From: Candidatus Thorarchaeota archaeon | GTDB lineage: Archaea; Asgardarchaeota; Heimdallarchaeia; Hodarchaeales; Hodarchaeaceae | DNA: 32,000 nt | Assembly (NCBI GenBank): GCA_048882505.1 | Contig: JBHLRO010000003.1 | Coordinates: 1-32,000 of the forward strand | Direction: 5' to 3' | Part shown: positions 1 through 32,000 of the stretch, piece after piece | Numbering within the stretch: the first letter of the stretch is position 1 | Layout: each line of letters opens with the position of its first letter | Made by a program: the position numbers and the translations under genes | The notes under the pieces: generated by a model | Seen by the model: only the letters and a program-made list of their open reading frames with translations | Databases searched by the model: none | Told to the model about the DNA's origin: nothing

Positions 1-657
1 ATCGACGAAATCCAACATCTTTTGCGAGGGAGGATCTCAGCAACTGTCATTATACCAAGTACACCCCTTTTAGTAAATCTAGATCATAACAAAATGTCTC
101 AAGCCATTCGTAATATTCTTGAAAATGCCATACATTATACTGGTCATGGAAACATATCTATCAGAGTTACGAGGGATAGCCTGCAGGAAAACCTGGTTCT
201 GACTGTTGAAGATGATGGAATCGGATTTCAACCTGAGCAATTACAAGATCTCGGAAAGCCATTTATGACATTTCATCCCAGCCACTCTGGTCTTGGACTT
301 GGTCTCTACCTGACAAAGCAGATTATAGAAGATCACGGTGGAGAACTAACTGTATCATCAAGCGGATATCAGAAAGGTACGACGGTTACAATTAAATTGC
401 CGCTTCTCATTCCGCCGGCTGAAAGTTTAATTGAGGCAAATGGATTGGAGCAGCTCATAAGAACGGCCACTGGAGCGGAAAATATGCTAGAGCGGCTGAA
501 TAGTATACACAAGCTGGGAGAATATCAAGGAGTCGACATCAATCTTGTTCTTGAAGCCCTAGAGAAAGTAATCCTCTTTGATAAGGATAGAACGCTTAGA
601 AATCTAGCTGGGGAATTATATGCCCGACAGTTGGCTTATAAAAACAAGGGCCAATAG
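1..657 (+). CDS. Sensor histidine kinase, C-terminal part (HATPase_c plus a helical C-terminal extension); 5' end lies outside the window
   Basis: N box (AIRNILENAIHYT), G1 (VEDDGIGF), F box (PFMT) and G2 (SGLGLGLYL...HGG) are present. The frame is open from base 1 (ATC GAC GAA...), so the TTG at 22 is probably not the true start. Confidence 0.92.
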   Translation: MDEIQHLLRGRISATVIIPSTPLLVNLDHNKMSQAIRNILENAIHYTGHGNISIRVTRDSLQENLVLTVEDDGIGFQPEQLQDLGKPFMTFHPSHSGLGLGLYLTKQIIEDHGGELTVSSSGYQKGTTVTIKLPLLIPPAESLIEANGLEQLIRTATGAENMLERLNSIHKLGEYQGVDINLVLEALEKVILFDKDRTLRNLAGELYARQLAYKNKGQ

Positions 658-3402
658 ATGAATCCAGAGTTATCGTATTCGTTACTTGGGTTTGAACCCA
701 TTCCTTTCTCGTTGATCCCAGCTCTAACATTCAAGGATCAGTTAGACATTATCGAGAGCATTACATTTAGTCAAAATAAATCAGTTCGCTTTATTTCCCT
801 CCTGTCTCGAAACGTATCATTAAGGATTATTCTCCAAGAAGGAGGATGGAAACCAAGCAACGTACACTCCCTTGAAATTTGGAGAAGGGATAAAACTTCG
901 GTGTTGATATGCCAAGATGAAATTGCGAACGTTTTCACGGCTCAATCTTCAAAATACTTATCCATCATTCTAGATGAGCTGTATAGAACTGGTGCATCAT
1001 ACTTAATCTTACATTCAAGTAATTCAACATTTGTATTTGCTTCTACCTCGGAAAATTCTGGATTATTAATCTGGAACCCTCTAATCCCTGCCTTACGTTT
1101 GGTTTTATTGGGCCTTTTGCTAGCAGATCCTTCAATACTTAATTTCTATACTCCAAGGAAGCGTTGGAAAACTTTAGACCGTGGAAAATCAGTTATAACA
1201 AATTTAATGAATCGTGTGTCAAATAAGAGGGCGTTGTCTAGACAAAAATGTACCAACGGAACGAACGCCCGATTTACCCAGATGATGTTTGGATTGGTTA
1301 AGGTTCAACGTAATATTCTATTTCATCTTGAACGACTATTAGGAGGTAAAGGTAAGCAAGAGGCATTACGACGAAAAGAGGGCATCGAATCTTATATTTC
1401 CAAAATTGGAACATATCTTGTAAGTAATAAAACTCTTTCTTCGGAGGAGGCATCGTTTCATGCCATCCTTCCTGGGCTTACACTTGATCATTCTTTATCG
1501 GACCTATTAGAGATACAGCTAGTAAATCTTCTTGAATATGCATGGCCATTTACGCCCAAAACGCTCGCAAAGGGGCGATATACTCCATTACCGCTTGCAG
1601 AGTCACTCGTGGTCGATATTCTGTTAACATACGAGAAAAAAGGATTTTCTCCCCCGATAAAGGACTTGCATGTGTTTGATCCTGCCATGGGAACTGGACT
1701 CTTGCTTATTATTTTCTTGGAAGGCCTAGTGTCCTTGTTACTGCTAAATTGTACCTATCTACCTCGATCATGTTCATTCATTGAGTTACGTAAACAAATT
1801 TATGATGACTGTCTATTTGGAAACGATATAGACATTGACGCTGTTGAAAACGGTCGATCTTTTCTTAACGCGTTTTGTGGATCATACCAATCTAGAGATC
1901 TGGACGGTAGCGAACTGGAAAAGTTTAGAAATCGCGATTTTGTCCGTCAATTCTTAAAATTACCCCAGAACAATGAAGAAAATAAAAAATATGATATTAT
2001 CCTTTCTAATCCACCATTTGGAGCACTGCATAGCCGATTTACACGATCGATTTATTCCCGCGAGGAAATTGTAGAACTTCAATCGCTGATTCCCGAGTTT
2101 ACTCAACGAAGGATCAATTCGTACTGTATATTTCTAGGATTAACCTTGAAGTATGTAACTCAAGTTTCGTCAGGATTGGTTGGTTTTGTAGTCGACTCCG
2201 TTTTTTTTGATTTACCCTCATATGATAACATAAGGAGTCATCTTATTAAGCAATACACCGTTTTATCAATTCTTGGACACTTCAAGTACATGGATGCCAT
2301 TGTTGACCTTGGTACTCTTGTAATAAGCAAAGAAGAACTTGAACTCAAAGATAAATCTGTTACCTGGAGGGAAACAATTAACCAAAGTAAGGTGAATGTG
2401 AATTGCAGTTACTTCCTTTCTCAACCTCATATTTCTTTAACGTACAGCCAGTTTAAACATCAATTAGAATTGCAGTTTTCCGAAACAAGATTCCTTGGCG
2501 ATATTGCAGACGTTGCCTGTGGTTTGGAATATGGTGGCTTATTGAAATCACGTTTTCTTTCGCCAGAACCTTCCAAAGATTTTTTCCCTGTTCTGGACGG
2601 TGCAAACGGTGTTCCTCATCCTTTTGTTCTCTTTTGGGTTCCCCATTGTCCCAACTCTTATGTTCGTGTCAATAAGGACTTTGAAGAACATCTAAGGAAT
2701 ACTAATCAAGATTTTTCCCCTACGGGGAAGAAAGTCCTGTTAATTTCGGGAAATCTCAAAAGGTTTACTGAACCAAAGATCATCCTCCGACAAACGGCTT
2801 CCGAATTCATTTCGGTTTATGATGATCAAGGTTATTTTGTTCTCAGAAATCTTCATGTCATTTACAATGTGACGTCCCCTTACTCCTTTGAATTAATACT
2901 AGGAATTTTGAGCTCTAGAATAGGTAAATGGATTGGAGAGGAGCTGAATATAATAAGAAAAAGGGGATTCCGTCGATATCCTCAAATTCGCGTCACTGCC
3001 TTGAAAAGATTCCCGATAATTGGACTTGATAAACAGAATGAAAAGCAAAACGAGCTTGTAAGTAGTATCGAAGAAACCGTCACCCACCTATCGTGTATCG
3101 GGCAAGAAACTGGGACTCTATTGAAGAATCTCTGGAATCAAATCCAAAATAGTAACTCACAAGCAAAAGGATTCTTTCCAAATCAAAGGCACTTTATCCA
3201 AGCGTGTTTTTCGAATAATATGCCTAGTTCCTTCCCTGTTCCGATTTCCCCTAAGATTGGCAAGCGTATTCGTGAGATATCTCAAAATTTAGCAATCTTA
3301 AAAAAGCTCCAGACGAAACTTAACTCTTCTGTCTTCCTGCTATACTCTATGCAATTCCCTGAGTTACCAAGCTCCATAAATTTGCCTATCAGTGTTCATT
3401 GA
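658..3402 (+). CDS. N6-adenine DNA methyltransferase, Eco57I/TaqI-like (gamma class), with a C-terminal target-recognition domain
   Basis: Motif X GRYTPLPLA, motif I VFDPAMGTGLLL, motif II LFGNDID, motif IV IILSNPPF, and a TaqI-C-like segment KIILRQT...VYDDQGYFVLRNLHVI...LGILSS...YPQIRVTALKRFPI. Confidence 0.88.
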   Translation: MNPELSYSLLGFEPIPFSLIPALTFKDQLDIIESITFSQNKSVRFISLLSRNVSLRIILQEGGWKPSNVHSLEIWRRDKTSVLICQDEIANVFTAQSSKYLSIILDELYRTGASYLILHSSNSTFVFASTSENSGLLIWNPLIPALRLVLLGLLLADPSILNFYTPRKRWKTLDRGKSVITNLMNRVSNKRALSRQKCTNGTNARFTQMMFGLVKVQRNILFHLERLLGGKGKQEALRRKEGIESYISKIGTYLVSNKTLSSEEASFHAILPGLTLDHSLSDLLEIQLVNLLEYAWPFTPKTLAKGRYTPLPLAESLVVDILLTYEKKGFSPPIKDLHVFDPAMGTGLLLIIFLEGLVSLLLLNCTYLPRSCSFIELRKQIYDDCLFGNDIDIDAVENGRSFLNAFCGSYQSRDLDGSELEKFRNRDFVRQFLKLPQNNEENKKYDIILSNPPFGALHSRFTRSIYSREEIVELQSLIPEFTQRRINSYCIFLGLTLKYVTQVSSGLVGFVVDSVFFDLPSYDNIRSHLIKQYTVLSILGHFKYMDAIVDLGTLVISKEELELKDKSVTWRETINQSKVNVNCSYFLSQPHISLTYSQFKHQLELQFSETRFLGDIADVACGLEYGGLLKSRFLSPEPSKDFFPVLDGANGVPHPFVLFWVPHCPNSYVRVNKDFEEHLRNTNQDFSPTGKKVLLISGNLKRFTEPKIILRQTASEFISVYDDQGYFVLRNLHVIYNVTSPYSFELILGILSSRIGKWIGEELNIIRKRGFRRYPQIRVTALKRFPIIGLDKQNEKQNELVSSIEETVTHLSCIGQETGTLLKNLWNQIQNSNSQAKGFFPNQRHFIQACFSNNMPSSFPVPISPKIGKRIREISQNLAILKKLQTKLNSSVFLLYSMQFPELPSSINLPISVH

Positions 3403-3410
3403 CCGATTTT

Positions 3411-4490
3411 TTAGGACCGCTTCTTTCTTACTCGCCTTTTTTTTCCCCTGGCCTTTTTCTTGGACCTCTGCTTACTGTCCTTCGTGGTTTTTCGCTTTGA
3501 GTCTTTGTCTTTAATTGGCTTTTTTTCATCCAAACCGACCTTCTCCTCCTCCACTCCTCTTATTACCTCTGATTTCTCACGTATTTCGTGCCCTTTCTCA
3601 CCATTTCCAGCATCTATTTCGCTTCGAATATGTCTTGATGCCTGGCGGATTACTGCTTGTATTTCCGCCACATCTTGAGGAACATTAAGCATGTTATCGA
3701 CCCGCGGGACTGGAGATGGATCGTCTTCTCTCTTGAATAGCATAAGATCTTGGATCATTGTCTGAGCTCGTTTGAGCTCTTGTCTTAGCGCCGCTGCATC
3801 AACAGTTTCCTCTAATTGACGATCTGTAAGGGATGCGCTGCTTGGTAGAACCTTCAAGGTTTGGGTCGGAATTCGCATACCAGCAGAGGTCACGAGTGCA
3901 TCAAGTACAGGTGTAAATTCCTCGAAAACGGAGGTATCAATCACATCCATTGAAATTTCATTAGAGAAAACTTGATCAAACCGTTTGGCAAGCAGCTCAG
4001 TCAATTCATCAACCGGCTCGCCATGCTCTGAATCACAGATCACAGCGACGGTGATTTCACCTATTCTCCTACAATGAATTGTAAGATCATCTGTTGAAAA
4101 TTTGTCAATACGTCTTCCGGTTACTTCCCCGAAAAGATCCAAAATTCCTGTTAAAAGCCCTGCAAAGATTGTATCAGGAAATTTCAAGCCAGAGTATCCC
4201 CTGGAAAGAAGACAGGTTCCACCTGAACTAATAAACCATACGTAATGGACAACAGACGCTTTTTCATCAACCTCGAAGGTAACGAACGAAGATGCCATTC
4301 TAACCGCTTGTGTGATATCTTCCTCTCTGATTTCCTCTCGGCCCTGGTCCTGCGCCAGATTGACAGCTTTGGTTGAAATTTCTTTGGCTCGGTGCGTTAA
4401 AAGATTATTGAGAGCGTGCACACTTTCCTTAGAAACTCTTGGATTTCCCTGCTTTTTCAGTAATTCACGAACCCTTGAAGACTGTAACAT
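3411..4490 (-). CDS. Fusion protein: archaeal histone fold, longin-like domain, linker and Lys/Arg-rich C-terminal tail
   Basis: aa 1-68 align by eye with HMf-type histones (RVRELLKKQGNPRVSKES...EISTKAVNLAQDQGREEIREEDITQA). aa 80-200 show a longin pattern (VWFISSGGTCLLSRGY...IFAGLLTGILDLFGEV...IDKFST...VAVICD...LAKRFDQVF...FEEFTPVLDALV). The protein ends SKKKARGKKRRVRKKRS. Confidence 0.85.
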   Translation of the reverse strand: MLQSSRVRELLKKQGNPRVSKESVHALNNLLTHRAKEISTKAVNLAQDQGREEIREEDITQAVRMASSFVTFEVDEKASVVHYVWFISSGGTCLLSRGYSGLKFPDTIFAGLLTGILDLFGEVTGRRIDKFSTDDLTIHCRRIGEITVAVICDSEHGEPVDELTELLAKRFDQVFSNEISMDVIDTSVFEEFTPVLDALVTSAGMRIPTQTLKVLPSSASLTDRQLEETVDAAALRQELKRAQTMIQDLMLFKREDDPSPVPRVDNMLNVPQDVAEIQAVIRQASRHIRSEIDAGNGEKGHEIREKSEVIRGVEEEKVGLDEKKPIKDKDSKRKTTKDSKQRSKKKARGKKRRVRKKRS

Positions 4491-5178
4491 TTTCTCATGC
4501 TCACAACATTACAGGATTTCGCTAGTCATGGTGTTTCAAAGTTTTTTTGCGGTGATCAAATTTCAACATTTCTTAATCTCTTTTAAACCTTAGTCTTAAT
4601 TTTACATCAATAGGTTCTGTCATCTTAACGACATTATCATTCTCTCGCAGATATGGCAGCTTCTCCTATATTCAATTTTTGATAATATCTATCTCGAAAA
4701 GTGGGTTTAGGAATGAACGCCTTTGCATGATAAGATTAAACTTCTAAGTCGCTTTTATACATTAAGGTAGAAAAAAATTAGTTTAATCAAACCTTTTGGA
4801 GATTCTTTCTAAGAATTCATCCCAGGTCGAGTGCTCATATGATTCCAACGTTGGAGACTGATACGATATCTTAATTATTTTTTTTTGTCGCTCGTAGAGA
4901 CACAGAGGTGCATTCTTGCGGAGTTTTGCTTAGTTTCCGTGTATTATCCCAGTGATAATCCAGCCTATCCATATGCCCCATATTTCTAAAACACTAATTC
5001 CAAATCATCAAAATCGCTTATTCTGTTGTTCATTCGTGCTTTGTTTAAATGATAACCTTTTTTTACCTTAATAAAGAAAATCAGAATTATACAGCGTGTT
5101 ACAGAGGGAACATCAGTGTAAACCTATTTAAATATCCTAAAGTGGATTATATACCTTGACATTCGCATACTATATCAG

Positions 5179-5577
5179 TTGAGGTGGTACTCACTGGATT
5201 TAACTAAACTTACACGGGATTTCCTTAAATTTCGAGAATTTGATTTTGTTGAGGATCAACATATAACGGGGAAAAACGAAAAACCGATCCGCCTGTCTTT
5301 TCTAATTAATGGAACTAATAATCCGTCCATTTCGGGAGAGGTTGGGAAAATTGGTGTTCTGGTCAAGGATTGGGCAAGATCTTGCGGTTACAATGTTATC
5401 TTAGAAGCAGAAAGGGTTCAAGAATTAACAGGATTAGCTAAAGTGATGGTTGTTGCAAACCGATTCTCGGCTACAGCCAGAGAACTTGCAAAAAGAATCG
5501 GGATTGTCACGTTAACTAATGGAGAGTTGGTCTCAATACGTAAAATTCACTTTTCTCCTTCCGCATTTGATCCCTAA
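5179..5577 (+). CDS. Mrr-family restriction-endonuclease-like domain protein, catalytic motif degenerate
   Basis: VKDWARSCGYNVI...KVMVVANRFSATARELAKRIGIVTLTNGEL matches the C-terminal half of the Mrr_cat pattern (K...VG...V...F(T/S)..A...A....i.L.dG.eL). The start is uncertain because the TTG overlaps a GAGGTG. Confidence 0.6.
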   Translation: MRWYSLDLTKLTRDFLKFREFDFVEDQHITGKNEKPIRLSFLINGTNNPSISGEVGKIGVLVKDWARSCGYNVILEAERVQELTGLAKVMVVANRFSATARELAKRIGIVTLTNGELVSIRKIHFSPSAFDP

Positions 5578-5659
5578 AATCAAATAGCATAAGAACTCAT
5601 ATTTTCCTAACCAAGTCTTGAATACGTTTTTTGCCAAGTCAATCCTGGACGTCAATATA

Positions 5660-6448
5660 TTACCATTGAATCAAGACACTCCTTTCTCCAGGAGGGTATA
5701 CAACCAAAAAGGAACTGGATAATCGACTTTCGTGTTCCAAAATAAATTGAATTTCTTCGATGGCCTTTTCAGGGCTATTGTTCTTTTCTGAAATGTGCGC
5801 TAAGACCGCAATCGGAGGTTGTGTTACTTTTATGAACTCTGCGGCCTGCCAATTACTGAGGTGCCCTCTAGGACTTAACAGACGATACTTCAGGTGCTCA
5901 GGGTAGTCACTACCTAAAAGCATGTCAAAAGAATGGTTTGCTTCAATTATAAGAGTTTTGACATTACGAAATCCATCCAAAACATACGGAGAGGGAAAGC
6001 CACAATCGCAAATATACCCCAGAAGATGATCCCCCTGATAACTGATTCGAAACCCAAGGGGATTTACCCCGTCGTGGGGAATTTCATAAGGTAAAATCTC
6101 CACCCCTTCAATGCTGAATTCTTCTCCTACTTCTATAAATTCAGCATCAATGGGGCCCGTCTTCTTGCTAATCATTTCATAAGTTTCGTAGGTTAAATAG
6201 CATTTTAACCCATAGTTTTTTGCTAATGTCTTTATTCCTTTGATGTGATCACCGTGTTCATGTGATACAACGATACCATCCAAAGATTTGATATTCTCTC
6301 CAATTTCCTCCAATTGCTTTTTTATTTTTCGTGTACTAATACCAGCATCTATCAGAAAAGATACGGAACCAATTCGTACGTAGGTTGCATTCCCCTTGCT
6401 CGTTGACGCCAAAACACAAAATTTAAACACATACCAATCCCCCATCAA
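5660..6448 (-). CDS. MBL-fold metallo-hydrolase, YycJ/WalJ-like
   Basis: LASTSKGNATYV, LIDAGIS, SHEHGDH (HxHxDH), IPHDG, LIIEANH, GHLSN and AHISEKNN motifs. Confidence 0.92.
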   Translation of the reverse strand: MMGDWYVFKFCVLASTSKGNATYVRIGSVSFLIDAGISTRKIKKQLEEIGENIKSLDGIVVSHEHGDHIKGIKTLAKNYGLKCYLTYETYEMISKKTGPIDAEFIEVGEEFSIEGVEILPYEIPHDGVNPLGFRISYQGDHLLGYICDCGFPSPYVLDGFRNVKTLIIEANHSFDMLLGSDYPEHLKYRLLSPRGHLSNWQAAEFIKVTQPPIAVLAHISEKNNSPEKAIEEIQFILEHESRLSSSFLVVYPPGERSVLIQW

Positions 6449-7398
6449 TCCTCTATCTTCAACAATGCCTTTGCATTTTCGCCCAATATAAGCCGCTTTT
6501 CATTTGGGGTTAAGACGGGGCTGTTTTTGATGACATCCAAACTATGTCTCATTGATGTTCCTTGGACAACAGGGGTATCTGTTCCAAAAAGTATCTTCCT
6601 AAATCCACAAGTTTGACGAATATGCTCAACAATACCTGGATCTTCCAAGTGATAGGTTACTGCTGAAGTATCAAGATAGATGTTGGGATTGTTTTTTGCC
6701 AGGTTGGTTGTTTCAGAAAACCATGAGTCGTGATCTATTCTACCGTAACAGCCCAAATGCGCAAAAATTATTTTGTTTTTTGTTTTCCTCACATGCTTAC
6801 GCCAGTTTTTAGGGTGGGAATCTTTTACACATTTGAGGGTTGGGATTTCGAATGGCCCTGGATCCCCCCCTGCATGAATCAAGATTGGCCAATCTCGTTC
6901 TCGGGCGTACCGAAATATTAACTTTATGTTTTTATTTTTGGCAGGATTAAAAAACTGCAGCGTCGGAATTAATTTGATACCTCGTAGCCCTAATTTCTCT
7001 ATCTCCACTAGTTTTTCTTTGATGTAGCTGGAATCTTTAGAGGGGTTGACCGAACCGAATCCAATAAAAAATTCTGGATTAGCGTTAACTATATCGGCAA
7101 CAAATGAATTAGATGTCAAACCCATTCTTAGAATCTGCTCCATCGCCCTTATGAGCTTAAAAGCGTCTATGAACAACGAGTATTCCAGAAGGTTGTTTAT
7201 AATCTCATATTTGAGCTTCTCATCATTGGTGATGGCTTCGACGTCCAAGTCTAATGCCAATAAAACAGCTTTATTAATCCCTGCTTTCCTTACCTCATCA
7301 ATAAGACTCTTTTCCGTTACCAAAGAGCGAATAGGATGGACATGAGTATCTATTACAGTGTACTTATAATTTGGTGATATGGAAATGGAATTGGCCAT
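6445..7398 (-). CDS. Amidohydrolase family protein (Amidohydro_2 / TIM-barrel metal-dependent hydrolase)
   Basis: IDTHVH, GFGSVNP, GLRGIKL, PILIHAG, IIFAHLG, IYLDTS and KILFGTDTP motifs. Its stop overlaps the start region of the MBL gene, suggesting an operon. Confidence 0.92.
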   Translation of the reverse strand: MANSISISPNYKYTVIDTHVHPIRSLVTEKSLIDEVRKAGINKAVLLALDLDVEAITNDEKLKYEIINNLLEYSLFIDAFKLIRAMEQILRMGLTSNSFVADIVNANPEFFIGFGSVNPSKDSSYIKEKLVEIEKLGLRGIKLIPTLQFFNPAKNKNIKLIFRYARERDWPILIHAGGDPGPFEIPTLKCVKDSHPKNWRKHVRKTKNKIIFAHLGCYGRIDHDSWFSETTNLAKNNPNIYLDTSAVTYHLEDPGIVEHIRQTCGFRKILFGTDTPVVQGTSMRHSLDVIKNSPVLTPNEKRLILGENAKALLKIED

Positions 7399-7482
7399 AC
7401 GAGCTGGCGATAACCTCTGGATTTTTAAGCCTAAATCCTATCCATAAAGTAAAAACATAACACCTTTGAACACCAATCAACG

Positions 7483-8148
7483 GTGTACATCGTGAACCAA
7501 AACCCATCAACTGGCGATAAACGACCATCCGTTCGATTTAGACAGCCCTTGTTCCGAGATAAAACTCCACAAGAGATAGAACTCGGACCCGATGAATCAT
7601 TGGCAGATTCTTATAAGAATAAGTATAAGTTCATAGTTTTTAAGTCAACATGGGATCAGGCATTAAGATTCCGTGAGGAGGAGTTACCAAAAATTATTGA
7701 AGAGAGTCCCATCCTTGCTAAGGTGACCATCCGCAATCTTGACCCAAAGAAGGATACGGAAAGTTTCGTGCAAACTTTCAATAGGGCCTTTATTACCGCT
7801 CCCGATCCTTTTCGCTCGATCCAAGAAGAAGACGTTCAAAAATTTGATCCTTCTTCTACCTTCCTTGCAACGCTTTACGGGAAAATTATTGGTTTTATAG
7901 TTTTAATCATTGATCCATTGATTAAAAACGGAAAAGAAGTGGGAAAACAAGGTGTTATTGCTGGAATTGGCGTTGATCCACGATACCGGAGACACCACGT
8001 TGCATTTCTCTTGGCATCCAAAGCAGCCGAGTATTTTGAAAAGTTCAATGTAACCGAATTAGTCTGTGAAGTTTACCATGAAAACAAGATTTCTGATCAT
8101 TTTATTAGAAATTTCGGTTTCATAGAAACTGGTGTTACATACCTTTAA
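7483..8148 (+). CDS. GNAT family N-acetyltransferase
   Basis: Motif A IAGIGVDPRYRRHHVAFLL and motif B VCEVYHENKISDHFIRNFGF. It carries an extra N-terminal segment of about 75 aa. Confidence 0.85.
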   Translation: MYIVNQNPSTGDKRPSVRFRQPLFRDKTPQEIELGPDESLADSYKNKYKFIVFKSTWDQALRFREEELPKIIEESPILAKVTIRNLDPKKDTESFVQTFNRAFITAPDPFRSIQEEDVQKFDPSSTFLATLYGKIIGFIVLIIDPLIKNGKEVGKQGVIAGIGVDPRYRRHHVAFLLASKAAEYFEKFNVTELVCEVYHENKISDHFIRNFGFIETGVTYL

Positions 8149-8196
8149 CCTTGAATCATAAGACCACAAGGTTTTCTCCCATAACACTATCTCGTC

Positions 8197-9588
8197 CTAA
8201 GTCGTCCTTAGTATCTTTAATGCCTCTTCGAGATAGGTTCGCACTTCGGTTTCTGTTGGGGTTGTTTCTGCTCCCATAGTCGATAGAATGTAACGACGTA
8301 TTTCCTCATCAGTTGGTGGGGTCCTTACTTCTATTTGGGAGACTTCCTGCATCACATTTTGTGAAACTTCAGCCAAAACTCTTGTAAATTTCTGAATAGA
8401 TTGACCTTTCAATTCAGCATGCCCTAAATCTGCCAAGAACTGAGCTCCAGTTTCTCCCAAACGCTGAGAAAGAGCTTCACGAGAACCTAAAAACTGTGAT
8501 ATGTTTGCTAGGGACCATGTAAATACAGAAAAGGCCAAGACGTATCCAGTAAGGACTGTTATACCTGTCCATCGGGATGGACCGACTACTGAAATAGTAG
8601 AAAGCGCCACGCTCCCTAGAGATGCTAAGTATAGGTTTTTTCTCAGATAGGCTGAACCTACTCTTCTGGCATGCCTGATGAAACCTATAGAGATCGGAAG
8701 AAAGGCTGCAACGAGAAAACAGACTCCTAGAATGGCTATTATGGACCCTGAATCGCTTCCATCGCCTCCAACGTTCATCAGATTTGTTACGAACCACAAT
8801 AGAAAAAAGCCAAATGGAAGAATAATTAGGGTGCGCGATTTTGGTAATCCTTGCTCGTAGGGGATTCGTAGATTCTGACCCGCGACGGCCAAAAAATAGA
8901 GATAAACCGGTAATACAAGTGTTGCAATTACGAGAAGTATAAAGAAAATAAGCTGATATTCTGGTGAGAAATCCCCGAAAGATACTCCAAGATCCAGCCA
9001 GAAAAGGAAGTATTGAAGGGTGATAGTAGCAATTTGGATCACGAAGAGGATTATCATCGATAGTCCGACATAGAAAAAGGAGTTTACTATTGGAGCATTT
9101 GAATATCGTGCCCATATTCTAAACTGTCGCGTCCATACAAAGCCCGTTAGCAAGCAACCCGTTAATGCTGAGATATTATAACCCATTTTCGTGAACAGGG
9201 TCAGATTCATCAAGAGTGAATATTGGGTTGCGGCCAGATCTAGTTGGGTGTACACAGCCCCTAGATAACCAGAAATAAGAATGATCTCTGTGATATACGC
9301 CACAATGCCTAAAACGCCTGAGGCGAGGGTGAGGGCCGCAGCGATGTACAGGACAGTCTTGTGCCGGGTTTCAACTTTGGATTCCTCCCTAAGGATTATT
9401 CTCCAGATCATAAAAGCTATTGAAACCATTAAAAGGGACAAAAAGAGTAGAACAACAAGGATTGGTCCCGAGAGAGATTGAAGCAAAGCAAAATCTTTAA
9501 TTAGGGTAGTTATAATTAAATCAAGGGCTGTTACCACTACGGTAACTGACGTTAATGTGATTATATTAGAGAATTGAATCTTTACCAA
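8197..9588 (-). CDS. Hypothetical polytopic membrane protein (about 9-10 TM segments) with a soluble helical C-terminus
   Basis: 463-aa ORF with many long hydrophobic stretches and a hydrophilic final ~95 aa. I recognise no family motif. Confidence 0.75.
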   Translation of the reverse strand: MVKIQFSNIITLTSVTVVVTALDLIITTLIKDFALLQSLSGPILVVLLFLSLLMVSIAFMIWRIILREESKVETRHKTVLYIAAALTLASGVLGIVAYITEIILISGYLGAVYTQLDLAATQYSLLMNLTLFTKMGYNISALTGCLLTGFVWTRQFRIWARYSNAPIVNSFFYVGLSMIILFVIQIATITLQYFLFWLDLGVSFGDFSPEYQLIFFILLVIATLVLPVYLYFLAVAGQNLRIPYEQGLPKSRTLIILPFGFFLLWFVTNLMNVGGDGSDSGSIIAILGVCFLVAAFLPISIGFIRHARRVGSAYLRKNLYLASLGSVALSTISVVGPSRWTGITVLTGYVLAFSVFTWSLANISQFLGSREALSQRLGETGAQFLADLGHAELKGQSIQKFTRVLAEVSQNVMQEVSQIEVRTPPTDEEIRRYILSTMGAETTPTETEVRTYLEEALKILRTT

Positions 9589-9665
9589 TATAGGGGTATC
9601 CTTGCTTGATTAGAGCTTAAGAGGAAATTTTCGTTATGGTTTTGGAATAATTACCGTGTATTGTC

Positions 9666-9962
9666 TTACCAGTCAAACCAGAAGGATGAGTATTGCTTAG
9701 GTACATGCAGCAGAAAGTACTGGTCTTCCGGCATTTTATCCTCCACTTCTATCCACCCTCCTGGAATATAACTATTAAAAAAAGTTTCAAGATCGGATTT
9801 TCGAGAAGCATATCCAGGATCTAGTTGAAGGGCAGCATGAAGCATATCTTGGGGAATACCTTTACCCTTATTGGGAAAATCTCCGATTTGGATCAATGTA
9901 TTCAATCGGAGTCGTTTTAGAAGGTTATCTTGTATTGGATGAATATGTTTCGGGATTGCCAT
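9666..9962 (-). CDS. Hypothetical protein (98 aa)
   Basis: ATG-started ORF that fills the gap, is divergent from the gene at 10100 and has a protein-like composition. Confidence 0.6.
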   Translation of the reverse strand: MAIPKHIHPIQDNLLKRLRLNTLIQIGDFPNKGKGIPQDMLHAALQLDPGYASRKSDLETFFNSYIPGGWIEVEDKMPEDQYFLLHVPKQYSSFWFDW

Positions 9963-10035
9963 TTTGCAACTTCCTTTTCGACTTCAATGCAATATTATAA
10001 AAATTTAAATTCTTTAATAAAAACTTCATAGTATC

Positions 10036-10043
10036 TTATAAAT
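10036..10043 (+). promoter_or_regulatory. Candidate archaeal TATA box (TTATAAAT)
   Basis: AT-rich divergent intergenic region; the box lies about 57 bp upstream of the ATG at 10100. Confidence 0.35.
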
Positions 10044-10084
10044 GTTATGAGCGTTGAAGCCCAGAGTCCCATTAGAGGAATTCC

Positions 10085-10091
10085 GAGGTGA
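10085..10091 (+). promoter_or_regulatory. Shine-Dalgarno GAGGTGA
   Basis: Lies 8 nt before the in-frame ATG at 10100. The ORF-track GTG start at 10088 sits inside this SD. Confidence 0.65.
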
Positions 10092-10099
10092 GACTATTT

Positions 10100-11116
10100 A
10101 TGGACCATAGAAAAAGAGCCAGAAAAGCTAAGCAAATAGCTGATAAAAGGACGGGAGAACGATTGAGAATTCTAAACTATTCTGAGGATGTCCTTCAAGC
10201 CTATGAACTTGTAAACACGTCTCATTCGGAATCAGTATCAACATCCACTGGAATTGTTCTCATGGATATCGCCTGGCAGAGTGGTGGAAGCGTCCCATCT
10301 GAAATCGAGCTTGCCAATGCATACTTTCCAATTCAGTGTTTTTTTCTCGGAACTATTTACCAAGACGACCTATTGGATTCTCTTAAAGCCAAAAAGCCCA
10401 GGTTTTTGGTAAAAACCTTAGGGATGCCCAATTGTATGATTATGGGAAACATCCTATATTGTGAGGCATTGATTTCACTATTTGAGCAAGTATTTAAGGA
10501 GTGTGGTGATAAACTGCTACCCTCCTGTGACTCAATGGAGAGGATGGTCAAGGATATAATGGAGTCAGAGATCATAAGAAGGCACCATATAGGAAAAATC
10601 CTTCCCCTAAGGACGTTCAATGGCATATGGAGGCGCCTTACACCATTCCGGGCTTGCATTGAAATTGGGGGGATAGTAGGAAACTCTGATAAGGAAAAGA
10701 TAAAGGATTTGACTGAAATAGCCTCCAATTTGTCCATCAGTAGGCGAATCACAAAAGAGATAAGCGAAATATACGGGTTACGAGGATCTTTCAAAGAAAA
10801 AATCAGAAACAAACCCTCGCCCTTGCCAATTACCCTCGCCTACCAATCAGCAACCCTTTCGGAGAAACAAGAGATAGAACTTTTCTTAAAAAGACTTGAT
10901 TCGCGAGATTGGAAAAATTTCCCAACCAAAGATTCATTATTAGATATCGGTTTGCTAATAGATGTTGTAGCAAAATACGACTCAATTTCTGCCGCTCTAG
11001 AGATTCAACGAGGGATTATCGAAGAGACAAGAGGATTGTTGGGCAAGGTTGCCAATTCAGAACATCGTAACATTCTCAGCCAGCTATTAGAAACGCAACC
11101 TCATAAAGATCTCTGA
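10100..11116 (+). CDS. Polyprenyl-synthetase (trans-IDS) fold protein, degenerate
   Basis: The FARM motif IYQDDLLDS and a following G..ncm.mGN.L segment are present. The SARM position reads ISRRITKEISE instead of FQ..DD..D, followed by K.spLP. The start is moved to ATG 10100 on SD evidence. Confidence 0.7.
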   Translation: MDHRKRARKAKQIADKRTGERLRILNYSEDVLQAYELVNTSHSESVSTSTGIVLMDIAWQSGGSVPSEIELANAYFPIQCFFLGTIYQDDLLDSLKAKKPRFLVKTLGMPNCMIMGNILYCEALISLFEQVFKECGDKLLPSCDSMERMVKDIMESEIIRRHHIGKILPLRTFNGIWRRLTPFRACIEIGGIVGNSDKEKIKDLTEIASNLSISRRITKEISEIYGLRGSFKEKIRNKPSPLPITLAYQSATLSEKQEIELFLKRLDSRDWKNFPTKDSLLDIGLLIDVVAKYDSISAALEIQRGIIEETRGLLGKVANSEHRNILSQLLETQPHKDL

Positions 11117-11218
11117 TCAGATCTAGTGCCAAGAGACGTTCTAAAATCATACATAAAGTGTCGGACTTCTCCGCCTCAAGGGACTTTGTGCCTGGAACCA
11201 AGAGTATAGGATTATCCC

Positions 11219-11422
11219 TTAAAAAATGCTCCCGCCTTGAATTCTCCAAACAGATTTGTTTTTGATTCCTCTTGGTGAAAATACCAGTAATGATAGATTG
11301 TCTTCAGTGATCAATTCGAACGTAAGAAAGACTTTAGCCTGGTTAGCATAAATGTATCTAGGTGGTAAGGGGTGGGTAAAAGCCCTACCCTGTTGGGGCC
11401 GTATATTATTCTTTCTTGCCAA
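11219..11422 (-). CDS. Possible small hypothetical protein (67 aa)
   Basis: TTG-started ORF in an otherwise empty gap, divergent from the longin gene. No clear family. Confidence 0.3.
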   Translation of the reverse strand: MARKNNIRPQQGRAFTHPLPPRYIYANQAKVFLTFELITEDNLSLLVFSPRGIKNKSVWRIQGGSIF

Positions 11423-11432
11423 TATATTTACC

Positions 11433-11440
11433 TTTATAAG
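11433..11440 (+). promoter_or_regulatory. Candidate TATA box (TTTATAAG)
   Basis: Lies 12 bp upstream of the direct-repeat array and about 80 bp upstream of the ATG at 11519. Confidence 0.4.
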
Positions 11441-11452
11441 GAGAAAATTTTC

Positions 11453-11495
11453 TGTTGATGAAGTGTTGATGAAATGTTGATGAAGTGTCGAAAGG
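11453..11495 (+). repeat. Tandem 11-bp direct repeats TGTTGATGAA(G/A) x3 plus a degenerate fourth copy
   Basis: TGTTGATGAAG (11453-11463), TGTTGATGAAA (11464-11474), TGTTGATGAAG (11475-11485), TGTCGAAAGG (11486-11495). Confidence 0.9.
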
Positions 11496-11502
11496 CGGCT
11501 GC

Positions 11503-11510
11503 GAGGTGAT
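11503..11510 (+). promoter_or_regulatory. Shine-Dalgarno GAGGTGAT
   Basis: Lies 8 nt upstream of ATG 11519. Confidence 0.65.
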
Positions 11511-11518
11511 ATTCTAGG

Positions 11519-11974
11519 ATGATGGAAGATAGAAGGGTAATATTGGCAAACAAAATTCAGCAGGTGATGACGGATGTGGAGAATCCGCTTTATCTCTCAA
11601 TCATTGATAACAGTGGTGGGGCTTTATTTTCTAAGTCATTTAGGGATGAAAACGAGCTAGATGCCCAACACATTGGATTTTTCCTCTCTGCGATGATTAA
11701 ATTCTGTGATTACCTCTTTGATAACCGCTTTAACCGGTTAAAGATCGGTCATTACTATCTAACATTGATTGAACAGGAAAATTTCTTTTATTGCTACGTA
11801 TATCAAGGAAGATCCTATGAAGGCCGAATGCGACTCGCTCGATTCTCAAGGTTATTAAAGAAGTTCCAAAATGTTTGGGAAGCTCTGAATGCGTATCATA
11901 AAACTGGACGAATCCTTTCCGATTCTATGATAGCTCAACTCGATTTAATATCTGCGGAAATATTCCAAAACTAA
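11519..11974 (+). CDS. Stand-alone longin-like domain protein (Asgard type)
   Basis: LYLSIIDNSGGALFSKSF...QHIGFFLSAMIKFCDYLF...RLKIGHYYLTL...FYCYVYQG...LARFSRLL...LDLISAEIF follows the longin beta-beta-alpha-beta-beta-beta-alpha-alpha pattern. Confidence 0.7.
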   Translation: MMEDRRVILANKIQQVMTDVENPLYLSIIDNSGGALFSKSFRDENELDAQHIGFFLSAMIKFCDYLFDNRFNRLKIGHYYLTLIEQENFFYCYVYQGRSYEGRMRLARFSRLLKKFQNVWEALNAYHKTGRILSDSMIAQLDLISAEIFQN

Positions 11975-11992
11975 CCATGAAAAGGAGGAATA

Positions 11993-12181
11993 ATGCCAAT
12001 GACATATCTGAGCAGATGGAAACAGAAAGATAAGATTGAAGATCGAAAATTAATCATTAAGGAAAAAATCCCAAGAAAAAATTCAGATCGGCTTATGAAA
12101 GGAAAATTCGATAGGAAATCGAATGAGAACCAGGTTCACGTATATCTTTCGTTTGTAAGGTCGATGAATAATATTCGTTAA
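11993..12181 (+). CDS. Small basic hypothetical protein (62 aa)
   Basis: Strong SD AGGAGG at 11983-11988, 18 bp after the longin stop codon; the product is K/R-rich. Confidence 0.5.
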   Translation: MPMTYLSRWKQKDKIEDRKLIIKEKIPRKNSDRLMKGKFDRKSNENQVHVYLSFVRSMNNIR

Positions 12182-12260
12182 TAAGGTCTCTCATCTTTCA
12201 ATCTGATTTGACGTAAGGGGCTCGTAATAGCAGGACTAACACCAATTAATATCGATTCTT

Positions 12261-13772
12261 TCACTTCCTCAATGAAACCAAAAAGCATGAACCCCCTAGA
12301 TGAGAGTTTCCGACTGATATCGTCCCTCCATAGGCTTCGATTATTGTTTTAACCAGAAACAATCCCAGGCCGGTACCTTTTGAGGAAGGGCCCTTAATAC
12401 CTTTGTTGAATAATTGCTTTTTGAGACTGGCTGATATTCCTTTACCATCATCATCTATAACGATATCTACGTGATTTTCCTTTTCTACAGTTGTGATCCT
12501 TAATTTTGTCCCCCCTGAATGAAGGAATACGTTTTCAATTAGATTTGAAAATACTTCCATGAGAAGGTCGCCGCCCCATATTGGTGGAATCTTTTGGTTT
12601 ATTTCGAAATCTATTTCCATGCCTAATTCGATTGCTCTAGGGGAATGAATCCTTAGTAACTCTTGGGAAAGTTCCATTAAATCTATTTCTTCGGTTCTTT
12701 CAAGTGCACCTGATTCGATCAGCCTCAAGTTACTAATCTTGTTCAGTAGCTTTACTCCACTCTCACATCCTCTAACCGCCGTCTTAACATAAGCACTTTG
12801 TGTTTCAGAAAGTTCAGTTTGCTCCAAAAGCGCCAAATAGCCCTGGATAACGTGCATCTTGTTACTAAGGTCATGTTTTAAGAGAGAATAAAGGAATTCT
12901 AAAGCTTCTTCAGTCTTTTTACGTTGAGTGATGTCAATAACAGAAACAAACTCCGCTGGTTTTCCACCGTAATCTATTGTTTTTGAAATGAGATCCACCC
13001 AGCGTACTTTTCCCTCCTTGGTTAGAACCCTGCTTGGATAGGCCGAAATCATACCCTTATTAATTCCATCCTGCTTTCTTATTAATCGTTCGGACACAAG
13101 TTCCCTATCTTCTGGATGAATGTGGACAAGCAGAGTTTTGATGGTCCATCCTTCAACTTCATTCCGCTCGTATCCTCCAATTCTGGCCCACGCCTCATTT
13201 GCAAATATTACTCGATTATCCTGAATTATACCATAACCAATACTGGAGGTTTCTAATAATGATCTGAAGTCCTCTTCACTCTTTTTTAAGGCATCCTCCG
13301 CCTCCTTGCGTTCAGTGGAATCGACATAAACAGCAGCAACATAGCCTCTTTCGGGACTATAGGCTGTGATTGTATACCAGCGCTGGAGGATTTGGGTGTA
13401 ATCTTGGAAGTACAACACTTGCCCCGTGGAAGCAACACGGCCATAATTACCTATCCAGTCGATTGGATCATTTTCTATCCCAGGAACTACCTTCGTTGCC
13501 CGCTTTCCGAGGATTTTTTCTCGCTTAAGGCCCGTTAATCTCTCATATTCCTTGTTAACTTCAACAAAAACGTAATCGGTCGCAACGAAGTTGTCATCGT
13601 ACACTACTTCGTGATATGCAAATCCGATCGGAATAGCTTGTATTAACACACTTGTTAATTCCCTAGATGTCTCTAAACCAGGTTTGGGAAGATTATCTGC
13701 CATGTACTTTGCGATGACCTGTTTTACATCTTTAGGGACATCATTTCTGTTGAGAACCCGTCTTATATCCAT
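12261..13772 (-). CDS. Cytoplasmic PAS-PAS sensor histidine kinase
   Basis: Two PAS domains (VNKEYERLTGL...; IFANEAWARIGGY...HIHPEDRE), H box LLKHDLSN, N box VFSNLIENVFLH, G1 IDDDGKGI and G2 GTGLGLFLV. SD AGGTGA upstream. Confidence 0.93.
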   Translation of the reverse strand: MDIRRVLNRNDVPKDVKQVIAKYMADNLPKPGLETSRELTSVLIQAIPIGFAYHEVVYDDNFVATDYVFVEVNKEYERLTGLKREKILGKRATKVVPGIENDPIDWIGNYGRVASTGQVLYFQDYTQILQRWYTITAYSPERGYVAAVYVDSTERKEAEDALKKSEEDFRSLLETSSIGYGIIQDNRVIFANEAWARIGGYERNEVEGWTIKTLLVHIHPEDRELVSERLIRKQDGINKGMISAYPSRVLTKEGKVRWVDLISKTIDYGGKPAEFVSVIDITQRKKTEEALEFLYSLLKHDLSNKMHVIQGYLALLEQTELSETQSAYVKTAVRGCESGVKLLNKISNLRLIESGALERTEEIDLMELSQELLRIHSPRAIELGMEIDFEINQKIPPIWGGDLLMEVFSNLIENVFLHSGGTKLRITTVEKENHVDIVIDDDGKGISASLKKQLFNKGIKGPSSKGTGLGLFLVKTIIEAYGGTISVGNSHLGGSCFLVSLRK

Positions 13773-13825
13773 GATATCACCTAGGAAGTAACCCTCAGTT
13801 AAAAAAAGGATGCCCTAAAAGTGAA

Positions 13826-14218
13826 TTACTCTGGAACATCGATTCTTTCCTCATCACTGGTCGTATCAAAATAAAAGACTCGTCCATTAAGATCGGTGAA
13901 GATTGCATCCCCTGTCCCTTTTTCTAGTATTTTTTCTTTAGATAGCTTAATTCCCTTGATCTTTAGGAAATCAACAATTCTCTTGATGTTACCACCCCGA
14001 TAATTGAATAAAACAGGAATTCCAAATTCCCTTTCGATAAATCGGTCAGTAAACAACCCGAGATAGATAAGGCCGTCTGTGACAGTACACCAACCTTTGT
14101 CAGGGCCCCCTGTATATATTTTGAACCCTAATTTTTGGTAAAATTCTATACTATCTGGAAGGTTTTCAACGGAAAAGCAGATTTCAAAATGATGACCTAA
14201 TCTTGGAATATCTGTCAT
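13826..14218 (-). CDS. VOC / glyoxalase family protein
   Basis: FEICFSVENLPDSIEFYQKLGF...FTDLNGRVFYF. Confidence 0.85.
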   Translation of the reverse strand: MTDIPRLGHHFEICFSVENLPDSIEFYQKLGFKIYTGGPDKGWCTVTDGLIYLGLFTDRFIEREFGIPVLFNYRGGNIKRIVDFLKIKGIKLSKEKILEKGTGDAIFTDLNGRVFYFDTTSDEERIDVPE

Positions 14219-14403
14219 TAATACTACCTTCCTAAAAAATTCGACTTCAAATAAAAAACTGCATCCAATTGATGGAAAAACTATGATCGGATAATATGGT
14301 TAGTTTTCTTCCTTTAGCTTTCGTATAATACACGCAAAGCACAGAAACATGATCCAACGAAAAGTAACTTCCGGGGATTATCCAGGAAATCTTGACATCA
14401 ATC

Positions 14404-15354
14404 CTAAATCATTGGCCTTACATTGTCCCAGAACTCAACCAAAGGATCGCCCTTTGAGCTCTGGTATTTCAACACAAAGAATCTTACGTCGATCTCGTTT
14501 AATCGTCTTAATTTATCAGCTAAAACTTCAGGTGTCCCCCAAAGTCGATTCCTGACGAAATCTTCAGGAGTTATCTTATTAGAATCCATCCTGTTGCTAA
14601 TTATCTCTTTGGCTTTAACTAAAGCCTCTTCTTCAGATTGAAATATATGGAGACTGCCAAAATATGATTTTACTTTATCCTTGGGATCCCCGTTCAACTT
14701 TTTTACCTCAGTATCAAACACTTGAAATCTCTCAATAGCTTTCTCAATTTCCCCACCTGTGTTAAAACCATCAGCAATACGCGCCGCCATTCTAATGAAT
14801 CGTATCTTGGATCCACCTAAATGGATAGGAAAGGGCTGCGTTTGAGGTTTAGGAAAGTTCCTGGAGTTTTTTAGAGACCAAAACTCTCCTTCTAAGTTGA
14901 TACCCGTAATCTCCGGATCAAACAAGTTCCTTAGGATGTCCACCGCTTCTTCCGTTTGTTTTAACCTTTCACCAGGAGGTGGAAATGGATAACCATAGGC
15001 AAGATATTCGTCTTCTTTCCAGCCTGCTCCCAAAAATAGTTCAAACCTCCCGCCACTAAGGATATCCAATGAAGATACCATTTTGGCTAACAGGGAGGGA
15101 TTACGGAATGATTGACAGAGTACCGTATGTCCTCCATGTAACCGTTTGGACCACATCAACATTGTAGTAATAAATGTCCATGCTTCAAGATAATTCTCTC
15201 TACCACCGATGCTCTTATCGAAACCAGTTAGGTGATCATTGGTATATATTCCCCAATAATCAAACTGTTCATCAACTCTTTTTACATATTCACGTAGTTC
15301 AGTGACCGACCAGTTTGGTTCTCGTAGATATAGTCCCCATTTATTGTCTCTCAT
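14404..15354 (-). CDS. LLM-class flavin (probably F420)-dependent oxidoreductase
   Basis: IYTNDHL, LEAWT, FRNPSLLAKMVSSLDILSGGRFELFLGAGW, PKPQTQPFPIHLGG and AARIADG motifs. Confidence 0.92.
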   Translation of the reverse strand: MRDNKWGLYLREPNWSVTELREYVKRVDEQFDYWGIYTNDHLTGFDKSIGGRENYLEAWTFITTMLMWSKRLHGGHTVLCQSFRNPSLLAKMVSSLDILSGGRFELFLGAGWKEDEYLAYGYPFPPPGERLKQTEEAVDILRNLFDPEITGINLEGEFWSLKNSRNFPKPQTQPFPIHLGGSKIRFIRMAARIADGFNTGGEIEKAIERFQVFDTEVKKLNGDPKDKVKSYFGSLHIFQSEEEALVKAKEIISNRMDSNKITPEDFVRNRLWGTPEVLADKLRRLNEIDVRFFVLKYQSSKGDPLVEFWDNVRPMI

Positions 15355-15506
15355 GATAATTCAGACCTTATTCCTTAATTAAAGTATTTTGCTTGCCGTA
15401 TAAAACGAGAGCTATCACGATAACTCAATAAAACTTGGCTTATTTTTCACGAAACTTAGAAACGGGGAATCCGTTTAAAAAAGGATTTGCGACCGCTTTG
15501 ATCAGT

Positions 15507-15869
15507 ATGACAAAATTCACTCCAGCCCCGATTAAACCTTTAATCAGCTTAACCGAACTTAATAAAGTGGATATTCGTGTAGGCACAATTACCCAGGTTA
15601 TAGACATTCCTCGATCTACTAATTTAGTGAAATTGGTGGTAGATTTGGGCGATCACACCAGGTCAATTGTTGCTGGTATAAAACAAGAAAGGAAAAATCC
15701 AAAGGAGGTGGAGGGATTACAGGCCCTCTTCGTTGTCAATCTTGAACCGAAAAAGATAATGGGAGAAACCTCCGAGGGTATGTTGTTTGATATTGGATAT
15801 TCCGACAAGATCACACCAGTCTTAGCTCTTCCCGAAAGGCTCGTACCTGACGGAACTAGAGCTGAATGA
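15507..15869 (+). CDS. tRNA-binding OB-fold protein (CsaA/Trbp111-like)
   Basis: VDIRVGTI...LVKLVVDLGDHTRSIVAGI...FVVNLEPKKIMGETSEGML. The in-frame ATG 15507 is preferred over the upstream TTG. Confidence 0.9.
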   Translation: MTKFTPAPIKPLISLTELNKVDIRVGTITQVIDIPRSTNLVKLVVDLGDHTRSIVAGIKQERKNPKEVEGLQALFVVNLEPKKIMGETSEGMLFDIGYSDKITPVLALPERLVPDGTRAE

Positions 15870-15897
15870 TAGGAAAGCACCATTAGAGGAAACAGAG

Positions 15898-16218
15898 ATG
15901 ATAAGTCGAGTTTGGCATGGGTGGACAACCCATGAGAATGCTAACGCATATGAAACACTATTAAGGGAGGAAATTTTCCGGAATATAGAAGATCGCGCCA
16001 TCAAGGGGTATCTGGGCATCAATCTTTTCAGAAGAGATACGGATACGGAAACCGAGTTTATGACCGTGATGTGGTTCGATACATTCGACGCTGTACGGGA
16101 ATTTGCAGGAGAAGATCATGAAAGGGCCGTTGTTCCTGCAAAAGCAAAAAGATTACTTTCTCGTTATGACAAACGCTCTCAGCATTATGAAGTAATTATT
16201 GAAAGAAATAGAGGGTAG
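15898..16218 (+). CDS. Antibiotic biosynthesis monooxygenase (ABM)-like / dimeric alpha-beta barrel protein
   Basis: MISRVWHGWT...YE...EFMTVMWFDTFDAVREFAGEDHERAVVP...HYEV is typical of this family. Confidence 0.85.
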   Translation: MISRVWHGWTTHENANAYETLLREEIFRNIEDRAIKGYLGINLFRRDTDTETEFMTVMWFDTFDAVREFAGEDHERAVVPAKAKRLLSRYDKRSQHYEVIIERNRG

Positions 16219-16579
16219 GTTACCATCTATTCATTTCCTATTAACCATATCATCTCCTAAGGAATTATCCGGTTTACCTTAGGTTCTTGAATAATTATGT
16301 CTTCAACCTTTACTGAATCTACAGGGACAAATTTCATTCTCTAGTGCCTTGCTTAGTTGACAGTGCTCCTTGTTTCAGTCATTTTTCATTCTACGATGGT
16401 TTCATTTGAATTGTCTTGCTGCTCATGAAGGCCGCCCGCCCTTTTCGTAATCTTTATACTAAATTTATCATTATGACAAGATTGTTTCAAAAATCGGGAA
16501 ATTATTTGCCAAAATGTGACCAGCTCTAAACAGTGCCTAGAGATCATTGGTTGAAATATTGCCGTAGAAGGTGAAGAGA

Positions 16580-19192
16580 ATGCTACTAAACTCATTGATA
16601 GGGAAAAGGAAATATCTGGCCATTCTAGTTTGTATTTCCTATTATTTGTTTCTTATGACTGTTCCTAGCTCTCTTGCTAACGGCGTAATGTCCGTAAAGC
16701 CTTCCATCAATGGTTTAGAGATTTCCAGTGACCCGATATATACTGAATCAAGCGGTTCCTCAACCGATCCCCGCTCTTCGAATGTTGAGACTCCTGAACA
16801 TTACCTGATGACTCAAAAACTTCTAGGTGAAGCAGAGATATACTCAAACATCACTGTAGCGATAATATTAGACGATCTGAATTCGGTACTTGAAGGTAAC
16901 CTGTCTATCGATTACTATAATCGGGATCCTATCAATATTAGTCGTATTCCCTTCCACCTCTACCCTTCGGGAATGGCAAATGTTTCCCGAAAAGGAAGGA
17001 TAGATATTCTTGGGGTAACCGACCAGACACACACGGCCCTCTTGTTTAATGTGCTATCGGATCAACAACTTATGTGGGTGAACCTAACTGTCGATCTTTC
17101 GCCCTCTATGAGCACGAGAATAAATATAAAGTTCAATACCACCCTTCCTGACGGATATGACAGATCAAACTCCAATGGTTTTGATAGCAATCAATCACGC
17201 ATCTTTACAGCCACGGGATTCTATCCTATCCCTTGTGTTTATGATGCTATTGATGGTTGGAACACTGATCCCTATATTAATGTTAGTGATCCGTTCTACT
17301 TTGATATGGCCAACTACGAACTCACTGCTACGGTTCCTACAGGATTTATCGTTGTAGCGACAGGCGACTTGATAGACCGAATGGCTCTGGGAAACTATGT
17401 CTCTTACGAATTTAAACCGATAGCTCCTGTAAGGGAGGTCGTATTCTCAACTTCCCGGTACTTCACCGTGGAAAGTACCATGAGCAACGGAATTAATGTT
17501 TCAAGCTTCTTTTTACCGCATAGTAGTGGATTATGGTCGGAAAGAGCCCTTGATGCTTCAATTAGGGCACTAACTCTTTTTAGTGATACATTTGGTACGT
17601 ATCCTTATACTACATATAATATTGTCGAAGTGTACGGATTTTATAGCGGAATGGAGTACCCCTGTCTAGCTCAGATCTCTGAAGGAATTGCTGCACGTCA
17701 TCCTGACGATACTAATTTTTGGTTTGAACTTACCCTCGCCCACGAGGCAGCTCATCAATGGTGGAGCCAAATAGTTGGAAACAATCAAATAGATTTTGGC
17801 CATCTCGATGAAGGATTGGCTAGCTGGTCAACGGATTACTATTTTGACTATTACAATCCAAGCTGGAATTATTTTGAAGGCTATTGGGCCGTTAACGATG
17901 TTAGAACCTATTATATCACTAATAAGCAACCAGCGCGAGTCAATCAATCCGCCTATGCCTTCATTGGAACCAATATGAGTTTTAGTTTTACAGCCTACAC
18001 GAAGGCCCCCTTACTCTTCCAAAAACTTAGATCCACCCTCGGAAACACTGATTATATTTCTGGATTAAAAAACTTCTATGACGCATATAAATTTGCAACC
18101 GCAACGCTGCCCTTACTCCAACAATCTTTTGAAGAAACAACAGGCAAGAATCTAGATTGGTTCTTCCTTCCATGGTTTGACAATCCCTATCTCCCCAACT
18201 ATTATGTTAGCAATGTAACTTATGACCCTAATCAAAATAATATGAGTTTCACGGTTATGGACAGTAATGAAGATCTAAATAATTATTATTATTCCCAGAA
18301 ACTCCCGATTTTAGTCTTGGATATTCGTTCATTCGGGATATTATATGGTGATCAAATCTGGGTCAACGGTACAACGGATGTTGAGGTGAATCTGATTGAG
18401 GGAATGACTCCAGGGGAAATACGCCTTGTGTACGATTCTGAAGTTCTCGCGCAGATGGTCTCGATCGAAACTCCCTTCGTATCATACAGTGACCCCAGTT
18501 GGTTCGACAGTCTGGGACGTCCTGATCCCAGTTGGCTTTCATTTGAAAAAGACGATTGGATTGATTGGAACTATAGAGCTACTTTTACCGATATGAAGAA
18601 CCAGATAGCTTCGCTTGACCAGAGTGGGATTTTTCATTGTAATATTCTGAAAATCAAACGACTCGCCAGAACAGTAGAAATAGAATCTGAATGGCTTTGG
18701 ACCCCTTCTCATGGAATGTTTTCAGAGTTCACTGGTATATTTACCAGTTATCTTGATGCTGAAAGCCATGTCACCCCCTATCATATGGCCTTGGTTTCTT
18801 TTTTTGTAGGTTCAGATTTTCAATTTACGCCAGCATGGCTGGATTCGATAAGGCCACTTGTCGAAACGCTGAATTATGAAATACAAGATGACGGCCATAG
18901 ACTTAATGCAAGGTACTTTAGTGGCGGAGATAATTTCACGGTTTTTGCAGATTATAATTCTGATGGTATCTTGGCCAAAGTTGAAATAGCTTTCCATCCG
19001 CTTTATCCAGCTGGGAGTCAGGGCCCAGAATTACACGGGAAACTTACGCTAGTTTTACGTAACAGCTCATTCATGGACTATAGACCCGTATTGGCCTCTC
19101 TCGTAGAATTGGCTCTTATCCCTTTCTCTGGAGCCGTCGTCATAGCATATGTGGCCTGGTACCTACAAAAACGGCGGAATAATCACTCCTAA
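16580..19192 (+). CDS. Secreted, C-terminally membrane-anchored M1-family zinc aminopeptidase
   Basis: N-terminal hydrophobic signal, YSGMEYP, HEAAHQWW (HExxH), LDEGLA (third ligand), YTKA, and a C-terminal TM segment followed by KRR. The start is moved to ATG 16580 because GGTGA upstream looks like the SD. Confidence 0.9.
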   Translation: MLLNSLIGKRKYLAILVCISYYLFLMTVPSSLANGVMSVKPSINGLEISSDPIYTESSGSSTDPRSSNVETPEHYLMTQKLLGEAEIYSNITVAIILDDLNSVLEGNLSIDYYNRDPINISRIPFHLYPSGMANVSRKGRIDILGVTDQTHTALLFNVLSDQQLMWVNLTVDLSPSMSTRINIKFNTTLPDGYDRSNSNGFDSNQSRIFTATGFYPIPCVYDAIDGWNTDPYINVSDPFYFDMANYELTATVPTGFIVVATGDLIDRMALGNYVSYEFKPIAPVREVVFSTSRYFTVESTMSNGINVSSFFLPHSSGLWSERALDASIRALTLFSDTFGTYPYTTYNIVEVYGFYSGMEYPCLAQISEGIAARHPDDTNFWFELTLAHEAAHQWWSQIVGNNQIDFGHLDEGLASWSTDYYFDYYNPSWNYFEGYWAVNDVRTYYITNKQPARVNQSAYAFIGTNMSFSFTAYTKAPLLFQKLRSTLGNTDYISGLKNFYDAYKFATATLPLLQQSFEETTGKNLDWFFLPWFDNPYLPNYYVSNVTYDPNQNNMSFTVMDSNEDLNNYYYSQKLPILVLDIRSFGILYGDQIWVNGTTDVEVNLIEGMTPGEIRLVYDSEVLAQMVSIETPFVSYSDPSWFDSLGRPDPSWLSFEKDDWIDWNYRATFTDMKNQIASLDQSGIFHCNILKIKRLARTVEIESEWLWTPSHGMFSEFTGIFTSYLDAESHVTPYHMALVSFFVGSDFQFTPAWLDSIRPLVETLNYEIQDDGHRLNARYFSGGDNFTVFADYNSDGILAKVEIAFHPLYPAGSQGPELHGKLTLVLRNSSFMDYRPVLASLVELALIPFSGAVVIAYVAWYLQKRRNNHS

Positions 19193-19208
19193 CGCCAGAG
19201 ATGATAAG

Positions 19209-20465
19209 ATGGATATGCACGCTGCAATATCAAAAGAAGTAGAAAACCCTGATCCTTCTAGGATCGCTGCCATTGACTTTGCTAGAGGTCTCGTGGTTAT
19301 TTTAATGGCTCTCGATCATGCTTCGACCTATTGGAACTCAGGTCGGGTTTTCGGGGAATTCTGGTTTAGCAAACGACCCTTTCCGATGCCCGACCCATTG
19401 CAATTTCTAATACGATTGGTTTCTCATTGGTGTGCCCCAGCTTTTGTTTTTTTAGCAGGAACATCTATCATCCTTTATGAATCGTCACGAAGGAAACGAG
19501 ATATCACAGAGAACGAAATCACAAACCACCTGGTAGCACGAGGATGCGTGCTCCTAATAATCGAATGGACGCTGATCGGATGGTTATTTTCCGCTGCATC
19601 TGGTTATTTTGGAGTCCTAGCTGCGATAGGCGTTGGACTCATAATTTATGCTTTTGTCAGAAGGTTGAACACTAAAATCATTCTAGGGTTTTCTCTATTC
19701 CTTGTACTCTCCCCATTGTTTGCAGGATTTATTTGGAATCCGATATTGGAACCTGATTCTCATCCTGTGAATTTCTCGATTTTGTACCCGGGTATTATTC
19801 TCGACCCTATTCTCTCAGTAAATCCCGAATTACAAACCTGGGTTCGTACAATTCTTCATTGGCCTCAGTTCCCATATGGTCTTTACCCTTTGGATCCATG
19901 GCTTGGCGTTATGGGACTAGGGATCGTTTTTGGCCGTTGGTTGGTAAAGCAACAAGAAGAAAAGAAAACGCCGCGCAATTTTTCAAAGCAGGTAGGACTC
20001 ACGGGAGGGATAGCCTTGATTTTGTTCTTCTTTGTCCGGACACTCCTAGGGTTGCCCAGTACCTATTTCCCCATTTGGTCTACTGATGGGGTTCTCATCG
20101 AGAATGCTTTTATGATCCAGAATTATTTCTGGATGAGTAAATACCCCCCAAGCATTGTTTTTCTCCTTTGGACTTTGGGAGGAATGTGCCTCGTATTGGC
20201 AGTGGGATTTTATTTCCAGGAAAACGAAAAGTTTCAGAAGTGGGTTGGTGTAATCTTGCTATTCGGAAGCACAGCTTTGTTTTTCTATTGTACTCATTTA
20301 TTAATCTACGGTGCGGTGCCTGTTGTTTTGGGATTGGTAAAATTGTTTTCTATTCAGGTCACCTTGCTTGTCTGGATCCTGGGTTTGTTAATCCTGTATC
20401 CTTTGTGTGTACAATTTAAGCAAATCAAAAGAAAATACCCCCAAACTTTGCTTAGATACATTTAG
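19209..20465 (+). CDS. DUF1624 / heparan-alpha-glucosaminide N-acetyltransferase-like membrane protein
   Basis: RIAAIDFARGLVVILMALDH, SHWCAPAFVFLAGTS, MSKYPPS and ALFFYCTHL motifs. The in-frame ATG 19209 avoids overlap with the upstream gene. Confidence 0.88.
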   Translation: MDMHAAISKEVENPDPSRIAAIDFARGLVVILMALDHASTYWNSGRVFGEFWFSKRPFPMPDPLQFLIRLVSHWCAPAFVFLAGTSIILYESSRRKRDITENEITNHLVARGCVLLIIEWTLIGWLFSAASGYFGVLAAIGVGLIIYAFVRRLNTKIILGFSLFLVLSPLFAGFIWNPILEPDSHPVNFSILYPGIILDPILSVNPELQTWVRTILHWPQFPYGLYPLDPWLGVMGLGIVFGRWLVKQQEEKKTPRNFSKQVGLTGGIALILFFFVRTLLGLPSTYFPIWSTDGVLIENAFMIQNYFWMSKYPPSIVFLLWTLGGMCLVLAVGFYFQENEKFQKWVGVILLFGSTALFFYCTHLLIYGAVPVVLGLVKLFSIQVTLLVWILGLLILYPLCVQFKQIKRKYPQTLLRYI

Positions 20466-20507
20466 GCGCGTTATCACATCGCTAATATGGAATTTTCTCA
20501 AAAAGAC

Positions 20508-21824
20508 CTAAAGAAAAGGAGATAGAATGATTAGATAAATCGTCCCAATTAGAAGATGGAAAACACCTAAAACTCCACCGAGTCTAAAGAATTCAAAGAA
20601 CGAGATTGGAGACCCTTCCCGATTGGATAAATTAATGGCTAGTATATTCGCTGGACTGCCTATTGGCAAGATGTATCCACCTAGATTTACTGCAATCACT
20701 AATCCCCACCATTTTATATTATCGACAACCCCAATCACTTGTAGATCTGCAAAAACTGGCGCCAAGGCGGCAGAAACTGGAATATTGTCCACAACTGCTG
20801 ATATGGCTCCAATTCCAAATGATATGAGTGGTAAACTAAAAAACAGGTCTAGTTCAAAAAAAGGAGTCAGGATTTCGGCGAGGATTTCTAATATGCCAAG
20901 AATTTCAATCGATCCCACCAGTATGAATAATCCCATTATGAAGTAGATAGAAATCCATTCGACATCACGAAAGATATCTTTTGGGTGCATTCCACTAAAC
21001 AACAGAAGCCCGGCAGCAACTACAAGTGCTATTTCTGCTGCCTTAAGATGAAAAATCGATCCAAAAATAAATCCTGAAACCAGAACAATCAATCCAAATA
21101 TGACCGAATAAAAGGTCCTCCGATTTTCAACAAGAACTCCTGGATCCAAAAGAAAAATCTCGGAGACAAGATCGGGAGAGGGATCTTGAAACTTCTTACG
21201 TGCATAGAAGATATAGAATGGCAACGCCGTTAGTAGTAGAATCAAACTAAGCGGCCCCATAACCAATATAAAGTCAAGAAAGGTGGCGCCGCTTTTATCT
21301 GCAAGAACTATATTTGGTATGCTTCCAACGAGGGAGGAGATCGAGGCAAAATTTGCTGTTATTGCTTCAATTGTTAGCATTGGGCGAAAATCAAAATCCA
21401 AGATTCGATAAATCTCTACGGTCAGTGGTGCTACGATCAACATCGTAGTGATTACATCAAAGACGAAACTAATGATAAAAGTTACAAGAGTGAGCGATAA
21501 TAGTAAAGTTCTTGGATTCCCTTGAGTAAATCGGACTATTATGATGCTAATATATTGAAAAAGGCCTGACCTGCTAGAGATGATGGTAATTATCATCATC
21601 GCAGTGATAAAGATTAGTGTATTCCATTCAACTCGGAAAATTATGGTTTCAAATTCGGTCGGGCGCCCTTCATATTGCCATTGGGTTATTATCAAAAGAA
21701 CTGATATGGCCCCGGCACCCAATAGCGCTGAAATCGGTCGGTGGAGTTTTTCTGTTGAAATAAGTATATAGGTGCCAATAAAAATTGCGATACCTATGAT
21801 CTGAACAAGTTCGAGTGCGGCCAT
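20508..21824 (-). CDS. ArsB/NhaD/SLC13-family ion transporter permease
   Basis: EKLHRPISALLGA, VEWNTLIFITAMMII, SLVGSIPNIVL, SAVVDNIP and NLGGYILPIGSPANILA motifs; many TM segments. Confidence 0.9.
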   Translation of the reverse strand: MAALELVQIIGIAIFIGTYILISTEKLHRPISALLGAGAISVLLIITQWQYEGRPTEFETIIFRVEWNTLIFITAMMIITIISSRSGLFQYISIIIVRFTQGNPRTLLLSLTLVTFIISFVFDVITTMLIVAPLTVEIYRILDFDFRPMLTIEAITANFASISSLVGSIPNIVLADKSGATFLDFILVMGPLSLILLLTALPFYIFYARKKFQDPSPDLVSEIFLLDPGVLVENRRTFYSVIFGLIVLVSGFIFGSIFHLKAAEIALVVAAGLLLFSGMHPKDIFRDVEWISIYFIMGLFILVGSIEILGILEILAEILTPFFELDLFFSLPLISFGIGAISAVVDNIPVSAALAPVFADLQVIGVVDNIKWWGLVIAVNLGGYILPIGSPANILAINLSNREGSPISFFEFFRLGGVLGVFHLLIGTIYLIILSPFL

Positions 21825-22192
21825 TAATGAAACTTCACGATCGGAGATATTGATGAATATGATAGAATATTGGCTATTCTTTTTTCTCTAATTGCTTCAC
21901 AAAGGACGTATTGAGGAGATCAAAGGCTCATAATATATCTTACTGGTGGACATCTGCATATCTGATACTCTTGCAGATCCCCTGAATCTTCAAGCTAATT
22001 CATGCGTAATCATTATACTTCTACGCAATTAAATTAATAAGATTGTTGTTGATCAAACATAAGTGATAGATTCAAATTCAAGAGTATCAATTATTCTCAG
22101 CATATTCAAGATTAGTACTCCAAGTCAATTTTGACTCTCTAATAGGAAATTCGTATAGCTACCACAAATTAAAAGCCAAATGGTGTCCGTGT

Positions 22193-23116
22193 TTGAAGGA
22201 ACTTGATATAAAATCCAATATTGATTTGGTTATGGGAGAAATAGTAGATCTCATTCATAATGCAGTGAAAGAAAGAAAATACGATGGGGTACTCATATGG
22301 TTTTCAGGATTTATCGATTCGACCGTAATCACCAAATTATCACTTGAGGCCCTGGATGAGAATAAGATAAAGATCCTTCTCCGGTCAGAAAAGTTTTATG
22401 AAGATTACGACGAGATATGCAACAGTTCATTAGATTACCTAGGGATAAAGAAAGAGAATATTGAAGAGTGCGATGTGGATGAATTGTTGGATAAATTTGG
22501 CTCCGGACCCCTTGTCGAAGGATCGATTAGGCAGATTCCCCTGGTAAGCACCCGCTTGAGCTATTCCCTTCTGAAGGGTGCCTCGCTTGGTGAGATAAAG
22601 GATAAAACGTACGGATTTGTTGGCAAAGCATCCTCTGGGAGGGATGAATTGCTCAATCGTATAATCGCACACAATAAACTTGGCTCCAGAATTCAAATGG
22701 CTTCGGCGTATTTGATTGCAGAGACAGAAAATCGACTATTGATCAGTACTCTCAATAAAACCGAATTGATGACTGGTTTATTCACCAAATTTGGAAGGGG
22801 ACAGTGCGCTGATCTAATGCCTCTTGGACATCTATATAGATCCCAAATATTGCAGTTGGCTGAATTTTTGGATGTTCCAGAAACCATCAGAAGTGCTGCT
22901 AAAGTCGACCTTCTTCCAGGGGTTGAGAACAAGTATTTGTATTTCTTTAATCTGCCAGCTTATGATGTTGACAAAGTTCTGGTATTATTAGAAGCTGGTC
23001 GATCGGTTCAGGACATTCAGAGCGAACTGAACCTTTCTATTGAAGAGATTGAGAGAATTAGTACGTTTGTTGCCTCATCTGCGTATTCAAGAACTGCACC
23101 TTTGATGATTAAATAA
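22193..23116 (+). CDS. NH3-dependent NAD+ synthetase (NadE)-like protein, degenerate paralog 1
   Basis: GVLIWFSGFIDSTV (canonical SGGxDS), SRIQM, STLNKTE, GLFTKFG...ADLMPLGHLYRSQILQLAEFL. Confidence 0.75.
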   Translation: MKELDIKSNIDLVMGEIVDLIHNAVKERKYDGVLIWFSGFIDSTVITKLSLEALDENKIKILLRSEKFYEDYDEICNSSLDYLGIKKENIEECDVDELLDKFGSGPLVEGSIRQIPLVSTRLSYSLLKGASLGEIKDKTYGFVGKASSGRDELLNRIIAHNKLGSRIQMASAYLIAETENRLLISTLNKTELMTGLFTKFGRGQCADLMPLGHLYRSQILQLAEFLDVPETIRSAAKVDLLPGVENKYLYFFNLPAYDVDKVLVLLEAGRSVQDIQSELNLSIEEIERISTFVASSAYSRTAPLMIK

Positions 23117-23280
23117 ACAAAATCCTTACGGTAAATTTACCTCGAAATTTCAAAGAGATTCAGTTAAGGCATTTTCAAGAATAACACTTGCCATTCGGTG
23201 AATGGATATAAAAAACTCGCCCATGATAGCTTTTGAAAATAAGTAAATTCTAGAGCAACTATTGTATGTTCGTTTGAATA

Positions 23281-24240
23281 TTATATCTCGGGAATTAAGG
23301 GAACTGCTCTAGCGTACTTGGATACGTCGTAATAATACCTGATCTTCTGTATCGCATCAAAATGGACCCCAGTCTCTTGATGGATTTCTTCCATGGAATA
23401 ACCTCCGACCTCAAGTCTTAACAAAACGCGGTCTACCTCCCTATATGATAGATCAAAGAAAAATCTATAACTTGTTGGTATCTTCTCGACTCTTTCATCG
23501 AGATATTTGTTTAAGTTTAGATATTCCGCCAATTGAACGACCTGTGTTTTATAAAGCGCAGCTAAAGGGAGAAAATCGGCCGCATGATAGGTTCCGAATT
23601 TTGTAAAGAGCCCCAAGAGCCATTCTGTTTTATTGACATGACCAATATAAGATTTATTTTCTATTTCAGCCAGAAGGAAAGAGAGAAGCATATTTAGACG
23701 TATCCGGCTTTTATAATGGGCTATTGACTGACGAATAAACTTCTCCCTTTTGGTGCCTGGCCGTTTTGAAGGAGGGCTGAATGTTTCCAACTCAAAATCA
23801 TCGCGGGCCATGCTCTTAAACAAGATATAGCTTAAATTATAATTTAATATCGGAAGACTGTCAGTAGCTGAACGAGCTACCATCATTCCGGTTTTTTCTG
23901 AGTAAACCCTGCCGATATCCCGAATTATTTTCTCTATATTGATGAAAACAAGACTTTCGTTTGGTAGGTTAAGATATTGTTTTATCAACTCTGTGTCCCT
24001 CTCCCTCGTTGGCTTTCTACTACTGAATCTGCCTTGAGTCACGATCAGACTGATATTTTCCGCCCCTACGGCCGCAGATGCCAATTTAACGTTAACAAGA
24101 GACTCAACATCGTCTCTAAAAAGTAGAATTAGGCCTTCAATGTCTCTTTCTTCCAAGTAGGAACGGAGGAATTCGACAATTTTCTCTTCAACAGAACTTG
24201 GGTCGATTTGTAACCTTTCATCCAAATCCATTTCGTTCAT
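23281..24240 (-). CDS. NadE-like protein, degenerate paralog 2
   Basis: The PP-loop position reads LFRDDVESLV; SRIRL, GHVNKTE and GLFTKFG...ADFLPLAALYKTQVVQLAEYL are present. Confidence 0.72.
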   Translation of the reverse strand: MNEMDLDERLQIDPSSVEEKIVEFLRSYLEERDIEGLILLFRDDVESLVNVKLASAAVGAENISLIVTQGRFSSRKPTRERDTELIKQYLNLPNESLVFINIEKIIRDIGRVYSEKTGMMVARSATDSLPILNYNLSYILFKSMARDDFELETFSPPSKRPGTKREKFIRQSIAHYKSRIRLNMLLSFLLAEIENKSYIGHVNKTEWLLGLFTKFGTYHAADFLPLAALYKTQVVQLAEYLNLNKYLDERVEKIPTSYRFFFDLSYREVDRVLLRLEVGGYSMEEIHQETGVHFDAIQKIRYYYDVSKYARAVPLIPEI

Positions 24241-24293
24241 AGGGTAATACTAACGCGCTTATGATAATTACCCTCTTGACGCGAATTCAAGGT

Positions 24294-25373
24294 TTAGATG
24301 GGGACGAAGGTTTCGTCTTTGGAAATTGACTTAATCAGGTTCACGACCAAATTAACGCAATTTTCCACGTCATCTAAACTGATAACCTCACTAGCAGTGT
24401 GCATATAGCGATTCGGAATACTTACTAGGGCTGTAGCTGCTCCAACTAATTGAAGAGCATTGGCATCTGTACCTGTTCCCCTATGTGCAGCTTTTCTTTG
24501 ATAGGGTATATTAAGTTCTTCAGCGAGCTTAATGATCTTTTGAAATAAGTTGGGGTTTATATTCGGACCTACCGAGATAATTGGGCCCTGACCAAGCTTG
24601 GTATCGCCCACTAGCTTTTTCTTGATTTCTGGTGCATCCGCCGCATGTCCGACATCAAAAGCAATCCCTACCTCTGGTCTTATACTTCTTGCTGCCACTG
24701 TGGCACCACGCATCCCGATCTCTTCTTGTACTGAACTTACTCCATATACTCCTGCAAAGAACTGCTTATCACTGGAAAGTTCTTTCATTATTTCCATTGT
24801 GATAAAGGCACCGATCGCGTCATCAAAGCCAGCCGAGGCTGCATAGTTATGGTCTCCAAGGCGTTGGTATCCGTGATCAAAAACCGCAAAATCACCGATT
24901 TCAACCTTTGATTCTGCTTCCTCCTTATTATGACATCCAATGTCTATGAAGATCTTCTCGATGTCAGGAGATTTTTTGCGTTCTTCTGGTTTTATTATGT
25001 GAATTGGCTTCCTGCCAATAACTCCAGGTATCGCGCCAGTTTTTCCCCAAACTTTCACTCTTTTACCTGCTAATGTGGACGGGTCAAATCCACCCAACGG
25101 TAAGAACCAAAGGAATCCATTTTTATCGATATAACTAATTTGGAACCCGATCTGGTCGATATGTCCTACAAGCATAACCTTGGTTGGTGATTCTGGATTG
25201 ATCACTGCGATTAGATTCCCAACTCGATCTCCGTAAAGCTGGTCTAAATTCGCTTCCGACTGCAGATAATCCTTGATCAAGCGTTGGGCGGAAAATTCGT
25301 ATCCCGTGGCCCTCGGTGTTGAGAGCAATTGTTTCAGAAACCCCTCATTTATGGTGTATGCCAATATGATCAC
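24294..25373 (-). CDS. M42-family (TET-like) metallopeptidase
   Basis: GNLIA, GHIDQIG, AGFDDAIG, VQEEIGMRGA, AFDV and RYMHTASE motifs. Confidence 0.92.
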   Translation of the reverse strand: MIILAYTINEGFLKQLLSTPRATGYEFSAQRLIKDYLQSEANLDQLYGDRVGNLIAVINPESPTKVMLVGHIDQIGFQISYIDKNGFLWFLPLGGFDPSTLAGKRVKVWGKTGAIPGVIGRKPIHIIKPEERKKSPDIEKIFIDIGCHNKEEAESKVEIGDFAVFDHGYQRLGDHNYAASAGFDDAIGAFITMEIMKELSSDKQFFAGVYGVSSVQEEIGMRGATVAARSIRPEVGIAFDVGHAADAPEIKKKLVGDTKLGQGPIISVGPNINPNLFQKIIKLAEELNIPYQRKAAHRGTGTDANALQLVGAATALVSIPNRYMHTASEVISLDDVENCVNLVVNLIKSISKDETFVPI

Positions 25374-25439
25374 GTTTTAGGTGATCGAGTAGTGAAACAA
25401 AGCTATCTTTAAATCCAATTGTATTGGAAGTGGACGTTT

Positions 25440-26081
25440 TTACGGCAGACGAAGCGGGAGTGCATTCGATTCCCTGTTCTGAGATTGTAATTTCTGTTTA
25501 TGAATCAAACTGTTAATTATTTCAGTTGAAAGTAATCTAAACGTCTCGTCGATATTGACATTCTCCTTGGAGGATGTTTCAACATAATGAATGGAAAAAC
25601 CATGTGTTTCCTGAACTAATCGCGATAATCGTTTGGCGTACTCAATCCCCTGCGCTGTAGAGACCTGTCCATGATATGATATCATCCCGCGAAGATCGCA
25701 CTTCGCACCCACCAGCATTAATGGGCGCTCCCCTTGGCCGTTCAGTTTCCAAAATGAGCTAATCCATTCTTCAACATTCATGAATGAATTAGGGTTTGTT
25801 ATGTCAAAAAAGCATAACGCCGCGACTGCTCCTCGATAATAGAGGTTGCTTACAACCTTAAACCGTGGTTGGCCAGCTAGGTCCCAAATCTGATATTTAA
25901 TTAGATATTCTGTTTTTGTTGGCCCGTATTCGATTTTGACTTCTTTTGCGGCAAAATCCGCTCCCAAAGTCATTAAGTATTGAGCTTGGAATGTATCACC
26001 CAACCAAACTCTTCTGAACGAACTTTTACCTACTCCACCATCTCCAACCAATACAATTTTCGCTCGAAGAACTTTTACCAT
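25440..26081 (-). CDS. Rab-like small GTPase (Ras superfamily)
   Basis: G1 GDGGVGKS, G2 YLMTLGADF, G3 WDLAGQ, YYRGA, G4 VGAKCD and G5 ETSSK. SD-like GAGGGT upstream. Confidence 0.93.
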   Translation of the reverse strand: MVKVLRAKIVLVGDGGVGKSSFRRVWLGDTFQAQYLMTLGADFAAKEVKIEYGPTKTEYLIKYQIWDLAGQPRFKVVSNLYYRGAVAALCFFDITNPNSFMNVEEWISSFWKLNGQGERPLMLVGAKCDLRGMISYHGQVSTAQGIEYAKRLSRLVQETHGFSIHYVETSSKENVNIDETFRLLSTEIINSLIHKQKLQSQNRESNALPLRLP

Positions 26082-26507
26082 CAGTAACCCTCATTTTAAA
26101 CCAGAAAAATTGCTTTTTATTTACTCATCTTTCCGATCTTACTCAAGTTCATAGTTCCGGATCAATGGCCTATAATAGGCTTCCCATATGTACCTTAAGT
26201 GGTTTAATTCATTCACGATCGGATATTTCAGGTTTGCAAATGACTTTTTATTTCAAATTTATCGTTCCTACTCGTTTTTTTTTCTCCTCCCGATAATTTG
26301 GAAAGAGAAAAAGGTGAAAATAAGGTAAAATCTGGCTTTTTCTCCTCACATTAGGGGGATTATGATCATTCTGATCATGAATGGAGTGTGAACTGCTGCA
26401 AGATTTGTGGGTCAAGGTCGGGCTTCCGTTCTTGAATTTTCGATCCCTAAAGTACTGAACAATCAAAAACCAGCAGAAATTGGAGACCCATTACCATTTC
26501 ATGGATT

Positions 26508-27587
26508 TCAAACTTCATCTAATCCCCCCCATGAACTGACAAATTCCCACAAGGTCTTATAGAGATTTGCAAAGACAGTTAGGTAAGCTACTTCGAATCC
26601 ATGACTGTTCTTCCGAATATGCCCAATACAAGCGGTTTGAGGACTAGCACCAATGCTCCCTACTTGACCTGCATCACTCCCACTTGTAGTATAGACAAGG
26701 TGTTGAAGCTCAGTACCTACATTTTTCGCCGCATCAGACAATGCCTGGTTCAACTTGGGGCTGTAGAAATATCCCCGATCACGAACCCTAATTCCAGGTC
26801 TATCATCTAGCTCCGTAGGTGATTCAGATGCGATTGGACAACCGTCCACAGCAATGAAGTAGGTCGGAGTTAGTGATTGTGCCAAGTGTTTTGCTCCAAA
26901 GCAACCGATCTCCTCTCTGGTCGTAAATGCAATTATAAGATTCACAACTGGAGTAACGTTCTTTGTTTTTAGGGTTTTTAATATTTGGAGTAGAATAGCG
27001 ACCCCTATTTTATCATCGAATGTCCACGCCCCTATCATTGGATTTGATTCTTCTCCAAAAAATATGGGCCCTCTTTCCGATTGACTCAGAGTAATCAGAG
27101 TTCCAGGTTTAACGCCATAACCTTTCAAACTTTCGGGAGGCAATCCAGTGATAACAGCAGTTTCTCTCCACTCTAATTTCTGTGTACCACCTGCGGCGTG
27201 TCCTGATCCCATCGCCGTAACACCAGAAATCGTCGCATTATCACCAAAGACGTCAACTGGACGTTCCCCATATTTCCATGTTAATGATCCTCCTATCCTC
27301 TCAACTCCTAGTGTACCATCACCATTAATTTTTGTTACCATTAATCCGATTTCATCTGTATGTGATGCCAAACAACAAGTTTCCTCACTTTGCTTCTTGC
27401 CTGGTATTTGAACATAGACATTCCCTGCCGAATCCTTCTGGGGATTATATCCCCACTCATTACACTTTCGGTAAATGTGATCAGCTATCTTGTCTTCCAT
27501 TCCCGAAGGAGAAGGAATAGTAAGCAATTCGGTGAATTGTTGGATTATTGCGCTCTGCTTGATCTGCTCATATCTACTAGATTCCAT
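26508..27587 (-). CDS. M42-family metallopeptidase, second divergent paralog
   Basis: DSAGNVY, SHTDEIG, TFDDKIG, TREEIG, AVDG, GSDAG and NSHGFE motifs. Confidence 0.9.
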   Translation of the reverse strand: MESSRYEQIKQSAIIQQFTELLTIPSPSGMEDKIADHIYRKCNEWGYNPQKDSAGNVYVQIPGKKQSEETCCLASHTDEIGLMVTKINGDGTLGVERIGGSLTWKYGERPVDVFGDNATISGVTAMGSGHAAGGTQKLEWRETAVITGLPPESLKGYGVKPGTLITLSQSERGPIFFGEESNPMIGAWTFDDKIGVAILLQILKTLKTKNVTPVVNLIIAFTTREEIGCFGAKHLAQSLTPTYFIAVDGCPIASESPTELDDRPGIRVRDRGYFYSPKLNQALSDAAKNVGTELQHLVYTTSGSDAGQVGSIGASPQTACIGHIRKNSHGFEVAYLTVFANLYKTLWEFVSSWGGLDEV

Positions 27588-27695
27588 GGTATCACATCAC
27601 TAGGAAGAAAAAAAAGGATATGAATAAAAAAAACTCCCTTTAGTACCGATCCATATTGTTAATAATTGCCTATTCTCTCTACAGGTGTTAGCTGG

Positions 27696-29150
27696 ATGAA
27701 AACCGACCAGATCGGGATAACTAAAGATTTTATTGAACGTCTTGAAGTTCTAATAAGTGACGAGATGGTACGTTATAAAGTACCTGGAGCAAGTATCGCA
27801 ATTGTCAAGAAAGACGAGATTATATATCATCAGAGCTTTGGAGCAAGAGACCTAGAAAAGAATCTCCCTGTTACTCCATCTACATTATTTAATATTGCCA
27901 GTGTAACAAAATCAATTATCTGTTTAGGTATTATGAAGCTTGAGGAACTTGGAAAATTAGAACGCCACGATCCAATTTCCAAATACATTCCCTGCAAACT
28001 GGGATTTCCAGATAATCCCATTACGATCCATCATCTTATGACCCATACCTCTGGGATTCCCGAGATCGTCGGAGGGATAGCGCATTTGGATTTGGCGATG
28101 GAGGTAAACGTTGAAACCCCCTTTATCCCCTTTATGAATTGGAATGATTTTTTCAGACATATCAACGGGGCCGGTGATTATGTAAGTGAGAAACCAGGGA
28201 ATCGATTCTATTACCAGAATTACGGTTACACCATGCTAGGACGTATTATCGAAGTTGTTTCAGGCCAGGATTTACCTGAATTCATCAAAAAACATATTCT
28301 TGCTCCTCTCCAGATGAGTGAATCGACCTTCGAAAAGGATCAGCTGAATAAGTTAGAAAATGTCTCATCAGCATACAAAATGTCAGAACGAGAAGGCCGA
28401 ATAGTGAAAACTTCCTATTATCGCGAGAATGAGATTTTCGGGTACGCACCAGGGGGACTATTCAGTTCAGTTATTGAGCTAGCTAACCTTTTAATCATGT
28501 ACTTGCATCGTGGTGAGTTTCACGGCCGTAAACTAGTCAGTAGTGACAGAATCGATACAATGACTTCTATGCACTGGCAAGAGAAACCAAATTCAATGTC
28601 ATATAGTAGTACAATCGGTGACTTCGGGGATTCGGGGTATGGATACGGATTAGCAATCCATGAGAATTTCTATGGTCATAAGATAGTTCATCATTCAGGT
28701 AGCTGGATTGGCGCTAGTGCTTGGCTCGCGATGCTTCCTGATTTAAAACTAGGTATTGTATTTTTATCGAATAAACATCCTAGTCCTAGGATGATGGCTT
28801 TAAGCGCGCTGGCTATGCTCCTGGGAAGAGATCTCAATGAAGAATTCCCGCTGTTCCGTCACAGGAATCACATAGAGAAACTTGCTGGAGAATATGAACT
28901 CTATAAGGGGGTAGGTAAAATGAAATTAGCAGTTAAAGGAGGACTCTTGTATTATCAGTACGATTATTGGGGGATTAACGCACCTTTGATTCCACGAGAA
29001 AGACCCGAAAAGAATTCAGTGACCTTGAACTATTATCTGCTGACAGAGGTTGGGGCCAAAGATCCAGTGGAATTTGAGATCGATGAAAACGGAACCATAT
29101 GGATGCATCATGAACGATTAAAATGGAAAAAAGTGAGGGATCTTGAATAG
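27696..29150 (+). CDS. Serine hydrolase, beta-lactamase class C / penicillin-binding-like, with a C-terminal accessory domain
   Basis: ASVTK (SxxK), LMTHTSG, FYYQNYGY (YxN), PGGLFSS and HSGS motifs. ATG 27696 follows SD AGGTG. Confidence 0.92.
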   Translation: MKTDQIGITKDFIERLEVLISDEMVRYKVPGASIAIVKKDEIIYHQSFGARDLEKNLPVTPSTLFNIASVTKSIICLGIMKLEELGKLERHDPISKYIPCKLGFPDNPITIHHLMTHTSGIPEIVGGIAHLDLAMEVNVETPFIPFMNWNDFFRHINGAGDYVSEKPGNRFYYQNYGYTMLGRIIEVVSGQDLPEFIKKHILAPLQMSESTFEKDQLNKLENVSSAYKMSEREGRIVKTSYYRENEIFGYAPGGLFSSVIELANLLIMYLHRGEFHGRKLVSSDRIDTMTSMHWQEKPNSMSYSSTIGDFGDSGYGYGLAIHENFYGHKIVHHSGSWIGASAWLAMLPDLKLGIVFLSNKHPSPRMMALSALAMLLGRDLNEEFPLFRHRNHIEKLAGEYELYKGVGKMKLAVKGGLLYYQYDYWGINAPLIPRERPEKNSVTLNYYLLTEVGAKDPVEFEIDENGTIWMHHERLKWKKVRDLE

Positions 29151-29393
29151 ATGTTGATTCTGAATTTGAAGGAAAGTTTTCTTCAGATAGGTTGAGAATT
29201 GGCTGGTTTTAGAGAGAAACTATATTTCATGCAGAACCAAGATCACCCTCAATGGTTTATTCAATCCACAATCGTTGCCTTGTCATTACACGTAATTTCT
29301 CATCAGCTGTTCCAAGCACTGTGAAAAGGATTTATCATTAACCGGGACATTTCAAGGAGAACCAATAAGAAAAGGTTCTGAGAGGTTCTCTAA

Positions 29394-30263
29394 ATGAAGA
29401 TCCCAATTAAAGCAATCTTACAAATCCAATTAATATTAATTCTGGTTTTATTATTCAGTTTTTACAATCGGATTGAACTGGCCAAGGGAAAAACTATCTC
29501 ATCCCATCATAATCCCATTCTATTTGTTCACGGATGGAATAGAGACAGTTCAGATTTCGCGCCTATGATCGATTGGTTCAAGTCCGATGGCTGGACCAGC
29601 ACAGCCCTTTATGCGAATAATTTTGACGATAGGAGCAATTGTTCAGTTCAGACCAATATTAACAATGCAAATAGGATAAAGCAATGGGTTACCGATATTT
29701 TAGCCGAAACTGGTGCTAAAAAAATCGATATAGTCGGTCATAGTATGGGGGGCTTGAATAGCAGATATTATATTAAATTTCTGGGTGGGACAGATTATGT
29801 GGATGATTATGTGAGCTTGGGAAGTCCCCAACATGGAGAAAATGTTGCGGCATGTGGTGAACAGGGAGTAAATGATCTTGCCGTGATTTTAAACGAAGGA
29901 GATGAAACCCCAGGAGGGATTTTGAGTGATATTGTTGGACCCCGTGTGGATCCATTTTCCGGAATAATTTACAACGGTACACATATTCCTGGTAATATTT
30001 CCTACACGTCTATTTTTAGCAAGGCCGATGTAATTCCATATGTTTCTCCTCCTCTTGATGGAGGGGATAATGTTGAAGTTGAAGGTTTAACTCATTTTCA
30101 GTTATATCAATCAGAGTCCGTATATACGATAGTTAAAGATGCGGTTGATGATACTCGGGAAACCACAACAAATGATACAACAAGTTGGACATTTTTACCG
30201 ATTCTAATCGCTTTATTTCCCATCATATGGATAAAACGAGAATTAAGACGTTTATCCTCCTGA
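29394..30263 (+). CDS. Secreted or membrane-anchored lipase/esterase (alpha/beta hydrolase, lipase class 2-like)
   Basis: PILFVHGW, GHSMGG nucleophile elbow, SLGSPQHG, D and H candidates (ADVI, THFQL), N-terminal hydrophobic segment, Thr-rich linker and a C-terminal TM segment with a basic tail. Confidence 0.9.
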   Translation: MKIPIKAILQIQLILILVLLFSFYNRIELAKGKTISSHHNPILFVHGWNRDSSDFAPMIDWFKSDGWTSTALYANNFDDRSNCSVQTNINNANRIKQWVTDILAETGAKKIDIVGHSMGGLNSRYYIKFLGGTDYVDDYVSLGSPQHGENVAACGEQGVNDLAVILNEGDETPGGILSDIVGPRVDPFSGIIYNGTHIPGNISYTSIFSKADVIPYVSPPLDGGDNVEVEGLTHFQLYQSESVYTIVKDAVDDTRETTTNDTTSWTFLPILIALFPIIWIKRELRRLSS

Positions 30264-30277
30264 AAGAATGGTAAAAC

Positions 30278-30634
30278 TCAACCAACTTTTTTGGATTCTA
30301 AGCTGACCTCAACGGCTCTATCAATCCAAACTTGTAATGTCTCCTTATCATTCATAATTTCTTCTGGGAGTGTCCAATAGGACATGGCAATTTTTTTCCC
30401 CTTTCGTTCGTATATAAAGGGATGAGTATCATATAATTTAAAATCAGCCCTATTTTTCGATCCTACTTTGAAAAATAGTTCGCCATCAACGATAATTGCG
30501 AATATCACCTGGTTTTTGTAGATACCATATCCCCCAAACATTGCTTTGTATGTGATACCCTCAAAATCTTTGAAGACATCGTTAATGATGTAATCTAGAT
30601 ATTCCTTTGCCAATAAATCACCGATCAAGGTCAT
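30278..30634 (-). CDS. TfoX/Sxy N-terminal domain protein
   Basis: YKAMFGGYGIY...FAIIVDGELFFKV...PFIY...MSYW motif. Confidence 0.9.
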   Translation of the reverse strand: MTLIGDLLAKEYLDYIINDVFKDFEGITYKAMFGGYGIYKNQVIFAIIVDGELFFKVGSKNRADFKLYDTHPFIYERKGKKIAMSYWTLPEEIMNDKETLQVWIDRAVEVSLESKKVG

Positions 30635-30782
30635 GTAAAATAATTCTATAAAATGTAGATGCGAATTATCTTAGGCGCACGTAATAATCCAGGATTATTC
30701 AGGAATTGTTATCTGAAAATTCGTTTGTTCTTCAAACTACTTATCGTTGCTGGAACGTATTAGAAAGTTTTCAAGCTTCTAG

Positions 30783-31298
30783 ATGAATGATATGAAAAAA
30801 ATTCTGCTGGATATCGGATGTCATGGCCGCTTTAAAGAGACTATTATATAGATCATAATAATCCCTAATATGATTGGTTTTTCGATCGGCATCATAATGG
30901 GAGGAGAATCTTATATCCATAACGAATCAATAATGTTTAATCATGAAAGAAGTTACGAGACCGAATCCTTTCCTGCTTTGGATGAAATCATAATCGCTGC
31001 AAAGCATACAAATACGGAGATTGTTAATCTCACAGTATTCACACAGCAGGCCGACACGGTTTTTTATTAGGAATTTAAATTGAAATCAGGAGAGAGTATA
31101 TCAAGTGATAATGAATATATTTTGGCCCATGTAGACAGTTCTCTGTCAGAAATTACCATTCTTGGTTGTTCTGGGCCTCAAGGGGTAGTAATTTCCATCA
31201 AAGGTCAAAGTAAAAATGGATTTACCATACTTCAGGATTTTGAAATTCCGATGCAAAAAAATGCCATGTTTGCAGCCTATTTATCCTCGGTGATTTAA
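30783..31298 (+). pseudogene. Single reading frame interrupted by two in-frame TAG codons (probable pseudogene of a small secreted or membrane protein)
   Basis: ATG 30783, TAG 30849-30851, TAG 31068-31070 and TAA 31296-31298 are all in one frame. The ORF-track ORFs 30870-31070 and 31080-31298 are its fragments. Confidence 0.5.
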
Positions 31299-31317
31299 TT
31301 CCATTATTACAGCCCTC

Positions 31318-32000
31318 TTATCTGACGTTTGTTTTCAATTTTTTTATATGAAATAGGCTACAAGAAATTTGGTCGTATTTTCCATCTTCTTCATCAATAC
31401 TCATGCACTCTTCAAAGGAACGTAACGCACTCCCATAATCCCCCTGATAAAAATATGTGACCCCGATCACATGCCAAGAGTAACTTTCCAGATACCGAAA
31501 TCCTGCCTCCTTTGCCAGTGCAAACGCCCGAGCCAAATATGATATCGATTGATCCAGCTCACCCCGTGACCGATGCATGAGCCCCAAGGGTGAAAGAGAC
31601 TCCGCAATCTGAAATTCATCCTCCACCTCCTTCGCAGCTGCTAGCGATTTACGTGAAAACACTAGAGCTTGCTTGAGATCTCCTAAGGTCCAACAAACCC
31701 TGGCTTTTACATCATATAAGAGACATTCCCATTCCTTTCCATCTTGTATCGTGCCCAGTAAATCCTGTCCCTTTTCAAGCAACTCAGCGGCTTCAGTAAC
31801 CTTCCCAAGACGGTAGAAGGCATAACTCTTCATCACTACTGCCCCCAGTTCGTGGTATCTATCCCTTACCACTTTATTCTTTTGCTGAACTACATTTGCC
31901 ACGGACACTGCCTGCTCGTACTCTTCCTGCAGAATGTAAATCCGACTTTTGAGTAGTAATCCCAGTGATCCCGCTTTTGCGTCTAATCCTTCAATCTGTG
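31318..32000 (-). CDS. Tetratricopeptide-repeat protein, C-terminal part; 5' end lies outside the window
   Basis: Repeated TPR consensus (GDLKQALVFSRKSL; IAESLSPLGLMHRSRGELDQSISYLARA; SWHVIGVTYFYQGDYGSALRSFEEC). I read the frame as open from 31908 to the window edge. Confidence 0.9.
   Translation of the reverse strand, partial: QIEGLDAKAGSLGLLLKSRIYILQEEYEQAVSVANVVQQKNKVVRDRYHELGAVVMKSYAFYRLGKVTEAAELLEKGQDLLGTIQDGKEWECLLYDVKARVCWTLGDLKQALVFSRKSLAAAKEVEDEFQIAESLSPLGLMHRSRGELDQSISYLARAFALAKEAGFRYLESYSWHVIGVTYFYQGDYGSALRSFEECMSIDEEDGKYDQISCSLFHIKKLKTNVR

Follow-up and report, generated by a model that had tools for sequence, protein, structure and literature searches.

Does the long open reading frame at 3411-4490 of this 32,000-nt stretch of DNA (the window) encode a genuine fusion between a histone fold and a longin domain and, if it does, what could such a protein do? 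The family to which it belongs unites histone-based chromatin with longin/small-GTPase trafficking, the toolkits most discussed in eukaryogenesis.

Gene architecture and authenticity of the fusion

The frame (3411..4490, reverse strand, as are all domain coordinates below) encodes 359 amino acids plus a stop codon and cannot be extended upstream, because an in-frame TAA lies at 4509-4511. Its product, P0001, consists of a histone fold (aa 1-66; 4293..4490), a linker (aa 67-79; 4254..4292) that is modelled with low confidence, weakly conserved and carries a net charge of about -2, a longin domain (aa 80-203; 3882..4253), two helices and a polybasic tail. The original prediction had read from this frame a 359-residue fusion with an HMf-type histone fold, a longin-like domain, a helical region and a K/R-rich tail; all of these were recovered by the family, model and charge evidence given below, and its domain coordinates proved correct to within a few residues.

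The same architecture is present in 66 full-length homologues (53-87% identity) from independent assemblies, one of them a 3.16-Mb closed genome, and among the 301 Asgard genomes searched it is restricted to the order Hodarchaeales. The junction between the histone fold and the longin domain (4250-4290), where an artefact might have been suspected, is bridged by X3 record 7, a contig of a different study that covers 4145-4700 with 0 differences, and by X2 record 4 (4240-4554). A chimeric assembly or a frameshift that fused separate histone and longin genes, in favour of which nothing was found, has practically no chance of being the explanation, given these homologues, the crossing of the junction without differences by contigs of other samples, the position of 34 of the 37 listed variant sites of the frame in third codon positions, and a linker that is in frame and free of stops. 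The histone-longin-basic tail fusion is a real, conserved Hodarchaeales gene.

The histone fold

The N-terminal domain matches PF00808 over aa 2-63 (E 2e-8), passes the 50-bit cut-off of the NCBIfam family archaea_histone (NF043032) with 54.5 bits and matches the PDB archaeal histone 9qv5 with E 2e-6, while its model superposes on HPhA (1ku5) with a VIA Z of 10.0 and an rmsd of 0.9 Å over 65 residues. The fold is of the nucleosomal type, with α1 at aa 4-13, α2 at aa 21-48 and a full-length α3 of 11 residues at aa 56-66, and is basic (net +3, pI 9.8), the genome's canonical histones ranging from +4 to +6. The doublet aside, this gene is the only long ORF of the genome with a histone fold; the genome encodes 8 histone-fold proteins besides it.

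Residues were counted across 41 aligned family members. On the handshake face L27 and A42 are invariant and A26, N28, L30, A35, A39 and V43 are conserved at 90% or more. The L1 arginine (R18, 'RVS') is retained in 40 of the 41 members, and the R-D pair of the RxTxxxxD motif survives as R51 in 33 and as D58 in 40. Canonical archaeal histones use a His and a Leu to form the dimer-dimer four-helix bundles of tetramers and hypernucleosomes. At the His position in α2, H in the canonical paralogues, the family has E or D in 35/41 members, and at the Leu position in α3, L in the canonical paralogues, it has Q, R, K or Y in 38/41. Loop L2 is altered as well: its Lys is replaced by D or E in 29/41, its Thr by E in 23/41 (T in 16), and P0001 reads R-E-E against RKT or RRT in all canonical histones of the same genome. 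The motif 'A[KR]HSGRKTVKESDI[KR]LA' of the genome's own histones appears in the fusion as 'AQDQGREEIREEDITQAV'. The fusion's histone fold retains the handshake face and, with the His/Leu and L2 Lys-Thr positions having the roles established for HMfB hypernucleosomes, is predicted to lack the canonical polymerisation and L2 contacts.

The longin domain

The second domain is modelled by AF2 with the topology β-β-α-β-β-β-α-α at a pLDDT of 78-90, with strands assigned by DSSP to residues 80-88, 93-98, 130-132, 137-143 and 146-152 and helices to residues 106-124, 158-179 and 186-202. Solved longins align by VIA over 116-127 residues spanning aa 74-210, led by Fuzzy LD1 (7q3d_C; Z 14.3, 122 aa, 2.4 Å), the VAMP7 longin (4afi_B; Z 13.8) and Trs23 (3cue_A; Z 13.3), with further matches to 2dmw (Z 13.3) and 3egd_C (Z 12.8). 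Foldseek matches sigma-adaptins, zeta-COP, TRAPP and Mon1-Ccz1 at E 1e-5 to 1e-4. Direct Pfam and NCBIfam searches with aa 70-215 were empty, and the A2 profile returned only noise from the PDB sequences (E about 1). The P0001 sequence does find stand-alone longin relatives at E 3e-9 to 5e-4; hhalign pairs profile A2 with profile A5 at 99.8% probability, A5 in turn matches TRAPPC1/Bet5 (E 2e-5), and the stand-alone relative P0093 passes PF19036 (Fuz_longin_1) with 28.5 bits against a cut-off of 26.1. The longin assignment thus comes from the modelled structure and a transitive profile chain rather than from any direct Pfam or PDB sequence match.

As modelled, the domain is a true longin and not a roadblock. 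Roadblock/LC7 domains (α-β-β-α-β-β-β) open with a helix and lack the closing pair of helices, whereas here the coil linker leads into a strand and two helices end the domain; with roadblock structures the alignment is limited to 89-104 residues (aa 77-181; Z 9.8-11.4), against 116-127 residues and Z 12-14 for longins, and Pfam Robl_LC7 has no match to P0001. A single eukaryotic longin subfamily is not assignable, since the leading VIA matches lie within about 1.5 Z of one another. An R-SNARE longin was also considered and rejected: aa 200-359 give no Synaptobrevin or SNARE match in Pfam at E values up to 10, and the C-terminal part, disordered and polybasic, contains no hydrophobic segment.

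The domain is acidic (net -11) and is the most conserved part of the protein, with a mean identity to P0001 of 76% against 53% for the histone fold; its surface loops SYSGLxFPDT and EVTGR are very highly conserved. Among its closest stand-alone relatives are fusions to winged helix-turn-helix (wHTH) domains, as in P0093, which carries a wHTH beside its Fuz_longin_1 match, and P0084 matches HTH_5 (21.7 bits). Atlas clusters of the relatives include TrmB (52% of members) and HTH_47, and 'ArsR family' entries in AFDB carry an N-terminal longin. Most of the relatives lack a wHTH, and their C-terminal regions vary from one to another.

Predicted homodimer

Two copies of aa 1-255 were predicted to pair with a score of 0.60, whereas the best of 3 controls scored 0.07; among solved structures, 20/30 one-chain pairs and 1/23 single chains reach this mark. 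The runs agreed in at least 85% of contacts, with a partner pLDDT of at least 60. The confident interface comprises residues 102-124, 126-136, 138 and 151, that is, longin α1/β3, and P0001 is therefore predicted to pair in the classic longin/roadblock dimer mode. Resemblance to longin/roadblock dimers of known structure may account for this pass. The interface holds 10 invariant residues where 6.6 would be expected, an enrichment that is not significant (p = 0.075). The histone fold is absent from the confident contacts, and we therefore make no claim as to its pairing. The model also holds numerous additional low-confidence contacts, seen in only two of the three runs.

Helices and basic tail

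Beyond the longin domain the AF2 model has helices at aa 223-249 and 272-317 and then a disordered tail. Helix A, a conserved element at aa 222-250 (3741..3827; 72% identity) supported by model and alignment, carries the motif LxxExIExxVxxAALRxEL...LPxF even in the deepest family members. Helix B (aa 272-317; 3540..3677), drawn from the same two sources, has a conserved start (PDVxEIKAVLRQA) and a variable remainder.

The 29-residue tail (aa 331-359; 3414..3500) has a net charge of +17 and a pI of 12, and the last 30 residues carry +8 to +21 in all 41 aligned members; composition is conserved and sequence is not. In the relative P0041 the tail is enlarged to long K/P/T repeats of the KKPVKKTT type, a pattern which in its composition looks typical of DNA-condensing tails and not of short membrane anchors; P0001 itself has no transmembrane segment, and its tail no hydrophobic or lipidation motif. 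Most deep-branching members have acidic C-terminal residues in place of a basic tail. The tail reads from this distribution as a clade-specific later addition, and a tail-dependent role on DNA could not be the family's ancestral function.

Genomic context

The fusion gene is monocistronic. A non-coding region of 688 bp (4491..5178), in which the only ORFs are short (39 aa or less), separates it from a divergent Mrr_cat-like ORF and should be the site of its promoter. Shuffled versions of this region fold better than the region itself (z = +3.4), and no RNA element is proposed; Rfam gave only a chance lncRNA match for 3000-5700 (E 0.92), and no tRNA was found by a scan of the window. The neighbouring MTase, fusion and Mrr-like genes were considered as an operon or cassette and rejected: they are convergent or divergent, and the unit is kept only in close relatives (L011, L012 and DRR851344), being missing at the closed-genome locus (L010) and in all four deeper homologues. 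Synteny generally weakens outside close relatives. In searches of sequencing runs, no RNA dataset was listed as carrying the gene.

The closest GTPase gene lies 21 kb away, and the neighbourhoods of the homologues contain no conserved GTPase neighbour. GTPase genes do occur within 6 kb of two distant homologues, which is about the chance level in genomes having some 51 such genes, and we therefore do not count them as evidence. The genome yields 51 Ras-family and 32 longin-profile matches, and a Ras-family gene lies within 1 kb of four of the latter (1.1 expected). One frame in this genome joins a longin to a Ras-family domain.

A possible role on chromatin and its alternatives

Our preferred reading, held tentatively, is that P0001 may be a longin-dimerised, non-polymerising, chromatin-associated adaptor or capstone. 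The longin dimer would keep two histone folds near each other, which would either handshake together or each pair with a free canonical histone; the resulting histone pair, aided by two basic tails, would then be seated on DNA. Since such a pair would be unable to extend a hypernucleosome, it would form a stand-alone DNA-bound unit or a capstone, and present the acidic, highly conserved longin platform to a partner. By analogy with characterised longin/roadblock dimers, the partner would most likely be a small Ras-superfamily GTPase or its regulator; the link to small GTPases or membranes first suggested for the protein is likewise an inference. The basic histone fold with its intact handshake face and L1 arginine, the strongly basic tails, the predicted homodimer, the longin-wHTH relatives and the Ras-longin adjacency in the genome all favour the chromatin adaptor. 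Against it, the acidic L2, lacking Lys and Thr, speaks against strong histone-type DNA binding, the tail is absent in most deep members, no GTPase gene is linked and the interface enrichment is not significant. A more specific form, in which the longin dimer, tethered to DNA by a histone fold and H1-like tails, would act on chromatin as a GEF, GAP or docking site that regulates one of the organism's roughly 50 Ras-superfamily GTPases, we regard as very improbable; if true, it would mean a nucleoid-centred GTPase signal in a nucleus-free cell. An adaptor or capstone, if proven on chromatin, would be a new way to decorate archaeal chromatin, and GTPase recruitment, if true, would be a chromatin-GTPase signalling link predating the nucleus.

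It is also conceivable, if unlikely, that P0001 is a GTPase or membrane scaffold with no role on chromatin, in which the histone fold would serve as a dimerisation module, the longin dimer would regulate or dock a small GTPase and the tail would bind anionic lipids. Histone folds do act as protein-protein dimerisation modules, for instance in TAFs, NF-Y, CENP-S/X and the histone domain of SOS, and the characterised longin/roadblock dimers are, to our knowledge, all GTPase platforms; the structure matches of P0001 are such complexes. The replacement of the L2 DNA contacts and of the tetramer interface by acidic or polar residues would fit a scaffold, as would the far stronger conservation of the longin domain than of the histone fold and the genome's many Ras-family and longin matches with their modest adjacency. 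Precedent may be seen in the Lokiarchaeal Rab-GTPase-histone fusions, for which Schwab et al. 2024 (PMC11390915) raised the SOS lipid-binding analogy. Yet the histone fold of P0001 is still basic and keeps its L1 arginine in nearly all members, and it is a single fold where the SOS domain is tandem. The long K/P/T-rich, repeat-expandable tail, with neither a hydrophobic nor a lipidation motif, is more DNA-binding-like, and both a transmembrane segment and a conserved GTPase neighbour are missing.

We likewise consider it rather unlikely that the protein is an architectural DNA bridger or compactor that has no signalling partner and cross-links duplexes or hypernucleosomes through its handshake and longin α1/β3 interfaces and H1-like tails, much as coiled-coil, Methanococcales and phage 'bridging' histones would. 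Histone folds are obligate dimers, so that, together with the predicted longin dimer, each chain would probably offer two interfaces, and the tails are strongly basic. The abstract of PMC12678787 describes histone folds in the same way, and there is precedent for histones made into bridgers by an oligomerisation domain at the C-terminus (PMC11390915). Conservation of the loops SYSGLxFPDT and EVTGR, however, exceeds what a dimer interface needs and suggests a further partner, the tail is missing in deep members, and the gene is not among the histones given for the cultured Hodarchaeales strain (bioRxiv 10.64898/2026.07.02.735847).

More doubtful still is a one-component-like regulator, in which the longin domain would sense a ligand or partner and control whether the histone fold and tail bind DNA. 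This would parallel the archaeal longin-wHTH (ArsR/TrmB/HTH_47) fusions among the closest stand-alone relatives and structural neighbours, and the two-component modules fused to Asgard NPRL2-like longins (bioRxiv 10.1101/2020.10.19.343400). The scarcity of wHTH domains among the relatives and their heterogeneous C-terminal regions weaken the parallel, and P0001 has no known ligand-binding pocket or regulon. Moreover, we know of no archaeal histone fold that acts as a sequence-specific regulator.

Comparison with known systems

With the canonical archaeal histones (HMfB, HPhA and HHoB/9qv5) P0001 shares the fold (rmsd 0.9 Å), the full α3, the L1 'RVS' arginine, the R-D pair and the hydrophobic handshake face. 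It differs in the replacement of the tetramer His/Leu and L2 Lys-Thr, and in its length, 359 aa as opposed to about 70, which accommodates the extra longin domain, helices and basic C-terminal tail. The chromatin adaptor that we favour brings to mind the capstone histone variants reportedly described by Stevens et al. in PNAS in 2020, whose impaired tetramerisation interface is expected to halt hypernucleosome growth. Those variants are stand-alone histones of about 70 aa, and capstone behaviour of P0001 is suggested by residues alone.

The longin domain shares the ββαβββαα order of eukaryotic and Asgard longins (Fuzzy/Mon1 LD1, VAMP7/Sec22, TRAPPC1/Bet5, TRAPPC4/Trs23, sigma/mu adaptins and the Lokiarchaeal Roadblock-Longin 8yqg; Z 12-14 over 120-127 residues), and its predicted α1/β3 pairing agrees with known longin dimers. 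It differs from these in being joined to a histone fold, and neither a SNARE motif or transmembrane segment nor a DENN or GTPase domain accompanies it. A histone fold also occurs in the GTPase-regulation world in SOS, a eukaryotic Ras-GEF whose tandem, H2A/H2B-like pseudo-dimer histone domain binds lipids. The analogy with SOS drawn at the outset is a weak one: the histone fold of P0001 is single and of archaeal nucleosomal type, with no sequence relation to SOS detected. Closer in kind are the Rab-GTPase histones (PMC11390915), which like P0001 are Asgard-specific and combine a histone fold with a small-GTPase/trafficking module. In these the GTPase is N-terminal and the C-terminal histone fold is α3-truncated (face-to-face-like), whereas in P0001 a nucleosomal-type fold is N-terminal, the module is a longin and there is no GTPase domain.

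The original prediction held that no histone-longin fusion had been described, and a literature search for an Asgard histone fold with a longin returned no paper. The word 'longin' is not in PMC11390915, PMC13260811 or bioRxiv 10.64898/2026.07.02.735847, and none of the top 30 entries of an AFDB cluster search matched both domains. HMpC, called 'lineage-specific' in the cultured Hodarchaeales strain, was ruled out as the fusion, being a 72-aa histone. The claim nevertheless does not hold, since the review 'Nucleosomes at the Dawn of Eukaryotes' (Genome Biol Evol 2024; PMC10919886) records fusions of a histone fold with a Roadblock/LC7 domain in Hodarchaeales. The fusion gene is its genome's sole non-doublet histone fold in a long ORF, and the proteins of that group are therefore almost certainly the same family, agreeing with P0001 in order and in the two-domain idea; the review ascribes no known function to them. 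The architecture had in this sense been partly catalogued, though not as a longin fusion: the review devotes one sentence and a figure to it, labels the second domain Roadblock/LC7 where we find a longin, and makes no mention of the tail or of the deep members that lack it, of the replaced tetramer and L2 residues or of the predicted dimer. The fusion is already known in print, yet has never been analysed; what is new here is the longin identity, the residue replacements in the histone fold, the predicted α1/β3 dimer and the clade-specific tail.

Domain architecture of the fusion protein

The 359-aa protein P0001 is encoded by an open frame on the minus strand (3411-4490), whose upstream extension is blocked by an in-frame TAA (4509-4511) and whose MLQSS start is common to the two closest homologues. 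The histone fold foreseen at its N terminus (residues 2-63) matches PF00808 (E 2e-8), scores 54.5 bits against NCBIfam archaea_histone (cut-off 50) and aligns with the solved archaeal histones 9qv5, HPhA and HMfA/B (E 2e-6 to 4e-4). In an AlphaFold2 model built from 41 family members, the histone helices (4-13, 21-48 and 56-66; pLDDT 81-89) are followed by a coil (67-79), a middle domain (strands 80-88 and 93-98, helix 106-124, strands 130-132, 137-143 and 146-152, helices 158-179 and 186-202; pLDDT 78-90), two helices of lower confidence (223-249 and 272-317) and a disordered C-terminal end. The middle domain therefore has the exact longin order, ββαβββαα. Foldseek comparison of the model with the PDB, as the original prediction had proposed, returned sigma-adaptins, zeta-COP, the VAMP7 longin, TRAPP Bet5/Trs23, Fuzzy and Mon1-Ccz1 (E 1e-5 to 1e-4), and a Foldseek-independent structure search matched the domain to Fuzzy LD1 (Z 14.3; 122 aa, 2.4 Å), the VAMP7 longin (Z 13.8), Trs23 (Z 13.3) and Sec22 (Z 12.8), and the histone part to HPhA (Z 10.0, rmsd 0.9 Å, 65 aa). 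The longin-like domain predicted at about 80-200 is thus borne out by both topology and structure matches. Roadblock/LC7 structures gave shorter, lower-scoring alignments than the longins, covering only residues 77-181 (89-104 residues, Z 9.8-11.4), which makes longin the better name.

At the sequence level, no Pfam longin model matches P0001 by itself. Scanning 1.84 billion representatives exhaustively with HMMER yielded no more than 34 relatives, among them about 12 histone-longin clusters and about 20 stand-alone longin proteins that align to residues 80-215. The longin alignment of the fusion family (A2) matches that of these stand-alone relatives (A5) with a probability of 99.8% (E 4.5e-30); the A5 profile in turn matches TRAPPC1/Bet5 (E 2e-5) and, weakly, VAMP7, and one of its members, P0093, exceeds the Fuz_longin_1 cut-off. 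A 151-aa ORF in the window (11519-11974, plus strand), with no Pfam match, also matches the A5 profile weakly at 11597-11797 (E 7.6e-4).

Conservation and gene neighbourhood

Among 5.8 billion proteins, a word-indexed search returned 66 homologues (62 of them 330-499 aa long; identity 53-87%), nearly all from Hodarchaeales/Heimdall MAGs of many projects, one closed 3.16-Mb genome among them. The histone-longin junction, which the original prediction had singled out at nt 4250-4290, is bridged by contigs from other samples, one spanning 4145-4700 with 0 differences (X3 record 7) and another 4240-4554 (X2 record 4), and of the 37 variant sites listed for the ORF, 34 fall at the third codon position. 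Together these observations rule out an assembly artefact, and the fusion is confirmed. Among 301 Asgard genomes, the same architecture was found only in Hodarchaeales families, with full-length matches in 17 of 20 species of the window's own family (one split over two contigs) and 2 of 2 in the other sampled family of the order (E ~1e-70); the remaining class and phylum yielded plain histones or stand-alone longins and no full-length fusion.

In deeper members (P0068-P0078 and P0080, the latter HeimC3_22820 of Heimdall LC_3), histone fold, longin domain and helix A are all retained. Taken together as a profile, the N-terminal regions from six such members match archaeal histones (E 1.3e-9); most of the six show no significant Pfam histone match individually. 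The C-terminal end is acidic in most deep members and polybasic in 41/41 aligned close members (net +8 to +21 across the last 30 aa), which makes the basic tail a later addition to the family. The P0041 tail is a KKPVKKTT-like repeat expansion; in P0041 (499 aa) and P0040 (453 aa), both from Hodarchaeales MAGs, the basic tail consists of KKPVKK(T/A)T-type repeats for more than 100 residues and calls to mind linker-histone or AlgP-like tails.

Convergent with the fusion gene lies a 914-aa Eco57I/N6_Mtase/TaqI_C adenine methylase with an NPPF motif (658-3402, plus strand), directly preceded by the C terminus of a PAS/HATPase sensor kinase (1-657, plus strand); this pair is conserved beside the fusion only in close relatives. 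On the other side, across a gene-free region of 688 bp (4491-5178), a divergent 132-aa ORF (5179-5577, plus strand) gives a marginal Mrr_cat match (22.3 bits, cut-off 21) and holds the same place in the related loci L011, L012 and DRR851344. The region is near-identical in L012, the closest relative; its counterpart measures about 690-1040 bp in L011 and DRR851344 and only 188 bp at the closed-genome locus L010. It contains a short motif, TGTAACACGC, common to L011, has no Rfam match, holds only ORFs of at most 39 aa and folds less well than shuffled versions of itself (z = +3.4). The metallo-beta-lactamase-fold protein at 5660-6448 (minus strand) has a sub-threshold Anti-Pycsar Apyc1 match (29.6 bits, cut-off 50), an annotation also carried by its L011 and L012 orthologues. 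The order GNAT, Amidohydro_2, MBL, Mrr-like, fusion, methylase, PAS kinase recurs in L011 (with an insertion), L012 and DRR851344, and not at L010 nor at four deeper homologues; we read it as inherited gene order rather than a functional cassette.

Histone fold and oligomerisation

Besides P0001, the genome encodes six singlet histones and one doublet. Both the 143-aa doublet (L003/L005, G000:C32:6946-7356) and a 76-aa histone whose basic N-terminal tail reads MSKRTKARRKSG... (L006, G000:C2:335566-335742), are of types already described for Hodarchaeales. Where the canonical histones read "A[KR]HSGRKTVKESDI[KR]LA", the fusion reads "AQDQGREEIREEDITQAV". Across 41 family members, the His and Leu positions, which in HMfB hypernucleosomes belong to the dimer-dimer four-helix bundle, are occupied by E or D (35/41) and by Q, R, K or Y (38/41), and the L2 Lys and Thr, DNA contacts in canonical histones, by D or E (29/41) and by E (23/41). 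The L1 Arg (40/41) and the structural R51 (33/41) and D58 (40/41) are retained, the handshake face is conserved, and the P0001 fold is still basic (pI 9.8), with an acidic longin domain (net -11) and a tail of pI 12. Given the retained handshake face, L1 Arg and basic pI and the replaced His and Leu, the fold looks capable of pairing with a second histone fold and of touching DNA via a1/L1, and does not look capable of polymerising.

Two copies of residues 1-255 were predicted to form a homodimer, scoring 0.60 where the best of three controls scored 0.07; of solved proteins, 20 of 30 one-chain pairs and 1 of 23 single chains attain this mark. The runs share at least 85% of contacts (pLDDT at least 60). 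The confident interface comprises longin a1 (102-124) and strand b3 (126-136). Because longin and roadblock domains canonically dimerise in this way, part of the score may stem from resemblance to solved dimers. Histone folds are absent from the confident contacts of this model, and invariant residues are not significantly enriched at its interface (10 observed, 6.6 expected, p = 0.075).

Discussion

Tentatively, we favour an adaptor or capstone role for P0001, as a histone-fold protein that would dimerise through its longin domain and would not polymerise. Its histone fold and, within this clade, its H1-like tails would keep it on DNA, and a conserved acidic longin platform would be presented to a partner. 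That it is instead a DNA bridger seems unlikely to us.

An equally doubtful reading makes it a scaffold for a GTPase or a membrane, in which the histone fold would be a mere dimeriser. The genome holds 51 Ras-family and 32 longin-profile matches, and four of the longins have a GTPase within 1 kb where 1.1 are expected. One 327-aa frame combines both matches (G000:C13:92316-93158, plus strand), and three further longin genes (C13:56075-57052, C6:53336-54704 and C9:62636-64479) have a Ras-family gene at most 1 kb away. The fusion gene itself is 21 kb from its nearest GTPase. A Ras/Roc-type small GTPase of the window (25440-26081, minus strand; 133.6 bits) is flanked by a pair of M42 aminopeptidase paralogues (24294-25373 and 26508-27587, minus strand) of identical length, 359 aa each. 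A sensor-regulator is less probable still.

The prediction that the architecture was undescribed is not upheld: a statement in PMC10919886 reports a Hodarchaeales histone fold fused to Roadblock/LC7 and, as far as that statement goes, almost certainly describes the P0001 family, since P0001 is the genome's only long histone-fold ORF apart from the doublet. Public annotations of the homologues read only "histone", "histone-like protein" or "hypothetical". The family is not mentioned in the large histone catalogues PMC11390915, which covers Lokiarchaeal Rab-GTPase histones, PMC13260811 and bioRxiv 10.64898/2026.07.02.735847, in which HMpC is a histone of 72 aa. Among structural neighbours in the ESM Atlas/AFDB are archaeal longins joined to GTPase, V4R, receiver and wHTH domains (TrmB, ArsR, HTH_47), in agreement with the domain shuffling described in bioRxiv 10.1101/2020.10.19.343400.

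Follow-up and report, generated by a model that had tools for sequence, protein, structure and literature searches.

A conserved pair of NadE-like paralogs with a remodelled and a lost PP-loop beside an ArsB/CitMHS-family permease in a Hodarchaeales archaeon

NadE is usually regarded as a single-function housekeeping enzyme, its substrate pocket spans both subunits, and the N-type ATP pyrophosphatases to which it belongs act by adenylating a carboxyl or carbonyl group. Elsewhere in the PP-loop superfamily, Ctu1-Ctu2 and Ncs6-Ncs2 combine a PP-loop ATPase with a paralog that lacks the PP-loop. Soluble partners of transporters are known as well, in that ArsA partners ArsB and USP-type AANH domains occur on transporters. 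A pair of NadE-like genes beside a permease gene in an Asgard archaeon, a host lineage often discussed as close to eukaryotes, recalls each of these systems in part.

The window, that is, the whole stretch of DNA that was analysed, comprises 32,000 nucleotides of a Candidatus Thorarchaeota archaeon assigned to the Hodarchaeales (GCA_048882505.1, contig JBHLRO010000003.1, positions 1 to 32,000 of the forward strand). The initial annotation had placed in it a tail-to-tail pair of NadE-fold genes 164 bp apart; both open reading frames are present, and both match PF02540 (NAD_synthase). They are arranged with the neighbouring permease gene as follows.

20508..21824, minus strand: perm1, ArsB/CitMHS-family permease, 438 aa, divergent from A (PF03600/PF02040 matches)
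21825..22192, no strand: divergent intergenic region between perm1 and A, 368 bp, presumed promoters (sequence reading)
22193..23116, plus strand: NadE-like paralog A, 307 aa, variant PP-loop SGFIDS (Pfam and NCBIfam matches)
22304..22321, plus strand: codons of the variant PP-loop of A, S38-G39-F40-I41-D42-S43 (translation)
23117..23280, no strand: spacer between the convergent stop codons, 164 bp (sequence)
23281..24240, minus strand: NadE-like paralog B, 319 aa, PP-loop and P2 loop lost (Pfam and NCBIfam matches)
24100..24117, minus strand: codons at the former PP-loop position of B, R42-D43-D44-V45-E46-S47 (translation)

The TTG start codon of A is common to its orthologs, and an identical divergent permease/A arrangement occurs in another genome (G061), with a gap of 367 bp. 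A permease remnant was sought in the spacer (23117-23280) and not found, and a search of the defence context with PADLOC returned no match for A, B or the permease.

A and B share family and fold with NadE (PF02540; PDB 2e18, 1xng and 1nsy; TM about 0.8 normalised to the target). PF02540 is matched with E values of 1e-30 (A) and 3.9e-20 (B), and the two proteins match each other in BLASTP (29% identity, E 4e-41), so that their kinship is far beyond chance. The TIGR00552 domain cut-off of 63.65 is passed by A (96.8) and barely by B (64.0). Both score less than half of every NCBIfam equivalog cut-off; for NF010587 the values are 115.5 bits for A, 108.6 for B and 112.3 for C, below the cut-off of 255. 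The top PDB fold matches of the AF2 model of A (pLDDT 77.6) are all NadE, every one of them a canonical short or glutaminase-fused form. PDB 5huh had been considered as a long-form Streptomyces NadE and was ruled out by its listing as Streptococcus pyogenes NadE. The monomer model of B was left out of the fold search and site analysis because of its low confidence (pLDDT 63.6, and below 50 in its most conserved segment, 179-227). A protein atlas search yielded generic NadE-family clusters and nothing else. Full-text literature searches returned nothing on NadE pseudoenzymes, Asgard NadE-like paralogs or the long class-ii form described below, and such NadE-like paralogs are not mentioned by De Ingeniis et al. 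(2012; PMC3376133).

At the motif level, A and B retain from NadE the Mg ligand of NK[ST]E (NKTE in both), GxFTK (GLFTKFG in both) and the Arg/Lys phosphate binders, and carry in addition a central insert of about 45-55 residues; they lack SGGxDS and depart from NadE at the GDG Asp, the PSAxL...TDE loop and SxHKR. The PP-loop position reads SGFIDS in A (residues 38-43) and RDDVES in B (residues 42-47), and both loops had been called degenerate in the initial annotation. This description fits B, none of whose 19 aligned orthologs has kept the loop (consensus LYKDCIES); the sole invariant residue at this position is E46, which corresponds to the loop Asp. It does not fit A, where one position of SGGxDS has changed and the changed loop has been conserved rather than eroded: FSG[Y/F/H]xDST is kept among the A-type orthologs (n~45), with G39, D42, S43 and T44 invariant and S38 nearly invariant. 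The D- and E-types have SGQxDS, and distant relatives read NGFIDS, DGSIES or RNSMNS at the same position, which implies repeated further erosion of the loop.

Throughout the A/B/D/E clade, neither the GDG Asp nor the SxHKR motif has kept its NadE form. At the position of the catalytic Asp of GxFTKxGDG (B. subtilis D173), the genome's canonical NadE reads G-DGAAD, A reads GRGQCAD and B reads GTYHAAD, with neither paralog carrying the Asp. At the P2 loop (PSAxL...QTDE), A has AKVDLLPGVENKY, and B has a six-residue deletion and no DxxPG; the C-terminal SxHKR is SAYSR in A and SKYAR in B. Several NaAD-contact motifs are altered in the two proteins. The A, D and E types strictly keep S-G-x-x-D-S-T, the Mg-ligand Glu, T-K, the equivalents of Arg166 and Arg216 and the DLLPG loop, and A retains nearly all residues required for adenylation chemistry, a state compatible with either an enzyme or a sensor.

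The motifs NKTE and GLFTKFG, the loss of the PSA/TDE loop in favour of an FF-containing stretch (YLYFFNL in A, YRFFFDL in B) and the long central insert had also been read as innovations of the pair. All are present, but NKTE, GLFxKFG, the loss of the PSA/TDE loop and the insert are common to a broad 'long NadE-like' class of bacteria and archaea that keeps SGGxDS. This class ii (bacteria and Heimdallarchaeia; annotated NAD+ synthase; length about 300-315 aa, uncharacterised) has NF002048/PRK00876 and NF010587 as its nearest NCBIfam models, all below cut-off. It has in common with A and B the central insert, GLFxKFG, a seven-residue G-x-x-H/D-C-A-D loop and a DxxPGxxDKY loop, with G[V/I]D[H/D]CAD instead of GDG and DKY instead of TDE. 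Unlike A and B, it has kept the Asp of G[V/I]D as well as SGGxDS, which is found in every full-length class-ii representative examined and in no member of the A/B/D/E clade. Class ii is the parent group of A and B in the IQ-TREE phylogeny: the variant clade (support 100/100) stands on a long separate stem (1.34) and joins class ii at 94/92, with A and B nested in the latter. The ancient duplication proposed earlier is borne out, as the A clade (100/99) and the B clade (100/100) lie inside this single fully supported clade.

Among 400 Asgard species genomes, the A/B clade was found in one Hodarchaeales genus only, plus a few distant Asgard relatives, and its genes number 3-6 per genome in that genus. 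About 100 homologs of B were recovered, and the named ones are all from Hodarchaeales or Heimdall-type Asgard archaea. The A/B branch, an Asgard-specific one within the NadE (N-type ATP pyrophosphatase) superfamily, arose once, from long-form class-ii NadE-like proteins with SGGxDS intact, and the second PP-loop glycine was replaced on its stem. SG[Y/F/H]xDST then became fixed in the A-type, where the Mg-ligand Glu of NKTE, the T-K pair of GLFTK, the Arg/Lys phosphate binders and a DLLPG loop were retained. In the B-type the PP-loop and P2 loop disappeared, whereas both acidic metal-ligand positions and a highly conserved interface/pocket segment remain.

The structure prediction of an A:B complex gave an ipSAE of 0.76 in three runs vs 0.01 for the best control; solved complexes attained the ipSAE mark applied in 58 of 80 cases, mismatched pairs in 2 of 110. 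At least 80% of the contacts agreed between the runs, and the partner pLDDT was at least 73. The predicted interface is the one used by NadE dimers: contacts are made by the dimer helix, by the GLFTKFG loops and by C-terminal PL(I/M)PK tails that are specific to the clade. The contact residues are equivalent between the partners (e.g. R166/Y173 in A and R181/F188 in B), and AA and BB homodimers therefore look equally feasible. A and B probably pair up, although the score may just echo solved NadE homodimers. The heterodimer envisaged by the initial annotation is accordingly a predicted one.

The recurrent linkage to ArsB/CitMHS-family permeases is the main functional clue; like the third paralog of the genome, it went unmentioned in the initial annotation. 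perm1 matches PF03600 (CitMHS, E 4e-59) and PF02040 (ArsB, E 4e-18), and its best NCBIfam matches (MamN, ArsB) fall far under their cut-offs. Every one of the 21 further genomes of the genus has an ortholog (75-93% identity), in two cases as fragments, and perm1 also adjoins an A-type gene in G061, G063:C222, G064:C460, L043 and L044. A and B are both encoded in the present genome and in 20 of the 21 others, the exception being a 71%-complete assembly of 1.4 Mb. Counted over the genus, an ArsB/CitMHS permease match occurs within 1 kb for 16 of 27 B genes and for 11 of 22 A genes (together 27/49), vs 0/9 for the C/D/E-type genes; the link is one of gene neighbourhood, and the genomes behind these counts are not independent since they are close kin. 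Trios of the order A-permease-B or permease-A-B are recurrent and involve two different paralogs of the permease. The permease sits between A and B in most genomes, the convergent A-B layout of the window being derived, and at L043 A and B stand in tandem with a 38-bp gap. B-permease modules duplicate as units, reaching 2-3 per genome. Some observations count against a functional link with the permease: the perm2 type is absent from the present genome and from G061, and the permease next to an intact B or A is a remnant in G056 and G049. In the window, tblastn found no perm2 remnant.

ArsB/CitMHS permeases likewise flank two distant relatives in Asgard archaea, P0105 and P0106 (about 40% identity, loci L023 and L024). 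No permease was found within about 3-10 kb of the intact-loop class-ii genes (seven Heimdall loci and two metagenomic contigs), as far as the contigs reach; a metallo-beta-lactamase-fold gene adjoins the class-ii gene at four of the seven Heimdall loci. The surroundings of the metagenomic class-ii genes at L015 and L016 and of P0107 at L014 gave no further clue. No other pathway genes are conserved near the A/B loci, and a search for longer relatives of B (560-2000 aa) returned none, so that fusions of B to a permease or to some other domain were not seen, which is weak evidence. A 305-aa open reading frame after the permease at L024 had been considered as a third NadE-like gene and is unrelated to B (hhalign probability 0.3). 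No adjacent permease accompanies the C/D/E types or half of the A genes, which also counts against the link. The neighbourhoods indicate that A and B probably work with the membrane transporter encoded alongside.

The reading that we favour, with a probability of roughly 0.4, is a heterodimer of A and B in which one nucleotide site is remodelled and which is an accessory to the permease. The two proteins would assemble via the conserved NadE dimer interface, with a remodelled nucleotide- or phosphate-binding site in A and a dead site in B. In the cytoplasm, the complex would bind a ligand or ATP and, as an accessory to the neighbouring ArsB/CitMHS-family anion permease, control transport. Both the coupling to the permease and a regulatory, non-biosynthetic nature of A and B are inferred. 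A more specific form of the proposal seems rather unlikely: that A:B is an undescribed transporter accessory complex in which an N-type ATP-pyrophosphatase fold, its one nucleotide site remodelled to SG[aromatic]xDS and its other site dead, docks on ArsB/CitMHS (IT-superfamily) permeases, B being the permease-specific adaptor and A a nucleotide- or NAD-precursor-sensing or energising subunit.

Other explanations span a wide range of probability. It is very unlikely that one or both paralogs are working NH3-dependent NAD synthetase isozymes, in spite of their passing the PF02540 and TIGR00552 domain cut-offs and of the GenBank name 'NAD(+) synthase' for the A-type (the B-type being a 'hypothetical protein'). 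The PP-loop consensus is missing, the GDG Asp, TDE loop and SxHKR are changed, and the equivalog scores are low. The genome moreover encodes, on contig C21, a canonical NadE with an overlapping upstream CN_hydrolase (glutaminase) gene; at 299.8 bits for NF010587 it is the sole copy above an equivalog cut-off, in a genome that also encodes a third A-type paralog. A canonical nadE elsewhere in the genome had been named as a check on the pair, and its presence agrees with the earlier view that neither gene encodes a working NAD synthetase. Since the canonical glutaminase and NadE pair presumably makes the cell's NAD, A and B are not, as judged from sequence, the housekeeping NAD synthetase of this genome. 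Decay of lineage-restricted duplicates, which was given at the outset as a possible refutation, has a negligible probability. The clade is confined to one genus among the Asgard species genomes surveyed, but A and B are under purifying selection (dN/dS 0.069 for A, compared with G061, and 0.116 for B, i.e. 0.07-0.12; permease 0.065), dozens of genomes carry them with unbroken frames at about 50% identity, and long motif blocks are invariant.

More weight is due to the idea, doubtful but worth keeping in view, that A:B or A alone still adenylates, activating a carboxylate or related anion imported by the permease (metabolic trapping), with B as a non-catalytic partner that completes the interface pocket. 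The strict conservation of the adenylation residues in the A, D and E types speaks for it, as do nearest relatives with intact PP-loops that are presumably enzymes, and the permease linkage is equally compatible with it. It has to contend with the clade-wide changes of the second PP-loop Gly, the GDG Asp and SxHKR, with further loop erosion in several lineages, with the lack of conserved pathway genes nearby and with B-permease modules that duplicate without A. The same modules, together with A genes found alone, would suit a quite unlikely arrangement in which A and B do not pair and form separate homodimers with separate roles (e.g. A with perm1 and B with perm2), their adjacency being a local rearrangement. 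The derived convergent layout, the permease between A and B in most genomes and the quasi-symmetric predicted interface are in keeping with it. On the other hand, A, B and permease stay together across two permease paralogs, several gene orders and the 38-bp tandem, the two genes co-occur almost throughout the genus, and the A:B prediction passed its controls.

The accessory heterodimer that we favour has partial counterparts among the systems named at the outset. It resembles Ctu1-Ctu2 and Ncs6-Ncs2 in joining a PP-loop-superfamily protein to a degenerate paralogous partner, the A:B pairing being a predicted one; those proteins belong to another family (tRNA thiolation) and are without a permease, whereas in A:B even the 'active' partner has a non-canonical loop. 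ArsA-ArsB and the USP regulators offer an analogy in that a soluble nucleotide-binding, pseudo-dimeric or AANH-fold partner stands beside an ArsB/IT-superfamily or other permease, although ArsA is a P-loop NTPase of unrelated fold and USP domains (about 140 aa) are a different AANH family. A precedent is provided by bacterial tandem NadE-NadE fusions (P0111 and P0117, about 495 aa), which join a unit without PP-loop to one with an intact loop and are thus a single-chain counterpart of a degenerate/intact dimer. Their C-terminal unit is canonical (SGGIDS, GDG), unlike A and B; they occur in bacterial hosts with flagellar genes nearby, and no permease was found in 4 kb on each side.

A and B represent a well-delimited, selected offshoot of NadE in which the PP-loop has been remodelled or lost and the catalytic signature lost, and which is tied to a permease family. 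The database annotations of the A-type as NAD(+) synthase and of the B-type as a hypothetical protein can be corrected accordingly. The two proteins offer a tractable case of how an asymmetric pair evolves from a homodimer with active sites at the interface. Should the coupling to the permease prove physical, A:B would be a new type of accessory partner for IT-superfamily transporters, and, if the accessory complex is real, a functional parallel to ArsA-ArsB built from an unrelated fold.

Genes A and B, two NadE-like paralogs, are convergent with a spacer of 164 bp, and an ArsB/CitMHS-family permease gene, perm1, is divergent from A:

20508-21824, minus strand, ArsB/CitMHS-family permease perm1, 438 aa
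22193-23116, plus strand, NadE-like paralog A, 307 aa, with a TTG start common to its orthologs
23281-24240, minus strand, NadE-like paralog B, 319 aa

Both A (E 1e-30) and B (E 3.9e-20) match PF02540 (NAD_synthase), and the two proteins align with one another from end to end (29% identity, E 4e-41). All motifs quoted in the initial annotation (SGFIDS, RDDVES, NKTE, GLFTKFG and (Y/F)FFxL), as well as the longer central region, were found in the translated ORFs. A gap of 53 bp separates B from the end of an upstream M42 aminopeptidase gene (24294-25373, minus strand, like B), followed further upstream by a Ras/Rab-like small GTPase gene (25440-26081, minus strand) and a second M42-family peptidase gene (26508-27587, minus strand); B may be co-transcribed with these genes in the window, and the link is not conserved in other genomes. 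Convergent with perm1 is a gene for a 438-aa membrane protein (19149-20465, plus strand) whose catalytic domain is of the HGSNAT type (heparan-alpha-glucosaminide N-acetyltransferase-like; PF07786, E 1e-13).

Searching the entire source assembly (4.3 Mb, 94.6% complete; the window is on contig C3) with PF02540 detected a canonical NadE on contig C21, with SGGIDS, GYFTKYGDG, PSAGL...QTDE and SEHKR, overlapped from upstream by a CN_hydrolase (glutaminase) gene. A and B are thus dispensable for NAD synthesis. The NCBIfam equivalog cut-off of 255 bits is passed only by the C21 protein (299.8 bits), with A, B and a third, A-type paralog, C, at 109-116 bits; in line with the initial proposal, neither A nor B is the housekeeping NAD synthetase. 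Paralog C (316 aa, SGYIDS; contig C32, L003:1435-2385, minus strand) has an ortholog in the sister genome G061, and its neighbour is a 189-aa ORF (L003:2579-3148, minus strand) matching only the C-terminal part of a metallo-beta-lactamase domain.

Relatives gathered by an exhaustive phmmer search with A, followed by motif inspection, include a large long-form group of NadE-like proteins, roughly 300 aa in length, from metagenomic sequences (apparently mostly bacterial) and other Heimdallarchaeia, with the same central insert as A and B. Class i of this group keeps GDG and TDE; class ii has GLFxKFG, G[V/I]D[H/D]CAD, DxxPGxxDKY and an intact SGGxDS. NKTE, GLFTKFG, the loss of the PSA/TDE loop and the long insert, initially read as innovations of the pair, were therefore inherited from the long-form group. 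Specific to the A/B clade are the loss of the second PP-loop glycine and of the remaining loop Asp (GRGQ or GHGH in A, GTYH in B), a His-to-Tyr change in SxHKR and a conserved C-terminal PL(I/M)PK tail.

Trees (LG+C20+F+G4) of 84 sequences under a quick search, and then of 70 also under a careful search, unite A, B, the further types D and E (SGQxDS) and five distant Asgard proteins (P0104-P0108; loops SGQNDS, SGYIDS, NGFIDS, RNSMNS and DGSIES) in one clade with support of 100/100 and a stem of 1.34 substitutions per site, nested among class-ii proteins (94/92). This topology indicates that the PP-loop changed once, on the stem, and later eroded independently in several sub-lineages. A (100/99) and B (100/100) are separate clades within it, which bears out the suggested ancient duplication. 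Among 400 Asgard species genomes, with membership set at at least 180 bits to the A profile, the variant clade was confined to the window's GTDB genus (present in 20 of its 21 other genomes), and outside the genus only class-ii, intact-loop proteins were found. The D and E types (37-41% and 33% identical to A, with conserved SGQxDS and no adjoining permease) occur in G051, G053, G054, G056, G059, G060 and G066 (loci L057-L062 and L064) and are absent from the window's genome.

The named homologs of A and B belong to Hodarchaeales and other Asgard archaea of Heimdall type. Of about 100 homologs of B (46-64% identity), the 19 that were aligned all lack the PP-loop (consensus LYKDCIES), with a Glu at the Asp position as its sole invariant residue; a block, NKTEWLLGLFTKFGTYHAADFLPL...LYRTQV.QLA, is nearly invariant. 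In the alignment of A, which has about 45 homologs (48-92% identity), F-S-G-[Y/F]-x-D-S-T is invariant, with SGHMDS in one further ortholog, so the loop of A is a fixed variant and is not eroding. The description of both PP-loops as degenerate holds for B and needs qualifying for A. Comparison with G061 (92% amino-acid identity) gave dN/dS values of 0.069 (A), 0.116 (B) and 0.065 (perm1); A and B are therefore not decaying copies, and decay is excluded.

Elsewhere in the genus, a perm1 paralog, perm2 (roughly 500 aa, about 30% identical to perm1), is divergent beside B, often with A on its far side, and B-perm2 modules number two to three per genome. By coordinates, a permease match lies within 1 kb of 16/27 B genes, 11/22 A genes and 0/9 C, D or E genes in the genus; for several of the A and B genes without a near permease, the contig is short or a perm2 remnant lies alongside. 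Fragments of perm2 adjoin intact B or A at L038:3235-3762 (G056) and L041:4370-4639 (G049), with 75% identity to perm2 across 176 residues in the first and 73% across 92 residues in the second; here the permease seems to have decayed while the NadE-like gene persisted, or the assemblies are in error. In the window's own sub-lineage perm2 was not found, and the trio is built with perm1 in its place: the window and G061 share the layout perm1 (minus), A (plus), B (minus), L044 is its mirror image, and in L043 perm1 and a 197-aa ORF are followed by A and B as a tandem pair 38 bp apart. ArsB/CitMHS permeases also adjoin two remote relatives from Asgard archaea (about 40% identity; L023 and L024), one of which, P0106, precedes its permease by 35 bp in the same orientation. 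The A-permease-B trio of one relative has a PIN-domain gene and a small upstream ORF (toxin-antitoxin-like; L013:3419-4091) inserted between A and the permease. Such a permease was not found within about 3-10 kb, to contig reach, of class-ii intact-loop genes at seven Heimdall loci and on two metagenomic contigs. The permease link therefore appears together with the PP-loop change. Because the genomes are kin, the permease counts exaggerate how many cases are independent; the arrangements that count as distinct are B-perm2, A-perm2, A-perm1, L023 and L024. A metallo-beta-lactamase-fold gene adjoins the Heimdall class-ii genes in four of the seven loci, and a remnant form lies beside paralog C, which suggests an older association between NadE-like and metallo-beta-lactamase-fold genes.

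For the AF2 model of A (pLDDT 77.6, with low confidence across insert residues 106-146), the best fold matches in the PDB are all NadE structures (2e18 and 1xng; target-normalised TM about 0.8); B as a monomer was modelled poorly (pLDDT 63.6). The A:B complex scored 0.76 in three runs (best control, 0.01), a mark reached by 58/80 solved complexes and 2/110 mismatched pairs, with at least 80% of contacts shared between runs and partner pLDDT of at least 73. The predicted interface comprises the canonical NadE dimer helix, the GLFTKFG loops and the C-terminal tails, and A and B are predicted to dimerise through it. Two bacterial proteins (P0111 and P0117, 491-496 aa; locus L042:4001-5491, with flagellar and bactofilin gene neighbours) carry two tandem NadE-like units, a short, PP-loop-less first unit (…LNFDLNS…) and a long-form second unit with SGGIDS and GDG, in effect a single-chain asymmetric NadE 'dimer'; these fusions show that asymmetric NadE pairs evolved elsewhere.

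A and B are thus selected NadE-fold paralogs of one remodelled clade, syntenic with ArsB/CitMHS permeases, and are not the NAD synthetase. Our leading, still tentative reading (probability about 0.4) is that they would pair into a heterodimer, with A contributing a remodelled nucleotide/phosphate site and B a dead one, that would serve the permease as an accessory or regulatory module. It is preferred over a soluble enzyme, which is less likely, because NadE's catalytic Asp and HK motif are lost across the whole clade, loop erosion continues in several lineages, other pathway genes are not conserved nearby, and B duplicates along with its permease. The chief caveat is the retention in A-type proteins of almost every residue that adenylation requires. 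Since structures of NadE homodimers have been solved and A and B make contact through equivalent residues, the complex score reflects likeness to the NadE dimer, not a preference for the heterodimer. Independent homodimers are a lesser prospect than a soluble enzyme. True NAD synthetase isozymes are very improbable: A and B belong to the NadE superfamily by fold but lack those defining NadE features that were examined (PP-loop, GDG Asp, TDE and HKR motifs, equivalog scores and pathway role).

No literature on the A/B clade was found. A and B descend from long-form class-ii proteins but are without their intact loop. Ctu1-Ctu2 combines a catalytic-like with a degenerate paralog, a logic that A and B may resemble by analogy, and ArsA-ArsB and USP-transporter pairs, which are linked to transporters, offer a similar analogy for the permease link. 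A and B should not carry the NAD synthase annotation.
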